64,000 bases of DNA from Edaphobacter sp. (GTDB lineage: Bacteria; Acidobacteriota; Terriglobia; Terriglobales; Acidobacteriaceae): the NCBI GenBank assembly GCA_965277575.1, contig CBDIDK010000001.1, positions 177,622 through 241,621 on the forward strand, given 5' to 3'. Positions 1-64,000 of the stretch are shown here, in pieces. The position numbers were made by a program, and so were the translations under genes. Below the pieces are notes generated by a model. The model was not told the origin of the DNA. It was given only the letters and a program-made list of their open reading frames with translations, and made no database searches. Each line of letters begins with the position of its first letter. Within the stretch, counting starts at the first letter, position 1.

Positions 1-1084
1 GAAATTGGGCATCGACTGCCCGGACGGTGCGTCTGGCTATTCCACGCCGACGTTCCGTATGCAGCCATGCTTTCCTCCTGTCTGGGACACGGCGCAGGTG
101 ATCTCCGCGCTGGGGGAGGCCGGAGTCTCTCGAAGCGATCCGCGTCTGCTGCGGGCTGCGGACTGGCTTTTGTCCAAAGAGGTTCGGCACAAAGGCGATT
201 GGGCTCAAAAAGTAAAAAATGTTGAGCCGGGTGGCTGGTACTTCGAGTTCAACAATGAGTTTTACCCCGATGTCGATGATACCGGGGAGGTTCTGCTGGC
301 ATTGAACTGCGTGGACAATCCGCGCGAGCGGTATCAGCATGAGGTTTGCCAGCGCGCCCTGAACTGGATATGGGCGATGCAGTGCAAAAATGGCGGCTGG
401 GCGGCCTTCGACAAGGACAATACTAAGACAATCTTCCAGTACATCCCGTTCGCCGACCACAACGCGATGCTCGACCCGCCGACGGTCGACATCACCGGAA
501 GGATGCTGGAGATGCTGGCGCAGTACGGGTTCACGCGTGCCGATAAGCGCGTCGAGAAGGCGATCCAGTTCGTCCTGAAGGAGCAGGCCAGTGATGGAAG
601 CTGGTTCGGGCGCTGGGGCGTCAACTACCTGTACGGAACGTTTCTGGTGTTGCGCGGCCTGGAGGCGATGGGCGTCTGGAGTCATGAGCCCTGCATTCTT
701 CAGGCTACCGAGTGGATTCGCATGGTGCAGAATTCCGACGGTGGCTGGGGCGAGACCTGCGGCACCTACGATGAGGAGTTGCAGAAGGGTGTAGGACCAA
801 GCACTCCGTCACAAACCGCATGGGCTCTCTTAGGTCTGCTCGCAGGCGGAGATTCCCGCTCTGATTCCGTAGCGAAGGGTGTGAGGTGGTTGATTGAGCG
901 CCAGCATGCGGACGGCAGTTGGGACGAACTTGTACCCGGGCGCAATGGTGAAAGTTACTACACTGGAACAGGGTTTCCACGCGTCTTCTACCTGGGATAC
1001 CACTTGTATAAACAGTATTTTCCTCTCCTGGCACTGACGACCTACAAGAGGGCCATGGAGCGGGAAGCCGCAGAGGCAGCATAG
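1..1084 (+). CDS. shc: squalene-hopene cyclase, C-terminal ~360 aa (5' end lies outside the window)
   Basis: Frame is open from the window edge (codon phase of nt 2) to TAG at 1082-1084. Contains the protonating DxDD motif (YPDVDDTGE) and several QW-type repeats (DGSWFGRWG, DGGWGE, DGSWDE). Followed by hpnH/hpnA/hpnG. Confidence 0.9.
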   Translation, partial: KLGIDCPDGASGYSTPTFRMQPCFPPVWDTAQVISALGEAGVSRSDPRLLRAADWLLSKEVRHKGDWAQKVKNVEPGGWYFEFNNEFYPDVDDTGEVLLALNCVDNPRERYQHEVCQRALNWIWAMQCKNGGWAAFDKDNTKTIFQYIPFADHNAMLDPPTVDITGRMLEMLAQYGFTRADKRVEKAIQFVLKEQASDGSWFGRWGVNYLYGTFLVLRGLEAMGVWSHEPCILQATEWIRMVQNSDGGWGETCGTYDEELQKGVGPSTPSQTAWALLGLLAGGDSRSDSVAKGVRWLIERQHADGSWDELVPGRNGESYYTGTGFPRVFYLGYHLYKQYFPLLALTTYKRAMEREAAEAA

Positions 1085-1143
1085 AGGACGAGCAGCAGCT
1101 ACACACGCTACGTTTCGCACATTTTCGTTGGAGGAGACAACCG

Positions 1144-2286
1144 ATGGCAGTGCCAGTCTCACAAGCTTGGACCGTCGCAACCTACGTTTTGAAGCAAAAG
1201 CTGATGGGCCGGAAGAAGTATCCGCTTGTGCTCATGCTGGAGCCGCTGTTCCGTTGCAATCTTGCCTGCGCCGGCTGCGGCAAGATTCAGTACCCCGCGC
1301 ACATCCTGAAGGCAGAGCTGTCGCCGGAGGAGTGCTTCAAGGCTGTCGAAGAATGTGGAACCCCGATGGTTGCAATCCCCGGTGGCGAGCCGTTGCTGCA
1401 TCCTCAAATGCCGGAGATCGTCGCCGGTCTGGTCGCCCGCAAGAAGTACGTTTACATGTGCACCAACGCTCTTCTCCTCAAAGAAAAGCTGCACCTTTTC
1501 AAGCCGAGTAAGTATCTTTCGTTCTCTGTACACGTAGACGGCCAGCGCGAGCACCACGATTTCTCGGTCTGTCGTGAAGGCGGGTACGACATCGCCATGG
1601 AGGGTATACGGGTTGCGGTCGAAGCCGGATTTCGCGTCACCACCAACACCACACTCTTCGACGGCGCAGATCCAAATAGCGTGCGCGCCCACTTCGATGA
1701 ATTGATGGTGGCGGGCGTCGAGAGCATGATGGTTTCACCCGGATATACCTACGATAAGGCTCCCGATCAGAAGCATTTTCTCGGCCGTGCGCGTTCGAAG
1801 AAGCTGTTTCGCTCGATATTGTCGAACCGGAAGAAGACCTGGCGGTTCAATGCTTCGCCCATGTTCATGGAGTTTCTGATGGGTAAGAAAGACCTGACCT
1901 GCACCCCCTGGGGCATGCCGACCTTCAGCATCTTCGGCTGGCAGAAGCCATGCTATCTCCTGCAGGATGGATACGCCGACACCTTTAAGGAGTTGATGGA
2001 GACGGTGCAATGGCAGAATTACGGCACGGAATCCGGCAACCCGCAGTGCGCAAACTGCATGGTTCACTCGGGCTACGAGGCCAGCGGAGTCAACTACACC
2101 TTTGGCTCAATCAAAGGCCTGCTGCAGACAGCGAAGGCCATCTTTTTCAATCGATATGAGGATGAGGGTGCGATGAAGCTGCTGAACCAGTGGAAGCCCG
2201 CGCACACCGCGCCTCTCGTCCAGATAGGCTCGCCTCAGACTGCGGCCGGCAAGGCTGCTCAGCTTCAAGAGGTCTCAGGAGACTGA
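1144..2286 (+). CDS. hpnH: adenosylhopane synthase, radical SAM (HpnH)
   Basis: 380-aa ORF. Radical-SAM CxxxCxxC motif (CNLACAGC) follows YPLVLMLEPLFR, which is the HpnH-type N-terminus as I recall it. Lies directly downstream of shc. Confidence 0.9.
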   Translation: MAVPVSQAWTVATYVLKQKLMGRKKYPLVLMLEPLFRCNLACAGCGKIQYPAHILKAELSPEECFKAVEECGTPMVAIPGGEPLLHPQMPEIVAGLVARKKYVYMCTNALLLKEKLHLFKPSKYLSFSVHVDGQREHHDFSVCREGGYDIAMEGIRVAVEAGFRVTTNTTLFDGADPNSVRAHFDELMVAGVESMMVSPGYTYDKAPDQKHFLGRARSKKLFRSILSNRKKTWRFNASPMFMEFLMGKKDLTCTPWGMPTFSIFGWQKPCYLLQDGYADTFKELMETVQWQNYGTESGNPQCANCMVHSGYEASGVNYTFGSIKGLLQTAKAIFFNRYEDEGAMKLLNQWKPAHTAPLVQIGSPQTAAGKAAQLQEVSGD

Positions 2287-2288
2287 CC

Positions 2289-2735
2289 ATGGCGACTGAA
2301 ACGCAGGAATCTGCAAAGCTCGCGCAGTTAAACCAGGCAAATCCCGATGACATCGAAGTAGCCGCAGGCCGTGAGCGCGAGCAGCTTGAGGGCTGGATTC
2401 CGGAGCTGGCGAGTGACGCTGAGATTCGTGAGGCGCTTGAAAAGGCGTTCGACTATCGCGGTGACATTACTGTCACCCGAAAAGACGGCTCACAGATCTC
2501 GGGATATCTCTTCGACCGTCGTCAGGGGCCCTCGCTTGCCGATTCGTACGTCCGCATCATCCCGGCAAACGCCCAGACCAAGGTGAATGTTGCCTACTCC
2601 GATATTGCCGCGCTCGCCTTCACCGGCAGGGATACGGCGGCAGGCAAGACCTTCGAGGCCTGGGTGAAGAAATACTGGGAAAAGAAGGCTGCTGGCGAGC
2701 AGAATATTCAGATCGAACCCGATAAGCTGGACTGA
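2289..2735 (+). CDS. hypothetical 148-aa protein embedded in the hopanoid cluster
   Basis: ATG at 2289 is 2 nt after the hpnH stop, with AGGAG 8 nt upstream inside the hpnH 3' end (translational coupling). Acidic N-terminus and no motif I recognise. The ORF-track start at 2190 would overlap hpnH by ~100 nt and is unlikely. Confidence 0.6.
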   Translation: MATETQESAKLAQLNQANPDDIEVAAGREREQLEGWIPELASDAEIREALEKAFDYRGDITVTRKDGSQISGYLFDRRQGPSLADSYVRIIPANAQTKVNVAYSDIAALAFTGRDTAAGKTFEAWVKKYWEKKAAGEQNIQIEPDKLD

Positions 2736-2813
2736 GATTTTGTCACGATACAGACTTCGACGGTGAACAGGGCGCGAATCAACTGGAATGGATAGGTAAG
2801 GGAAGAGCGTGAC

Positions 2814-3809
2814 GTGCGCGTATTCATCACGGGAGCGACGGGCTTCGTCGGCGGCCATGTGGCTCGGCGCTTTGCGGCTGAAGGAGCAAGGCTCCGCCTC
2901 CTGACCCGCCAGACAAGCCGCCTCGAATCGCTCGCCGGCATCAACGCCGAGATGGTGAATGGTGATCTCCGCCGAACCAAGGAGTTCCGGATCGCACTCG
3001 CCGGTTGCGACGCTCTGGTACATGTCGCCGCGGACTATCGCCTGTGGGTGCGTGATCCTGACCAGATGTACGCGGCTAACGTTGACGGCACACGAGAGCT
3101 TTTGAAACTCGCCCGTGAGGCCGGTATACCTCGCGTTGTCTACACGTCGAGCGTTGCAACGATGGGCTTCAAGGCCGACGGCACTATCGTCGATGAGGAC
3201 ACGCCTGTGGGCCTGGCAGACATGATCGGCCACTACAAAAGGTCGAAGTTTCTGGGCGAGCAGCAGGCCATCGAAGCCGCCAAGGCCGGCCAGCATGTCA
3301 TGATACTGAATCCGACAACCCCCATCGGCCCAGGCGATGCCAAGCCCACGCCTACCGGCAGGATCATCGTCGATTTTCTGAACAGGAAGTTTCCTGCCTA
3401 TGTCGATACGGGTTTAAACCTTGTCGACGTCGAAGAGGTGGCCCGGATGCATGTGGTCGCGCTCGAGCACGGCACACCGGGCGAACGCTATATTCTGGGC
3501 GGCGAAAACCTGACTTTGAAGCAGATCCTCGATCGCATGTCCGCCATCACCGGCTTGCCCTCGCCGACCATGAAGGTTCCTCACAGCGTCGCAATGGTCT
3601 TCGCCTTCTTCGACGAAAACATCACCGGCAAGCTCCTCGGGAAGGAGCCGCGCGCTACTGTCGAAGCCGTCCGCATGGGCAGAAAAATGATGTTCGCCTC
3701 CTCGTCCAAAGCCGAACGCGATCTTGGTTTTCAGGTGCTTCCTATCTATCCGGCGATGCGGTCGGCAATTGAATGGTTTATTGCAAACGGCTATGCGCCA
3801 AAGCTATGA
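2814..3809 (+). CDS. hpnA: hopanoid-associated NAD-dependent sugar epimerase/dehydratase-family SDR (HpnA)
   Basis: GTG start. N-terminal Rossmann motif GATGFVGG and extended-SDR YxxxK (YKRSK). Context between hpnH and hpnG. Confidence 0.75.
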   Translation: MRVFITGATGFVGGHVARRFAAEGARLRLLTRQTSRLESLAGINAEMVNGDLRRTKEFRIALAGCDALVHVAADYRLWVRDPDQMYAANVDGTRELLKLAREAGIPRVVYTSSVATMGFKADGTIVDEDTPVGLADMIGHYKRSKFLGEQQAIEAAKAGQHVMILNPTTPIGPGDAKPTPTGRIIVDFLNRKFPAYVDTGLNLVDVEEVARMHVVALEHGTPGERYILGGENLTLKQILDRMSAITGLPSPTMKVPHSVAMVFAFFDENITGKLLGKEPRATVEAVRMGRKMMFASSSKAERDLGFQVLPIYPAMRSAIEWFIANGYAPKL

Positions 3810-4525
3810 GGATTGCGATCATTGCGGCATTGCCCGGGGAGTTGAAGCCGCTCGTGAGACATTGGCGGCAAATTTCTACAGGAGTGACTGGGGTAAGGAA
3901 GTGGATACAGTCCAGCGGCGCGGACACCTGGATCGCGGTGTGTGCGGGAATGGGCGCTGAGGCAGTGCGGAGGGCCTATGCAGTGGCAGCGTCGGATGGA
4001 GAGCTGGACATGCTGCTCTCGGTTGGCTGGGCGGGCTCGCTCAGCGCCAGCGTAAGCCCCGGAACAGTTCACGTTCCGACGGTTGTCATCGACGCACAGA
4101 CAGGGGAGCAGTTCAATCTGACCGGCAGTGGCAGAAGATGGCCCCTGGTGACAACCGCACACGTCGCCGATGCCGCCGAAAAAACCCGTCTCGCCGAAAC
4201 GTACCGAGGAGCTGTTCTGGTCGATATGGAGGCGGCCACCGTAGCACGCCTGGCTGCGATGAACGGAATTCCTGTGCTCTGTATCAAGGGAGTGTCCGAT
4301 GCGGTTGGCGCAAGGCTCCCTGATCTGAATCTCTTCATCGGCAGTATGGGAGAGATGCAGATGGCGAGGTTTATCGCTCACATCTCTTTGCGGCCACAGT
4401 ATTGGCCGTCGTTGTTTCACCTCGGCAGGAACAGTGCCCGAGCAGCCGAGGCCATGCGAGACTTAATCCTGGAATTTATGAAGGAAAAGAATGTTGAAAA
4501 GCTCATTCGAACCGGCCGTGTCTAA
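3806..4525 (+). CDS. hpnG: hopanoid-associated nucleosidase/phosphorylase (HpnG, PNP/MTA-nucleosidase fold)
   Basis: ATG at 3806 overlaps the hpnA stop (ATGA). N-terminus MRIAIIAALPGE plus the VDMEAA and KGVSD motifs of the PNP_UDP_1/MTAN family. The ORF-track start at 3773 is less likely. Confidence 0.8.
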   Translation: MRIAIIAALPGELKPLVRHWRQISTGVTGVRKWIQSSGADTWIAVCAGMGAEAVRRAYAVAASDGELDMLLSVGWAGSLSASVSPGTVHVPTVVIDAQTGEQFNLTGSGRRWPLVTTAHVADAAEKTRLAETYRGAVLVDMEAATVARLAAMNGIPVLCIKGVSDAVGARLPDLNLFIGSMGEMQMARFIAHISLRPQYWPSLFHLGRNSARAAEAMRDLILEFMKEKNVEKLIRTGRV

Positions 4526-4550
4526 CCAAGTAAATAAAGTCCCCACTACT

Positions 4551-5639
4551 ATGCGAGCCGCCGTCTATCGCGGCAAGAACGATGTGCATGTCGAGACGAT
4601 TCCGGTGCCGGAGATTGGCCCCGATGAAGTCCTGGTCAGGATCCACACCTGCGGGATCTGCGGGACGGACCTCAAGAAAATTCACACCGGCTCCCATGAC
4701 GCGCCCCGCGTCTTCGGCCACGAAATGGCCGGGACCATCGTCCGGGTCGGTGAGGCGGCCAACAGTTTCGCTGTCGGCGACCGCGTCATGGCCTACCACC
4801 ACATCCCCTGCGGCCATTGCTTCTACTGCAGCAAGCAGACCTTCGCGCAGTGCGAGGTCTACAAAAAGGTGGGCTGCACAGCGGGTTTCGCTCCGTCGGG
4901 GGGAGGCTTCGCAGAATACATCCGCGTGATGAACTGGATCGTACGCCGCGGTCTCATCAAAATCCCCGATGACATCCCCTTCGAACAGGCCGCGTTCATC
5001 GAGCCGGTCAATACCTGCTACAAGGCGATTCAACTCCTGAATCTGCAACCCGATGAGACGGTCCTGGTCATCGGCCAGGGGTCAATAGGCATCCTGCTCG
5101 CCGCGCTCGCTCGCAAGACCGGAGCGACCGTACTGACCAGCGATTTCTACTCGGAGCGCCACGCAGTCGCCGCATGGTTCGGCCTCAACCGCCCTCTCGA
5201 TGCCAGGGAAGATGTTGCTGCCGCGGCGAGGGCTGCAACGAAAGGTCGCGGCGCCGATGTGGCATTGGTTGCGGTGGGCGGCAACGCGCTTATCAAAACG
5301 GCAATGGACGCCATCCGCCCCGGCGGTCGCGTCGTCTTGTTCGCTCAGACGCAGCACGGAGAGGCACCCTTCGACCCTGCCGCGGTTTGCATGGATGAAA
5401 AGACTCTCATGGGCTCGTATAGTGCGTCGGTCGCCATCCAGGATGAGGTAACTCAGATAGTCTTCGATGGATATCGTGACGGCTTCGACCTGACGAACCT
5501 GATCTCACACAGGTTTTCGCTGGAGGACGCCGTCGACGCTCTCGACCTGGCGTCCCACCCCCAGGCCGACTCGCTCAAGGTAGTCATTCAACCTGGACTC
5601 ATCAGGCGAGAGTCCGGACCCCTCCCACTATCGGAGTAA
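4551..5639 (+). CDS. zinc-dependent medium-chain alcohol/polyol dehydrogenase
   Basis: Catalytic-Zn Cys in HTCGICGTD and His in GHEMAG. Structural-Zn tetrad CGHCFYCSKQTFAQC. Rossmann motif VIGQGSIGIL. Start is either ATG 4551 (MRAAVYRG, the typical MDR N-terminus) or ATG 4491 (AAGGAA RBS, overlapping the hpnG 3' end). Confidence 0.85.
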   Translation: MRAAVYRGKNDVHVETIPVPEIGPDEVLVRIHTCGICGTDLKKIHTGSHDAPRVFGHEMAGTIVRVGEAANSFAVGDRVMAYHHIPCGHCFYCSKQTFAQCEVYKKVGCTAGFAPSGGGFAEYIRVMNWIVRRGLIKIPDDIPFEQAAFIEPVNTCYKAIQLLNLQPDETVLVIGQGSIGILLAALARKTGATVLTSDFYSERHAVAAWFGLNRPLDAREDVAAAARAATKGRGADVALVAVGGNALIKTAMDAIRPGGRVVLFAQTQHGEAPFDPAAVCMDEKTLMGSYSASVAIQDEVTQIVFDGYRDGFDLTNLISHRFSLEDAVDALDLASHPQADSLKVVIQPGLIRRESGPLPLSE

Positions 5640-5707
5640 CTTGCTATCCGTGTTTGTCCGTGACACTTCCCGGTCGATGTTTTCGCAATTCTGAAGTGGC
5701 GGCAAGG

Positions 5708-7153
5708 CTAATCGCGGGTTCGCTTCTTGACCTCGACGTTCAGCCGTTTGATCTTCTGGTTTAGCGTCGAGAGTGGAATTTTGAAATACTCCGCCGCCTC
5801 GGTCTGGTTCCAATGGCAGCGCTCCAGACGGTCCGATATGATGCGTCGCTCGATCTCTTCCATCAAGTCGAACAGCGAGGCATCCGGCTGATGGTCCAGC
5901 AGGGTGGCCGAATAGGTGCTGCCGGTCAATTGCGTGGGCAGCAGGTCCGCGCCGATCGTCCGTGAGGTGGCGAGAACAACACCGCGTTCCATCGCATTCT
6001 CCAGCTCGCGCACATTGCCTGGCCACTCGTAATCCATGATGACCCGCATGGCTTCGGGCGAGATTGATGGCACCTCAGTCCCATTCTCATCGGCATACAA
6101 CTTCAAAAAATGAGCGGCCAGTAAAGGGATATCTTCACGACGGGAACGCAGCGGCGGCAGCTCCAGGCAGATGACATTGAGGCGGTAGAAGAGGTCCTCG
6201 CGGAACCGGCCCTGCCGCACGGCCTCTTGCAGGTTCACATTCGTCGCAGCGATGATCCGGACGTCTACCTGAATCTCCTGCACGCCACCGAGATGCATGA
6301 AGCGGCGGTCCTGCAGAACGCGCAGAATTTTGGCCTGCATGTCCATTCCCATCGTGCCGATCTCGTCGAGGAAGAGCGTTCCGCCGTTGGCTACTTCAAA
6401 TAGTCCCTTTTTCGCCGTAACAGCCGAAGTGAACGCGCCTTTGACATGACCGAAGAGTGTCGATTCCAGCAGATCCGAGGGCACCGCTCCCGTATTGACA
6501 GGCACGAACGGCCGGTCGCGGCGCGGCGAGTTGGCATGAAGCGCCTTCGCGATCAACTCTTTCCCGGTTCCGCTCTCACCTTGCAGCAAGACCGTCGACC
6601 GGCTTGGCGCTACCTGCGCGATCAGGTCGAAGAGGCTCAACATCGGCTCGCTCTTGCCGACGATATTCTCGAAGTTGTAGCGCTGCTTCAGGGTTCGCTT
6701 GAGCTGGACAACCTCTTCCTCGGCGCGATGCCGGGCCACCGCCGCGCGAATATCCGCGAGCAGCTTTTCGTTATCCCAGGGCTTCTGGATAAAGTTTTCC
6801 GCACCCGCGCGAATCGCATCGACAACATTGCCGACGGTCCCGTAGGCCGTGATCATGATGACCGGCAGGTTCGGTTGCATCTCCGTGATACGCGGCAGCA
6901 GATCGATCCCGCTCTCGCCGGGGAGCGCTAGATCGAGCAGCAGCAGGTCGTACTCATTGCGCGCCAGCAGTTCCAGACCCGACGCACCGTCACCGGCCGT
7001 GTTCACGGTAAACCCTTCGAGACTGAGCAGCGTATCGAGCGACTCGCGAATTGCCATCTCGTCATCGATGATGAGAATGCGTGGATCGCCCACGACTCGT
7101 GCCGTGCGTTTCAGATGAAGCGACTCGGCTGCCAGTTCGGTTGTTTCAGACAT
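5708..7153 (-). CDS. sigma-54-dependent response regulator (NtrC family)
   Basis: Receiver domain (RILIIDDE ... LLLLDLALPG). AAA+ sigma-54 interaction domain (Walker A GESGTGKE; GAFTSA variant of the GAFTGA loop). C-terminal Fis-type HTH. ATG at 7153 (MSETT) overlaps the kinase stop by 8 nt. Confidence 0.9.
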   Translation of the reverse strand: MSETTELAAESLHLKRTARVVGDPRILIIDDEMAIRESLDTLLSLEGFTVNTAGDGASGLELLARNEYDLLLLDLALPGESGIDLLPRITEMQPNLPVIMITAYGTVGNVVDAIRAGAENFIQKPWDNEKLLADIRAAVARHRAEEEVVQLKRTLKQRYNFENIVGKSEPMLSLFDLIAQVAPSRSTVLLQGESGTGKELIAKALHANSPRRDRPFVPVNTGAVPSDLLESTLFGHVKGAFTSAVTAKKGLFEVANGGTLFLDEIGTMGMDMQAKILRVLQDRRFMHLGGVQEIQVDVRIIAATNVNLQEAVRQGRFREDLFYRLNVICLELPPLRSRREDIPLLAAHFLKLYADENGTEVPSISPEAMRVIMDYEWPGNVRELENAMERGVVLATSRTIGADLLPTQLTGSTYSATLLDHQPDASLFDLMEEIERRIISDRLERCHWNQTEAAEYFKIPLSTLNQKIKRLNVEVKKRTRD

Positions 7154-10121
7154 GAATCGTCTTCCTCTCGGATTCCCGGATACCGGTTTCCGGCTGTTCG
7201 GCACTCAATGGCGTGCGAGCGCCGGAGGCAGGGAACTCAAGCTGGAAGGCCGTCCCGACGCCAAGTTCGCTCTCGACGTGAATCTTGCCCGCGTGCTCCT
7301 GCATGATGCCGTAGCTCACGGCCAGTCCGAGGCCGGTGCCCTTGTGCTCCCCCTCCTGCGGCTTGGTTTTCGTCGTGAAGAATGGGTCGTAGATCCGGTG
7401 CAGATGCTCCCGTTCGATACCGCCGCCGGAATCCTGAATTCGTATCAGCACCCGTCCCGCACCGTTGAAGGTGGCAATCTTAAGCGTTGCATCTGGTGTC
7501 CCAAACATCGCGTCCTTGGCATTCAACATGAGGTTCAGGATGACCTGCTGCAGCTTGCCCTGGTTTCCACGTATGCGGGAGAGGTGCGGTTCCAGGTTCG
7601 TCTCCACTCGAATCTGCGAGGTCTTGAACTGGTGCTCCAGCAGCGTCATCGTGTCCCGCAGGAGCTGATTCAGATCGATACTGGTGAACTCGGCGCCGCT
7701 GGTGCGCGAAAAGTTCAGCAGACCATTCACGATCTCGGACGCACGGAAGGTCTGCTGGGTGATTTTTTCGAGGATCGTTGCGAGCCGCTCATCGTCCCGC
7801 ATATGTTTGGTCAGCATCTGCGTGTAGCTTGAGATGACGGCGAGCGGTGTATTCACCTCATGCGCCACACCTGCGGCGAGCAGCCCGATCGATGAGAGCT
7901 TCTCGGCCTGCGTCAATTGCGCCTCCAACTGCATCCGGTCCGTGATATCGTCCACCAGGATGATGCGTCCGACGGCAATGAAGTTTCGCGTCACAAGGGG
8001 CGCGATCGCGATGTTGGCAATGCGGACGGACCCGTTAGGCAGGGCGAGGCGGAATTTGTAGAGCGTGTGCGTCCCCTGATCCTCCTGCACGCTGTTGAAA
8101 TTGGCGACAAAGTCCGGCGGAAATACGGCCGCGAGCGGCTGGTGCAGAACCTCCGTTCGCCCCTTCGCGAACATGCCTTCCATCTGAGTATTCCAACTCT
8201 CGATCCGGCCATCCAGATCGACAGCAAACACTCCGATATTGATCGATTCCACGATATTTTCGTGAAACTCCTTCAAGCTCTCGAACTCGGTAATCTTCTG
8301 TTCGAGACGTTGATAGAGCTGCGCGTTCTGGATCGCGATTCCGATGTAGCCGGCCAGCGACTCCAGCAGTTCCATGTCTTCGCTCGAGAGAAAGTCTCCA
8401 TCGTCCGTGCGACCCAGCCCGATTACGGCGACCGTTCGCGTCCCGCCGCCCTCGCGATTGGCGACCCGGCAGGGAAGATAGTAGTTCAGGTCCAGGCGTC
8501 CGGCGCTATGCTGCTGTGCCGCGGGAAGACGAAGCACCTGCTGCGGGTTCTCAAGAAAGATATGGTTGTTTGCTCCGGGCCGGTCGAAGTCGAGGAAACG
8601 CACGTCCAACTCCCGCAGGTCGGGGGCTTGAAGGTTGGTGAGTCCGTGAGATGCGGCCAGATTGAAGTGCCGCACGGACGTTTCGCCATCTGCCTCAGAG
8701 GCAAGGAACACAGCAACGCGGGTGACCAGGAGCGTCTGCGGCAGCCGTTCTACGATCGAATCGAGCAGTGCGCGCAGATCCGTCTGCGAGTTGATACCAC
8801 GTCCAAACTCTACGAGAGTTTCGCGGTAGTCGAATCGCTTCTGATCGAAGACGCGGTCGACCCGCGCCTGAATCGCTCTTTTCAGCGGATCGAAGACGAT
8901 GCCTGTGATGATGATGCCGGCCAGCAGCCCCCAGACGCGCAGGCTGGGCAGCCGCGTATGCACCATCTCCGCCGTCACTGCTACGACGCCGAAGTAAAGT
9001 CCTACCAGCGAAGCCGTGGCCAGCGTGTAGGTCACGCCTCGTTTGAAGATCAGATCGACGTCCATCAGGCGGTAACGCACGATGGCCCAACTGAAGGTAA
9101 GCGGAAGAATGACCAGCGACAGCCCGGCGAGCTTGGTCAGCAGGGTCGGGACAGACCAGTCTGCGAGGTACGGGATGACATTGAAGATCGTAAACGGCGT
9201 AACGGCAAGCAGTGTCCCGCGGGTCAGCCACTTCAATTGCTGCCGCTCCAGCGCAGACTCCGCCCGCCGGTATCGCAGCCGGAACACGATTGCGGCTATG
9301 ACGTAGTACAGCGCGAGGTAGCCTAATGCAATCTGATCCAAACGGTGCAGCAGCACCTCGGTCGCAGACCAGAAGCGAATAGCCCGGTACTGAAGGCCGA
9401 TCAGGAACAAACCGGGTACATACAGCAATGTGCTGAGTATCCGCCGTCCCACGCGGTTCCGGTGCTCAGACGCAAAATCGTCCGAGAAGCTGACCGCAAA
9501 GTGCAGAAACAGCGCGGGCTGCAGCGCCTGCGCCGCCAGGTTTCCCCAGTAGATGAACCAGTCGAATGCTCCTGGTTCTCCCGTCGACCGGAAGCTGTAC
9601 AGCACGAAGGAAGCCAGGCAGAACACATAGAAATGAACCGACTTGGGTGCCGTCCACCGCCGAAACAGCACATAGATTCCGATGCACAGGTATACCAGCG
9701 CGATGAGCCTGAACGCCTGGTTGATCGACCTGTCCTTTGGCTCCAGAATCACCTGGATATCCAGCCGCGTCGCTCCGTTCAGGTCGATCGCGTGAGACAC
9801 CGGCCGGAGGATGGAATAGGTCGCGTGGGCCCAGATGCCGCTGCGAAACATCTCCCGCACCAGAGGAGCCAATCGCGCGGTAGGTTGATCGTCGATGGCG
9901 ACCAGCACATCGCCCGTGCGTATACCCGCGCGGTGCCCGGGAGAGACGACCGGAACCCGCTCGGCCCGCAATCCACCCGCTGCCTCTACCCACCAGATGC
10001 CGTCCGTGGGGACGTCGAAGCCATTCTCCCGCTCGAAGTTGATCCCGGCCAGAACGCACACAGCCACCGTCGCCAACGCGAGGACGACTGCGAGGATTCG
10101 GGTTTGGGCAGCATCTTTCAT
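7146..10121 (-). CDS. large membrane sensor histidine kinase (N-terminal PDZ-like domain, multi-TM block, GAF/PAS, HisKA, HATPase)
   Basis: 991 aa. N-terminal TM segment, then a PDZ-like segment (SPGHRAGIRTGDVLVAIDDQP). This is followed by about 8 hydrophobic segments and a cytoplasmic sensor region. H-box GVAHEVNTPL, N-box LNLMLNAKDAM, G1 DSGGGI, G2 GTGLGLAVS. Confidence 0.85.
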   Translation of the reverse strand: MKDAAQTRILAVVLALATVAVCVLAGINFERENGFDVPTDGIWWVEAAGGLRAERVPVVSPGHRAGIRTGDVLVAIDDQPTARLAPLVREMFRSGIWAHATYSILRPVSHAIDLNGATRLDIQVILEPKDRSINQAFRLIALVYLCIGIYVLFRRWTAPKSVHFYVFCLASFVLYSFRSTGEPGAFDWFIYWGNLAAQALQPALFLHFAVSFSDDFASEHRNRVGRRILSTLLYVPGLFLIGLQYRAIRFWSATEVLLHRLDQIALGYLALYYVIAAIVFRLRYRRAESALERQQLKWLTRGTLLAVTPFTIFNVIPYLADWSVPTLLTKLAGLSLVILPLTFSWAIVRYRLMDVDLIFKRGVTYTLATASLVGLYFGVVAVTAEMVHTRLPSLRVWGLLAGIIITGIVFDPLKRAIQARVDRVFDQKRFDYRETLVEFGRGINSQTDLRALLDSIVERLPQTLLVTRVAVFLASEADGETSVRHFNLAASHGLTNLQAPDLRELDVRFLDFDRPGANNHIFLENPQQVLRLPAAQQHSAGRLDLNYYLPCRVANREGGGTRTVAVIGLGRTDDGDFLSSEDMELLESLAGYIGIAIQNAQLYQRLEQKITEFESLKEFHENIVESINIGVFAVDLDGRIESWNTQMEGMFAKGRTEVLHQPLAAVFPPDFVANFNSVQEDQGTHTLYKFRLALPNGSVRIANIAIAPLVTRNFIAVGRIILVDDITDRMQLEAQLTQAEKLSSIGLLAAGVAHEVNTPLAVISSYTQMLTKHMRDDERLATILEKITQQTFRASEIVNGLLNFSRTSGAEFTSIDLNQLLRDTMTLLEHQFKTSQIRVETNLEPHLSRIRGNQGKLQQVILNLMLNAKDAMFGTPDATLKIATFNGAGRVLIRIQDSGGGIEREHLHRIYDPFFTTKTKPQEGEHKGTGLGLAVSYGIMQEHAGKIHVESELGVGTAFQLEFPASGARTPLSAEQPETGIRESERKTIHV

Positions 10122-10420
10122 AGGCTGGAACGATGGTGTAGCACATCAGGGGCCAAACTCGAAGAACAGGCTCATAACGCGATTGCCGTGCCCTACCTTG
10201 CTTGGGCCTACAGAAAATCATAACCCGAGTTCCTAATATGGATAGAACGTTGGCACACTGAGAGACTTACGTCTTCCTGCTCCTCCAGGTTCCGCATCTC
10301 AAATATTTCCGCTCCGAGGTTCACATCGAGGCGATTTTCACGGTACTGTAACATCAAAGAATTCAGAGATGGAATGGATGGGCGAACTTCGCGGCCGCGC
10401 TCCCTTCTTCAGAGGCACCG

Positions 10421-11377
10421 GTGACATTGAAACGCACAGATACAAAAATCGAGGACCGCTTCGTCCTTGTGAACGGAGCGAGAGTTCACTACCAGTGTGC
10501 GGGTGCCGGACGCCCTCTCCTGCTGTTGCACGGTCTTGTCGGCTCAGCGCATAACTGGCGTTTGAATATCGGTTTCCTTGCCCGGCACTCCAGCGTCTAT
10601 GTCGTTGACCTCTTCAACATGGGCCAATCCGAGCGCGTTCCCGGCCTCGATGCTGGACTGGAAGCAACCGCCGACCGGCTCGCCGCGTGTATGGATGCGC
10701 TTGGCCTGGAGGAGGCCGACATCGCCGGCCACTCGCACGGGGGAGCCGTGGCTATGATGTTTGCCGCCCGTCACCCGAACCGCGTCCGCAGCCTCATCCT
10801 CTTCGCGCCGGCCAATCCCTTTTGCGACCTTGGCCACCAGCTCATCCGCTTCTATCAGACTCGATTCGGCATCTGGCTGGCGCGGCAGATACCTGTTCTG
10901 CCCCGCATGCTCAAAGCGACCGCCCTCAGCCGCATGTACGGCGATCCCGCGCGCGTGTCCAGTGGCTCACTGGAAGGCTATACCGATGGCCTCCACATTC
11001 CCGGCACCATCGATCATGTTCTCCAGATTCTGCAGCACTGGTTCGTCGACATGGGCCTTCTGCGCTCTGCGCTCACCGGTCTCAGGGCAAAACCAACGCT
11101 ACTGATCTGGGGCGACCGCGACCGCGCCGTTGGTTTGAACTCCGGCCGCGAGCTGCAGCGCACGCTTCCACAGTCGAGCCTCGTCGTCATCCCAGGCGCA
11201 GGTCATATTCCGTTCGAAGAGATGCCGGAGGTCTGCAACAAGACCATGCGCGACTGGCTTCTCACCTGTCCGCTTTCCGCGCTTGTCTCCGTCGCAGAAA
11301 CTCAAAAGGAGCTGCGCACCCTGGTCAGCCAAAGCATGGAGCGGCCTGCGCCCTCCGCAACCCACGTCACCGCCTGA
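10421..11377 (+). CDS. alpha/beta-fold hydrolase
   Basis: GTG start. HGLVGSAHNW oxyanion region, nucleophile elbow GHSHGG, C-terminal PGAGHIPFEE. Confidence 0.8.
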   Translation: MTLKRTDTKIEDRFVLVNGARVHYQCAGAGRPLLLLHGLVGSAHNWRLNIGFLARHSSVYVVDLFNMGQSERVPGLDAGLEATADRLAACMDALGLEEADIAGHSHGGAVAMMFAARHPNRVRSLILFAPANPFCDLGHQLIRFYQTRFGIWLARQIPVLPRMLKATALSRMYGDPARVSSGSLEGYTDGLHIPGTIDHVLQILQHWFVDMGLLRSALTGLRAKPTLLIWGDRDRAVGLNSGRELQRTLPQSSLVVIPGAGHIPFEEMPEVCNKTMRDWLLTCPLSALVSVAETQKELRTLVSQSMERPAPSATHVTA

Positions 11378-11399
11378 AGGCCGACCGGCTCGGTGCTGT

Positions 11400-12122
11400 C
11401 TAGCTCAACCCAAACTCACTTGCCACCCAGGAGCGCATCTCCGCCTGCATCGCCGCGAGCTTGGCACCAGGAGATTCGGCGGTTCCTTGAAAGAAGTGGT
11501 CGGCTCCCGTAACCCAGACGAGGCGCTTCGGCTCCGGAGCCTTCTCGAAGACCCGCTCCATCGCATCCGGCGGTCCATACTGATCGTGATCGCCGCTGAT
11601 GAACAGCTTCGGCTGCGAGCATCCGGGCAGAAAGCCGTAGGTGTAGTCTCGCCCTTCCGCACGCACCGGCACTCCAAGCCCGACCAGCCCTTTCACTCGC
11701 ATATCGCCGCAGCAGGCGCGTAGTCCCACATTCGACCCGAAGGAGAAGCCGGCAAACAGCAGAGGCCGTTTCAGATTCTTCTCCACCCAATCCAACGCAG
11801 CGTGTACGTCATCCCGCTCCCCGCACCCGTCGTCGAACTCCCCTTCGCTGAGCCCGACGCTGCGAAAGTTGAACCGGAGTACAGGCAGACCAAACGACGC
11901 AAACGCCTTCATCGCGTGGTATACCACCTTGTTATGCATCGTCCCTCCGCCAGCCGGATGCGGATGGCACACCAATGCGGCATAGGCGGCATCCTCGCGT
12001 CCTGTATTCAGCAGCGCTTCGAGTTTGCCTGCGGGGCCGTAAAGATCTTCAATGGAGCGGATCTGAGATTGAGCGGGAGCATGAGTCGCTGAATGCATGG
12101 AGGAATGTATTATCTGGGTCAT
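11400..12122 (-). CDS. alpha/beta hydrolase, COG2945-like
   Basis: 240-aa ORF with the CHPHPAGGGTMHNKVV segment and nucleophile elbow GFSFGS. Convergent with the preceding hydrolase. Confidence 0.7.
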   Translation of the reverse strand: MTQIIHSSMHSATHAPAQSQIRSIEDLYGPAGKLEALLNTGREDAAYAALVCHPHPAGGGTMHNKVVYHAMKAFASFGLPVLRFNFRSVGLSEGEFDDGCGERDDVHAALDWVEKNLKRPLLFAGFSFGSNVGLRACCGDMRVKGLVGLGVPVRAEGRDYTYGFLPGCSQPKLFISGDHDQYGPPDAMERVFEKAPEPKRLVWVTGADHFFQGTAESPGAKLAAMQAEMRSWVASEFGLS

Positions 12123-12215
12123 CTTAATCAGTCTATCGTCTTGGCATTAAGGCTGGAGCTTCCAGAACGGCTGATGTGGTCAGGCGTTGACGCATCATCA
12201 CGTATGCTGGAGCAC

Positions 12216-13250
12216 ATGGCGATCGACCCCATCCAACTGACCCGGCAACTCGTCGACATCGAATCCACCACGTACTGCGAAGGGCTCGCCGGAGCCTTTC
12301 TGCATGACTATCTGACGTCCCAGCGCTATCAGGTCGAGCGCCAACCTGTGGCCCAGCCCGACCGCTCCTGTACCCCTGGCGCGGGCAGCGGCGACCGCTT
12401 CAACGTGTACGCCGCGCTGCCCGGTGTTACCCCGGATGTCGTGCTCTCCACCCACATGGATACCGTTCCCCCTTTCTTCGGCTGCACAGAAGATGATCTC
12501 TACCTTTATGGCAGGGGAACATGCGATGCGAAGGGCATTATCGCCGCCCAGATTGCCGCCGCCGACCAGTTGCGCGAAGCTGGTGTGAAGATAGCTCTGC
12601 TCTTCCTTGTCGGCGAGGAGCGCGACTCAGCCGGAGCGGTGGCTGCCAATCTGACTCCGAAGGGCTCCCGCTTCCTGATTAACGGGGAGCCTACCGATAA
12701 CCGGCTTGCCATCGCCTCCAAAGGGGCGCTTCGCGTCGAACTTCGCGCCAAGGGCCGCATGGCTCACTCGGCCTACCCCGAGCTGGGCGAATCAGCCATC
12801 GACAAGCTCATCTCGGCACTCCACGACGTGATGGCGCTGCCTCTTCCGGTCGAGCCCGAGATCGGCCCCTCGACCCTGAACATCGGTCTCATCGAAGGCG
12901 GCCGCGCCCCCAACGTCATCGCGGATAAAGCGGAAGCTCACCTGCTAATCCGCCTGGTCGGGCCGGCCGTCGAAATAAAAAAATCGATCATCGCAACCGT
13001 AGGCGACCGCGCGGATGTTGAGTTCAGCCTCGAACTCCCTTTCGTTCGCATGCGCAAAGTAGGCAACCTTCCTACCATGGTCGCCAAATTTACCAGCGAT
13101 ATCCCCTCACTCACCGCCTGGGGCGAACCCTTTCTGCTCGGCCCGGGTTCGATCCATGTGGCCCACACACCCGATGAAAAGATCGAAAAGAAGGAGCTGC
13201 TGGAAGCCGTCACGCTTTATACCGAGCTTGCCACCAGCCTGGTTGGGTGA
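12216..13250 (+). CDS. M20-family metallohydrolase (ArgE/DapE-like deacylase), cytoplasmic
   Basis: Metal-ligand motifs STHMDTVPP, YGRGTCDAKG and LVGEERDSAG, with no signal peptide. Start is at ATG 12216 or 12204. The ORF-track start at 12093 overlaps the divergent gene. Confidence 0.8.
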   Translation: MAIDPIQLTRQLVDIESTTYCEGLAGAFLHDYLTSQRYQVERQPVAQPDRSCTPGAGSGDRFNVYAALPGVTPDVVLSTHMDTVPPFFGCTEDDLYLYGRGTCDAKGIIAAQIAAADQLREAGVKIALLFLVGEERDSAGAVAANLTPKGSRFLINGEPTDNRLAIASKGALRVELRAKGRMAHSAYPELGESAIDKLISALHDVMALPLPVEPEIGPSTLNIGLIEGGRAPNVIADKAEAHLLIRLVGPAVEIKKSIIATVGDRADVEFSLELPFVRMRKVGNLPTMVAKFTSDIPSLTAWGEPFLLGPGSIHVAHTPDEKIEKKELLEAVTLYTELATSLVG

Positions 13251-13324
13251 GACGTTTGCTGCATTGGATGAGAGGTTCGTGGCGTATGCCGGTGAGGGGG
13301 TCATCGTCAGATGCTGTTGTGGAT

Positions 13325-15859
13325 CTATGCCCGGCACACCTCAAGAATTCGAGAGCCAAACTTCTCTACTTTTTCTACACCGAGACCCGGGATGGATTTG
13401 AGTTCAGTGAGGTTCTGTGGCCGAGCCAGAACAATGCTGCGGAGGGTGGTGGAGGCAAGGACGAAAAAGAGGGGGAGACCCAGTGTCTCGGATTCGGATT
13501 TTCGCCATTCGCGCAGGCGCTGGTCGAGTGTTTGTTGTTCTGGAGTAAGGGAGTCGGCTGGGTCCGAGGTGGTGGGGCGGGACCTAATGAAGGTTTCCTC
13601 GTGCAGATTGGCCCTGGTGCTTACCGCGGAATACACGGGCCGCTCCGCTGCGGTGAGAGAGCGCGCCTTTGGTCGAGGTGACGTATCTCTTTTATTCTTG
13701 TCCGGTCTGGATGGATTGTTCCCTCCAGAGCTGGTTGAGTTAATCGAAGGCGGTTTGTGCTGGATGGTTGAGGTGGGGTCAGAGTGTTCAGAGCGGCAGA
13801 GGGCGATGATATCTGCGCCGTAGCGGTCTGTTTTTTCGGGGCCTATGCCGGAGACGGTGAGGAGTTCAGAGATCGTTTGTGGGACTGCGAGAACTAGATT
13901 GTGGAGGACGGTGTCGCCGAAGACGATGAACGCTGGTTTGCGGGTCTTTGCGGCTTCGGCTTTGCGCCAGTCGCGGAGGTTGGTTTCGAGGACCTGCTGG
14001 GCGGGAGTGTAGGCAGCCGTGGCCTGGTCGCGTTCGGCTTTGAGAGAGGCTTCGGAGGTCCGGGTGGGAGTGCCTGCGCTGGAGACTCTGCTCAAGCGCT
14101 TACTGCGAAATGTGCTGGTTGCGCTGGAGATATCACGAAGGAGGAGGTCTGGAGGCAACGGGCCGGTGAGAGTGCGGCCTTCGTGGGTCAGGGAGGCTTT
14201 TTTGAAGGTGATGAGATTGCCTTCGGGGTTGGTCCAGTGGTCGGTGTTCAACGTGATGAGGCCGGAGCGGGTGAGGGCATCGAGCAAAGAATCGAAGACT
14301 TTGCGATCGGCGGCTGGGGTGTTACGCAAGGGGCCGGTGGAGAGTTCGGTATGAAGCTTGCCGGTGGCGCGTGTCGTCCCTTCGAGCGTGCGGAGGATGG
14401 CGCGGAGCTGGCGGTCTTCTTCTGTGGTGGGTGTGCGGAAGGTCTGTGCGGTGGCGCTTTGCGGGGCGCAGAAGTCGCAATGGCCGCAGGGACGGAGGCC
14501 GTCGGCAGTGTCGCCGAAGTGCTGGATGAGGGCGGCCATGCGGCATTGAGCAGACTCGGCGAACTGGACCATGCGGTCGATCTGTCCACGGCGCAGGGCG
14601 ATCTGGGCATCGTAGCCCCTACTCCACGCTGCGTGCCGGACATTGTTTGACGCGGTCCGTACGTTGCCGGCCATATCGACGGCTGCTGCGCCCTGGGCGA
14701 TCAGTTTTTCTACGGCTTTATCAAAGGTCTCGGCGTCCATTTTGAGGTGCTGGCGGAGAAGGTCGGGCATCTGGTAGTCCGGGGTAAGCAGGGCGGCGAC
14801 GCGGGTGAGTTCGGTGAGGGCGGGGTAGTCGCGCTCGAGAAAGAAGTCGTGCATCTTGCGGTCGGCGAAGGAATGGAGCAGCACCGTGCGCGAGGGCTGC
14901 CCGTCGCGTCCGGCGCGGCCGATCTCCTGGTAGTACTGCTCGACCGAACCGGGCAGGGCGGTGTGGACGACGGTGCGGACGTCGGCTTTATCGATACCCA
15001 TGCCGAAGGCGATCGTGGCGACCACCACCTCTAATTTTCCGCCGAGGAATTCGCGCTGGACTCGCTCGCGGGTGGCGGGATCGAGACCGGCGTGATAGGC
15101 AGCGGCGCTTCTTCCGAGGACGGAAGCCAGCTCTTCGGCGGACTTGCGGGAGGGGGCGTAGACGATGGCGGGGCGGTTGGCCGGAAGCTTGAGGAGGTTG
15201 GCGGTGAACTCGTTGCGGCGGGGTTTCGAGAGCTCGACGACCTCGATGGCGAGATTGTGGCGGCGAAAGCCGTGGATGAAGAGAGCGGGTTGCGAGAGCT
15301 GAAGCTGGGTGACGATATCTTTCTGGACGGTCGGGGTCGCGGTGGCGGTGAGGGCGATGACGGGCGCGGGGCGGAGGGCGGGGAGGAAGTCGCCGAGGGT
15401 GCGGTAGTCGGGACGAAAGTCATGGCCCCAGGCGGAGATGCAGTGGGCCTCGTCGATGGCGATCAGCGAAGGTTTTTTCCGGCTGAGCATCTCGGGAAAG
15501 CCAGGGACGCGCATGCGCTCGGGTGCGATAAACAGAAACTGAAGGGTGCCATCGAGGTAGTCGCGGCAGGCCTGGCGTGACTCATCGCGGCTAAGGCCCG
15601 AGTGGATGCGGGCCACGCGCAGACCCACGGCAGTAAGTTTGGCGGCCTGGTCGTCCATAAGGGCGATGAGCGGCGAAATGACCAGCGCGGTGCCTCCGCG
15701 GGCGATCGCGGGGAGTTGATAGCAGAGCGACTTTCCGGCTCCCGTGGGCATGACAAGCAGTACGTCGCGGCCGTCGGTGGCGGCGCGGCAGACGGCCTCC
15801 TGGTTGGCGCGAAAGGTAGGGAAGCCGAAGGTATGGTGGAGCAGGGTTTCGAGGTTCAT
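13325..15859 (-). CDS. recQ: ATP-dependent DNA helicase RecQ with two C-terminal HRDC-like domains
   Basis: Walker A PTGAGKS. DEAH box in IAIDEAHCISAWGHDFRPDY. RecQ Zn-finger cysteines (...CGHCDFC). Two repeats of an HRDC-like segment at the C-terminus. Start is at ATG 15859 (MNLETLLHHTFGF...); the ORF-track start at 16012 adds an Arg-rich extension that is unlikely to be real. Confidence 0.9.
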   Translation of the reverse strand: MNLETLLHHTFGFPTFRANQEAVCRAATDGRDVLLVMPTGAGKSLCYQLPAIARGGTALVISPLIALMDDQAAKLTAVGLRVARIHSGLSRDESRQACRDYLDGTLQFLFIAPERMRVPGFPEMLSRKKPSLIAIDEAHCISAWGHDFRPDYRTLGDFLPALRPAPVIALTATATPTVQKDIVTQLQLSQPALFIHGFRRHNLAIEVVELSKPRRNEFTANLLKLPANRPAIVYAPSRKSAEELASVLGRSAAAYHAGLDPATRERVQREFLGGKLEVVVATIAFGMGIDKADVRTVVHTALPGSVEQYYQEIGRAGRDGQPSRTVLLHSFADRKMHDFFLERDYPALTELTRVAALLTPDYQMPDLLRQHLKMDAETFDKAVEKLIAQGAAAVDMAGNVRTASNNVRHAAWSRGYDAQIALRRGQIDRMVQFAESAQCRMAALIQHFGDTADGLRPCGHCDFCAPQSATAQTFRTPTTEEDRQLRAILRTLEGTTRATGKLHTELSTGPLRNTPAADRKVFDSLLDALTRSGLITLNTDHWTNPEGNLITFKKASLTHEGRTLTGPLPPDLLLRDISSATSTFRSKRLSRVSSAGTPTRTSEASLKAERDQATAAYTPAQQVLETNLRDWRKAEAAKTRKPAFIVFGDTVLHNLVLAVPQTISELLTVSGIGPEKTDRYGADIIALCRSEHSDPTSTIQHKPPSINSTSSGGNNPSRPDKNKRDTSPRPKARSLTAAERPVYSAVSTRANLHEETFIRSRPTTSDPADSLTPEQQTLDQRLREWRKSESETLGLPLFFVLASTTLRSIVLARPQNLTELKSIPGLGVEKVEKFGSRILEVCRA

Positions 15860-16099
15860 GCGGCTGGTTTGAGTTTCGCATATTCTTCGTCTGGGGATGA
15901 AGTGACGTTTGGGGTGCCGTCGGGATGAAGATCGTTGGCCCCTGTGACTTGTTCGAAGCCGAAGCGGCTGTGGATTTCTTCGGCTGATCCGGTTGCGGAT
16001 GGATAGAATCATGAGGTCGTGATAGACGTAATCGTTTTAGTAAAGGAAATTTGTGCGAATTCGTCGTATAACAAGAGGCAAGCCAGAGGTGGAGCCGTT

Positions 16100-17287
16100 T
16101 TGTCGAACGATAGCGCAGCGATCGTAGCTCCCCGTGGCAGACTCATGTCGCTTGACGTACTGCGTGGCCTGACCGTGGCTGGGATGATCCTGGTAACGGA
16201 CCCGGGAACGTATAGCGCGGTGTACTGGCCGCTGCGACATGCTGAGTGGAACGGCGCAACGCCGACCGACATGATCTTTCCGTGTTTTCTGTTTATGAGC
16301 GGAATCGCGATACCGCTGTCCATGGCGGCGAGGATCGAGCGTGGTGCTGACCGGAGAAGGCTGGCTCGCCATATCGTGGTGCGCTGTGTCGCGCTTTTTC
16401 TGATTGGCCTGCTGGTGAATGGATTCCCCGACTACGATCTGCATACCATTCGTATGCCGGGGATACTGCAGCGGATTGCGATCTGCTATCTCTGCGGGGC
16501 GCTGGTGTATCTCTGGTCTGGCGGGGATGGACGCGTTCGACGATACGGCAGCAGTTGGGTCATCGGGGTCTTGATTGCTCTTCTGCTTGGCGGATATTGG
16601 GCGGTGTTGAAGCTGATTCCTGTACCTGGGTTTGGAGCCGGGCGGCTGGATTCGTTGGGCAATGTGGCGGCGTATGTGGACCGGGCTGTCATTGGGACGA
16701 GGCATATGTGGGCCTACGGAACGACGCCTGGATACGGTGTGACGTATGACTCGGAGGGAATTCTTTCGACCCTCACTGCGGTGGCTACGCTGCTGTTCGG
16801 CGTGATTGCGGGGGAGTGGATGCGGACCAGGCGTTCGGATGCACGGAAGGCGGGGGGACTGGCTTTGGCCGGGTTGGCGCTTGTGCTGGCGGGATGGTTT
16901 TTACAGCCGTGGCTCCCGATCAACAAGAAAATACTGACGAGCACGTTTGCGCTCTTCAGCAGTGGAGTAAGTCTACTGGCATTTTGTGTATGCTATGCGA
17001 TTCTTGATATCAAGCGCTGGCGCTGGTGGGCTTCTCCGGCGCTAGTCTTCGGGACTAATGCGATCTTTGCCTTTGTGCTTTCGACCGTGATTACTACGCT
17101 TGCGAATCGAATTCATGTGCAGGCGGGCGGCGGTTCCATAAACCTGCACGCGTGGGGTTACCGGTATGGATTCGCGTCGTGGATGCAGCCGGTTCATGCA
17201 TCGCTGGCCTATGCTATTGCGATCGTCTGCCTGAATCTGGCGCTCGTAGGTTTGCTCTATCGCAAACGGATCTTCCTGCGGGTATGA
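16100..17287 (+). CDS. HGSNAT/DUF1624-like polytopic membrane acyltransferase
   Basis: N-terminal R-L-x-SLDVLRG motif followed by about 10 hydrophobic segments. Probable TTG start at 16100 preceded by GGTGGAG; the ORF-track start is 16019. Confidence 0.65.
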   Translation: MSNDSAAIVAPRGRLMSLDVLRGLTVAGMILVTDPGTYSAVYWPLRHAEWNGATPTDMIFPCFLFMSGIAIPLSMAARIERGADRRRLARHIVVRCVALFLIGLLVNGFPDYDLHTIRMPGILQRIAICYLCGALVYLWSGGDGRVRRYGSSWVIGVLIALLLGGYWAVLKLIPVPGFGAGRLDSLGNVAAYVDRAVIGTRHMWAYGTTPGYGVTYDSEGILSTLTAVATLLFGVIAGEWMRTRRSDARKAGGLALAGLALVLAGWFLQPWLPINKKILTSTFALFSSGVSLLAFCVCYAILDIKRWRWWASPALVFGTNAIFAFVLSTVITTLANRIHVQAGGGSINLHAWGYRYGFASWMQPVHASLAYAIAIVCLNLALVGLLYRKRIFLRV

Positions 17288-17345
17288 TGATGGCATTCAC
17301 AAAAGCAGCACGTTACTTTTCAGACGAAGTTTCAGGGAGAACGCA

Positions 17346-18950
17346 TTGGGCCTTTCGATAGCTTGGAGGAGTTCGGTCACCACTCGCGCGGCAAGCGCTG
17401 GATTGGTTTTGATTGTGCTGGGCGCAACTGCGGCGCCCTTGCTTACACACGCGCAGGCCGTAGAGCAGCGGCAGCGTGGGACGGGAGAGCCCGGACCGCG
17501 GCCGGAGGAGCAGAGCGTTCCGATTCCGCCGGAGACGAGCTCGGTGACCAAGCATGACTGGAGCGCAGGCGGCCAGACGATCCACTACACAGCGACCGCG
17601 GGCAACCTGCTGATACGCGATGAGAAGGACAAGGTGAACGGCAGCATCTTCTATGTGGCTTATACGGAAGATGGTGTGGACGCGAAAAGCCGTCCGGTCA
17701 CGTTTGTCTATAACGGCGGCCCTGGGTCGGCGACGATATGGCTTCACATGGGTTCGCTGGGACCTGTGCGTGTGGTGACACAGAGTCCGGAGGCTACTGG
17801 CCCTGCGCCGTTCGAATGGGTGCAGAACCAGTACAGTCTGCTCGACAAGAGCGACCTGGTTTTTATTGATGCGCCTCTGACAGGATTTTCGCGGGCCGTA
17901 GGGAAGGGAACCGCGAAGGACTTTGCCGGCACCGATCAGGACATCCATGCGTTTGAGAAATTTATCGTTCGGTACATCACGGCAAACCAGCGTTGGAATT
18001 CGCCTAAATTCCTATTTGGGGAGTCGTATGGAACGACTCGATCGGCGGGGCTGGTAAGTGCGCTCCAAAACGACGGCATCGAGTTCAACGGGGTGACGCT
18101 GCTGTCCTCGATTCTGAACTACAACCGGCGCAATCCCGGGCTTGATTACGAGGCGATCGGCTATATCCCTTCGTTTGCGGCGATCGCGTATCACTACCAC
18201 AAGGTCAAAACGAGCCTGAGCATGGCGGAGTGGGTGCAGCAGGCGCGGGTTTTTGCGCGCGGACCCTATACCGAGGCGCTGCAGCAGGGGGATGTGCTGC
18301 CGCCGGCGGAGTTCGATGCGATGGCGGCGAAGGTGGCGGCGATCACCGGGTTAAGCGTGGAGTACGTGAAGGAATCGAAGCTGCGCATCTCCGCGACCCG
18401 GTTCCGCAAGGAACTGCTGCGCGGCGATGAGCGAATTCTGGGCCGGTACGATGCCCGGTTCGAAGGCTGGGACCCGGATGCGGCAGGGGAGTATCCGGGG
18501 TACGATCCGTCGGACACCGGAATCAGCGGCGTGTATGTCGGTGCGTTTCATGACTATATCCAGAAGGAGCTGAAGTATATGAGCCAGGAGCCTTATTACC
18601 TTTCGGGGCCCGGGCTCAATCAGAATTGGGATTTCAAACATCGCGCATCTGGCGGCGGAATGGGGCGCATGGCAGAGCAGACGGCTCCGGATGTGGCGGT
18701 GGACTTGTCGGATGCTATGCGGAAGAATCCCAGGCTGCGAGTGTTTTCGGCCAATGGGTACTTCGATCTGGCTACGCCTTTCTTTGCGACTGAGTACGAT
18801 CTCAGCCACATGGATCTGCCGGCGAAGCTGCTGGGGAATGTCCAGTTTGGCTATTATCCTGCCGGCCATATGGTGTATCTGAACGTCGATGCGCTGAAAG
18901 AATTGAAGGGGGATATGGTGAAGTTCTATGCGGAGGCTCAGCAGCGCTAA
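17346..18950 (+). CDS. secreted S10-family serine carboxypeptidase
   Basis: TTG start with a signal peptide ending THAQA. GGPGSA motif, catalytic-Ser motif GESYG, Asp region NGYFDLATP, catalytic His in PAGHMVY. Confidence 0.8.
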   Translation: MGLSIAWRSSVTTRAASAGLVLIVLGATAAPLLTHAQAVEQRQRGTGEPGPRPEEQSVPIPPETSSVTKHDWSAGGQTIHYTATAGNLLIRDEKDKVNGSIFYVAYTEDGVDAKSRPVTFVYNGGPGSATIWLHMGSLGPVRVVTQSPEATGPAPFEWVQNQYSLLDKSDLVFIDAPLTGFSRAVGKGTAKDFAGTDQDIHAFEKFIVRYITANQRWNSPKFLFGESYGTTRSAGLVSALQNDGIEFNGVTLLSSILNYNRRNPGLDYEAIGYIPSFAAIAYHYHKVKTSLSMAEWVQQARVFARGPYTEALQQGDVLPPAEFDAMAAKVAAITGLSVEYVKESKLRISATRFRKELLRGDERILGRYDARFEGWDPDAAGEYPGYDPSDTGISGVYVGAFHDYIQKELKYMSQEPYYLSGPGLNQNWDFKHRASGGGMGRMAEQTAPDVAVDLSDAMRKNPRLRVFSANGYFDLATPFFATEYDLSHMDLPAKLLGNVQFGYYPAGHMVYLNVDALKELKGDMVKFYAEAQQR

Positions 18951-19049
18951 GATTCGACCGCGGATTGCACGGTTGTCGAGCAGGAATCGGAAAGTTTTTT
19001 GATTTTTGACTGGGTGGGCGCACGGAGCGGACGGTGCGGATAGCTCCGC

Positions 19050-19078
19050 TTGCTTTGTGCATCTAAGTGTCCTAGAAT
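19050..19078 (+). promoter_or_regulatory. sigma-70-like promoter candidate (TTGCTT-17 nt-TAGAAT)
   Basis: -35 TTGCTT at 19050-19055, an exact 17-nt spacer, and -10 TAGAAT at 19073-19078. Located 85 nt upstream of the small ORF. A 7-bp hairpin (AGATATC/GATATCT, 19087-19106) sits in the predicted leader. Confidence 0.4.
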
Positions 19079-19162
19079 GATAGTTAAGATATCTTTTCGG
19101 ATATCTGCGGCCCGTTGTGAACAGGTGCGGAAGACTATCAAAACAAAGAGGTATAGATAAAG

Positions 19163-19390
19163 ATGGCGAAACGTCGTGGTAATCCCAATTGGGGCAAGCC
19201 TGAGCCGATAGGGCCGGTTGTCCCGACAGTGACATCGTTTGAGCAGGTTGTGAAAGAATTCAAGTTGACGCCAGACCAGTACATTCGTTCGACCAGGCTT
19301 CGCGAATGGGCCCGGCGGAACAAGAATTCAAAGTATATTCCCGAGGCGCTGCTGGAGGCCTGGGGCTTCGAGATTGAGTCGACCCTGTAG
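19163..19390 (+). CDS. small basic hypothetical protein (75 aa)
   Basis: ATG preceded by AGAGG. N-terminus MAKRRGNPNWGKPEP. Has its own promoter candidate and a strong terminator. No family recognised. Confidence 0.5.
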   Translation: MAKRRGNPNWGKPEPIGPVVPTVTSFEQVVKEFKLTPDQYIRSTRLREWARRNKNSKYIPEALLEAWGFEIESTL

Positions 19391-19412
19391 GTTCTCGCCT
19401 GACACATAAGAA

Positions 19413-19443
19413 GAGCCGCCCTCACTGGGCGGTTTTTCTTTTT
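19413..19443 (+). terminator. intrinsic terminator
   Basis: Stem AGCCGCCC/GGGCGGTT with a 5-nt loop, followed by TTTTTCTTTTT. Located 23 nt after the small-ORF stop. Confidence 0.7.
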
Positions 19444-19497
19444 GCGACGCAGGTAGGATGGGATACGTCGAAAGAGATGCTGGCGGAAGGGGGCGCG

Positions 19498-20643
19498 ATG
19501 TTTGCTGAGGTGATGGAGGCAGTTGCGGAGATTCGGGCGGGGCGGATGGTCGTGGTCGTCGACGACGAGGACCGCGAAAATGAAGGCGACCTGACCTTGG
19601 CGGCGGAGTTTGTGACGCCGGAGGCCATCAACTTCATGGCGAAGTTCGGCCGGGGACTGATCTGCCTGACGCTTACGGAGGAGCGCGCGGACTATCTGCG
19701 CCTTGGTCCGATGACGCAGGAGAACACATCCCGGTTCGGAACGGCGTTTACCGAGAGCATCGAAGCGCGGGAGGGCGTGACGACAGGAATTTCGGCGGCA
19801 GATCGATCCCATACCATCAGGGTGGCCATCGATTCCAGCTCCGCGGCTTATGATCTGGCACGGCCCGGGCACGTGTTTCCGCTGCGGGCTCGCAAGGGTG
19901 GCGTACTGGTGCGGGCAGGGCAGACAGAGGCTTCAGTCGACCTGGCGCGGATGGCGGGGCTGGTTACGGCGGGGGTCATCTGCGAGATCATGAATGATGA
20001 CGGCACCATGGCGCGGGTGCCGGATTTGGTTAAATTCTGCGAAGAGCATGGGCTGAAGATGGTGACCGTCGCCGATCTCATCCGGTATCGGCTGCAGCAC
20101 GAGCGATATATTCGCCGTGTTGCGGAGTCGCTGATACCTACGGCGCATGGCGAGTTCCGGATGATTGCTTACGAGAGCGAGGTTGAGGGTGGCGAGTCGC
20201 ATGTTGCTCTCGTATATGGAGATGTGACGGGTGAGGAACCAATACCGGTCAGGGTGCATACGCATTGCCTGGCGGGCGATGTCTTTTCGACGACGCTCTG
20301 CGACTGCAGGGCGGTTGTGGAAAGTTCACTGAGAATGATTGCGGAGGCTGGGCTCGGGGCGCTGGTGTATCTCCACAATGGGACTGCCGGCTTTGGCATC
20401 GATCATGCCGTGACGCCGGGGCGTATTGTGCTGCACCGGGAGCAGCGGACGCGTGAGGGAAGCGACGAACGCGCACACCGGACGCTGCGGCAGGTTGGTC
20501 TGGGCGGGCAGATTCTGTCCGATCTTGGGATTCACAAGATCCGACTGCTTACCAACACTCCGACGCATGTACCGGCGCTGCAAGGGTTTGGCATCGAAAT
20601 CGTAGAACAGGTGCCGGTGCCGATCGGGGTAGTTCGGCGGTAG
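19498..20643 (+). CDS. ribBA: 3,4-dihydroxy-2-butanone-4-phosphate synthase fused to a GTP cyclohydrolase II-like domain
   Basis: Canonical RibB core ([23 protein letters not shown]). C-terminal RibA-like domain with the Zn cysteines ([15 protein letters not shown]) but a divergent middle part. Start is at ATG 19498 (GGAAGGGGG RBS); the alternative is 19477. Confidence 0.85.
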
Positions 20644-20669
20644 TTTTGACGCAAAAAGTCTCGTCGTGG

Positions 20670-20707
20670 CAACGGGAGGGGATCTGTGCCCGTTGTATGG
20701 GTTTTTG
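20670..20707 (+). terminator. possible intrinsic terminator after ribBA
   Basis: 7-bp stem CAACGGG/CCCGTTG with a 12-nt loop, followed by TATGGGTTTTTG. Confidence 0.35.
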
Positions 20708-20930
20708 AAGGGGTGTTTTGGGAAACAGCGCTGCAGGAGCGTGGTTTTAAGTGGTGAAGTTGTGGTGGAGTATGGCGAAGACATGGCCATCCGGATAACG
20801 CGGTTTGCCAGATAGGAAATACGCCATGGTTCAGCATTTATTTCAGTCGCCTTGGCAACTCCGAGAGAGGCCCCACATTCCGTTTCTGGAAAGTGGGGCC
20901 TCGGGGCACAACGGAGTTGGAATAGCGACG

Positions 20931-21629
20931 CTACCTGCCTGAGCGGGCGCTGGCGTGGAACAGCTCCGATACAGTCTGGACGAAGTGCTGTGCCGAAGCA
21001 GGGGTGGGGACGCCACCGCTGAGGATTGTCTCGTACGGGATGTCCTTGCCGCCGTAGTAGGCGCGGGTGTCTTCCTGATTCTGGTTGACGACATCGCCAG
21101 TCAGGTCCACACCGGCAAAGAGACCCTTGCTGCGGGAGTAGGTCAGGAACGCCGCATTGGCCGTGTCTGTTGTCGATGCCTGCGAATTACGGCCTACCGG
21201 ACCGGCCGCTACGGCCACGTCTCCACCCAGCTTGACCTTGTCGTGGAGCAGGCGCTGAAAGGCGTCATGGGTGGTGCCGACCAGAACGAGATCGGTAGAC
21301 TGGCCGCCGATCTGGAGGCCGAAGCTGGCTCCGGTGAGCTGGATGAAGGCGGGAGCGCTCCAGCCATGCCCAGTGCGGCATGAGACGACGCCCTGGCCGT
21401 ATTGGCCCCCGACCAGGAAGGCGCCTTTCTTGAATCCGGGGATGACGGCTACGCAGGTGGCCTTCGCGGCAATGTCGTCGGGGATGCCTTTGTCGGGGGT
21501 GGCCATCAGCTCGTGGAGGACTGCGTGAGCCGCTTCAATGCGCTGGTCAAGCTTCGCTGTGTCGGCTGCGTGTGCGGCCAGGGTCAAGGATACAGAGATG
21601 CAGGCTACCTGAATGAACTTCTTCACCAT
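20931..21629 (-). CDS. secreted SYLF (Ysc84/DUF500) lipid-binding-domain protein
   Basis: ATG at 21629 with an AAGGAGAAG RBS. Signal peptide MVKKFIQVACISVSLTLAAHA. SYLF-like core (GFKKGAFLVGGQYGQG ... LGGDVAVAAGPVGR ... YSRSKGLFAGV). The ORF-track 5' extension runs into the repeat element and is spurious. Confidence 0.75.
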   Translation of the reverse strand: MVKKFIQVACISVSLTLAAHAADTAKLDQRIEAAHAVLHELMATPDKGIPDDIAAKATCVAVIPGFKKGAFLVGGQYGQGVVSCRTGHGWSAPAFIQLTGASFGLQIGGQSTDLVLVGTTHDAFQRLLHDKVKLGGDVAVAAGPVGRNSQASTTDTANAAFLTYSRSKGLFAGVDLTGDVVNQNQEDTRAYYGGKDIPYETILSGGVPTPASAQHFVQTVSELFHASARSGR

Positions 21630-21717
21630 CGAACTTCTCCTTTTGTGCCACGATCTTGTGCGTAGCCACCGTGTGTAGTGCGATGCATGTGCAATGGGCA
21701 CAGTTGTGCAGGCCGGG

Positions 21718-21888
21718 GATTCGGCCACGGATTTGCACGGATGAGTTGGATTGAGAACAGGCAAAGACCAAAAAGGCGAAATACAGGGGTCCCTTCGGCA
21801 AGCTCAGTGCAGGCTCTTCACTGCGTTCAGGATGACGGCGAAAAACAAACAACAGCAGAGAAAGCCTACAGTGTCAGTTTTTAGACAG
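21718..21888 (+). repeat. repeat element copy 1 (left end missing), MITE-like
   Basis: ~95% identical to 22351-22524. Ends with TCAGTTTTTAGACAG, the exact reverse complement of the 15-mer at 22335-22349. Confidence 0.85.
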
Positions 21889-22031
21889 ATTATAAGAGGG
21901 GATCGGATACTCCTATCGGGTCACGATTCGACTATACATAATATGTGTTATCGGACATAAGAAGTGCAGAGCTTCCTGAATACCCGGCGCTATTGAATTG
22001 TGGTAGCCTCAAAAAGGTTCGCGGAAGATGC

Positions 22032-22121
22032 GGAGAGATGGCAGAGTGGTTGAATGTACCGCCTTGGAAAGGCGGCATACTCGAAAGGGTATCCAGGGTT
22101 CGAATCCCTGTCTCTCCGCCA
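22032..22121 (+). tRNA. tRNA-Ser (anticodon GGA), CCA encoded
   Basis: Acceptor stem GGAGAGA/TCTCTCC. Anticodon stem CCGCC/GGCGG with loop TTGGAAA (GGA). Long class-II variable arm. T-arm CAGGG-TTCGAAT-CCCTG. Discriminator G plus CCA. Confidence 0.95.
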
Positions 22122-22334
22122 CAATCCTATACGGAAATTATTTAGGTATTTACTCGCGAGCACCTGCCATGTAGTCGCCGTAAGGATTCGCATCATCGGC
22201 TCATCGTCCCGCGGATCGGCGGATACTTGTCCTGTACGACCGCGACCGGCAATACGTCGGAGTCTAAAACTACCTGGCCTCGCTCTATCACCTACAAGCA
22301 GATCATCCTGAAGCTGGCCCAGGTTTCTTAGACG

Positions 22335-22524
22335 CTGTCTAAAAACTGAAGGGTTCGGCCACGGATTTGCACGGATGAGTTGGATTTGAGAACAGGCAAA
22401 GACCAAAAAGACGAAATACAGGGGTCCCTTCGGCAAGCTCAGGGCAGGCTCTTCACTGCGTTCAGGATGACGGCGAAAAACAAACAACAACAGAGACAGC
22501 CTACAGTGTCAGTTTTTTTGACAG
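22335..22524 (+). repeat. repeat element copy 2, full-length MITE-like unit with ~15-bp terminal inverted repeats
   Basis: Left end CTGTCTAAAAACTGA (22335-22349) and right end TCAGTTTTTTTGACAG (22509-22524) are near-perfect inverted repeats. The interior matches copy 1. There is no coding capacity beyond repeat-derived pseudo-ORFs. Confidence 0.8.
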
Positions 22525-22692
22525 ATTCTTAAGCACGAGCGGTAAGTGCGTGGACGCCTACGGCTTTCCAGATTGGCCGGCGAAGTGCGCTCAAGGGGTG
22601 TGGCTCTTCCCTGCCGCATCGTCACAAACAAAATATGCGCATAGCCGCAGAGCCTTCGTCGAGATAAGCGATTTATCCTTTGCTCTCCGGCT

Positions 22693-23757
22693 TCAGTTTC
22701 CCACCGTTGCATGTGCGCGGCGTACGAACGTCATGTCGTAGAAGCTCTTCGGGTCGATCGGCTGCTGGTATCCGATCAAGCCGAAGGCGCGCTGAGAGTT
22801 GATATTGTTCAGGACGTCTTTTTCCTTGACCAGGCTTTGCTCCGAGAAAGAGGGCCTCGTGTGCTCGATGCTCTTTACGAAGATGTACCGGTCCTGCACG
22901 AGCGAGGGTGGGAGCGCTTCGGTGATCTCCGCTGCGCTGTGAGTCGCGATAAAGCGATTCGCTCTTACGACAACGTTGACCATCTTCTGCACCAGGTCTG
23001 GACGGTTGACGATTGTGTCAGTCCGAGTCAGCAACCCGGTAAACTGATATCCACCCTGGAAGACTCTTTGCGTCTCTTCATAGGTCACGAGATCCAGAAG
23101 CAGGGATGAATCGCCGTCGACCAGCAGGCGAATCGCAGCGGGATCGGTCGTAATGATGGCATCGACCGTACCCTTTCTCACTGCATCCATCATGGGCTCG
23201 ACGCCTCCGAGTCCGACGAAGGTCACAGAGTCCATAGGCAAGCCGACCGAGCGCAGGATCGAGGCGGCGATGATGTGGGTTCCCGAGCCAAGGTTCGATA
23301 CGCCGATCCTGTGCCCCTTCAGGTCCTGGACTCGCCGGATCTGGGAGCGCAACTGGCGGCGCACGACCAGAGTGACCGCGGGCAGATCGGTGAAGGAGGC
23401 CACCATCTTCAACGGCCGGGCGTCATTCCTGGCCGCTACCGCATGATCGATCGAGTTCCCCGAGAAATCGGCGCGACCTTCTTCGAGCGCTTCGGCTACG
23501 TTTGGAGCTCCATTGAAATATTTGAACTCCGGGACAAGCTTTTCATCTTCGAAATAATGAAGAGCCTTGGCCAGGTCGAGCTGGAGATACATGATGTTGC
23601 CGCGAGGCGTGTTCCTCGCTATCACGACCCGCTGGTAGCGCTCATGCGGCTGCCGGCCCGCGCCGGATGCGGCACAGGCGCACCCTAGCAGGAACAGTAC
23701 GGGAAGGCAGATCCTTCTGAGTTTTCTTACCAAATCGGCAGACCTCGGGTAGTGCAT
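22693..23757 (-). CDS. lipoprotein, NMT1/SsuA/TauA-like ABC-type substrate-binding protein (orphan)
   Basis: Lipobox LLGC in the signal sequence (start ATG 23757). Type-2 periplasmic binding-protein pattern (GHRIGVSNLGSGTHIIA...). No permease or ATPase gene adjacent. Confidence 0.65.
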   Translation of the reverse strand: MHYPRSADLVRKLRRICLPVLFLLGCACAASGAGRQPHERYQRVVIARNTPRGNIMYLQLDLAKALHYFEDEKLVPEFKYFNGAPNVAEALEEGRADFSGNSIDHAVAARNDARPLKMVASFTDLPAVTLVVRRQLRSQIRRVQDLKGHRIGVSNLGSGTHIIAASILRSVGLPMDSVTFVGLGGVEPMMDAVRKGTVDAIITTDPAAIRLLVDGDSSLLLDLVTYEETQRVFQGGYQFTGLLTRTDTIVNRPDLVQKMVNVVVRANRFIATHSAAEITEALPPSLVQDRYIFVKSIEHTRPSFSEQSLVKEKDVLNNINSQRAFGLIGYQQPIDPKSFYDMTFVRRAHATVGN

Positions 23758-23822
23758 TATATGATGTTGGCACACGGTGGTCTCATCCATGTCCTTCCCG
23801 CACTAAAGGTCGCTGAGCGCCT

Positions 23823-24497
23823 ATGCGCATTCTCCAAGTTGAAGACGAACCCAGGGCGGCGCAGATTCTTGCCAAGGGACTGCGCGACCAGGGCTTCGCC
23901 GTCGATCTTGCCTCGGACGGGGACGACGCACTCTACAAGATCGCTGTGAATGCTTACGACCTGGTCATCCTGGACCTCGTGCTGCATGGCCGGGACGGCT
24001 TCAGTGTGTGCAAGAGCATACGCGGAGATGGACATACCTTTCCCGTCCTCATGCTGACAGCACGCGACGCGGTGCAGGACCGGGTTCGCGGCCTGGACTG
24101 CGGGGCGGATGACTATCTCACCAAGCCGTACGAGTACACCGAACTGCTGGCGCGGATTCGCGCTTTGTTACGCCGGGGCGTCGTAGCCTATTTCGAAGGT
24201 TTCGAAGTCGCCGATCTGCGGATCGATACAGGCGGCCGAAACGTAACTCGCGGCGGACAGCGGATTTCGCTGACGGCGAAGGAGTACTCCATACTCGAGT
24301 ATCTTGCGCGAAACCAGAGGCGCCTGGTCTCTCGTGAAGAGCTCTCGGAGCACGTCTGGGATGAGAACTTCGATGTGTTTTCCAATGTCATCGACGTCTA
24401 CATCCTGCGGCTGAGGCGAAAGATCGATGCGGGACATGAGTTGAAACTGCTGCGAACCCGCAGAGGCGAAGGGTATGAACTCACACCTGAAGCCTAA
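23823..24497 (+). CDS. OmpR/PhoB-family response regulator
   Basis: Receiver domain (MRILQVEDE ... LVILDLVLHGRDG) and a winged-helix output domain (LTAKEYSILEYLARN ... VIDVYILRLRRKI). Confidence 0.9.
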   Translation: MRILQVEDEPRAAQILAKGLRDQGFAVDLASDGDDALYKIAVNAYDLVILDLVLHGRDGFSVCKSIRGDGHTFPVLMLTARDAVQDRVRGLDCGADDYLTKPYEYTELLARIRALLRRGVVAYFEGFEVADLRIDTGGRNVTRGGQRISLTAKEYSILEYLARNQRRLVSREELSEHVWDENFDVFSNVIDVYILRLRRKIDAGHELKLLRTRRGEGYELTPEA

Positions 24498-25932
24498 GCA
24501 TACGCTGCTGAGTTCCATGCTGCTGCGCCTGACCGTCTGGCACTTCCTCGTGCTCTCCCTGTTCACCGTGGTCCTCAGCGTCGTCGTCTACAGCTTGCTT
24601 GCAAGTAACTCGTATGCTCAGACCGATGGGGTGCTGACTTCACTGGACAGCGCCGCGGTCGATCTGCTGAGAAACGGATTGAGTGAGAGCGGGCTTGACG
24701 AACTGGCAGCGCGGGATGCCGTCCGGATACTCAGATTTCGAGAATATACACTTGCGATCTACGATTCCTACGGAAACCTGCTGGCGGAAAGACCGGCAGG
24801 TTTGAATGCCCAGGTAATCACCACCAGTGCAATAACCGACGATGGGCAGGTACACCTTAAGACGACGAGCGACCAGGGAAGACAAGGTACGACGCGCCGG
24901 GTCGCTACGATCCGCATCACGCTTCGGCCGGTTGGGCGCACTTACATTGTTGTAGCGAGCAGGCCGTTCGATTCTCTTCTCGAACGGCTTGCCACCGGCC
25001 GCCGTATTCTTCTGGTTACGGTGCCGCTGGCGCTCTTTCTGGCTGGTACGGCGACCTGGTTCCTGACCCGAAAAAGCTTTGCGCCGGCTTTGCGAATGTC
25101 GGAGCAGGCGCTTCGCATGAGCGCGGAAAATCTGGACGAACGCTTTCAGACGAGCGGGTCGACAGGAGAGCTGGACCGGCTCGCGGCGAACTTCAACGAT
25201 CTCCTCGCGCGGCTGAGCTCCTCCTTCCACCAGCAACGCCGGTTCATGGCGGATGCCTCCCACGAGCTGCGCACGCCGGTATCCATCATCTGCAGCGCGG
25301 CATCCGTTACGCTCCAGCTTGCCGCGCCGACGACGGTGGACCTTCATGATTCCCTGCGCGTGGTTCAGCAGGAAGGCAGGAGGCTGACGCGAATCGTGGA
25401 GGATATGTTTTATCTTGCCCGCGCCGACAGCGGCGGACTTGTGCTGCAACGTACGCACTTCCACCTGGATGACCTCTTGCTTGAGACGGTCAGTTCGATT
25501 GGAATGCTTGCGTCCGCTAAGGGCGTTCGCATCGAGCTGGAATCGTTCGATGAATCCCCCGCATACGCGGATGAGGACCTGCTTCGCCGCGTGTTCATCA
25601 ACCTGATGGCCAACGCCGTAAAGTATTCGCCGGTCGAAGGCCGCATCTTTGTGCGCCTGGAGCGCAGTGCGGACAGATATAAAGTCTCGATCCGGGATAC
25701 CGGCCCCGGGATCAGCCCGCACGATCAATTCAAGATATTCGACCGGTTCTACCGCGTGCAGCAGGATACGGCTCACGAGGACAGGGACTCGGGCCTGACC
25801 GGGGGGGCCGGGCTGGGGCTGCCCATAGCCCGCATGATCGCGGAGGTCCACGGTGGCAGCGTTCGGCTGGAAGACTCCAGCGAGCGTGGAAGCGTGTTCG
25901 TTTCGATACTGCCGATACTCGCCCGGGCCTGA
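24475..25932 (+). CDS. sensor histidine kinase (2 TM, periplasmic loop, HAMP, HisKA, HATPase)
   Basis: H-box ASHELRTP, N-box NLMANAVKY, G1 DTGPGI, G2 GGAGLGLPIA. Overlaps the regulator 3' end by 23 nt; an alternative start is at 24517. Confidence 0.9.
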   Translation: MNSHLKPKHTLLSSMLLRLTVWHFLVLSLFTVVLSVVVYSLLASNSYAQTDGVLTSLDSAAVDLLRNGLSESGLDELAARDAVRILRFREYTLAIYDSYGNLLAERPAGLNAQVITTSAITDDGQVHLKTTSDQGRQGTTRRVATIRITLRPVGRTYIVVASRPFDSLLERLATGRRILLVTVPLALFLAGTATWFLTRKSFAPALRMSEQALRMSAENLDERFQTSGSTGELDRLAANFNDLLARLSSSFHQQRRFMADASHELRTPVSIICSAASVTLQLAAPTTVDLHDSLRVVQQEGRRLTRIVEDMFYLARADSGGLVLQRTHFHLDDLLLETVSSIGMLASAKGVRIELESFDESPAYADEDLLRRVFINLMANAVKYSPVEGRIFVRLERSADRYKVSIRDTGPGISPHDQFKIFDRFYRVQQDTAHEDRDSGLTGGAGLGLPIARMIAEVHGGSVRLEDSSERGSVFVSILPILARA

Positions 25933-25953
25933 GCAGCGCCCGTGACTTCCATC

Positions 25954-26000
25954 CCGGATGGACACAGGCTCCAGATGAACACATATCCCAGATGAACACA
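25954..26000 (+). repeat. three direct 13-mer repeats at an exact 17-bp period (CCGGATGGACACA / CCAGATGAACACA / CCAGATGAACACA)
   Basis: Copies start at 25954, 25971 and 25988. They lie 22 nt after the kinase stop and ~150 nt upstream of the M20-TBDR-esterase genes. Confidence 0.8.
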
Positions 26001-26149
26001 GGATGAATTCTCGCGAGCCCCGCGCTCATGGAGGATTCAGGTGCGTGTCGCTATATTCAGTCCACCCACAGACCTTTGACTTCTCGGGGCCCGTATTGTC
26101 ACTACGTGGAGCGAGGCTGCTGGCGCAGGTGCAAGAGGAGTTGTGCGCA

Positions 26150-27580
26150 ATGGCAGATGGACGAAAGACCTTCCTACGATGGGCGATGGCAGCAGGAGCG
26201 CTTGCGACGATCAACCTCTATGCCCAGGCTCCCAAGCCGGCCTCGGCTCATATTGACAGTGCAGAGGCGGAGACGATACTCAAGGACCTTATCTCTATCA
26301 ATACGAGCAACCCTCCAGGCAACGAGACCAAGGCGGCTGAGTATATCCAGACGCTCCTGAAGCGGGAGGGCATCGATTCGCACATCTATGAGCTTGAGCC
26401 CGGCCGGGGCAACCTGATCGCGCGCCTGAAGGGCAATGGGCAGAAGAAGCCCATTTTACTGATGGGTCATCTGGACGTGGTCGGAGTGCAGCGGGATCAC
26501 TGGAACACCGATCCGTTCACTCCCACCATCAAGGACGGCTATCTCTACGGCAGAGGAGCGATGGACGACAAGGGTATGGTCACAGCGAACCTGGAAGCGT
26601 TTCTCGAGCTGCATCGCCGGCATATTCCGCTCGACCGCGATGTGATCTTTCTGGCCGAAGCCGGCGAAGAAGGCGGCCCGAAGGTTGGCATCGACTTCCT
26701 GGTGGAAAAGCATTGGGATGAGATTGCGGCCGAATCCTGCCTGAACGAAGGCGGCGCAATGGTCGTCGTCAACGGCAAGATTCAGTATGTCGCCGTATCC
26801 ACAACGGAGAAGGTGCCATGGCCAACCAAGCTGATTGCGCATGGGACCGGAGGACATGCTTCGGTTCCGACGACCGACGATGCCGTCACGCATCTTGCCG
26901 CCGCTGTCGCGAAGGCCGGTACGTTCGAAATGCCGGTACACCTGGATGCGAATGCCATCGCCTTCTTCCACGGCCTGGCGCGCATCAGCAGTCCTGAGGA
27001 TGCGGCGGTCTACGGCAAACTGGACGATCCCATTGCGGGCAAAGCCGCCCAGGAAAAGTTGAAGACGCTGAATCCACGCTACGCGGCTACGCTTCGCACC
27101 ACGATCGTGCCGACGATCATCAACGGTGGATTTCGCGAAAATGTCGTGCCGTCGCAGGCCGAGGCAACGCTGGATATCCGCGTGCTGCCGCAGGACAGGA
27201 TTCAAGATGTTGTCGCCGCTCTGAATAAGGTTATCAACGACGATGCGGTCAAGGTTGTGCCGCCGGACAGCGCTCGTCCAACGTCGCCGCCCTCGCCGGT
27301 GACCTCGGACCTCTTCGACGCGATGGAGGAGACACAGCGGGAGATGTTTCCAGGCGCGGCGACGTTGCCGATGCTGCTCCCCGCCACCACCGACGCCGCA
27401 CAACTGCGCGCCAAAGGGATGTATGTCTATGGACTGGGCGGCGCGCAGACGGCCGATGACCGCGAGCGTGTTCACGGAAACAACGAACGCATTGCCGTGC
27501 CTGCGATCGGGCAGTTCAGTCAATTTGTCTATCAGACCATGCTGCATGTCGTCACCGACAAAACAGCTCGCTCGAATTAG
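26150..27580 (+). CDS. secreted M20/M25/M40-family metallopeptidase
   Basis: ATG 26150 preceded by AGAGGAG. Signal peptide ending LYAQAP. Metal motifs MGHLDVVG, YGRGAMDDKG and AEAGEEGG. Confidence 0.8.
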   Translation: MADGRKTFLRWAMAAGALATINLYAQAPKPASAHIDSAEAETILKDLISINTSNPPGNETKAAEYIQTLLKREGIDSHIYELEPGRGNLIARLKGNGQKKPILLMGHLDVVGVQRDHWNTDPFTPTIKDGYLYGRGAMDDKGMVTANLEAFLELHRRHIPLDRDVIFLAEAGEEGGPKVGIDFLVEKHWDEIAAESCLNEGGAMVVVNGKIQYVAVSTTEKVPWPTKLIAHGTGGHASVPTTDDAVTHLAAAVAKAGTFEMPVHLDANAIAFFHGLARISSPEDAAVYGKLDDPIAGKAAQEKLKTLNPRYAATLRTTIVPTIINGGFRENVVPSQAEATLDIRVLPQDRIQDVVAALNKVINDDAVKVVPPDSARPTSPPSPVTSDLFDAMEETQREMFPGAATLPMLLPATTDAAQLRAKGMYVYGLGGAQTADDRERVHGNNERIAVPAIGQFSQFVYQTMLHVVTDKTARSN

Positions 27581-27622
27581 AACGCTCACCAGAACCAAAC
27601 GTCACTTTTGAAAGAGGATTCG

Positions 27623-30600
27623 ATGCACAAGCTTCTGTCCTGGACCGAAACTCTAGTATGCCGTGGCGCTACTCTGGCCGTTTCAGTGTGGGTTCTCACG
27701 ATCATTGCCGGCGGCGCGGGCTTCGCGCAGGTAGCTGGGGGCACCATCTCCGGCACGATTGCCGATCCCAGCGGAGCCGGAATACCCAAAGCTTCCGTCG
27801 TGGTGAAGAGCAGCGCTACCGGAGCCGAACGCACGGCACTCACAAGCGGCGCAGGCTTCTTTCAAGTGCCCGATCTTCCCGCTGACACCTACTCCGTGAA
27901 AACCACCGCTTCTGGCTTTGCAACGGAGGTCGAGTCCGGGGTCAAGCTCGTTGTGGGCGGTACACAGACCGTCAATGTAGTCATGAAGACTGGCGAAGTC
28001 AGCGAGACGGTTAATGTGCAGGCAGATGTCGCCACTGTCGATGCGACTACCTCGACAGTGGGAGAGAATGTCGGCCCGAAGACGATTGTCGAACTGCCAC
28101 TGAACGGGCGGGATTGGACGTCGCTTGCGATCCTGCAGCCTGGGGTGGCGGCCGTGCGGACCCAGGCGGTCCCGGGGATCAACAACACGCGCGACAATCG
28201 AGGGCTGGGCAATCAGCTCACCGTAGCGGGAAACCGGCCGCAACAGAATAACTATCGTTTGGATGGAATCAGTATCAACGACTACTCGAATGGAGCCCCC
28301 GGCAGTGTGCTTGGAGTTGATCTGGGCGTCGAATCGATCCAGGAGTTCTCCGTCATTACGAGCAATGCAGATGCCTCGTACGGAAAGACCTCCGGCGGCG
28401 TGATCAACGCCATCTCCCGCTCGGGCACCAATGCGCTCCACGGGTCGGTGTATGAGTTCCTGCGCAACAGCGCGCTCGATGCACGGAACTACTTCGACGG
28501 CCCGACGATACCTGCATTCAAGCGGAACCAGTTTGGCGCGTCCGCGGGGGGACCGATCAAGAAGGATCGTACCTTTCTCTTCGGCGACTACGAAGGCATT
28601 CGGCAGAGTCTTGGGGTCACGTTCGTCAACACCGCGGTTCCGACCGCCGCCGCCCGGCAGGGTACTCTGTGCAGCAGCGGCGCGCCATCCTGCACCAAAC
28701 GGCAGGTGGCCGTCGATCCCGCAGTCGGCAAATTCCTGGCGCTCTACCCGCTTCCCAACGGCGCCATTGCTCCGTCAGGCGACACCGGCAGCTACTCGCT
28801 GGCATCTCAGCAGGTCTCGAGCGAAGACTTTTTCACCATACGCGGAGACCACAAGATCGACGACTCCGATACCGTATTTGCGACCTATCTGTACGACGCA
28901 GGAAAGTCCACGGGGCCGGACACGCTGGGGAGCAAGCTGATCGGCACGATCTCGCAGCGCCATGTAGCGACAGTCGAGGAGAGCCATGTCTTCAGGCCCA
29001 ACCTGCTCAATTCGGTCCGCATCGGATATAGCCGGGTCGTCTCACAGGCGCCTCTTACCCTCTCCGCGGTGAACCCGCTCGCTGCCGACACTTCGTTTGG
29101 CGCTATTCCCGGCCGCGCGGCGCCGGTGGTGAACGTGGGCGGTCTGTCGCAGTATCCAGGAGGGCTTGGCAGTGTCGGCGAGTTCGATTACCACTACAAC
29201 TCGTATCAGGCCTATGACGATCTGTTCCTCACGAAGGGCAATCACGCTCTGAAGTTCGGCTTTGCCTTCGAGAGAATGCAGAACAACGGGCTGGGCGCGC
29301 TGAATCCGAACGGTAACTTCACCTTTCCGGACCTGCAATCTTTACTCACGAACAAGCCCAGCGTGTTCACATCGCCTTTAGGCAGCATCGGCGTGGGGCT
29401 TACGCCTCGCGACCTTCGGCTGTCCGTGATCGGCGCGTACGTGCAGGATGACTGGCGCGCACGCAGAAACCTTACGCTGAACCTTGGCCTGCGATATGAA
29501 ATCGCTACCGTCCCCACCGAGAGCAAGGGGAAGCTTGCAACGCTGGTGAATGCCACCGATGCCGCTCCGCGGATTGGAAGCCCTTACTTCAACAACCCGA
29601 CGTTGAAGAACTTTGCCCCTCGCGTCGGCTTCGGATGGTCGCCCTACGGATCAGGCAAGACGGCGGTCCGGGGAGGCTTCGGCATCTACGATTCCCTGCC
29701 CCTGCTGTATTTGTTTCAGGTCGCGTCCGAGACCGACGGGCCGTTCTACAAGACGGGCAGCAGCAGCAATGCAGCGGCGCTGGCAGGCAGCTTTCCCAAC
29801 GGCGCGTATCCCCTGATAGCGGCTGCTGCCTCAATCAATTACCAGCATGTCCAACAAGATCCCAAGAGAAATTACGTCATGGAATGGAACCTGAGCGTTC
29901 AGCAGGAGTTCCCTGCCAACACGACGCTGACCGTCGGGTACATCGGTTCGCATGGATTGCACAATCCCGGCGAGTGGGATGAGAACATCGTGTTGCCGAC
30001 GCTGACTCCCCAGGGCTACCTCGGCGCTCCTGCCGGGACGCCATCGGTCAACCCCAACCCGAATGTAGGCTCGGCAGACGGAATCCTGTGGAACGGGGCA
30101 TCTGTCTATCACGGCCTCAACCTCGGCGTGAAGAAGCAGCTGAGTCATGGCGTCCAGTTTCAGGGAGCGTATACGTGGCAGAAGGCCATCGACGAAGGTT
30201 CTGCTACGGTGAGCGGAGACACGTTCCTGAATTCGATCGTCAATCAGCCCTTCTACTTCGATCCCCACGTGCGGCGCGGACTGGCCGATTTCAACATTGG
30301 ACAGAATCTCGTGCTGAACTATCTCTGGACGATTCCAGGGCTGAGGCAGGCCGACCCGGCCCTGCGCCTGGTCGCAAACGGATGGGAGCTTGGGGGAATC
30401 TTCCAGGCAAGCACCGGAACTCCCTTCACGGCAACCGTCAGCGGAGATCCCATGGGACTGAAACCTCATGCCGGCGACACCTACGATATCGCCAATCTGT
30501 CGAGGGGTCCGGGATGCTCTTCACCAGTGGGGCTCGTCAAACACGCGGGATCGAACCCCACTTTCATCAATACATCGTGCTTTGCGTTCCCCGGAAGATA

Positions 30601-30892
30601 CCTTGGGAATGCGGGAAGAAACACGCTGATCGGTCCGGGCCTCAACGAGTTCGACATGTCGCTGTTCAAGAACACTCATATCACCAGGATCTCAGACACG
30701 TTCAATGCGCAGTTCAGGTTTGAGGCCTTCAATATCTTCAACCGGGCGAACTTTGCGATCCCGACCGGCAACAATGGAGGGGATCGAGTTCTCTTTACCC
30801 AGACCGGAAGCCCGAACGCTACAGCGGGCCAAATCACTGCGACCACCACCACGGCGCGTCAACTTCAGTTCGCTCTCAAGCTGATATTTTGA
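27623..30892 (+). CDS. TonB-dependent receptor-like outer-membrane protein with CarboxypepD_reg N-domain (TBDR-1)
   Basis: Signal peptide. Ig-like regulatory domain (GTISGTIADPSGAGIPKASVVVK...YSVKTTASGF). Plug-like ELPLNGRDWTSL. ~900-aa barrel region. C-terminal ...FALKLIF (terminal Phe). Confidence 0.85.
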   Translation: MHKLLSWTETLVCRGATLAVSVWVLTIIAGGAGFAQVAGGTISGTIADPSGAGIPKASVVVKSSATGAERTALTSGAGFFQVPDLPADTYSVKTTASGFATEVESGVKLVVGGTQTVNVVMKTGEVSETVNVQADVATVDATTSTVGENVGPKTIVELPLNGRDWTSLAILQPGVAAVRTQAVPGINNTRDNRGLGNQLTVAGNRPQQNNYRLDGISINDYSNGAPGSVLGVDLGVESIQEFSVITSNADASYGKTSGGVINAISRSGTNALHGSVYEFLRNSALDARNYFDGPTIPAFKRNQFGASAGGPIKKDRTFLFGDYEGIRQSLGVTFVNTAVPTAAARQGTLCSSGAPSCTKRQVAVDPAVGKFLALYPLPNGAIAPSGDTGSYSLASQQVSSEDFFTIRGDHKIDDSDTVFATYLYDAGKSTGPDTLGSKLIGTISQRHVATVEESHVFRPNLLNSVRIGYSRVVSQAPLTLSAVNPLAADTSFGAIPGRAAPVVNVGGLSQYPGGLGSVGEFDYHYNSYQAYDDLFLTKGNHALKFGFAFERMQNNGLGALNPNGNFTFPDLQSLLTNKPSVFTSPLGSIGVGLTPRDLRLSVIGAYVQDDWRARRNLTLNLGLRYEIATVPTESKGKLATLVNATDAAPRIGSPYFNNPTLKNFAPRVGFGWSPYGSGKTAVRGGFGIYDSLPLLYLFQVASETDGPFYKTGSSSNAAALAGSFPNGAYPLIAAAASINYQHVQQDPKRNYVMEWNLSVQQEFPANTTLTVGYIGSHGLHNPGEWDENIVLPTLTPQGYLGAPAGTPSVNPNPNVGSADGILWNGASVYHGLNLGVKKQLSHGVQFQGAYTWQKAIDEGSATVSGDTFLNSIVNQPFYFDPHVRRGLADFNIGQNLVLNYLWTIPGLRQADPALRLVANGWELGGIFQASTGTPFTATVSGDPMGLKPHAGDTYDIANLSRGPGCSSPVGLVKHAGSNPTFINTSCFAFPGRYLGNAGRNTLIGPGLNEFDMSLFKNTHITRISDTFNAQFRFEAFNIFNRANFAIPTGNNGGDRVLFTQTGSPNATAGQITATTTTARQLQFALKLIF

Positions 30893-31018
30893 CCGCTGCC
30901 TATCCAGCCCTTGAGAATGGCTTCCCTGGTAGAAGAGCCGGCGATGGCGAGACAGTTGCCGTCTCTTCTGAAGACTTACTGTGCCAGCCTGCACGCTTCC
31001 AATGAGGAACAGATATCT

Positions 31019-32677
31019 ATGAGGCATGTCCGTCGCTCTACCTCCAGGCAGTTTCTGGTGCTGTTGGTGATCGGACTGTTCCAGCCGGCTCTCGCATCTG
31101 CCACCACTTGCGAAGGTCTTGCGGCGATGACGATCTCGCATATCGAAATCAGGTCCGCCACCATGATTGCAGCTGGCCGCTTCACTCCGGCCCAGCCGTC
31201 TGAGCGGAGTGAAGCTGCCGGTCTTTCAGGATCAGTTCCAGCCTTTTGCAGAGTGGTCGGCGTAGCGCGGCCGACAACCGATTCGGTTATCAACTTTGAA
31301 GTCTGGTTACCGGCGGTCTCCTCGTGGAATAGGAAGTTCGAGGGTGTGGGCAATGGCGGCTACATTGGAAGCATCAGCTATGGCGCGATGGAGAATGCAA
31401 TCAGCCGGGGTTATGCGACTGCCAGTACCGACACCGGGCACGCCGGAGGCGACCTTCGGTTTGCAGCCGGACATCCTGAAAAGATTGTGGACTGGGGTTA
31501 TTGTGCCATTCACATCACCGCGCAGGCAGCAAAGCTCATCCTTCGCGAGTATTATGGCCACTCCCCCCAGCATTCCTACTTCAATGGATGTTCCACCGGC
31601 GGAGAACAAGCGCTATCCGAAGCTCAACGGTTTCCAGAGGATTATGACGGCATCCTCGCAGGAGATGCCGGAAATGATCGTGTCCATCTCAACGTAGGAT
31701 TTTTGTGGGCCTTTGCAGTAACCCACAAGGACGGGCAGCCTATACTGCCCGAAGCCAAGTTGCCGCTGATCAACAAGGCCGCCATTGCGGCTTGCGATAA
31801 AGACGATGGTCTGGAAGACGGTGTCATCGCCGATCCGCTACATTGCGCCTTCGACCCTGGGACCCTGTTGTGCAAAGCAGGCGAGAGCGAGGGCTGCCTG
31901 ACGTCAACCGAGGTTGAAGCCGTTAGGAAGATCTATCAGGGGCCCAAAAATCCTCGCACCGGCAAGCGAATCATCGCGGGCTGGGAGCCTGGCAGCGAGG
32001 TTCTGACGAGTGGCGACTATGGCGGCTGGAAGAACTATGTGTTGAGTGGGTCTGAACCGGCCCGAACGGATTTCTGGAAGTACTTCGTATTCGACGATCC
32101 GCATTGGGATTGGCGCACCTTCGACTATGACCGTGACGTGGCATACGCCGATACCAAAATGGCCGCCGTCAACGCGAGCGGTGTCGACCTGCAGAAGTAC
32201 AAAGCCCTGGGCGGGAAGATTTTGATGTATCACGGCTGGGCAGATCCCGTGGGTCCACCGCAAGACGCAATCGACTACTACGAGAGAGTTGAACAAGCGA
32301 TGGGTGGCTCTGAAAAGACCCATGACTTCTTCAGGCTTTTCCTGGCGCCCGGGATGTCCCACTGCAACGGCGGCCCAGGATACCAGCTAGCTGGGGGAGC
32401 AAGGGCCGGCAACGATCCCGACAACGTACCGAAGAGCACTCACCCTGATCCCGGCCATGACATGTTGAGCGCCTTGGATCGATGGGTCGAGCAGAACAAT
32501 CCTCCGGATCGGATCATTGCCACGCGCCACGTTCCCGGAGCTGACGATCACAGCATGCCCGTCTGTGCCTATCCTCTTACGGCCCACCTGCTCAAAGGTG
32601 GAGATGCAAAGAATGCCTCCGGCTTCGGTTGCATCGAGCAGAAGCCAGCAAGAGGAAAGAAGCTTCCATCTCCGTAG
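31019..32677 (+). CDS. secreted tannase/feruloyl-esterase-family alpha/beta hydrolase
   Basis: ATG 31019 after an AGGAA RBS, with a signal peptide ending ALASA. Family-typical nucleophile motif GCSTGGEQAL. ~550 aa. Confidence 0.75.
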   Translation: MRHVRRSTSRQFLVLLVIGLFQPALASATTCEGLAAMTISHIEIRSATMIAAGRFTPAQPSERSEAAGLSGSVPAFCRVVGVARPTTDSVINFEVWLPAVSSWNRKFEGVGNGGYIGSISYGAMENAISRGYATASTDTGHAGGDLRFAAGHPEKIVDWGYCAIHITAQAAKLILREYYGHSPQHSYFNGCSTGGEQALSEAQRFPEDYDGILAGDAGNDRVHLNVGFLWAFAVTHKDGQPILPEAKLPLINKAAIAACDKDDGLEDGVIADPLHCAFDPGTLLCKAGESEGCLTSTEVEAVRKIYQGPKNPRTGKRIIAGWEPGSEVLTSGDYGGWKNYVLSGSEPARTDFWKYFVFDDPHWDWRTFDYDRDVAYADTKMAAVNASGVDLQKYKALGGKILMYHGWADPVGPPQDAIDYYERVEQAMGGSEKTHDFFRLFLAPGMSHCNGGPGYQLAGGARAGNDPDNVPKSTHPDPGHDMLSALDRWVEQNNPPDRIIATRHVPGADDHSMPVCAYPLTAHLLKGGDAKNASGFGCIEQKPARGKKLPSP

Positions 32678-32719
32678 CGTCTCCGCTCCTCGCCCGATTT
32701 TCCCTCAGCAGCAGACCTG

Positions 32720-34807
32720 TTACTGAACGACAACCTGCAGGCTGATGGTGGTAGCAGATCCGCTCGACGGGGTCACTGTGACCGGGACGGTGTACGTCCC
32801 TGCCGTAGCATTGCTGCTGGAACCGCCGCATCCTGTGATCCCGAACATCGCCCCCGCTGAGAGCATCAGGAGGAGCATAAACAGTCCAAGATTTCTATGC
32901 ACCTGTTTGCGGCGACGCAAGCCGGCCAGGAAGAGACCGCCAAGCGTGGGGCAGAAGAGCAGCGCGGAAAAGATGCGATGCGTCTCCAGGGCTCCGGGAA
33001 GCGATGGGATGAGGAGCGCGGCTGAGGAACTGCTCGCATTGGTCGCGATGGTGAGAGTCGAGGTTTGCACTGTGCCGGAGCCGCTAAGGGTGAGCGAAGC
33101 GGGCGTGAACGAGCAGGACAGGTGAGCGGGAAGAGCTCCGCAGGCCAGAGCCAGAGCGCCGGTGTAGCCGCCCGCGGGAGTGACCGTGATGCTGGTGGTT
33201 CCGGATGCGCCGCGAGAGATGGTGAGCGGGTTCGGTGAAGCGCTGGCGGTGAAGGTCGGAGTAGCGATCGTCTGTGTGATGACGGCTGAGGTTGAACCGG
33301 CAAAGACCCCGGAGGCGGCATAGCTGGCGGTGATGGGATGAGTTCCGGAGGTCAGGGTGGAGCTTGTGTAGGTGGCGGAGCCGTTGGTCAGGGCACCGGT
33401 TCCGAGGGTAGTTGAGCCATCGAGGAAAGTGACGGTCCCGGTAGGCGTCCCGTAGGTTGCAACGGCCGGCGTAACAGCAGCCGTAAAGGTGACGGAGGCG
33501 CCGGGATTCGCGCTGAGACTGGAGGAGGTGACCGTGGTCGTGGTGGAAATCGCGGAGGCGATGATGGGAAGTGCCTGGGCGGTCGAGGTGCTGGGGTTGA
33601 AGGTCGTGTCACCCGCGTAGACGGCGGTAATGCTGTAGGGACTCGCTCCAACGCTCGCTCCGGAGAACGTGGCTGAAACGGCCCCCGTCGCGTCAAGCGG
33701 ACCCGAGGCAACAACCGCGCCGGCGCTGAAGAAGGTGACCAGGCCCGTCGGTTTGGCGGCCGAGGCGGTGGAGGTGACCAGAGCCTTCAGGGTGACAGGC
33801 TGACCGGCGATCGCAGCGGACGGGACGGTAAGCGTGGTGGTACTGGCGACCAGCGGAGTGAGGAGGTTCGCGGCAGCGGCGGCGACGAAGTGATGGCCGG
33901 TGGTGGTGGGGTGGAGTCCGTCCCAGATGAGATAGGTGTCGGGATTGCCCGAGATACCCTGTGCAGCGGCCGTTACATTGCCAAAGCCCAGCGACATCGG
34001 GTTGCTGAAGGCTGTCGAGAAAAGAGTGTAGATGTCCGGCTGATAGACGTTGATGGGCGTGCCATGAGCGGAAGCGCTTATCTTGAGAGCGGCGATATCC
34101 TGCGCGAGCTGCGCTGCAAAGTTGGCCGCGGCAGCATTCAACGCGGTCGTGTTTGGACCGGCGTACTCGGGAACGTTGCCGAGCGGAGGAAGGTTCGGAA
34201 CCAGGAAATTGGTTGCGCCCGCAGTAATGAGACGCTGGATGAGGGCGGTCTCGCGCTGGGCCGCGGCGGTGACGTTGCCCGCGCTGTGGTCGGCATAGAG
34301 ATCGTCGGCCCCGCCCCACAGGATATACAGGGTTTGTGCGTTCGGCGTGGGATTGGTGGCGAGGTAATCGGTCACCTGCTGGCCCATATTGTGGATCGTG
34401 ATGGAGATGGGGATACCGGAGAATGTCTCCGAGACGGTCGAGGTGCCGTCCTCGGTGGTGGCTTCGCCGTAGGCGTAATCGTTGCCCCCGCCAAGAGAGT
34501 CTTTGACGGCAGGCTTGGAGGCGAAGGAAGCCGCAAGCTGCTCAGCCCAGACACCAAAGTAGGACTTCGCGGCGGGCTGAGTATCGGCGCCATCCGTGAA
34601 GCGCCCGTCGGTGTAGTTGAAGCCGAGGACTGGGTTGTCGGTCGGGTACCGGATCAGGTACTGGCTCTCGGTAATGTGTGCGATGTTGCCGGTGTCCGAG
34701 AGTGAGTCTCCGAAGACGACGACAGTGTTGAAGGTGGTCTGGGCCCGAACGGCGGCTCCGAAGAGCAGAACGGAGAGGAGACAAAGGAGGCGTCGGGTGA
34801 GCAGCAC
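32720..34807 (-). CDS. secreted SGNH/GDSL esterase fused to Ig-like repeats and an unusual TM-RRRK-TM-lipobox tail
   Basis: Probable GTG start at 34807 (GGAGA 7 nt upstream, giving signal peptide MLLTRRLLCLLSVLLFGAAVRAQ). GDSL block I VVFGDSLSDTGN and block V WDGLHPT. Then ~330 aa of Thr/Ser/Ala-rich Ig-like repeats. Confidence 0.8.
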   Translation of the reverse strand: MLLTRRLLCLLSVLLFGAAVRAQTTFNTVVVFGDSLSDTGNIAHITESQYLIRYPTDNPVLGFNYTDGRFTDGADTQPAAKSYFGVWAEQLAASFASKPAVKDSLGGGNDYAYGEATTEDGTSTVSETFSGIPISITIHNMGQQVTDYLATNPTPNAQTLYILWGGADDLYADHSAGNVTAAAQRETALIQRLITAGATNFLVPNLPPLGNVPEYAGPNTTALNAAAANFAAQLAQDIAALKISASAHGTPINVYQPDIYTLFSTAFSNPMSLGFGNVTAAAQGISGNPDTYLIWDGLHPTTTGHHFVAAAAANLLTPLVASTTTLTVPSAAIAGQPVTLKALVTSTASAAKPTGLVTFFSAGAVVASGPLDATGAVSATFSGASVGASPYSITAVYAGDTTFNPSTSTAQALPIIASAISTTTTVTSSSLSANPGASVTFTAAVTPAVATYGTPTGTVTFLDGSTTLGTGALTNGSATYTSSTLTSGTHPITASYAASGVFAGSTSAVITQTIATPTFTASASPNPLTISRGASGTTSITVTPAGGYTGALALACGALPAHLSCSFTPASLTLSGSGTVQTSTLTIATNASSSSAALLIPSLPGALETHRIFSALLFCPTLGGLFLAGLRRRKQVHRNLGLFMLLLMLSAGAMFGITGCGGSSSNATAGTYTVPVTVTPSSGSATTISLQVVVQ

Positions 34808-35427
34808 GGTGTATCTCCGGGACAGGGATATCTTTTGTCGGTCAACTCTATCATCTCTATCATCGACGGCAGATCCTGACACTTATTGCAGTGAACATGT
34901 GCCAGGTCGGCAGCCGCGCACTTCGTGCCGGAGGCAATCACCTGCATGGACAACTACTCATCGTGACTCTTGATCGAATTCTCTTCGCACATCGCTACGT
35001 CAACCCTCAGACGCCTGCAATTCTCTCTCGACTACGAGTTCTGATGACCGATCGAACCAACTTGCCCGAATTCGCGTACGAAGATGGAATGGACGACTGG
35101 TGATCCTGGTGCGGCATGACCATATGCGATTACCACGTTCATACGCGCATGTGATCGCCCGTCTCTTCCTGTTCAAGCAGAGAGGTAGGACTTCCTAAAT
35201 CGCACTTCTCCAAAAAAATAAGAATATGCTTGTCAAACCCTCACAAAATCCAGCACAATGGTGCGGCTTGTCAGAGGCAGCCCGCATTGGTCTGAAAAGT
35301 TACTGCATTTGTCTTCACCTTCGTGCAAATTGGTCATGCCACATTGGGTGCGCCGGCACGAAGCGTTGAAGTTGCGACACCGAACAAAGTACAAGGAAGT
35401 CAATCAGCATCTCCGGAGTGAAACACC

Positions 35428-38400
35428 ATGAAGTACCCTTATTATTTTTGCGCCTCCACGGCACGCACTCTCTCTCGTCTCGGCTTGGCGCTTTGTTGCG
35501 CTCTCATCCTGGCACTTGCCCTCGTTAGCTCGTCCGCATACGCGCAGGAGTTTCGAGCCACAGTGTCTGGCACCGTTTCAGACTCGACCGGCGCGGTTGT
35601 TCCCAACACCGCGGTTACGGTTACGGAGCTCAACACCGGTTCCGTCAGCAAGACCACCTCGGACGCCGCCGGCCAGTACGTCGTTCCCTTCCTCGCGCCC
35701 GGCACCTACCGGATCGAGGCCCAGGCCGAGGGATTCCAGAAGGTTCTGCGCAATCACATCACCCTCCAGGCGGGCGATCACCCCATCGTCAATCTCGCGC
35801 TCGCCCTCGGAAACACCTCCCAGACGGTCACCGTCACCTCGGACGCTCCGTTGATCGATCAATCCAACGCCTCCGTCGGCCAGATCATCACCACCAAGCA
35901 GATCGAGGACCTCCCGCTCAACGGCCGCACGCCCATGATGTTGACCGAACTTTCCATCGGCGTCATCGCCACGGGACAGCCCTCGCAGGTCCACCCGTTC
36001 GACAACAACGCCGCCAACGCCTGGTCCATCGGCGGAACTCCCTCCCAGACCTCGGAGATCCTGCTCGACGGCAATCCCGATACCACCTGGTCCGGCGCTC
36101 TCGCCTACAGCCCCACCCAGGACGCCGTACAGGAGGTCTCCGTCTCCGTCTTCAACACCGACGCCTCCTTCGGGCACACCATCGGCGGCGTCATGAACCA
36201 GATCACCAAGTCTGGCACCAATCGTCTCCACGGGTCGGTCTACGAGTTCGGCCAGGTCTCCGCGCTCGACGCCAACAATACCTTCAATAACGCCAAGGGC
36301 ATCAAGAATCCCGTCACCCACTACAACCAGTACGGCCTCTCCGTCGGCGGCCCCGTCGTCATTCCCAAGCTCTTCGATGGCCGCGACAAGGTCTTCTTTT
36401 TCTTCGCATGGGAAGGCCTCAAGGACTCCCAGCCCGCCACCGTCTTCAACACCGTTCCCACCACCGCCGAGCGCGCGGGCGACTTCTCCGCCCTGCTTCC
36501 CCTCGGCTGCCCCACCGGATATAAGGCCGGCAACAGCGCGGTCTGCGCCAACGGCTCCGCCAACCCCTACCAGCTCTATAACCCCTTCACCGCTACCTCG
36601 GGCGCAAAGGGCGTCATCAACCGCACCCCCATCCCGAACAACGTCATCACCAGTGCTGGCGCGCTCAACCCAGTGGCCCTCAGCTATCTCCAGTTCTATC
36701 CCCAGTCCAACACCCCGGGCCAGGCTGACGGTTTCCAGAACTACGTCTCCAACGCCCCCTCCATCGATAACTACAACAACGAATTCGGCCGCATCGACTG
36801 GAACACAAGCGCCCGCAACCACATCTTCGGCGACTTCCGCCACAACAACCGCATCCAGACCAAGGGCGTTTACTTTCCCAACAGCTCCACAGGAACCAGT
36901 CTCCTGCGTGAGAACTTCGGCGCAACCATCGACGAGGTCTTCACCCTCAACCCGACCACTGTCATCGACATTCGTCCAGGCTGGACGTACTTCGATGAGG
37001 TTCACGGCACTCCGGCTCAGGCCTACAGCCCTGCCACCGTCGGGCTTCCATCCAATATCTCTAGCAACTCTATCTATTCCCAGCTTCCCTTCATCGGTTT
37101 CTCCGGCTCCTGCGGCAGCCAGGGATCTTTCCAATGCCTGGGCGACACCGGCTCCAGCAAGGATCCCTCGACCGAGTACCAACTCTTCGCGGACGTGGTT
37201 AAAGTCCTCGGCCGCCATACGCTCAAGGTAGGCACCGACCTGCGCCAGTACCGGCTCGATGTCGTCAACTACGGCGACTCATCCGGTTCCTTCACCTTCG
37301 GCAGCACCTTCGTCCAGCAGAACTCCACCGGCAGCGGCCCGACCTTTGGCGGCGACTTCGCTTCGTTCCTCCTCGGGCTGCCCAGCTCAGGTCAGTTCGA
37401 CCAGATGGCCCGCGCCTCGTACCACACCTGGTACACCGCAGGCTTCGTCCAGGACGACTGGCGCGTCAGCGACCAGCTCACCCTCAACCTCGGCATCCGC
37501 TTCGATCACGACACACCTTACGAAGAGAAGCTGGGCCGCACCGTAAGCGGCTTCAACCCCACAGCCCCTCTGCCCATCACCGGCGCGGCACAGACTGCAT
37601 ACGCCGCCCACCCGGTCGCGGGACTGGCTGCTGCGTCCTTTAGCCCGGTCGGCGGCCTTACCTACCCCGGCACCAGCAACGGCGCTCCATACCAGACTGC
37701 CTCTCACCTCTTCAGCCCGCGCTTCGGCTTCTCCTACTCGCCGGCCTCACTACCCAATACCGTGATCCGGGGCGGCTTCGGGATGTTCGTCACACCCGAT
37801 ACCGTCGCGAATCTGGCGTCGACCGGCACCTACTCCTCGAACGCCATCACCAACCAGCAGGGCTTCAGCTCCACCACCTCCTACATCGCCTCCACCAACG
37901 GCAACCTTACTTCAGCCAACTCTCTCACCAACCCCTTCCCCACCGGCTTTGTCGCGCCCTCCGGGTCGTCCCTGGGCGCCTCCACCAACCTCGGCCAGAC
38001 CATCTCCTTCCTCGCACCCACCGAGAAAGACCCCTACTCCCTCCGTTGGAACCTTGGCGTGCAGCACTCCTTCGGATCCAAGCTCCTGGCCGAGGTGGCC
38101 TACATCGCCAACCACGCCGTCAACCTGCCCGTCGCCACAACCCAGTTGAACCCGGTGCCGGCACAGTTCCTCAGCACCTCGCCGGGACGCGATCAGACCT
38201 TGATCTCGACCCTCAGCGCTAACACGACTAACCCGTTCCTGAACCTCATACCCGGTACCAGCCTCGGGACCAGCACCAGCACCTCAGTCGCGCAGCTTCT
38301 CTCTGCGCATCCGCAGTTCCCCACCAGTTCGCAAGGTTTTTCGAGCGGTGTGATCGAGCAGAACAACACAATCGGCCACTCCTACTTCGAGAGCTTCGAC

Positions 38401-39084
38401 GCCCGGATCGAAAAACGTCTCGATCATGGACTCACCATCATCGCGAACTATGGCTTCTCGAAGCTCATCGAGGCCGACACCTACCTCAACGACACCGATA
38501 TCTACCTCAACCGCCGTATCTCACCCTTCGACCACACCCACCACTTCGTCTTCGCCTCCACCTACGACCTGCCCTTCGGCAAGGGGCGCACCTTCAACAC
38601 CAACTCGCGTCTGCTCGATCTTGTCCTGGGCGGCTTCCGCGTCAATGGCATCTACACCTACCAGACCGGCGCGCCCATCTTCTTCTCTGCCGATATTCCC
38701 CTGCTTCCGGGTAATTCCACGAGCGATGTCAGCATCAACAACCGCAAGATCCTTGGCCCAGCGATCAACACCAGCGTTTTCCAGACGGCGAACGCCTCCA
38801 CAAACGGCGGCGGCCAGTTCCAGTACCACATTCGCACCCTGCCTCAGACGTTCGCGAGCGTCCGCCAGGACGGCATCAACAACCTCGACGCCTCCATCCT
38901 CAAGGACTTCCACTTCACCGAATCCACCTTCTTCCAGCTCCGCTTCGAGACCTTCAACACCGTCAACCACCCAACCTACGCCGCTCCCGCTGTCAGCAGC
39001 GCAACCAGCAGCAGCTTTGGCGTAATCACCGCCCAGGGCAACACCCCTCGTCAGGTCCAGATCGGAGGCCGTCTCGTCTTCTAG
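35428..39084 (+). CDS. TonB-dependent receptor-like outer-membrane protein with CarboxypepD_reg N-domain (TBDR-2)
   Basis: 1218 aa with a signal peptide ending AYAQE. ATVSGTVSDSTGAVVPNTAVTV...YRIEAQAEGF. Plug-like EDLPLNGRTPMML. C-terminal QIGGRLVF. Confidence 0.85.
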   Translation: MKYPYYFCASTARTLSRLGLALCCALILALALVSSSAYAQEFRATVSGTVSDSTGAVVPNTAVTVTELNTGSVSKTTSDAAGQYVVPFLAPGTYRIEAQAEGFQKVLRNHITLQAGDHPIVNLALALGNTSQTVTVTSDAPLIDQSNASVGQIITTKQIEDLPLNGRTPMMLTELSIGVIATGQPSQVHPFDNNAANAWSIGGTPSQTSEILLDGNPDTTWSGALAYSPTQDAVQEVSVSVFNTDASFGHTIGGVMNQITKSGTNRLHGSVYEFGQVSALDANNTFNNAKGIKNPVTHYNQYGLSVGGPVVIPKLFDGRDKVFFFFAWEGLKDSQPATVFNTVPTTAERAGDFSALLPLGCPTGYKAGNSAVCANGSANPYQLYNPFTATSGAKGVINRTPIPNNVITSAGALNPVALSYLQFYPQSNTPGQADGFQNYVSNAPSIDNYNNEFGRIDWNTSARNHIFGDFRHNNRIQTKGVYFPNSSTGTSLLRENFGATIDEVFTLNPTTVIDIRPGWTYFDEVHGTPAQAYSPATVGLPSNISSNSIYSQLPFIGFSGSCGSQGSFQCLGDTGSSKDPSTEYQLFADVVKVLGRHTLKVGTDLRQYRLDVVNYGDSSGSFTFGSTFVQQNSTGSGPTFGGDFASFLLGLPSSGQFDQMARASYHTWYTAGFVQDDWRVSDQLTLNLGIRFDHDTPYEEKLGRTVSGFNPTAPLPITGAAQTAYAAHPVAGLAAASFSPVGGLTYPGTSNGAPYQTASHLFSPRFGFSYSPASLPNTVIRGGFGMFVTPDTVANLASTGTYSSNAITNQQGFSSTTSYIASTNGNLTSANSLTNPFPTGFVAPSGSSLGASTNLGQTISFLAPTEKDPYSLRWNLGVQHSFGSKLLAEVAYIANHAVNLPVATTQLNPVPAQFLSTSPGRDQTLISTLSANTTNPFLNLIPGTSLGTSTSTSVAQLLSAHPQFPTSSQGFSSGVIEQNNTIGHSYFESFDARIEKRLDHGLTIIANYGFSKLIEADTYLNDTDIYLNRRISPFDHTHHFVFASTYDLPFGKGRTFNTNSRLLDLVLGGFRVNGIYTYQTGAPIFFSADIPLLPGNSTSDVSINNRKILGPAINTSVFQTANASTNGGGQFQYHIRTLPQTFASVRQDGINNLDASILKDFHFTESTFFQLRFETFNTVNHPTYAAPAVSSATSSSFGVITAQGNTPRQVQIGGRLVF

Positions 39085-39146
39085 GCCAGAGTCAGGATTG
39101 TTAAACCTGGCTCAAAGAGAACGTCCTCTGTAGGGAGAAACCGGAT

Positions 39147-39175
39147 CCCCGGCGAGCGAATTTCGCTCGCCGGGG
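39147..39175. terminator. perfect 14-bp-stem hairpin between convergent genes (possible bidirectional terminator)
   Basis: CCCCGGCGAGCGAA-T-TTCGCTCGCCGGGG. Lies between the TBDR-2 stop and the amidase stop. The flanks are only weakly U-rich. Confidence 0.45.
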
Positions 39176-39300
39176 TAATCTATTCTCGATCCCGACCAAC
39201 GGGAGGGCTAGCGCAGTAGATGGTTGTCAAGACCGGTATGCCCGGCACGAAGTGTCCGCCCCACGCGGAGTGGGCCCATCCGGCAGGACAGCTTCGACGT

Positions 39301-40857
39301 TCAGGACTTCCGAATGATAGGCGGGACGGCGGTATCCGGCGTGAGATCCGGCCAGCGAGTGTGCCACGGCGTGGCGCGCTCGTAAGCGGCGGCAAGCGCC
39401 AACACGCGAGCCTCCGAGAAGCGCGGCCCCGCGATCATTAGCCCGATAGGCAGTCCCGTAGACGAAAAGCCACACGGAACGGAGATGGCCGGTATCCCGT
39501 AAATATTGAAGGCAGAGGTGTTAGACACCTCCTCCGGCTCGCGCGGCTTAGGCTCTTCCTCGCGGCTGAGCGCATCGTTGATCGTCCGCGGCAGCATCCG
39601 CATCGTAGGCAGAGCCACGAGATCGAAGCCGTTGAAGCTGTCATCCACGACCTTACGCAGCCGGATCAGATCCCACTGCGAGGTCACATAGTCTACCACC
39701 CTCTCCGAGCAGGTCTCCGTCGCCATGTCGTTCATCTGCTTCTGCGCGGACTCCAGCGAATTTCGAACCGAAAGGGAGTAGCGCTGCGCGTTGCGGCGGA
39801 ACAGTTCGAGATGGTACGCCTCGCGTTCCCCTCCCAGCGCAAGAGCGTTAAACCCGGATACACCAGGAAGATAGCAGTCCCGCGTGGAGCCGGTCAGGCC
39901 GGAGAGAACGACCAGCGCCGCCTCGAACGCTTTGGCCACCTCGGGGTCGATGTGATCGAAAAACGGCGCCCGCGGCACGCCAAGCCGAAGCGCTTTCACC
40001 GGCTGACGCATGGCCACGACGTAGTCCTCGCGCGGATGCTCCAGGCTCGCGACATCGTATTTGTCATACCCCGTCATGCAGTTCAGCATCAGCGCGGCAT
40101 CCTCTACCGTGCGCGTCATCGGCCCGCAATGATCCAGCGAATACGTGAGCGGCACGATACCGCGGATGGAAACCAGCCCATACGTAGGCTTAAGCCCAAC
40201 CACCGAGCAATATGCCGCGGGCATCCGTACCGAGCCTCCCGTGTCGGTGCCAAGCGCTCCAAAGCAAAGCCCGGAGATAAGCGCGGCCGCCGAACCACCC
40301 GAAGATCCTGCGGCAATTCGATCAAGCGCCCAGGGATTGCGGACAGGGCCGAAGTAAGTCGAAACCGAGGTTCTGCCATTGGCAAACTCGTGCATATTGG
40401 TCTTGCCGAGGATCACCGCGCCAGCAGATTTCAACCGGCGTGTAACTTCCGCATCCTCAGTCGGGACGCGATCGTCGAAGACCTCTGAGCCAGCCGTGGT
40501 GCGGGTACCGCTGGTGTCGATGTTGTCCTTCAGAGCAATGGGAAGGCCGTGTAGAGGACCTCGAAAGTGTCCGGCCGCGGCTTCCGAATCGAAAGCCGAA
40601 GCCTGGGCGAGCGCCTCCTGCTCCATGACGGTGATATAGGCGTTGACCTTCGGATTGTAGAGCTTGATGCGGTCGAGACAGGCCTGGGTCAATTGCCTGG
40701 AAGTGACCGAGCGGCTCCGTATCCGGCGAGCAGCTTCAGTAAGCGAGAGGTCGGTGATTGCCGGTTCCGGCGTGGCCTGGGCGAGAAGGGAGGTATCGGC
40801 GAGACGGACAGCAGCAGCGGTGGCGGCGGAGATGCGGACGAAGTCTCGGCGGTTCAT
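39301..40857 (-). CDS. Tat-exported amidase (amidase-signature family, GatA-like)
   Basis: ATG 40857 gives MNRRDFVRISAATAAA (twin-arginine signal). Amidase-signature motif GSSGGSAAA. Confidence 0.85.
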   Translation of the reverse strand: MNRRDFVRISAATAAAVRLADTSLLAQATPEPAITDLSLTEAARRIRSRSVTSRQLTQACLDRIKLYNPKVNAYITVMEQEALAQASAFDSEAAAGHFRGPLHGLPIALKDNIDTSGTRTTAGSEVFDDRVPTEDAEVTRRLKSAGAVILGKTNMHEFANGRTSVSTYFGPVRNPWALDRIAAGSSGGSAAALISGLCFGALGTDTGGSVRMPAAYCSVVGLKPTYGLVSIRGIVPLTYSLDHCGPMTRTVEDAALMLNCMTGYDKYDVASLEHPREDYVVAMRQPVKALRLGVPRAPFFDHIDPEVAKAFEAALVVLSGLTGSTRDCYLPGVSGFNALALGGEREAYHLELFRRNAQRYSLSVRNSLESAQKQMNDMATETCSERVVDYVTSQWDLIRLRKVVDDSFNGFDLVALPTMRMLPRTINDALSREEEPKPREPEEVSNTSAFNIYGIPAISVPCGFSSTGLPIGLMIAGPRFSEARVLALAAAYERATPWHTRWPDLTPDTAVPPIIRKS

Positions 40858-41006
40858 GCGATAGGAGCTCCCAGAATGAATTGTCAATGTATTGAGTAGG
40901 ACGGGGCAGGCAGGAACAAGGGGCTGATGCGGAATCTCTCCCCCATCAGCCTGATGGTTTGCGCTACTTCGTTCGAGAGTACGCCCCCTCTCACAAAGGC
41001 CGCAGG

Positions 41007-44000
41007 CTATTGGGCGGGAGCAGGCGTTGTCTTCGACTTCGGTTCCGGTTTGCCGGCGTCCAGATGGTCCCAGTTCAGCAGTGTGTTGAAGCCAAGGGTG
41101 TACGTGCCCTGCGTCTGCCAGCGCCAGAAGGGGCGAAGCGCGAACATGACGACGTGACCCTGCCCCAGCGGAACATCGAGCGCGAGTGCGCGGTGCGTGA
41201 GAGCCTCGCCGCCCGCCAGTTCTCCGGAGAGCAGGATATCGGAGGCCTTGGCCGGGAAGCTGATGACCACTCGGGGTTGGGTGGCGGTGTCGTCCACGAA
41301 GCCGAACTGGCGCATCATCTGCTGCATGGCTGCGGTCTCGGAGATCTGGGCCGGTGGTGGCGTGGTGCTGGGCGGTAGCTCGTCCTCGCCAACGTACGGC
41401 GAGAGAGCGACAGGTGTGGCGTTGGGGGTGATGTCGACGCCTACGCCGGGGATAGTAGGCGCGGTTTGACGGAGTTGAGCGCCGCCTCCGGCCGCCCCCG
41501 CGGAGAGGACGGGATCGGCACTGAAATAAATGGGAAGGTCCGGGCCAGTGTAGCCGTACACGATAGGGCTGTTGTGGTCCGTAATGACGCCGCGCATGAT
41601 CGATCCCTTGGTGAAGAGGTGAGTCGGATGTTCGACGTGAACGCCAGGGGTTATGCCGTAATCGGGAAGGATGGTGGTGGTGGAGCCTTCCGTCAGAAGC
41701 GTGCCGCCTTCGCGGACGAAGCGGACCAGTTCGGCGAGGCCATCCATGCCCATGCCACCTCGGATATCATCGCTGGAATCTTCGGCGCCGAGGTTGGGAG
41801 TCAGGGAAGTTTTCTTGTAAGGAATCGGATCGGAGCCTGTCTTCGGAATTCCATTCACCTGCGAAATAGAGCTGCCGCCGATATCTGGGATGACAATGAC
41901 GTCGTACTTGGCGCGGAGGTTCCCTTCGCGCAGCTTCTGGTCGGCGAAATAGGTGAAGGGAACGCCGTAATGATCAAAGGCCAGCCGCACCCAGCCCTCA
42001 TCCTGCGTACGCTGCCAGGAGTGGACATAGCCGATGCGCGGAACCGTGAGTGGATGCGTTTTGATGGTCGAAGGCGCGGTAGTGGCGTAACCGGTTAGCC
42101 CGAGCTCCGCGATTGAAGCGCGGAGCTTCGTGTCCTTGGCGGCGGAACGGACGATGAAGGCTCCCGCATGAAAGTCGTGACCGTCGGCGGTGAAGTTCTG
42201 CTCGGCCGCTTCCATTGCAGTCTGGGCATTCTTGAATCGGAAGGTGACGAGTACGTTGTCAGTTGTGGCGTCGACGATCAGGTCGCTGCCGGAGCCGGTG
42301 ACGGTACCGGGACTAGCGGCATCCGCCAGCAGAGGTGTCATGGGTTGATCGAACAGGGCCTTGTCGGTAACGGGCAGCACCGCTAGATTGCGCATCAGCG
42401 GCATGGTCCAGCCGGTGTCGTCGTAGGGCAACGGGTTGGAGGCAGGGTAGTTCTGAAGGCTGAAGTACATGTCGACAAGGGTGCGAAAGGGCTGGTCGGC
42501 ACGGATGATGTAGTCGCCCGGAGCGATCTTCACCGATCCGAGCTGGGCAGCCGCGGAGGCGACCTGGAACTCGACCCCCTGATGGCGCAGGTCGTTGACC
42601 ATCTCGATCGTGTTGACGCGGTGAGTCTGCGCTGCGGGAATGACCCAGCCGAAGGTTGGTCCGTTGCGGCCCTTCTCCACCGACCGCTTATTCTTCATCC
42701 AGTAGTTTTCAAGATACAGAGTTTTTTCAGTCGCTACCTTGTCAAGCGCCAGCAGCAGCGCCGATTCCTGGATGTTGGTGTTATTGCGCGGCCCCCATTT
42801 GATTGTAGGCAGAGGCGGGTTCGGACGATACCACTCGCGACTGGTGGCGGTTGCGGGAAGCTGGAGCTTTTCAGTCACGTCCGGACCGTAAGACTGGACT
42901 TCGTAAAAGCGGCCGAAGCTGTTGTGGGTCTCGGCAATCCAGAAGAGGTAGTTCGGCACCCAGCCATCGTAGAAGCCATAGGTGAAGACGCCGGGAACGT
43001 TGCGCTTGGCCATCTCCATCACCTCGGTTTCAGCCAGCATCCACCACTCGTCGATGGCGATGGGGTCGAGCGCCGGGTTATACGGTCCGGTACCGGTGGA
43101 GGTGTACAGATACGACTGAGCTTCGTGCAGGTCGTGCAGGATTGTCGGGTGCCACTCAAGGACGCCGCGAGTGATGTTCTGTGTCAACATCAGTCCCTGC
43201 CCCATACCGTCGCGATTGTTGTCGTGCGCGACATACTTGCCCCAGTACATCAGCGGTGGACGCGGTTTGCCGGTCTTCTTGCCGTAGTAGTAGGTGTCGA
43301 CCTCCTTGTCGCGGCCATCGACCTCGACAACCGGCGTGATGAACACAATGGTGTTGTCGCGGATGTTGCGGATCAGAGGTGTTTCTTCAACAATCAGCCG
43401 ATAGGCTAGCTCCACGAGCATCTGCGGGCCGCCGGTCTCGGGCGAGTGGATGCCGCTTGTGATCCAGTAGAGCGGCTTCGCGGTGTGGATGATCGCCTGG
43501 GCCTGAGCTTCGGTCGTCTTGCGCGGATCGGTAAGGGCGGCGAGCTCCGCTTGATGTTTCGAGAGATTGCGAATAGCCTCTTCGCTGCCGATGGCCAGCA
43601 CAACCTGGTCGCGGCCCTCTTCCGTCTTGCCCAGCTTCCAGAACTTCGCGCGTGGCGAGGCCTTTGCCAGGGCTTCGTAGTAGCGGTTGATGTCCTCGGC
43701 ATAGTAAAGCTCGCCGGGTTGACCGGGCATGGTGCCGAGGAACTTCAGCGGCGTGGGAACAGTAGAGGACGCCGGAAGATGATCGACCAGCTCTGTGGTA
43801 AATCGCGGGTCCGAAAGGTACTCGTGGATGCGGCGGGTGTACTCTTCGTCGTTCTTCTGCGGGGCGGCGGCCTTGGACTGTGCGTGGGCTGCGAAGAACC
43901 CGAAAGGAAGCGCCAACGCAGCGCAGGCGAGCAGAAAAAAAGACGAGCGGCGGCGCGTGGCTCTTCGCCGGGGGGTGACGCCGGATTGATTGTCAGTCAT
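41007..44000 (-). CDS. large secreted M14-family zinc carboxypeptidase-like protein (M14-A, 997 aa)
   Basis: Signal peptide. HxxE zinc motif in SGIHSPETGGPQ within a ~350-aa carboxypeptidase-like region. ~550-aa C-terminal extension shared with the 50016-52832 paralog. Confidence 0.75.
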   Translation of the reverse strand: MTDNQSGVTPRRRATRRRSSFFLLACAALALPFGFFAAHAQSKAAAPQKNDEEYTRRIHEYLSDPRFTTELVDHLPASSTVPTPLKFLGTMPGQPGELYYAEDINRYYEALAKASPRAKFWKLGKTEEGRDQVVLAIGSEEAIRNLSKHQAELAALTDPRKTTEAQAQAIIHTAKPLYWITSGIHSPETGGPQMLVELAYRLIVEETPLIRNIRDNTIVFITPVVEVDGRDKEVDTYYYGKKTGKPRPPLMYWGKYVAHDNNRDGMGQGLMLTQNITRGVLEWHPTILHDLHEAQSYLYTSTGTGPYNPALDPIAIDEWWMLAETEVMEMAKRNVPGVFTYGFYDGWVPNYLFWIAETHNSFGRFYEVQSYGPDVTEKLQLPATATSREWYRPNPPLPTIKWGPRNNTNIQESALLLALDKVATEKTLYLENYWMKNKRSVEKGRNGPTFGWVIPAAQTHRVNTIEMVNDLRHQGVEFQVASAAAQLGSVKIAPGDYIIRADQPFRTLVDMYFSLQNYPASNPLPYDDTGWTMPLMRNLAVLPVTDKALFDQPMTPLLADAASPGTVTGSGSDLIVDATTDNVLVTFRFKNAQTAMEAAEQNFTADGHDFHAGAFIVRSAAKDTKLRASIAELGLTGYATTAPSTIKTHPLTVPRIGYVHSWQRTQDEGWVRLAFDHYGVPFTYFADQKLREGNLRAKYDVIVIPDIGGSSISQVNGIPKTGSDPIPYKKTSLTPNLGAEDSSDDIRGGMGMDGLAELVRFVREGGTLLTEGSTTTILPDYGITPGVHVEHPTHLFTKGSIMRGVITDHNSPIVYGYTGPDLPIYFSADPVLSAGAAGGGAQLRQTAPTIPGVGVDITPNATPVALSPYVGEDELPPSTTPPPAQISETAAMQQMMRQFGFVDDTATQPRVVISFPAKASDILLSGELAGGEALTHRALALDVPLGQGHVVMFALRPFWRWQTQGTYTLGFNTLLNWDHLDAGKPEPKSKTTPAPAQ

Positions 44001-44368
44001 GGTGAACCTGTATAGCAGAGCCGCTTCGCTAGGTCAAAGAAAATGTTCTCACGGTAATGATTGTTGGGGTTGCGTATGGACGCCGCGTGTTCGGGCCACT
44101 TTCCTTTCTTGACAGAACCGTGAATTTGCGAGAAAACTACTTTAGTTTCCAGACGAAAAGTTTTTGCATTTGTCCTTCGCTGTTCGTTCAAGCGTAACCG
44201 GTTGCCTCTTCCGCAATCGAGGATGTGCCGTTCCTGTCCGTCCCTTCGTTTTTCGCGCGACCGTTGGAGCGCGGCAACGCGGAGGAGACGCTGCTCTCTT
44301 TCACCGATCTACTTCACGGATCTACGCCCAAATGCGCGGTGCGGGTGGCTTTTTTCAAGGAGGAACAT

Positions 44369-45634
44369 TTGTCTCGAACTGTTGGTCTGACTCGCCTTTA
44401 TTGCGGCTTCTTATCGGCGTCTCTGGTTGTGCTGTGCGGGGCAGCTTCGGCGCAGACCGTGGTCCCTCTCTCCAATCCCGCGATTCACCAGGCCATGGAG
44501 GCGATCAAGACCAACGAACCGCACTTCGTCGATGAGCAGATTCGGCTATGCGAGATCTCTTCGCCGCCCTTTCACGAGGACAAGCGCGCGCTTGCCTTGA
44601 AGGAGCTGTTCGAGAAAGAGGGGCTGCAGAACGTTCGCATCGACAAGGTGGGCAACGTGCTGGGAGACAGGCCGGGCAAGGAGGCGCATCCCCACCTGGT
44701 ACTGGCGGCGCACCTGGATACCGTGTTTCCGCCCGAGACAGACGTGCATGTGAAGCGTGTCGGGAACGTGCTGACCGGACCCGGAATCGGCGACGACTGC
44801 CGCGGTCTGGCGGCCATGCTCGGGGTCATCCGGGCGATGAACCAGGCTCACATCGAGACGCGCGGTTCGGTGACGTTTGTGGCCGATGTCGGCGAAGAAG
44901 GTCTCGGCGACCTGCGCGGGATGAAGGAGCTGTTCGGCACGACGATGAAGGGACAGATCAACGAGTTCATCTCCATCGAGCCGGGCGGAGAGACCAACCT
45001 GACCAATGGCGGGGTGGGGAGCTACCGCTATCGGGTGACGTATACCGGGCCAGGCGGACACAGTTACGGAGCGTTCGGCAATGCGAACCCGATCCATGCG
45101 CTCGGTCGAACGGTCGCGAAGATCGCAGATATGCAGGTGCCGGTCAAGCCCAAGACGACCTTCAATGTGGGGCGGATTGGGGGCGGAACATCGGTGAACT
45201 CAATCCCCTTCGAGGCATGGTTTGAGTTCGATGAACGCTCCGAGACCATGGCTTCACTCGATGCAGAGGATGTCAAGTTCAAGGCGGCAGTGCAGGCCGG
45301 CCTCGACGAAGAAAACGCGCGCTGGCACGACAAGGGAAAGTTGAGCGTCAAGATAGACCGCACCGGGGTTCGCCCGGCCGGTACGACGCCGGCTGATTCG
45401 CCATTGGTGAAGACAGCGCAGGCATCGATGAAGGAGCTTGGGTTTGGCGAGGCGCACTTCTCGATCGGATCGTCGGATTCCAACGTGCCCATGCATCTCG
45501 GGATTCCGGCGATCACTATCGGCGGAGGAGGCAAGGACACGGGAGCCCACTCACTGGGAGAGAGCGACGATGTCACCGACGCATGGAAGGGCACGCAGAA
45601 CGCTCTGCTGATTGTGGTTTCACTGCTGAAGTAG
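44369..45634 (+). CDS. secreted M20-family peptidase (PepT/peptidase T-like)
   Basis: Probable TTG start at 44369 after AAGGAGG, followed by a signal peptide ending AASAQT. Motifs AAHLDTVFP, GIGDDCRG and DVGEEGLGD. The ORF-track start is 44225. Confidence 0.8.
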   Translation: MSRTVGLTRLYCGFLSASLVVLCGAASAQTVVPLSNPAIHQAMEAIKTNEPHFVDEQIRLCEISSPPFHEDKRALALKELFEKEGLQNVRIDKVGNVLGDRPGKEAHPHLVLAAHLDTVFPPETDVHVKRVGNVLTGPGIGDDCRGLAAMLGVIRAMNQAHIETRGSVTFVADVGEEGLGDLRGMKELFGTTMKGQINEFISIEPGGETNLTNGGVGSYRYRVTYTGPGGHSYGAFGNANPIHALGRTVAKIADMQVPVKPKTTFNVGRIGGGTSVNSIPFEAWFEFDERSETMASLDAEDVKFKAAVQAGLDEENARWHDKGKLSVKIDRTGVRPAGTTPADSPLVKTAQASMKELGFGEAHFSIGSSDSNVPMHLGIPAITIGGGGKDTGAHSLGESDDVTDAWKGTQNALLIVVSLLK

Positions 45635-45738
45635 CGCGGCCGTGTGCCCAAGGGACCTGTACGCGCTGGCTTAGCCGCCGCGCGGTGTTGTTGAACTAAC
45701 CTGCGGGCGACTGCAGCGGAAGCGACTGGAGCGAAAGC

Positions 45739-48030
45739 ATGCACGAATTTCCGTTTCGAAAGACCGTAGCCCTCATGGGGCTCGCCGCGATGACGTTCTA
45801 TGGCACGGAGCCCGCCTTTGCGGCGGAAGCGGCTGAAGCGAGGGCCGTATCCATGCGGGGCTACAGCGCTGCGAACGCCGCGCAGGAGAACGAGTGGGAG
45901 CAGAAGTTCCGGCAGATTCCCGATACGGCGCGGCTGCGCGAAAATATGCGCCGTCTTTCGGCACGTCCTCATCACGTCGGCTCGCCCTATGACAAGGACA
46001 ATGCGGAATGGCTGCTGGCACAGTTGAAGAGCTTCGGACTGGATGCGAAGATCGAACAATTCGAAACGCTCTTCCCTACCCCCAAGCACAGGCTCCTGGA
46101 GCTCGACGGGCCGAAGAAGTTTGTCGCCTCGCTGGAGGAGCCGGTACTGAAGATCGATCCAACCTCGGACCAGAAGAAGGAGCAGCTACCTACCTACAAC
46201 GCCTATTCGCGCGATGGCGATGTGCGCGGACCGCTGGTGTATGTGAACTACGGCGCGCCGGCGGACTATGAGCAGTTGGAGCGGATGGGCGTCTCCGTGA
46301 AGGGTGCGATCGTGATTGCGCGCTATGGACAGACGTGGCGCGGGATCAAGCCAAAGGTTGCGGCCGAGCACGGCGCGGTTGGATGCCTCATCTACTCCGA
46401 CCCGCACGAGGATGGGTACTTTCGCGGCGACACCTACCCCGAGGGTCCGATGCGGCCGCCGGAGGGAGCGCAGCGCGGCAGCGTGATGGACATGCCGGTC
46501 TATCCTGGCGATCCGCAGACCCCGGGCGTTGGGGCAGTCCCGGGAGTTAAGCTGATTCCGCTGGACCAGGTGCAGACGATCACGAAGATCCCGGTGATGC
46601 CGATCTCGTACGAGGATGCCAAGCCCTTTCTCGAATCTTTGGGCGGACAACTGGTTCCCGAGAGCTGGCGCGGCGCCCTTCCCATGACCTACAAGACTGG
46701 GCCAAGCACGGCGATTGCCCACCTGTCGCTTCAGTTCAATTGGGATCGCAAGCCCCTCTATGACGTGGTCGCTACCATCCCGGGCAGCAAGCATCCTGAC
46801 GAATGGGTGATCCGCGGCAACCACCACGACGCATGGGTCAACGGAGCGGGCGACCCGATCTCTGGCGCGAGTCCGGAGCTCGAAGAAGCACGGTCGCTGG
46901 GCGAGCTTCTGAAGCAGGGCTGGAAGCCGGATCGAACGATCATCTACTGCTTCTGGGACGGCGAGGAGCCGGCGTTGCTCGGGTCGACTGAATGGGTGGA
47001 GTTTCATGCGGACGATCTGACCAAGCATGCGGTTGCATACTTCAACTCAGACGGCAACGGACGCGGCTACTTCCGGGCGGAGGGATCGCACTCACTCGAA
47101 AACTTCATCAATGAGGTCGCCAAGGACATCACCGATCCCGAGACGAAGATGACTGTCTGGAAGCGGGTGCGGCTGGCCGACATTATGCGAGCCACTCCCG
47201 ACGCTAAAGCCGAGTTGAAGACGCGACCGGATACGCGGATCGGTGCCTTGGGTTCGGGCTCGGACTACACCGCCTTCATCGACCATCTCGGCGTCGCCAG
47301 CGCCAACCTCGGCTATGGCGGAGAGGATCAAGGTGGAGGTCAGTACCACTCCATCTACGACGACTTCTACTGGTACACGCACTTCGAAGATACGGACTTC
47401 AGCTATGGGCGCGCGCTGGCGCAGACCGCCGGAAGCATGATGATGCGGATGGCGGACGCGGATGTCATTCCCTACCAGTTCGGCGACCAGGCGGAGACGG
47501 TACATGGCTATGTCAGCGAGGTGAAAAAACTGGCCACGACCATGCGCGCCGAGGTGAAGGAGCGCAATGAGGAGATCAACGACGGCACCTACAAGGCTGT
47601 TCGGGATCCGAAGCTGCCGCTGATGGTCGCTCCCAAAGTCGAGGCGGTTCCGCCATATCTGAACTTCAGTTCGCTGGACCAGGCCTCGGATGATCTGACG
47701 AGCGCGGCTGCGGCCTACGACAAGGCGTTTACGGCGACCAGGGGTGTCGCGCCTGCCGGTCTCGATGAGCAACTGATCGAGACCGAGCGGACGCTGATCG
47801 ACCCGGAGGGACTGCCGAATCGTCCCTGGTTCAAAAACATGGTCTACGCTCCGGGCTTTTACACAGGTTATGGCGTAAAGACCCTTCCGGCGGCGAGAGA
47901 GGCTATCGAGCAGAAACAATGGAGCGATGCAGGCAGAGAGATCGACCGGACCGCGGCCGCCCTGGAGCGCGAGGCCGATTCGTTGAAGAAAGCGACACAG
48001 ATGCTTGCTCCAGCGGAGGGCGGTCAATAA
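45739..48030 (+). CDS. secreted M28-family glutamate carboxypeptidase II (GCPII/NAALADase/transferrin-receptor)-like protein
   Basis: PA-domain stretch GPLVYVNYGAPADYEQLERMGVSVKGAIVIARYG...RGIKPKVAAEHGAVGCLIYSDP closely parallels human GCPII as I recall it. M28 metal region RGNHHDAWVNGAGDPISG. C-terminal helical dimerisation-type domain. Confidence 0.85.
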   Translation: MHEFPFRKTVALMGLAAMTFYGTEPAFAAEAAEARAVSMRGYSAANAAQENEWEQKFRQIPDTARLRENMRRLSARPHHVGSPYDKDNAEWLLAQLKSFGLDAKIEQFETLFPTPKHRLLELDGPKKFVASLEEPVLKIDPTSDQKKEQLPTYNAYSRDGDVRGPLVYVNYGAPADYEQLERMGVSVKGAIVIARYGQTWRGIKPKVAAEHGAVGCLIYSDPHEDGYFRGDTYPEGPMRPPEGAQRGSVMDMPVYPGDPQTPGVGAVPGVKLIPLDQVQTITKIPVMPISYEDAKPFLESLGGQLVPESWRGALPMTYKTGPSTAIAHLSLQFNWDRKPLYDVVATIPGSKHPDEWVIRGNHHDAWVNGAGDPISGASPELEEARSLGELLKQGWKPDRTIIYCFWDGEEPALLGSTEWVEFHADDLTKHAVAYFNSDGNGRGYFRAEGSHSLENFINEVAKDITDPETKMTVWKRVRLADIMRATPDAKAELKTRPDTRIGALGSGSDYTAFIDHLGVASANLGYGGEDQGGGQYHSIYDDFYWYTHFEDTDFSYGRALAQTAGSMMMRMADADVIPYQFGDQAETVHGYVSEVKKLATTMRAEVKERNEEINDGTYKAVRDPKLPLMVAPKVEAVPPYLNFSSLDQASDDLTSAAAAYDKAFTATRGVAPAGLDEQLIETERTLIDPEGLPNRPWFKNMVYAPGFYTGYGVKTLPAAREAIEQKQWSDAGREIDRTAAALEREADSLKKATQMLAPAEGGQ

Positions 48031-48182
48031 CGCTCAACTCTCGATGAGATATCACAGGCGCCTCGCGGTCTGATTGTAGACAGTAGGTGAGGTGCCAGCG
48101 GAACCGCCTTGTGCGACAGCTCTGCCGCATGCTGTTTGCGATTGCTTCACGGCGATCTGAGATGAACAACGGAGGAGTACGA

Positions 48183-49937
48183 ATGCAGAAGCGGCGTGGA
48201 GTCGAGTTGCGGTTCGGACGTAGTGCGAGAGTTTGCGCGGCAGCGGCACTGGCAATTGGAGTTGTGGGGATGGCAACAGGAACGACAGTGGCCCAGACGG
48301 CTTCATCTCCGTCGCCCGCGGAGGCCGCGAGCTCCGCGACACCGGTGATGCCCGATCCAAATACTCAGGCCAAGCGCGAGTTGATGAAGGAGATCGACGG
48401 ACAGGCCAAGCTGGTTCAGGTAATGATCGATACGATCTACAGCTTCGGCGAGCTCGGCTTTCAGGAGTTCGAGACGTCGAAGTACCTGACTGCGCTGCTC
48501 GAAAAGAACGGTTTCAAGGTAGAGCGCGGGATCGACGGCATCCCAACAGCCTGGATGGCGACGTGGAGCAACGGTTCGGGTGGCCCGACGATTGGTCTCG
48601 GCTCGGACCTGGACTGCATCCCGCAGGCCTCGCAGAAGCCGGGCGTGGCCTATCACGACCCGATCATTCCTGGCGCTCCCGGGCATGGAGAAGGCCACAA
48701 CTCCGGGCAGGCCGTAAACATCGTGGCCGCGCTTGCGGTGAAGAAGATGATGATCGACCGCAAGCTGCCGGGGACGATAAAAATCTGGCCCGGAGTAGCG
48801 GAAGAGTTGCTCGGGTCCAAGGCATACTACGTTCGCGATGGCTACTTCAAAGGTTTCGATGCCGTGCTGTTCTCGCACGTGGGCGACAACCTGGGCGCAT
48901 CGTGGGGCGGCTCTTCCAACAACGGGCTCGTGTCGGTACTATACAGCTTCCATGGAGAGAGCGCACACGCAGCCGGTGCTCCGTGGCGTGGCAAGAGCGC
49001 GCTCGATGCGGTTGAGTTGATGGATGTGGGCTGGCAGTTCCGGCGGGAGCATCTGCGCCTCCAGCAGCGATCCCATTCGGTGATCCCCGATGGCGGCGAC
49101 CAGCCCAATGTCGTGCCGCAACATGCCAGCGTCTGGTACTACTTCCGCGAGGCCGACTACCCGCACATTAAAGACCTGTGGGAGATCGGCGACAAGATGG
49201 CAACCGGCGCAACCTTGATGACAAATACCACATGGGACTCGGCGGTACTGGGCGCAGCGTGGCCCGGTTATTTCAACAAACCTATGGCCGAGGACGCCAC
49301 CATGAATGCGAAGCTCGTCGGTCTGCCCGCGTGGTCTGACGACGACCAGACGCTCGCCAAGGCGCTGCAGAAAGAGTTGAAGGTACCGGAGAAAGGGCTC
49401 GCCGTAAAGCTGGATGAATTGGAAGATCCCCTCGATCCGGAGAAGTTCTATGGCGGCGGCTCGGACGACATCGGCGACGTCTCCTGGGTCACGCCGACGA
49501 TCGTACTGCGGTATCCGTCCAACATCCCGAACCTGCCCGGGCATAACTGGGCCAACGGAATCGCCATGGCGACACCCATCGCGTACAAGGGCGCAATAGC
49601 CGGGGCAAAGGTACAAGCTTTGACCCTGCTGGATCTGATGACGCGGCCGGAGCTTCTCACGCAGGCGAAGGCGTTCTACACGGATGTGCAGACCAAGGAT
49701 ACTAAGTACATGCCTCTGCTGCGGCCGACAGACAAGCCCGCGATCTGGCTCAATAAAGCGACCATGGACAAGTACCGCCCTGAGATGAAGAAGTACTACT
49801 ACGATGCAGCGAAGTATCCGACCTACATGGACCAGCTTGGCATCAAATATCCAACCGTGCGGACGGCTGCGACACCGGCTGCTCCGGCAAAGACCGCAGG
49901 TGATGCGGAGGAGGATGGTGGCGGGTCCTTCGAGTAA
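48183..49937 (+). CDS. secreted M20D-type amidohydrolase (aminobenzoyl-glutamate hydrolase subunit B, AbgB-like)
   Basis: ATG 48183 after GGAGGAG, with a signal peptide. N-terminal IYSFGELGFQEFETSKYL...GFKVERG and GHGEGHNSG metal region, as in AbgB-type M20 enzymes. Confidence 0.7.
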   Translation: MQKRRGVELRFGRSARVCAAAALAIGVVGMATGTTVAQTASSPSPAEAASSATPVMPDPNTQAKRELMKEIDGQAKLVQVMIDTIYSFGELGFQEFETSKYLTALLEKNGFKVERGIDGIPTAWMATWSNGSGGPTIGLGSDLDCIPQASQKPGVAYHDPIIPGAPGHGEGHNSGQAVNIVAALAVKKMMIDRKLPGTIKIWPGVAEELLGSKAYYVRDGYFKGFDAVLFSHVGDNLGASWGGSSNNGLVSVLYSFHGESAHAAGAPWRGKSALDAVELMDVGWQFRREHLRLQQRSHSVIPDGGDQPNVVPQHASVWYYFREADYPHIKDLWEIGDKMATGATLMTNTTWDSAVLGAAWPGYFNKPMAEDATMNAKLVGLPAWSDDDQTLAKALQKELKVPEKGLAVKLDELEDPLDPEKFYGGGSDDIGDVSWVTPTIVLRYPSNIPNLPGHNWANGIAMATPIAYKGAIAGAKVQALTLLDLMTRPELLTQAKAFYTDVQTKDTKYMPLLRPTDKPAIWLNKATMDKYRPEMKKYYYDAAKYPTYMDQLGIKYPTVRTAATPAAPAKTAGDAEEDGGGSFE

Positions 49938-49956
49938 ACAGCCTACACAGAGATGT

Positions 49957-49994
49957 AAAAGAGGGAGACACCGTGGTCGGTGCCTCCCTCTTTT
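49957..49994. terminator. bidirectional intrinsic terminator candidate
   Basis: AAAA-GAGGGAGACACC-gtggtc-GGTGCCTCCCTC-TTTTG. 12-bp stem with one mismatch, A-tract on the left and T-tract on the right. Lies between convergent genes. Confidence 0.6.
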
Positions 49995-50015
49995 GTATGT
50001 ATGTGCGGAATAAAT

Positions 50016-52832
50016 TTACTTCAGTGTGGTCGGGGTGGATGGCCCATAGAGCAGCCCATTGAAGAGCAGCTTGAAGGTCGCGTGGGGCTGGCCACGGAAG
50101 GTGACCTCCGGGCCGTAGAGGATCACTCTTCCCTGCCCCAGTTTGACCTCCGCTACAGCCACGCTGTTGTTGATGTACTGCTGGCCCCATGCCCAGCCGC
50201 TGTCGAGCAGGTTGCCGCTGCCATACCAGGCCACGGTCTGGACACCCTCCTGGGCTGCGTCCGGACTCGGACGAAACGCCGGGCTGCGATCGAAGAACAC
50301 ATCCGTCGAGGTGGGCATGCCAAACGCAATCGGGTTCAGGTTGTCCACCTGCGCGCGGATGAGCGAGCCCGGAATGTAGAAGCGGTCAGGGGGGACCTGC
50401 TGCTCTTTGCCCTTTACGATTTCCGTCACTGCATTCGAGATCGGCAGCTTCAAATACTGGTCCAGGCTAGTGGAACTGCCGATGGCGAGCACCGTTCCGC
50501 CAGCCTCCGCAAAGGCCTTGATGGCTGGGATCGTCTTCTCCGGCGTGATGTGGCCTAGCCACGGGCGGAACTCCGCAGGGATCGTCTCCGGCTTGGGTTG
50601 ATTGGAGTTGAGCGCTCCGCCGGCGAGACCATCGCGGCCCGGCATGTTGATGGCGCCATCGGAAAACACCAGATCGTCGAAGCTGGCCTTGAGATTACCC
50701 GCGTCGAGCGTCTGTGGATAGACAACCGTGAAGGGAAACTCGAACTGCTCGAACAGCCAGCGAATCCAGCCGGACGGCATCAATCCACCATACTGGTCAT
50801 ACAAAGCGATCCGCTCCGGGTGAAGCTGAATTGCCTCGCCCGCGGGCGCGTGTGGCAGCGCGACAGCGTTGATGCCAAGCTGGCGCGTCGCGGTCTCTAG
50901 CAGCGCACGCGATCCAGACGATGCGGGAATCCAGATAGCGCCAGCGGCAAACGATTTGCCCGCGGCGGTGGTTGGCTTGCTCAACCAATAGACAGGGAGC
51001 TGCGCCTTCAGCAGACGGTTGGTCAGCGTGAAGGCATCGTTGTACTCATGGCTGACAAGGTACCCAGCGGCTTTCGTGGGACCTTCAATCTTGCCGGGAA
51101 GAGGCGACGCCAGCTCCGTTGTGATCGGCGCGAACGGACCGGTGAAACCGTCCAGAACACGGTCGAACTTCACCCCCATCTGAAATGCAAGCGTCCATCC
51201 CGTAGCGTCGTAGGGCCGGGTTGGAGGACCGCCGGGATACGGGAAGTCGTTCGGGTGGTCCTGTGGCTCGAACATATCGAGCACCTGCGGACGGTAGGCC
51301 TGCGCGGCCATCACAACATACGAGCCGGTGGGGTAATGCTTGCCTTCCACGGTGAAGTCGGAGGTCGCCTGCTCGATCGTCACCCCGCTCTTCAGAAGCG
51401 CATTGACGAACTTGGTCGCTGTCGCGAAGTCGGGCTGATCGGAGGGAAGAATGTAACCGCGAGCGTCACGTTTTGCGGGATCGTGCAGCACCTTGGCGTA
51501 CAGGCTGGAGGGTACAGTCGGCGTATTGTCATACGACGGACGAGCGCTGTCGTCGGCTTTTTCCTTGCTGGCTGCGGCGTCCGCTTCGAGCGCCGTGATG
51601 CGCTTCGGCGTGATCGTCCACGAGTCCTTGCTGCCCCGTTCAATCGAATTGCGGGCCATCTCATACGTGTCATACAGCAGATGCTCCCGTTCCCTGGAGG
51701 CATAGTCGAGCACCGCGCGGTTGTTGGTCTGCTCATACGCGATGGACTGGCTATAGTGCCAGATCTGCGGCGCCACCGGAAAGGGCAGGTCGTTGCTCGG
51801 TAGTTGCTTCGAAGGCACAAGCGGGAGAGGCATCGGATTCGGGCTGCCAATGATCTCCGTGAGCAGTCCGGTCATGTTGTGGAAGTAGGTCACCGTGCGC
51901 AGACCGCCGTTGTACCAGGTGGAGTAGTTAGCCCCGCTGCGCATCGTCGACCCCGGCTTCCCTTCTTCGATCAGGCGTTCGTGCATCGCCGTACCCACCG
52001 CCTGGATCTTCATCGGAATCAGCGGATCGTAGGTGTAATTGTTCGGGTCGCGGAACGGCGGCATGAAGATGACAGTGCCGACCGGGCCAGTCTGGTGGTG
52101 GTTGTACATGATCTGCGGGTACCACTCGCGGAAGAGCACGCGGCTGATGTTGATGGTCTCGGGCATGGCATTCAGATAAAAGTCGCGGTTATTGTCGTGT
52201 CCGACATACTTCTGCCACAGGCGCGGCACCCCAGCGGCGTAGCCATCGAAAACACGCTTCTCCGGGACCGGCTCACGCATGTACCAGTTGGCGACAAGGT
52301 CCATCCCATCCGGGTTGTCGAGCACGCACAGAGCGATATCGTCATGCAGAAAGCGCATCATCTCGGGGTCGGTCTTCGAGGTCAACTCGTACACCGTCTC
52401 GATGATCTGCTGCGAGCCCACGGTCTCCGAGGCATGAAGTCCGCCGTCGATCCACACAACCGCGCGGCCTTCCTCCGCGAGCGCATGGGCCTGCTCATCG
52501 GTGAGTCCTTCCGCGTGTGCCAGCTTGGCCGAGATCTCCTTGTAATGATCCAGCTTGGCGATATTTTCGGGCGACGAGATGATGGCCATGTACTGTCGGC
52601 GGCCCTCAGCGGTAGGTCCGATGTCCACCAGTTTCATGCGGTCGGACTCTTTGGCGAGCGTCTGCCAGTAGGCGGTGAGCTGCTTGTAATTCGCGATGTG
52701 GTAGTCGTCTCCAATGTTGAAGCCGAACATCTCTTTAAACGTAGTGATCTTGCGCGTATCTTGCGCGAAAACCGGTATGGCGGTGAGCAGAGCGAGAGCA
52801 GGAACAAGCAGGCGGGATAGAGACTTTTGCAT
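50016..52832 (-). CDS. large secreted M14-family zinc carboxypeptidase-like protein (M14-B, 938 aa)
   Basis: Signal peptide MQKSLSRLLVPALALLTAIPVFAQD. HxxE motif in GGLHASETVG. Same overall architecture as M14-A. Confidence 0.75.
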   Translation of the reverse strand: MQKSLSRLLVPALALLTAIPVFAQDTRKITTFKEMFGFNIGDDYHIANYKQLTAYWQTLAKESDRMKLVDIGPTAEGRRQYMAIISSPENIAKLDHYKEISAKLAHAEGLTDEQAHALAEEGRAVVWIDGGLHASETVGSQQIIETVYELTSKTDPEMMRFLHDDIALCVLDNPDGMDLVANWYMREPVPEKRVFDGYAAGVPRLWQKYVGHDNNRDFYLNAMPETINISRVLFREWYPQIMYNHHQTGPVGTVIFMPPFRDPNNYTYDPLIPMKIQAVGTAMHERLIEEGKPGSTMRSGANYSTWYNGGLRTVTYFHNMTGLLTEIIGSPNPMPLPLVPSKQLPSNDLPFPVAPQIWHYSQSIAYEQTNNRAVLDYASREREHLLYDTYEMARNSIERGSKDSWTITPKRITALEADAAASKEKADDSARPSYDNTPTVPSSLYAKVLHDPAKRDARGYILPSDQPDFATATKFVNALLKSGVTIEQATSDFTVEGKHYPTGSYVVMAAQAYRPQVLDMFEPQDHPNDFPYPGGPPTRPYDATGWTLAFQMGVKFDRVLDGFTGPFAPITTELASPLPGKIEGPTKAAGYLVSHEYNDAFTLTNRLLKAQLPVYWLSKPTTAAGKSFAAGAIWIPASSGSRALLETATRQLGINAVALPHAPAGEAIQLHPERIALYDQYGGLMPSGWIRWLFEQFEFPFTVVYPQTLDAGNLKASFDDLVFSDGAINMPGRDGLAGGALNSNQPKPETIPAEFRPWLGHITPEKTIPAIKAFAEAGGTVLAIGSSTSLDQYLKLPISNAVTEIVKGKEQQVPPDRFYIPGSLIRAQVDNLNPIAFGMPTSTDVFFDRSPAFRPSPDAAQEGVQTVAWYGSGNLLDSGWAWGQQYINNSVAVAEVKLGQGRVILYGPEVTFRGQPHATFKLLFNGLLYGPSTPTTLK

Positions 52833-52899
52833 CGCTGGCGGATCTCCTTGAAGTACGGGTGAGCAGTGCGGGTACGTGAGGAGTTTCGGAAGTACAGAG

Positions 52900-53961
52900 C
52901 TATTTGGCGGACGAAGCGGGGTGGAGGTAACCGGCTAGGAAGACATAAATCTCATGCCTCGATTCGAGCGCAAGGGGCGTATCGGTGCGATTGAAGTAGT
53001 GGCCTCCCGGCGCGTTCTCGTAGACCTTGTAGTCGAACTTCTTACCCTCCGCCTTGAACGCCTGGATCAGGTGTTCGACCTCGAGGTAGTTCACGTCTTC
53101 GTCATTTGTGTTGGTGTGGACCAGAAGCGGCGTGTCCAGCTCCTTCGCATGGGTGACGGGAGAACGCTTGCGGTATTCGGCAATAGCATCCCGCACGCTC
53201 TCGCCGATGTGATACGGCGCGGAGTAAAGCTGCCGATACGCCTCATTTTCGTAGCCCATGCGCGCTACCAGGTCGCTCACCGGAACGCCCGCATACGCGC
53301 AGGCATAGTCGTGCGGGTGCGCGAAGATGTTCATCAGCGTGATCAGGCCGCCGTGGCTCCAGCCGACGATGCCGACCCGCTTGGGATCGAGGAACGAATA
53401 TCGCCCAAGCATCCACTGCATTCCGAGATAGACGTCGTCCACCTCGCGTCCGCCATAGTCGATCTCTTCGTAAAAGCCCTGGCCATACCCTGTACTGCCA
53501 CGGTAATCGGTAGCGACGACCGGATATCCCTGCTCGACAAGCTCCCGGATCAGGTGCGCGTCGATCGAGGTGTCGAGCGAGGCATGGACCCCCTGATGAA
53601 CGAACACAATCAATGGCTGCTTGCGCGAACGATCGAGGTTCTTCGGAATGAATGTATAGGCGTGCAGCAGGATGGGATTGGTCGCACCCGGAGCCTTGGG
53701 ATCGCGCGGATGCACCGGCGGCGGCCCCGTGTACTCGCTCTTATCTACCTCCGCGATGTCGCCCAGCTTCTGATACCAAAGCAGGTCATCCACCTTCTTC
53801 AGCACCTGGTCTACGCCGAAGTTGGGCGAGCCAAAGGGCTGCGCTGCCGGGCTCGGCGCCGTCGCTGGAGTCGATGGCCGTGCGGGCTCCTGCGCTCGCG
53901 CGGCAACGCTGATCGCTGCCAGCGCGAGAACCAGAAAAGCCCGGTAAGAGTAAATCGTCAT
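52900..53961 (-). CDS. secreted S9-type (prolyl oligopeptidase/dipeptidyl-peptidase-like) alpha/beta hydrolase, catalytic domain only
   Basis: ATG 53961 gives a signal peptide ending AARAQEP. Nucleophile elbow GWSHGG. Downstream acid/His regions (HTNTNDEDV, PGGHYF). Confidence 0.7.
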   Translation of the reverse strand: MTIYSYRAFLVLALAAISVAARAQEPARPSTPATAPSPAAQPFGSPNFGVDQVLKKVDDLLWYQKLGDIAEVDKSEYTGPPPVHPRDPKAPGATNPILLHAYTFIPKNLDRSRKQPLIVFVHQGVHASLDTSIDAHLIRELVEQGYPVVATDYRGSTGYGQGFYEEIDYGGREVDDVYLGMQWMLGRYSFLDPKRVGIVGWSHGGLITLMNIFAHPHDYACAYAGVPVSDLVARMGYENEAYRQLYSAPYHIGESVRDAIAEYRKRSPVTHAKELDTPLLVHTNTNDEDVNYLEVEHLIQAFKAEGKKFDYKVYENAPGGHYFNRTDTPLALESRHEIYVFLAGYLHPASSAK

Positions 53962-54403
53962 CCATGCTCGTTGCAAAAGAAAGCTCCTTCTTGCGTGTGC
54001 TGCGAGCTGCGGTGTTACAGCGGGAACCGATGCGCAATACGTCAGGGAGTGCGCTACGCACCGAGACATATACAAAATCGAATACGCGAAAGGTTGTTGT
54101 CTGCATGATGAATTTTTTATTGTTATTTTGCAAATGATTTGTTACTGTCTTTCTATTCCTGAACAAGAAACCAGTTTTGCTCCTCACTGAAACGCTGTAT
54201 GGCTTTGCTCTACCCGCAACGCTCTACCTATATTTGCAAAGTGATCAGCAGAGTGCTGTCGATTCTGTTGCGTACCCGGAAGAGTTCCAGCTTCCGGAAG
54301 CCCTGTCATCTTTCGAAGATCTCAACGTACTCGGCCCGCGCTGGCGTCCTCATGCGCGGCTGGACATCTGCACTTCAAAATGCACCTCTCAGGAGCCATA
54401 CGC

Positions 54404-57400
54404 ATGCGAACTCTTCATCAGCTTTTGCACTACGTCCTGATTCTCCTGCTGGCGGTCAGCACGGGCATCGGTTTCGCCCAGCAGACGCAGGCTTCGCTCA
54501 GCGGCCTCGTTCTCGACCCCCAGGGAGCCGCTATTCCGGACGCTACCGTGACGATCACGAATGTCGACACGAGCATTGCGCGGACGGTGAAGACGGGCTC
54601 GTCCGGCCGCTATACCGTGACCAACCTGAACCCGGGCAACTATGCCGTAACCGTCATGGTATCCGGCTTCGCGGAGAAGAAACTTACCGGTATCGTGCTC
54701 GAGGTTGGTGATCAAAAGTCACTCGATGTCCCTCTGACGCTCGGCGCCGCGACCGATATGGTCACAGTGGATGCGACCGCATCGATCACGGATACCGAGA
54801 GCTCTTCGCAGGGCACTGTCATCGACAACCAGCAGGTCGTCGGCCTTCCGCTTAATCAGCGTACCTTCTATGGACTTGCACTTCTGTCACCTGCGGCTTA
54901 TATGCCGGGACAGAACTCCACGCTCGGTTTCCGCGGCGGCTTCAACGTGGCCGGGAACAACGAGACAGCCAATACCTTCACCGTCAACGGAATCGACGAC
55001 AACGATCAGAACGTCATGACGCCCTCGTTCCGGCCATCCGTCGAAGGCATTCAGGAGTTCAAGCTGCTGACCGGCGTGTATTCGGCCGAGTACGGGCGCA
55101 CATCAGGCGGCCAGGTCGTCGTTATCACCAAGACGGGCACCAATCAGTTCCACGGCGATCTCTTCGAGTTCATTCGCAACTCGCAGTTCGACGCGAAGAA
55201 CTACTTCACCATCCCCAACACCCCGACCACCTTTCGCCGCAATCAGTTTGGAGGCACCATCGGCGGCCCCATCATCAAGGACCGAGCCTTCTTCTTCCTG
55301 AGCTATGAAGGTTTACGCCTGGCGCAGCCAGTGGTCGCACAGACCAACGTGCCCAATCCGGCCTTCCAGACCGGCGACTTCAGCTCACTGCTTGCAGGAA
55401 GCACTCCAGTCCAGTTGTTCTACCCCGGAACGAAGACTCCGATTCCGGGCAATCAGATTACAACGGGTTTGAGCCCCCTCGGCGTCGCGCTGCTGAAGCT
55501 TTACCCTGCCCCGGACCCCGGACAGAACCTCGCCACAAACCCAAAGCCGACTTACACATTCAATGAAAAGAGAGTGGAAAACCTCGATGAAGGTTCCGCT
55601 CGGGTCGACATCAAACTTTCAGACAAAGATTCCCTCCTGATTCAATACAACTACTTCACCGATCCATCCTTCGAACCGTCCAATTCCCTCTGCGGCTCTG
55701 CGGTCATCCCGGGCTTCGGTTGCACAACCAACCAGATTTCTACACTGGCTGGGATCAACTACACCCGCATCCTCAGTGCGAACTGGCTGAATGAATTCCG
55801 CGTTGGCTTCGACCGGCTCGAGCAGCCTCGCACCGGCCAGGACGTAAATAACGGCTTCCCCAAGATTCCCGGCGCGTTCAACGATCCAACTGTCTCCAGC
55901 TCCATCAATGGCGGTGCGCCGTCTACTGCGGTCTCAGGCTATGCGTCGCTTCACCCATATCAAAACCTGCCGCAGCATCGCTACGACAACCACTACAACA
56001 TCGTCAACAACACCACGTATTCACACGGCAAACACAACTTCAAGTTTGGCGTAAACCTGGTCGGGGCGCGCTATCTGGACCTCTACGTGGCCGATGGCAC
56101 GGGTGTCTTCACCTTTACGGCGAGCAATGTAAACGGCGCGCAGACGACCGGGTATTCGGCGGCGGACCTTGCGCTCGGCCTTCCAACAACATCCACCCGC
56201 AGCCCGACCGCCCCTGACTACGAGCCTCATTACAACAGCCTGGGCGGATACGTGCAGGACGACTGGAAGGTGACACGGAATCTGACGCTGAACCTGGGCC
56301 TGCGGTATGAGTACTTCAGCCCGGCGTGGGATGCACGCAACATTATCTCCAATTACGCGCTGCCTACCTCAGCGAGTCCGGCCGGCAATATCGTGGTTGC
56401 CGGCGCCAACGGCGCGGGTCAGCAGGTCTACAACCCCGATCTGAACAACTTCGGACCACGGCTCGGTCTGGCTTATCAGCCGTTCGGAGATGCAAAGACC
56501 GTGGTCCACGCCTCCTACGGCATCTTTTACAACTCACCGTCCATCGGAAATGGCGCGATTCTTTCCATGCAGATCAACCCGCCATTCCGCCTCGTGCAGA
56601 GCTTCACCAGCGTGACCGGAGCCCAGGCTCAACTGGATACAACTCCCTTTCCTTCGATCGCGGGAATCACTCCCGATGGCACGACCCCGCAGCTTGCCTA
56701 CCCGAACGTCTCTCCCACCGGGATCGATCCAAATTTCCGAACCCTTTACATGGACGAATTCGGCGCTGACGTGCAGCAGCAGCTTACCCCTACCCTGGCT
56801 CTGACCGTCGGTTTCATCGGTAACGAAGGCGTCAGAATACCTCGTTTGATCCTTCCCAACCAGGGTATCGTCACCTCCGCAACCGCAACCACCGTCTCCT
56901 CCTACAGGCCTCTCGTTGGCGCTGCGGGCGTCACCTATCCCGCCGGCACGACGCCATACGCCGTAGGCCCGGTTCCAGGTCCGTTCAGACCGCCCGCCTA
57001 CTACCAGATTGGCAATGTTACCTACTACGTCAGCACCGGCCACTCCAGCTACAACGCAATGACGGTCAAGGTGCAGAAGAGCTACGGCAACGGTCTGTCC
57101 TTCATCCTCGCGTACACGTTTGCCAAATCGCTCGACAACGCTCCCGGCTATGCAAGCAGCAGTCAGTCGTCCTCGGGAACCCCTCAGGACAGTCGCAACC
57201 TCAAGGCAGAACGTGGTCTGTCAGACTTCAACGTGGGGAACCGTCTCGTAGTCAGCCCTGTCTACGAACTGCCGTTCGGCAAAAACAAGCCCTTTCTGGC
57301 GAATGGATTCGCTGGCCGAGTCCTCGGCGGATTCCAGTTGTCGGGAATCTACTCGTTCGACACCGGAAGGCCCTTCACCATCTCAACGACTGGAAATCGA

Positions 57401-57802
57401 TCCGGCTCCATCTACGGCGTCGACCGCCCCAACGTAATCGGCAACCCAAACTCTGGTCCCAGGTCTGTCGCTCAGTTTTTCAATACGGCCGCCTTTACCG
57501 CCAACAACTACGGCCAGTTCGGCAATGAAGGGCGCAACACCCTGATCGGACCGAAGTACTCCGATATGGACATTGCCATCCAGCGTGCCCTGCTTCTTAC
57601 CGAACGCTACTCGTTGCAGTTCCGGGCGGAGTCGTTCAATGTCCTCAATCACCCGAACTTTCTCAACCCGCTTGGCACCAGCTCAGGGGAGTACATTCCC
57701 ACCTCGTCCTCCAACCCGGCTAACAGCAACGCCCTCTTCGGCAAGCTGACCGCCGCAAACGATCCCCGCTCAATGCAGTTCAGCATGAAGATGCTGTTCT
57801 GA
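54404..57802 (+). CDS. TonB-dependent receptor-like outer-membrane protein with CarboxypepD_reg N-domain (TBDR-3)
   Basis: ATG 54404 after AGGAG, with a signal peptide ending GFAQQ. ASLSGLVLDPQGAAIPDATVTI...YAVTVMVSGF. Plug-like GLPLNQRTFYGL. C-terminal QFSMKMLF. Confidence 0.85.
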   Translation: MRTLHQLLHYVLILLLAVSTGIGFAQQTQASLSGLVLDPQGAAIPDATVTITNVDTSIARTVKTGSSGRYTVTNLNPGNYAVTVMVSGFAEKKLTGIVLEVGDQKSLDVPLTLGAATDMVTVDATASITDTESSSQGTVIDNQQVVGLPLNQRTFYGLALLSPAAYMPGQNSTLGFRGGFNVAGNNETANTFTVNGIDDNDQNVMTPSFRPSVEGIQEFKLLTGVYSAEYGRTSGGQVVVITKTGTNQFHGDLFEFIRNSQFDAKNYFTIPNTPTTFRRNQFGGTIGGPIIKDRAFFFLSYEGLRLAQPVVAQTNVPNPAFQTGDFSSLLAGSTPVQLFYPGTKTPIPGNQITTGLSPLGVALLKLYPAPDPGQNLATNPKPTYTFNEKRVENLDEGSARVDIKLSDKDSLLIQYNYFTDPSFEPSNSLCGSAVIPGFGCTTNQISTLAGINYTRILSANWLNEFRVGFDRLEQPRTGQDVNNGFPKIPGAFNDPTVSSSINGGAPSTAVSGYASLHPYQNLPQHRYDNHYNIVNNTTYSHGKHNFKFGVNLVGARYLDLYVADGTGVFTFTASNVNGAQTTGYSAADLALGLPTTSTRSPTAPDYEPHYNSLGGYVQDDWKVTRNLTLNLGLRYEYFSPAWDARNIISNYALPTSASPAGNIVVAGANGAGQQVYNPDLNNFGPRLGLAYQPFGDAKTVVHASYGIFYNSPSIGNGAILSMQINPPFRLVQSFTSVTGAQAQLDTTPFPSIAGITPDGTTPQLAYPNVSPTGIDPNFRTLYMDEFGADVQQQLTPTLALTVGFIGNEGVRIPRLILPNQGIVTSATATTVSSYRPLVGAAGVTYPAGTTPYAVGPVPGPFRPPAYYQIGNVTYYVSTGHSSYNAMTVKVQKSYGNGLSFILAYTFAKSLDNAPGYASSSQSSSGTPQDSRNLKAERGLSDFNVGNRLVVSPVYELPFGKNKPFLANGFAGRVLGGFQLSGIYSFDTGRPFTISTTGNRSGSIYGVDRPNVIGNPNSGPRSVAQFFNTAAFTANNYGQFGNEGRNTLIGPKYSDMDIAIQRALLLTERYSLQFRAESFNVLNHPNFLNPLGTSSGEYIPTSSSNPANSNALFGKLTAANDPRSMQFSMKMLF

Positions 57803-57976
57803 TCATCGACTTGCACTCGTACGCCTGCGCCGGGCCGAACCCTTTTTAGCTGCGCGCAGGCGTTGCCTCTTGCGACTGTAGACCAGACGTGTTAGGAACA
57901 TAGGTCTACTTTTGTAGTTAACTTCACGGTTTTCCCGGGCTCTGGATTCTCTCAGGGCGCGGCACAAAAAGGAACG

Positions 57977-60900
57977 ATGGGACCTCTGTCGAAGACATAC
58001 GCTGCCCTGGCTGGACGTAGCCGCTCCACAACCTTCATCGCACTTGTTGTTGCCGCCTCTGCCTCCCTGCCCTTGCTCAGTGTTGCTGTGCACGCACAGG
58101 AACAAAAAGCAGCCTCCCCGTACGCTGAACTCAAATTTCGCCAGATCGGACCGTTTCGCGGCGGCCGCTCCGGCGCGGTAACCGGAGTCCAGTCGCAGCC
58201 GCTGACCTTCTACATGGGCGCGACCGGCGGCGGAATCTTCAAGACCGTCGATGGCGGCCATCACTGGCTGCCGGTTGCGGACGGCCAGCTTAAGCTCGGC
58301 TCCATCGGCGCCATCGCGGTCGCCGACTCCGACCCCAACATCATCTACGCAGGCACCGGAGAGGGCGACCTCCGCGGTAACGCATCCCACGGCGACGGTG
58401 TCTACAAATCCACCGACGCAGGCCATACCTGGAAGAACATAGGCCTCACCGATACCCAGCAGATCGCCGCCCTGCGTATCGACCCAAAGAATCCGGACAT
58501 AGCCTATGTCGCCGCGATGGGCCACATGACCGGGCCGAACGAAGAACGCGGCGTCTTCCGCACGAAAGACGGCGGCAAGACCTGGCAGAAGGTCCTGTTC
58601 AAGAGCAATCTGGCCGGCGCCGTGGATATCTCGATCGATCCGCTCAACTCAAGCGTGCTCTACGCCTCCATCTGGCAGTACATCCGCAAGCCCTGGACCT
58701 TCGAGAGCGGCGGCCCCGACAGCGGGCTGTACAAATCCACCGACGGCGGCGACACCTGGAAGGAGATCACGCGCAATCCCGGTCTCCCCAAAGGCGTAAT
58801 CGGCAGAATCGGCATCGCCGTCTCCCCCGTCCGCGCAGGCAGCGCGTGGGTCCTCGTCGAAGCCGATGAGGGCGGCATCTTCCACACCGACGACGGCGGC
58901 GCAACCTGGACCAAGGTCAACGATAAACGCGAGGTCAAGCAGCGCGCCTGGTACTACTCCCGCATCTTCGCCGACCCCAAGAGCGCCGACACCATGTACG
59001 CGCTCAACACCAGCTTCTATCGCTCCATCGACGGCGGCCGCACCTTCAAAGCCATCCCTACCGACCACGGCGACAACCACGACCTCTGGATCGCGAACGA
59101 CGATCCGAACCGCATGATCGAATCGAACGACGGTGGAGCCAACATCACCTTCGACGGCGGAAAGAGCTTCAGCACCGAGATGAACCAGCCTACCGGTCAG
59201 TTCTATCGCGTCGCGCTCGATCAGGACTTCCCCTACAACATCTATGGCGCGCAGCAGGACAACACCACCGTCGAGACTTCCAGCCGAGGCAACAGTGGAG
59301 CCATCACCGAATCGGACTGGCATGAGGTTGGGGGCGGTGAGAGCGGCTGGATTGCGCCCGATCCGGCCAACTCGCAGTTCGTCTATGCCGGCTCCTACGA
59401 CGGTCTGCTGACGCGCTACGACAACCGCACCGGCGCTCTGCGCAACGTGACCGTATGGCCCGACAACCCGATGGGCTCCGGTGTAGAGGCGATGAAGTAT
59501 CGCTTTCAATGGAGCTATCCTCTGCTCTTTTCGCCGCACGATCCGAAGCTCCTCTATGCCGGCAGCAACGTGCTCCTCGGCACGCGCGACGAAGGCCAGA
59601 GCTGGACCGTAATGAGCCCTGACCTCACCCGCAACGACAAATCGAAGCAGGGCCCCGTCGGCGGCCCCATCACCAAGGACAACACAGCCGTCGAATACTA
59701 CGACACCATCTTCACAATCGACGAGTCGACCGTCGAAAAAGGCCTCATCTGGGTGGGCTCCGACGATGGACTGATTCATCTCACCCGCGATGGCGGAAAG
59801 AACTGGCAGGACGTCACCCCCAAGGGCATTCCAGAGTTCATCCGCATGAACTGTATCGCGGCGTCGCCCTTTGACGCGGGAACCGCCTACCTCGCGGCAA
59901 CCATGTACCTCAGCGACGACTACCATCCCTTTCTTTACAAGACCACCGACTTCGGAAAGACCTGGACCAAAATTACCGCAGGCATTCCCGACGACGACTT
60001 CACGCGCACCATCCGCCCCGATCCAAAGCAAAAGGGTCTGTTGATCGCCGGCACCGAAGCTCACCTCTACATCTCCTACAACGATGGTGCGAGCTGGTCG
60101 CCTTTCCAGTTGAACCTGCCCAACGTTCCCATAACCGACATTACCTTCCAGAAGCGTGACGACGATCTCGTGGTTGCAACACAGGGACGCGGCTTCTATG
60201 TCCTCGGAGATATGCCGCTGGTGCGCGAGATGGCCTCCGGCAAGCTCCCCGAAGCACCTCTTCATCTCTACGCCCCAAAGGACGCCTACCGGTACGTTGG
60301 CGGTGGCGGCGGCTTTGGACCACCCCCCACCGACGCGGGCCAGAACCCGCCAGGAGGTGTGGTGCTCTACTACACGCTCAAATCCAAGCCCTCCTCCGAC
60401 GTGGTCATCCGGGTTAAGGATTCCAATGGGAAGCTCGTCAACGAGTTCACCTCCAAGCCCGAGCCTAAGGAAGCGGCTTCGCTCGAAGAAGATGACGGCA
60501 GGCGAGCCGCGCCGAAGCCAACGACAAAGCCGGGCATGAACCGCTTCGTCTGGGATCTGCGGTACACCGATGCGACCAAGTTTCCGGGAATGATCTTCTG
60601 GGCTGCGGGAGTACGCGGGCCGCTGGTGGTTCCGGGCAAATACACCATCGAAGTCACGGCAGACGGCCATACCGACACCCAATCCGCAACCGTGGTCCCC
60701 GATCCAAGGTCCCCGACTACACCCGAGGACTTCAAGAAACAGCTCGATCTCGCGCTGCAAGTCCGCGACCGGCTCTCGACTGCGAACCAGGCTGTAATCG
60801 ACATCGAGGCTGCCAAACATCAGCTCGATGCCTATGCAGCCACCGCCGAACCGAAGGTTGCGACCGAGGCGAAGAACGTCTCCAAGCGCCTGGATGTCGT

Positions 60901-61177
60901 CGAGGACGCGATCTACCAGACCAAGCTCCGGGCCAGCGAGGACGCGTTGAACTTCCCCATCAAGCTGAACAACAAGCTTGGTTCGCTGCTCTCGACCGTG
61001 ACGTCGACCGACGTTGCGCCTACCACCCAGAGCTACGAGGTCTTCAAGGAGCTCTCCGCTCAACTCCAGGTGCAGCTCGATCAACTGCATTCGATCGAAA
61101 CCAGCGATGTAGCGGCATTCAACAAGTTGGTCAGGGACCAGAACATCCCGGCAATCACCATGAAGCCGGCGAAATAG
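57977..61177 (+). CDS. secreted BNR/Asp-box multi-propeller protein, sortilin/VPS10-like (paralog 1, 1066 aa)
   Basis: Signal peptide ending VHAQE. At least 10 Asp-box motifs (SxDxGxTW-type: KSTDAGHTW, RTKDGGKTW, KSTDGGDTW, HTDDGGATW, RSIDGGRTF, TRDGGKNW, KTTDFGKTW ...). Confidence 0.7.
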   Translation: MGPLSKTYAALAGRSRSTTFIALVVAASASLPLLSVAVHAQEQKAASPYAELKFRQIGPFRGGRSGAVTGVQSQPLTFYMGATGGGIFKTVDGGHHWLPVADGQLKLGSIGAIAVADSDPNIIYAGTGEGDLRGNASHGDGVYKSTDAGHTWKNIGLTDTQQIAALRIDPKNPDIAYVAAMGHMTGPNEERGVFRTKDGGKTWQKVLFKSNLAGAVDISIDPLNSSVLYASIWQYIRKPWTFESGGPDSGLYKSTDGGDTWKEITRNPGLPKGVIGRIGIAVSPVRAGSAWVLVEADEGGIFHTDDGGATWTKVNDKREVKQRAWYYSRIFADPKSADTMYALNTSFYRSIDGGRTFKAIPTDHGDNHDLWIANDDPNRMIESNDGGANITFDGGKSFSTEMNQPTGQFYRVALDQDFPYNIYGAQQDNTTVETSSRGNSGAITESDWHEVGGGESGWIAPDPANSQFVYAGSYDGLLTRYDNRTGALRNVTVWPDNPMGSGVEAMKYRFQWSYPLLFSPHDPKLLYAGSNVLLGTRDEGQSWTVMSPDLTRNDKSKQGPVGGPITKDNTAVEYYDTIFTIDESTVEKGLIWVGSDDGLIHLTRDGGKNWQDVTPKGIPEFIRMNCIAASPFDAGTAYLAATMYLSDDYHPFLYKTTDFGKTWTKITAGIPDDDFTRTIRPDPKQKGLLIAGTEAHLYISYNDGASWSPFQLNLPNVPITDITFQKRDDDLVVATQGRGFYVLGDMPLVREMASGKLPEAPLHLYAPKDAYRYVGGGGGFGPPPTDAGQNPPGGVVLYYTLKSKPSSDVVIRVKDSNGKLVNEFTSKPEPKEAASLEEDDGRRAAPKPTTKPGMNRFVWDLRYTDATKFPGMIFWAAGVRGPLVVPGKYTIEVTADGHTDTQSATVVPDPRSPTTPEDFKKQLDLALQVRDRLSTANQAVIDIEAAKHQLDAYAATAEPKVATEAKNVSKRLDVVEDAIYQTKLRASEDALNFPIKLNNKLGSLLSTVTSTDVAPTTQSYEVFKELSAQLQVQLDQLHSIETSDVAAFNKLVRDQNIPAITMKPAK

Positions 61178-61182
61178 CTGTC

Positions 61183-61220
61183 GGGGCGAGTGTCTGTGTC
61201 GAACTCGCCCCTTTCTTCTG
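61183..61220 (+). terminator. intrinsic terminator candidate
   Basis: 9-bp stem GGGGCGAGT/ACTCGCCCC with an 11-nt loop, followed by TTTCTTCTG. Located 6 nt after the stop of paralog 1. Confidence 0.6.
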
Positions 61221-61251
61221 CTCCAAAAAGGGTAAGTACAAGGAGAGAATC

Positions 61252-64000
61252 TTGAACAAAGGGCTTCTGGTCTTCGCGGTCGTATGCTGTCTTGGCGCTC
61301 AATCGCTGGCGGGGGCGGCCCAGGAGCCAAGCCCCTTCGGTCCCTTGAAATGGCGCAGCATCGGCCCCAACCGCGGAGGCCGTTCGCTCACCTCCGCGGG
61401 CAGCCAGGCGCGTCCGCTCGAGTACTACTTCGGAGCGGTCGGCGGCGGCCTGTGGAAGACCACCGACGGCGGCACAACCTGGGCCCCGATGACCGACGGA
61501 AAGATCGCAAGCTCCTCGGTCGGAGCCGTTGCCATCGCTCCCTCCAATCCAGACATCGTGTACGCCGGCATGGGCGAAAGCGAGCTCCGCGGCAATGTGA
61601 TGCAAGGCGACGGCATCTACAAGACCACCGACGGCGGCAAGACCTGGAAGCACTCCGGCCTCGTAAACTCACAGGCGATCTCGCGCATCCGGGTCGATGC
61701 CAACGATCCCAATCTCGTCTACGCCGCGGTGCTTGGCGCGCCCTACGGAGCCAACACCGAGCGCGGCATCTTCCGTTCGCGCGACGGCGGCGCCACCTGG
61801 CAGAAGATCCTCTACCACAGCGATCGGGCCGGCGCCGAAGACCTCTCCATCGATCCCCACGATCCCAAAACCATGTACGCCTCCATCTGGGATGTCTTCC
61901 GCACACCCTGGTCGCTCTCGAGCGGTGGCCCCGCAAGCAGTCTCTATAAATCCGTCGACGGCGGCGACCATTGGACCGACATCACCCGTAACCCGGGCCT
62001 TCCCACCGGCATCATCGGCAAAATCGGCGTAGTCGTCTCGGGCGCGGACTCCAGGCGCGTCTTCGCCATCGTCGAAAATGAAGACGGCGGCGTCTATCGC
62101 TCCGACGATTCCGGGGCAACCTGGACCAAGATCAACGATGACCGCAAGGTTCGGCAGCGCGCCTTCTACTACTCCCGCATCTTCGCCGACCCCAAAAATC
62201 GCGAGGTCGTCTACGTCGTCAACACCGCGTTCTTCAAATCGATCGACGGCGGCAAGACCTTCAAGGGCATCCCGGTCCCGCATGGCGACAATCACGACCT
62301 TTGGATTGCTCCGGACGACCCCATGCGCATGATCGAATCCAACGATGGCGGAGCCAACGTCTCCACCAACGGCGGCAAGACATGGACCAATCAGGTCTAC
62401 CCCACCGCGCAGCTCTACCACGTAGCCACAACCACCGATATCCCCTACCAGGTCTGCGGAGCCCAGCAGGATAACACCACCGTCTGCGTCCCCAGCGATG
62501 CCGGCGCCAACTTCCGCAACCCCATGGCCAAGCCCGGCGACTGGCTCTACGCCGTCGGCGGCGGCGAAAGCGGCTACATCGCTCCCGATCCCGAGAACCC
62601 CAACATCTTCTATGCCGGCAGCCAGGGCGCGCTGTTAACCCGCTACGACCGCCGCACCGGAGCCTCGCGCGACGTGCAGGTCTATCCCCTCTTCTTCTCC
62701 GGCATGTCGGCCGGCTCGCTCAAGGAGCGCTGGCAGTGGACCTTCCCCATCGTCTTCGATCCGCTGGACGCAAAGACGCTCTACACCTCCTCGCAGCACC
62801 TGTGGAAGACGACCAACAAGGGTGAGAGCTGGACCGCGATCAGCCCCGACCTCACCCGCGCCGACCCCAAAACGCTCGGCGACTCCGGCGGCCCCATCAC
62901 CAAGGATCAGAACGGACCCGAGATATACGGAACCATCTTCACGGTTGCGCCATCGCGGCTCAGCGAAGGCACCATCTGGACCGGCTCGGACGATGGCCTG
63001 GCCTTCATCACGCGTGACGAGGGCAAGAACTGGGAGAAGGTCACGCCGCCGGGACTGCCCGAGTTCAGCCGCATCAGCATGATCGATGCCTCGTGGCATG
63101 AGCCCGGCGCTGCCTACCTGGCGGCAAATCACTACCAGCTCGACGATCGCAAACCCTACATCTTCCGGACGAAGGACTACGGCAAGACCTGGACCAAGAT
63201 CACGTCAGGCATCGCTGAAGGTGACTTCGTCCGCGTCGTCCGCGAAGACCCAATTCGCGCTGGCATGCTCTACGCAGGCACGGAGCACGGCATCTACATC
63301 TCCTTCGATAATGGCGATCACTGGCAGTCCTTTCGCCTCAACCTCCCGGACACGCAGGTGCCGGATATCACCATCCACGGCAGCGACGTCGTCATCGCCA
63401 CGCACGGCCGGTCGCTCTACATCCTCGACGACGTGGACGTGCTCCGGCAGGAGTCGGCCAAAACCCGCAAGGCTCCCCTCTATCTTTTTCAGCCGCGCCC
63501 CCTGGTCAAGAACGTCAAGGACGAGGTCTTCGACTATGAACTGGCCAAGGCTTCCGACAAAGTCACCGTCGAGATCCTCGACAAGGATGGGAAGCTCGTT
63601 CAGACCATGACCGGCACAGCCGAAGCTGACAAGAAGGCAGCCGCCGCCGAAGAAGAATCCGGAGGAGAGCGTAGACCCCCACCCAAGCTCCCTACCCGCG
63701 TCGCAGGCTTGAATCGGGTCACCTGGAACGGCCGCTATGCAGGACCTGCTAAGTTCGAAGGCATGATCTTCTGGGGCGCCAGCCCTGACGAAGGCCCGGC
63801 CGCCATTCCTGGCGACTACCAGGTCCGCATCAACGCCAACGGCCAGTCGCAGACGCAGTCTTTCAAGGTGCTCGCCGACCCCCGGGAGCCGGACATCGCA
63901 CAGGCCGATCTGGAAAAACAGTTCGACCTCGCGATGAAGATCCGCGGCCAGGTTACGCAGGCCAACGGCATGGTCTCGCACATACGCGAGATCCGGAAGA
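61252..64000 (+). CDS. secreted BNR/Asp-box sortilin/VPS10-like protein (paralog 2), 3' end outside the window
   Basis: Absent from the ORF track because it has no stop in the window. TTG 61252 follows AAGGAGAG. My hand translation covers about the first 230 codons and the last 13 codons and aligns with paralog 1 in both stretches; it reads LNKGLLVFAVVCCLGAQSLAGAAQ, KWRSIGPNRGGRS..., and Asp-boxes KTTDGGTTW, KTTDGGKTW, RSRDGGATW, KSVDGGDHW. I did not translate the ~2 kb in between. That the frame stays open to nt 64000 is inferred from the ORF track listing no + strand ORF in this phase after 61252. Confidence 0.7.
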   Translation, partial: MNKGLLVFAVVCCLGAQSLAGAAQEPSPFGPLKWRSIGPNRGGRSLTSAGSQARPLEYYFGAVGGGLWKTTDGGTTWAPMTDGKIASSSVGAVAIAPSNPDIVYAGMGESELRGNVMQGDGIYKTTDGGKTWKHSGLVNSQAISRIRVDANDPNLVYAAVLGAPYGANTERGIFRSRDGGATWQKILYHSDRAGAEDLSIDPHDPKTMYASIWDVFRTPWSLSSGGPASSLYKSVDGGDHWTDITRNPGLPTGIIGKIGVVVSGADSRRVFAIVENEDGGVYRSDDSGATWTKINDDRKVRQRAFYYSRIFADPKNREVVYVVNTAFFKSIDGGKTFKGIPVPHGDNHDLWIAPDDPMRMIESNDGGANVSTNGGKTWTNQVYPTAQLYHVATTTDIPYQVCGAQQDNTTVCVPSDAGANFRNPMAKPGDWLYAVGGGESGYIAPDPENPNIFYAGSQGALLTRYDRRTGASRDVQVYPLFFSGMSAGSLKERWQWTFPIVFDPLDAKTLYTSSQHLWKTTNKGESWTAISPDLTRADPKTLGDSGGPITKDQNGPEIYGTIFTVAPSRLSEGTIWTGSDDGLAFITRDEGKNWEKVTPPGLPEFSRISMIDASWHEPGAAYLAANHYQLDDRKPYIFRTKDYGKTWTKITSGIAEGDFVRVVREDPIRAGMLYAGTEHGIYISFDNGDHWQSFRLNLPDTQVPDITIHGSDVVIATHGRSLYILDDVDVLRQESAKTRKAPLYLFQPRPLVKNVKDEVFDYELAKASDKVTVEILDKDGKLVQTMTGTAEADKKAAAAEEESGGERRPPPKLPTRVAGLNRVTWNGRYAGPAKFEGMIFWGASPDEGPAAIPGDYQVRINANGQSQTQSFKVLADPREPDIAQADLEKQFDLAMKIRGQVTQANGMVSHIREIRK

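What the first reader, a model, noticed from the sequence alone, without database searches (positions are those of the whole stretch)
4491..5639. Zn-dependent polyol/alcohol dehydrogenase at the end of the hpn operon: candidate for the unassigned ribosylhopane-to-bacteriohopanetetrol reductase
Seen in sequence: a complete MDR Zn-ADH (HTCGICGTD, GHEMAG, structural-Zn CGHCFYCSKQTFAQC, Rossmann VIGQGSIGIL). It starts 26 nt after hpnG, or overlaps it by 35 nt if ATG 4491 is used. It is on the same strand as shc-hpnH-orf148-hpnA-hpnG and is the last gene before a convergent unit. Established knowledge: HpnH makes adenosylhopane and HpnG removes adenine to give ribosylhopane. To my knowledge, the reduction of the ribosyl (open-chain aldehyde) form to the tetrol side chain of bacteriohopanetetrol has no assigned enzyme. 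Sorbitol/polyol-dehydrogenase-type MDR enzymes catalyse exactly this aldose/ketose-to-polyol chemistry. Inference: this gene is a positional and chemical candidate for that step. HpnA (an SDR of unknown role) is the competing candidate.
Basis: partly seen in the sequence, partly recalled or inferred. Interest (0 to 1): 0.7.

Follow-up and report, generated by a model that had tools for sequence, protein, structure and literature searches.

The report
Zinc dehydrogenase inside the hopanoid operon
This is an intact zinc alcohol dehydrogenase gene that sits directly after hpnG in acidobacterial hopanoid-lipid operons; it is a reasonable but unproven candidate for the missing last step of bacteriohopanetetrol synthesis, and it shares that candidacy with a partner dehydrogenase that is not in this window.

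Summary
Window 4491-5639 (+) encodes a complete MDR zinc dehydrogenase directly after shc-hpnH-orf148-hpnA-hpnG. Comparison with relatives supports ATG 4491 as the start.

This gene is the "ug1" of Sinninghe Damsté et al. 2017 (hpnA-hpnG-ug1 cluster, function not established). The linkage is therefore already published. The reductase idea is not in any paper I could search, and 2025-2026 papers still call the ribosylhopane-to-BHT enzyme unknown.

I surveyed 178 loci.
- hpnG is directly upstream in 78 of 80 Terriglobales loci, but in only 34 of 65 metagenomic loci and in 5 of 15 sequence clades.
- The steadier neighbour is a second MDR, "ug2", directly downstream. It is there in 59 of 65 metagenomic loci and most clades, including Armatimonadota loci without hpnG, and usually precedes hpnC/hpnD.
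- This genome lacks ug2 at the locus.
- ug1 always has an NAD(H)-type cofactor site. ug2 has an NADP(H)-type site.

Verdict: ug1 is probably a hopanoid-pathway oxidoreductase. I put the chance that the ug1/ug2 pair supplies the missing reductase at about 0.45, and that ug1 itself is the reductase at about 0.25. It is a new member of a known enzyme kind, of moderate interest, and directly testable.

The parts
4491..5639 (+). ug1: MDR zinc dehydrogenase, 382 aa. The alternative start ATG 4551 would give 362 aa.
   Evidence: Pfam ADH_N and ADH_zinc_N. No NCBIfam equivalog reaches its cut-off. An upstream ATG at about -19 codons is conserved in relatives. The AlphaFold2 model has pLDDT 85.5 and pTM 0.86.
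4473..4483 (+). Shine-Dalgarno-like GAAGGAAAAGA upstream of ATG 4491, inside the 3' end of hpnG
   Evidence: Read from the sequence. No comparable purine-rich site precedes ATG 4551.
4644..4670 (+). HTCGICGTD. The second Cys (C57) is the catalytic zinc ligand. T59 and K62 occupy the proton-relay positions.
   Evidence: C, T/S, D and K are invariant in 178 ug1 sequences. Alignment to 4cpd.
4716..4733 (+). GHEMAG: catalytic zinc ligands His77 and Glu78
   Evidence: Invariant in 178 of 178 ug1 sequences.
4809..4853 (+). Structural zinc lobe with four cysteines (C107, C110, C113, C121)
   Evidence: Invariant in 178 of 178 ug1 sequences.
4998..5012 (+). IEPVN: Glu171, the fourth catalytic zinc ligand typical of the polyol/threonine dehydrogenase branch
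   Evidence: Invariant in 178 of 178 ug1 sequences.
5067..5096 (+). Rossmann GxGxxG (VIGQGSIGIL)
   Evidence: The glycines are invariant.
5130..5144 (+). VLTSD: the acidic residue (Asp218) at the end of beta-2 marks an NAD(H)-type cofactor pocket
   Evidence: Asp in 170 and Glu in 8 of 178 ug1 sequences. ug2 has Val/Gly/Ala followed by Lys/Arg at this site.
3806..4525 (+). hpnG-like nucleosidase/phosphorylase. The likely start is ATG 3806, which forms an ATGA overlap with the hpnA stop. The longest ORF starts at 3773.
   Evidence: PNP_UDP_1. TIGR03468 is the best NCBIfam hit but below its cut-off. ATGA junction. The L001 gene call is 239 aa.
2814..3809 (+). hpnA (extended SDR, 'hopanoid-associated sugar epimerase')
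   Evidence: TIGR03466 scores 475 bits against a cut-off of 368.
2289..2735 (+). orf148 (= ug3), unknown function, always follows hpnH
   Evidence: No Pfam or NCBIfam hit. hpnH-orf148 are adjacent in 52 of 52 loci.
1144..2286 (+). hpnH (radical SAM adenosylhopane synthase)
   Evidence: TIGR03470 scores 527 bits against a cut-off of 225.
5..1084 (+). 3' part of shc (squalene-hopene cyclase). The gene runs off the window start.
   Evidence: TIGR01507 scores 435 bits. SQHop_cyclase_C 6e-142.

Best explanation
Window 4491-5639 encodes 'ug1', a soluble and catalytically complete zinc MDR dehydrogenase of the polyol/threonine-dehydrogenase branch with an NAD(H)-type cofactor pocket. It is co-transcribed with hpnG inside the acidobacterial hopanoid operon, and probably translationally coupled to it. 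It is one half of an old two-gene module. In most relatives a second MDR, 'ug2', with an NADP(H)-type pocket follows within a few bases, and squalene-synthesis genes come next. This genome's lineage has lost ug2-hpnCDE from the locus.

My best reading is that ug1 and ug2, together with the SDR HpnA, are the redox enzymes that process the ribose-derived C5 side chain made by HpnH and HpnG. I think one of the two MDRs carries out the missing reduction of open-chain ribosylhopane (the C-35 aldehyde) to bacteriohopanetetrol. The mechanism would be hydride transfer from the nicotinamide to a carbonyl polarised by the Cys57/His77/Glu78/Glu171 zinc site, with a Thr59/Lys62 proton relay.

Shown here: enzyme class, intact catalytic and structural zinc sites, cofactor-site type, and gene linkage. 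Inferred: the substrate, the direction, and which of the two MDRs is the reductase. Gene position favours ug1 and cofactor type favours ug2. My estimates are 0.45 that the pair supplies the reductase and about 0.25 that ug1 itself is it.
For: Enzyme: ADH_N and ADH_zinc_N domains. All zinc ligands and the GxGxxG motif are invariant in 178 ug1 sequences. The AlphaFold2 model (pLDDT 85.5) superposes on MDR secondary-alcohol, polyol and threonine dehydrogenases with TM 0.75-0.80.

Linkage in 82 Terriglobales loci: hpnG-ug1 adjacent in 78 of 80, ug1-ug2 in 77 of 81, ug2-hpnC in 73 of 74. By contrast orf148-hpnA is adjacent in only 32 of 66 and hpnA-hpnG in 67 of 78. With the conserved upstream ATG as the start, the hpnG-ug1 gap has a median of 6 nt and 22 of 66 pairs overlap.

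Deeper conservation: clades only 46-53% identical to this protein keep shc-hpnH-hpnA-hpnG-ug1-ug2-hpnC-hpnD (hpnG upstream in 15 of 15 and 9 of 9 loci). Another Acidobacteriota clade has ispH-hpnA-ug1-ug2-SQS-shc. An Armatimonadota genome has ug1-ug2-x-hpnC-hpnD-hpnE. The pair therefore stays inside hopanoid gene clusters through several rearrangements.

Where downstream context differs (L001 versus L002), ug1 stays with hpnG.

Need: the ribosylhopane-to-BHT enzyme is still unassigned. The 2017 paper reports that HpnA is dispensable or absent in some BHT producers.
Against: The pair also occurs with no hpn gene in the fetched flanks. Nine of 15 clades never show hpnG upstream. L095, L111, L114 and L116 have no hpn gene within about 5-10 kb on either side.

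One clade keeps hpnA-ug1-ug2 with no hpnG within 10 kb. In L004 and a clade at about 62% identity, ug1-ug2-hpnCD is separated from hpnG.

Model BHT producers have hpn clusters without an MDR; Rhodomicrobium is one example. A 2025 survey of genes near shc did not report an MDR family among its candidates. At best, then, this is a lineage-specific solution.

The ug1 cofactor site is NAD(H)-type, whereas biosynthetic reductions usually use NADPH.

The nearest characterised relatives act on secondary alcohols or ketones, not aldose C1, and none exceeds 31% identity.

The cluster holds three unassigned oxidoreductases but only one known unassigned redox step. No biochemical data exist.
Confidence: 0.45

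Rival explanations
1. Division of labour with the roles reversed. ug2 (NADP(H)-type) is the ribosylhopane reductase. ug1 (NAD(H)-type) runs oxidatively on the same side chain. It could oxidise the hemiacetal to the lactone ribonylhopane, or oxidise the C-34 hydroxyl (the polyol C2 position that sorbitol-type enzymes attack). In the second case ug2 could re-reduce the ketone, giving a keto or epimeric bacteriohopanepolyol.
For: The cofactor sites are complementary and conserved across clades: acidic in 178 of 178 ug1, non-acidic plus Lys/Arg in about 131 of 139 ug2. The gene order ug1 then ug2 is fixed, often with a 4-nt overlap. Ribonylhopane is a reported natural hopanoid. The NADP(H)-dependent ketose reductase 1e3j is among the top structure matches of ug2. 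The nearest families of ug1 are secondary-alcohol and polyol dehydrogenases.
Against: Keto or epimeric BHPs are not reported for Acidobacteria in the 2017 survey, which found mostly tetrafunctionalised BHPs. In this genome's clade ug1 is kept next to hpnG without ug2. Cofactor prediction from one site is a rule of thumb.
Confidence: 0.2
2. The ug1/ug2 pair is a general polyol, sugar or amino-alcohol dehydrogenase module unrelated to hopanoids. Its place in acidobacterial hpn clusters is inherited gene order, not shared function.
For: The pair stands alone as a two-gene unit in several lineages, next to QueF, a GntG/threonine-aldolase-like gene, TPR proteins, a heparinase or a methyltransferase. 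One clade has ug1 alone with no ug2 and no hpn genes (0 of 8 loci). A distant relative is fused to a nucleotidyltransferase. Sources annotate it as L-iditol 2-dehydrogenase.
Against: The pair remains inside hopanoid gene sets through at least four different arrangements and in two phyla. The junctions on both sides are as tight as those between known hpn genes. It overlaps hpnG. No sugar transporter, kinase or regulator accompanies it in the acidobacterial loci.
Confidence: 0.2
3. The pair serves the squalene branch rather than the side chain. It could act on an alcohol intermediate such as hydroxysqualene or a farnesol-type alcohol alongside HpnC/D/E.
For: Outside Terriglobales, ug2 is followed by hpnC/D in 41 of 51 informative loci, more often than hpnG precedes ug1 (35 of 75 across the metagenome and distant-representative sets). 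The Armatimonadota locus links the pair to hpnCDE without hpnG. The 2017 paper noted ug2 in front of hpnC.
Against: The HpnC/D/E route is described as complete in the 2017 paper's summary. Where the cluster split, in this genome's clade, ug1 stayed with hpnG and not with hpnCDE. No MDR is known to act on these lipids.
Confidence: 0.08

Closest known systems
'ug1' (Zn-dependent alcohol dehydrogenase, about 370 aa) of gene cluster C, hpnA-hpnG-ug1, in Acidobacteria (Sinninghe Damsté et al. 2017, PMC5462960)
   Same: It is the same gene family and the same position directly after hpnG. The size is the same if ATG 4491 is used. It is reported for subdivision 1, 2 and 3 Acidobacteria.
   Different: Nothing differs in kind. 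The paper lists the function as 'not established' and suggests HpnA, not ug1, for the ribosylhopane step. It treats ug1 and ug2 as parts of separate clusters. It does not note that they form a conserved pair with different cofactor sites or that the pair occurs outside Acidobacteria.
Polyol/threonine dehydrogenase branch of the MDR superfamily (sorbitol dehydrogenase 1pl6, ketose reductase 1e3j, threonine dehydrogenase 2dfv, butanediol dehydrogenase 6ie0, Thermus TADH 4cpd)
   Same: The fold matches (TM 0.75-0.80). It has Cys/His/Glu(+Glu) catalytic zinc, a four-Cys structural zinc, a Rossmann domain, and an acidic residue specifying NAD(H).
   Different: Identity is at most 31%. No NCBIfam equivalog cut-off is met: TDH 161 against 380, IolM 173 against 450, GatD 136 against 550. 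It has family-specific TD[LVI]KK and TAGFxPxGGGFAEY motifs. Those enzymes act on secondary alcohols or ketones in soluble substrates.
TarJ / galactitol-1-phosphate dehydrogenase GatD (MDRs that interconvert ketose phosphates and polyol phosphates)
   Same: They are MDR zinc enzymes that make or use a C5 or C6 polyol chain derived from a sugar. GatD is among the better matches. A distant ug1 relative is fused to a nucleotidyltransferase, like the TarI/TarJ pairing (the TarI/TarJ comparison is from my own knowledge).
   Different: The match is far below the equivalog cut-off. This route would need an aldose-ketose isomerase and a phosphatase, and neither is seen in the cluster.
HpnA (hopanoid-associated SDR 'sugar epimerase')
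   Same: It is an unassigned NAD(P)-dependent oxidoreductase in the same operon. It is conserved next to ug1, or separated from it only by hpnG, and it was proposed earlier for the same missing step.
   Different: It belongs to a different superfamily (extended SDR). It is widespread in hopanoid producers outside Acidobacteria. The 2017 paper reports it as dispensable for BHT in Burkholderia and absent in Rhodopseudomonas.
Aldose reductases of the aldo-keto reductase family (my own knowledge)
   Same: They catalyse the proposed chemistry, aldose C1 aldehyde to alditol.
   Different: The fold is unrelated (TIM barrel), there is no metal, and they are NADPH-dependent. No such gene is in the cluster.

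Membership tests
MDR zinc-dependent alcohol dehydrogenase superfamily | GroES-like catalytic domain plus Rossmann cofactor domain | tested here: met
   PF08240 3.2e-27 and PF00107 6.7e-19. The AlphaFold2 model matches MDR structures with Foldseek E about 1e-29 and TM 0.75-0.80.
MDR zinc-dependent alcohol dehydrogenase superfamily | Catalytic zinc ligands (Cys, His, Glu, plus the Glu of ExxN) and four-Cys structural zinc | tested here: met
   C57, H77, E78, E171 and C107/C110/C113/C121 (382-aa numbering) are present and invariant in 178 ug1 sequences.
MDR zinc-dependent alcohol dehydrogenase superfamily | GxGxxG and cofactor-specifying residue after beta-2 | tested here: met
   GQGSIG is present. 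Asp218 marks an NAD(H)-type site, with Asp or Glu in 178 of 178 sequences. Actual cofactor use was not measured.
L-threonine 3-dehydrogenase (TIGR00692 / NF003808) | Score at or above the curated equivalog cut-off | tested here: not met
   161 and 152 bits against cut-offs of 380 and 458.
scyllo-inosose 3-dehydrogenase IolM (NF041097) | Score at or above the curated equivalog cut-off | tested here: not met
   172.7 bits against a cut-off of 450.
Sorbitol / L-iditol 2-dehydrogenase (the name given by JGI) | Close sequence relationship to characterised enzymes, and activity on polyol C2 | tested here: inconclusive
   About 25% identity to 1pl6 and 3qe3 and 29% to xylitol dehydrogenase 7y9p. It is in the same branch, but nothing shows it is an orthologue. 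Activity cannot be tested here.
Acidobacterial hopanoid cluster gene ug1 (PMC5462960) | Zn-ADH of about 370 aa directly downstream of hpnA-hpnG, same strand | tested here: met
   Window gene order. The same order in 78 of 80 Terriglobales loci. Description in the paper.
Ribosylhopane reductase (a function with no defined family) | NAD(P)H-dependent conversion of ribosylhopane to bacteriohopanetetrol | not testable with these tools
   Only indirect evidence is available: linkage to hpnG, hpnA and hpnCDE. There are no biochemical data.
Ribosylhopane reductase (a function with no defined family) | Presence wherever hpnH/hpnG-dependent BHT is made, and absence elsewhere | tested here: inconclusive
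   hpnG adjacency is found in 5 of 15 ug1 clades. The pair also occurs without hpn genes within 10 kb. Model BHT producers' clusters lack an MDR. Whole-genome co-occurrence could not be computed.

The most novel reading that the evidence does not exclude
HpnA, ug1 and ug2 form an unrecognised three-enzyme redox module that finishes and tailors the C35 hopanoid side chain. ug2 would be the NADPH-dependent ribosylhopane reductase. ug1 would be an NAD+-dependent dehydrogenase acting on the C-34 (polyol C2) hydroxyl or on the hemiacetal. Together they could produce keto, lactone or epimeric bacteriohopanepolyols. That would give a genetic basis for the BHT stereoisomers used as biomarkers.
Probability: 0.1. 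Interest if true: 0.8.

Novelty: new member of a known kind. Interest (0 to 1): 0.45.

Why it matters
Bacteriohopanepolyols are major membrane lipids and the source of the hopane fossil record. The step from ribosylhopane to bacteriohopanetetrol has had no enzyme since the pathway was outlined, and some reviews even call it non-enzymatic. This locus narrows the search in Acidobacteria, which dominate many soils, to two closely linked MDR dehydrogenases plus HpnA. It also gives concrete predictions: which cofactor each enzyme should use, and which products to look for. If either MDR proves to be the reductase, the BHT pathway could be rebuilt in a heterologous host, and genomic prediction of BHT production would improve. 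If not, the pair is still a conserved hopanoid-cluster module of unknown role that is worth characterising.

Tried and rejected
1. An apparent HpnG-ADH fusion in L010, L024 and L034 (negative gaps) was an artefact. tblastn alignments had run through a stop codon, and the stop is present.

2. The 602-aa relative P0145 looked like a possible HpnG-ADH fusion. Its N-terminal domain is a nucleotidyltransferase, not PNP_UDP_1.

3. The promoter and terminator scan of 1-7300 found nothing above the shuffled expectation. No signal separates hpnG from ug1, and no clear terminator follows ug1.

4. Sequence and fold searches against solved structures gave only generic MDR matches at 31% identity or less, so no substrate can be inferred.

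5. I could not retrieve Liu et al. 2014 or Bodlenner et al. 2015. The NADPH requirement of the cell-free reduction therefore rests on my memory.

6. The supplement of the 2025 microsynteny preprint is not held, so I could not check whether an MDR family was counted near shc.

7. The genome-contig scan returned only the 80 closest Terriglobales loci. Wider sampling had to come from representative clusters and one metagenome scan.

8. Single-linkage clustering chained most sequences together, so I replaced it with average linkage.

9. I first took C34 (362-aa numbering) for the catalytic cysteine. Alignment logic places it at C37, which is C57 in the 382-aa protein.
Full report
**What is there**

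Window 4491-5639 (+) is an open reading frame of 382 codons ending in TAA. Pfam finds the two MDR domains, ADH_N (3.2e-27) and ADH_zinc_N (6.7e-19).

Upstream on the same strand lie:
- the 3' part of shc (TIGR01507, 435 bits);
- hpnH (TIGR03470, 527 bits);
- a 148-codon ORF with no family match;
- hpnA (TIGR03466, 475 bits);
- an hpnG-like PNP_UDP_1 gene, whose best NCBIfam hit is HpnG at 78 bits, below the cut-off of 187.

hpnA and hpnG share an ATGA junction if hpnG starts at 3806. Downstream, a sigma-54 response regulator and a histidine kinase converge on the gene.

**Start codon**

In 79 of 81 Terriglobales loci an in-frame ATG lies upstream of the conserved MxAAVY methionine. It is exactly 19 codons upstream in 47 loci, and the peptide between them is conserved (MATQ...(I/V)P(A/T)T).

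In the window the equivalent ATG is 4491, preceded by AAGGA. ATG 4551 has no such site. With this start, the hpnG-to-ug1 distance in relatives has a median of 6 nt and 22 of 66 pairs overlap. Here the overlap is 35 nt. No promoter-like or terminator-like site above chance separates the genes. Co-transcription and translational coupling are therefore likely but not shown.

**What kind of enzyme**

Catalytic zinc ligands (C57, H77, E78, E171 in 382-aa numbering), the four-cysteine structural zinc site and GxGxxG are all present. They are invariant in 178 family members.

No NCBIfam equivalog is reached. The best hits are IolM (173 bits against a cut-off of 450), threonine dehydrogenase (161 against 380), GatD (136 against 550) and Ahr (87 against 470).

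The best solved structures by sequence and by fold are generic secondary-alcohol, polyol and threonine dehydrogenases at 31% identity or less (4ej6, 4cpd, 6ie0, 2dfv, 1e3j). The AlphaFold2 model is confident (pLDDT 85.5, pTM 0.86), apart from the first nine residues and a loop at 125-140 next to the zinc lobe.

The residue that closes beta-2 of the Rossmann fold is Asp218. It is Asp or Glu in 178 of 178 relatives, the usual mark of NAD(H) rather than NADP(H) use.

**Already described**

Sinninghe Damsté et al. 2017 (PMC5462960) defined three acidobacterial gene clusters:
- cluster B: ispH, shc, hpnH, ug3;
- cluster C: hpnA, hpnG, ug1;
- cluster A: ug2, hpnC, hpnD, hpnE.

Their Table S1 lists ug1 as 'Zn-dependent alcohol dehydrogenase (ca. 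370 AA)' and ug2 as 'Zn-binding alcohol dehydrogenase (ca. 350 AA)', both with function 'not established'. For the ribosylhopane step they proposed HpnA, while noting evidence against it.

The gene in this window is ug1. The linkage is therefore known. I did not find the specific reductase idea for ug1 in the searchable literature. Papers from 2025 and 2026 still call the enzyme unknown or the step non-enzymatic.

**Neighbourhood survey, close relatives**

I examined 82 Terriglobales loci: 80 species genomes plus two look-ups. Adjacency, defined as a gap under 400 nt, was as follows.

| Junction | Adjacent / informative |
|---|---|
| shc-hpnH | 46 / 49 |
| hpnH-orf148 | 52 / 52 |
| orf148-hpnA | 32 / 66 |
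| hpnA-hpnG | 67 / 78 |
| hpnG-ug1 | 78 / 80 |
| ug1-ug2 | 77 / 81 |
| ug2-hpnC | 73 / 74 |

So ug1 is normally an internal gene of a super-operon, shc-hpnH-ug3-hpnA-hpnG-ug1-ug2-hpnC-hpnD-hpnE.

Its 'last gene' status here is shared only with L001, L002 and L061. The window has no ug2 or hpnC anywhere in its 64 kb. In L004 the break is on the other side: a divergent ABC ATPase precedes ug1-ug2-hpnC-hpnD. ug1 and ug2 are only 32% identical.

**Neighbourhood survey, distant relatives**

A search of 1.84 billion cluster representatives found only about a dozen full-length clusters at 40-49% identity before scores fall to the general MDR background. Their contexts are:
- QueF-ug1-ug2;
- ug1-ug2 alone, on marine contigs up to 22.6 kb;
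- ug1-ug2 next to a GGDEF gene;
- ug1-ug2 flanked by unrelated genes;
- a solitary copy in a cyanobacterium;
- in Armatimonadota, a threonine-aldolase-like gene followed by ug1-ug2-orf-hpnC-hpnD-hpnE.

A metagenome scan added 80 loci at 41-67% identity.
- Of 65 loci informative upstream, hpnG is adjacent in 34, hpnA is directly adjacent in 9, and something else in 22.
- Of 65 loci informative downstream, ug2 follows in 59.
- In the metagenome and distant-representative sets together, ug2 is followed by hpnC/D in 41 of 51 informative loci.

I grouped all 178 ug1 sequences by average linkage at about 58% identity, which gives 15 clades.
- hpnG is upstream in five clades: 88 of 99 loci, 15 of 15, 9 of 9, and two singletons.
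- hpnA is directly upstream in one clade (9 of 9).
- Neither is upstream in nine clades.
- ug2 follows in most clades (at least 12 of 15).

The hpnA-ug1 clade is Acidobacteriota. Its operon reads ispH-hpnA-ug1-ug2-SQS_PSY-shc, with no hpnH or hpnG within 10 kb. The L114 clade, which has no hpn genes within 10 kb, is Chthonomonadaceae.

**The partner**

ug2 keeps all catalytic residues. At the cofactor site it has Val/Gly/Ala (136 of 139) followed by Lys/Arg (131 of 139), the NADP(H) pattern. Its structure matches include the NADP(H)-dependent ketose reductase 1e3j. The complementary pattern, ug1 acidic and ug2 basic, holds in the distant pairs too, with two exceptions (L087 and L096).

**Interpretation**

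The pair stays inside hopanoid gene sets through at least four different arrangements and in two phyla. Its junctions are as tight as those between known hpn genes. I therefore think a hopanoid-related role is likely in these lineages.

In this pathway the only sugar-like or polyol substrate before glycosylation is the ribose-derived side chain, and the only step lacking an enzyme is ribosylhopane to BHT. One of the cluster's three unassigned oxidoreductases is the natural candidate. HpnA is disfavoured by the genetic evidence quoted.

Between the two MDRs, position favours ug1. It abuts hpnG and stayed with it when this lineage lost ug2-hpnCDE from the locus. Cofactor type favours ug2.

My estimates are:
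- 0.45 that the pair supplies the reductase;
- about 0.25 that ug1 itself is the reductase;
- 0.2 that ug1 is instead an NAD+-linked oxidising partner (lactone, 34-keto or epimer formation);
- 0.2 that the pair has no dedicated hopanoid role;
- under 0.1 that it serves the squalene branch.

**Limits**

Sorbitol-type MDRs act at the polyol C2/ketose position, and aldose C1 reduction is typical of aldo-keto reductases. Aldehyde reduction is still common elsewhere in the MDR superfamily.

hpn clusters of model BHT producers carry no MDR, and a 2025 survey of genes near shc did not report one among its candidates. So any such role is lineage-specific.

The NADPH dependence of the cell-free reduction is from my memory of Bodlenner et al. 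2015, which I could not read. Whole-genome co-occurrence of ug1/ug2 with hpnH/hpnG could not be computed with the tools at hand. No experiment exists.

**Verdict**

The feature is real and correctly described, and its linkage is already in the literature. It is a new member of a known enzyme kind. The proposed function is plausible and testable but only partly supported. The main new result is that ug1 is half of a conserved NAD-type/NADP-type dehydrogenase pair, so the partner is an equally good candidate.

Noticed in passing
window 2289-2735 (+): orf148 (= ug3 of the 2017 paper) follows hpnH in 52 of 52 Terriglobales loci. That is the tightest junction in the cluster, yet the protein has no Pfam or NCBIfam match. 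It is a conserved hopanoid-cluster protein of unknown function.
   Followed up: partly
window 3806-4525 (+); L002, L070, L098, L133: Every acidobacterial HpnG tested scores far below the TIGR03468 cut-off (78-120 bits against 187). The window's HpnG is only 37% identical to that of L002, although the flanking HpnH, HpnA and ADH are 84-93% identical. HpnG therefore either evolves much faster than its neighbours or exists as two divergent types within Terriglobales.
   Followed up: partly
P0145 (representative search): A 602-aa relative (37% identity) fuses an N-terminal nucleotidyltransferase (NTP_transferase) to the ug1-like MDR domain. The architecture recalls ribitol-phosphate cytidylyltransferase/reductase pairs.
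   Followed up: partly
L089 6946-7977 and L103 2889-4142: In two separate lineages (both Armatimonadota: the L089 genome and the L103 locus, which clusters with the Chthonomonadaceae L114 clade) a GntG-family/threonine-aldolase-like PLP enzyme sits directly upstream of ug1-ug2.
   Followed up: no
L100, L111, L116, L117, L122, L129, L137, L176: One clade of ug1-like genes (43-47% identity) is solitary. It has no ug2 downstream and no hpn gene in the fetched flanks. Its function may have diverged.
   Followed up: no
P0128, P0140: Two distant ug1-like representatives have lost the structural-zinc cysteines, and one (P0128) has also lost the catalytic cysteine. They may be inactive or differently built relatives.
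   Followed up: no
L179 7807-15182; L180: An Acidobacteriota lineage has a compact operon ispH-hpnA-ug1-ug2-single SQS_PSY gene-shc with no hpnH, hpnG or hpnE within 10 kb. A single squalene/phytoene-synthase gene replaces hpnC/D/E.
   Followed up: partly
window 5708-10121 (-): A sigma-54-dependent response regulator and a large PDZ/GAF/PAS histidine kinase converge on the end of the hpn genes here and in L001 and L061. L002 has fucosidase and rhamnose genes at that position instead.
   Followed up: no
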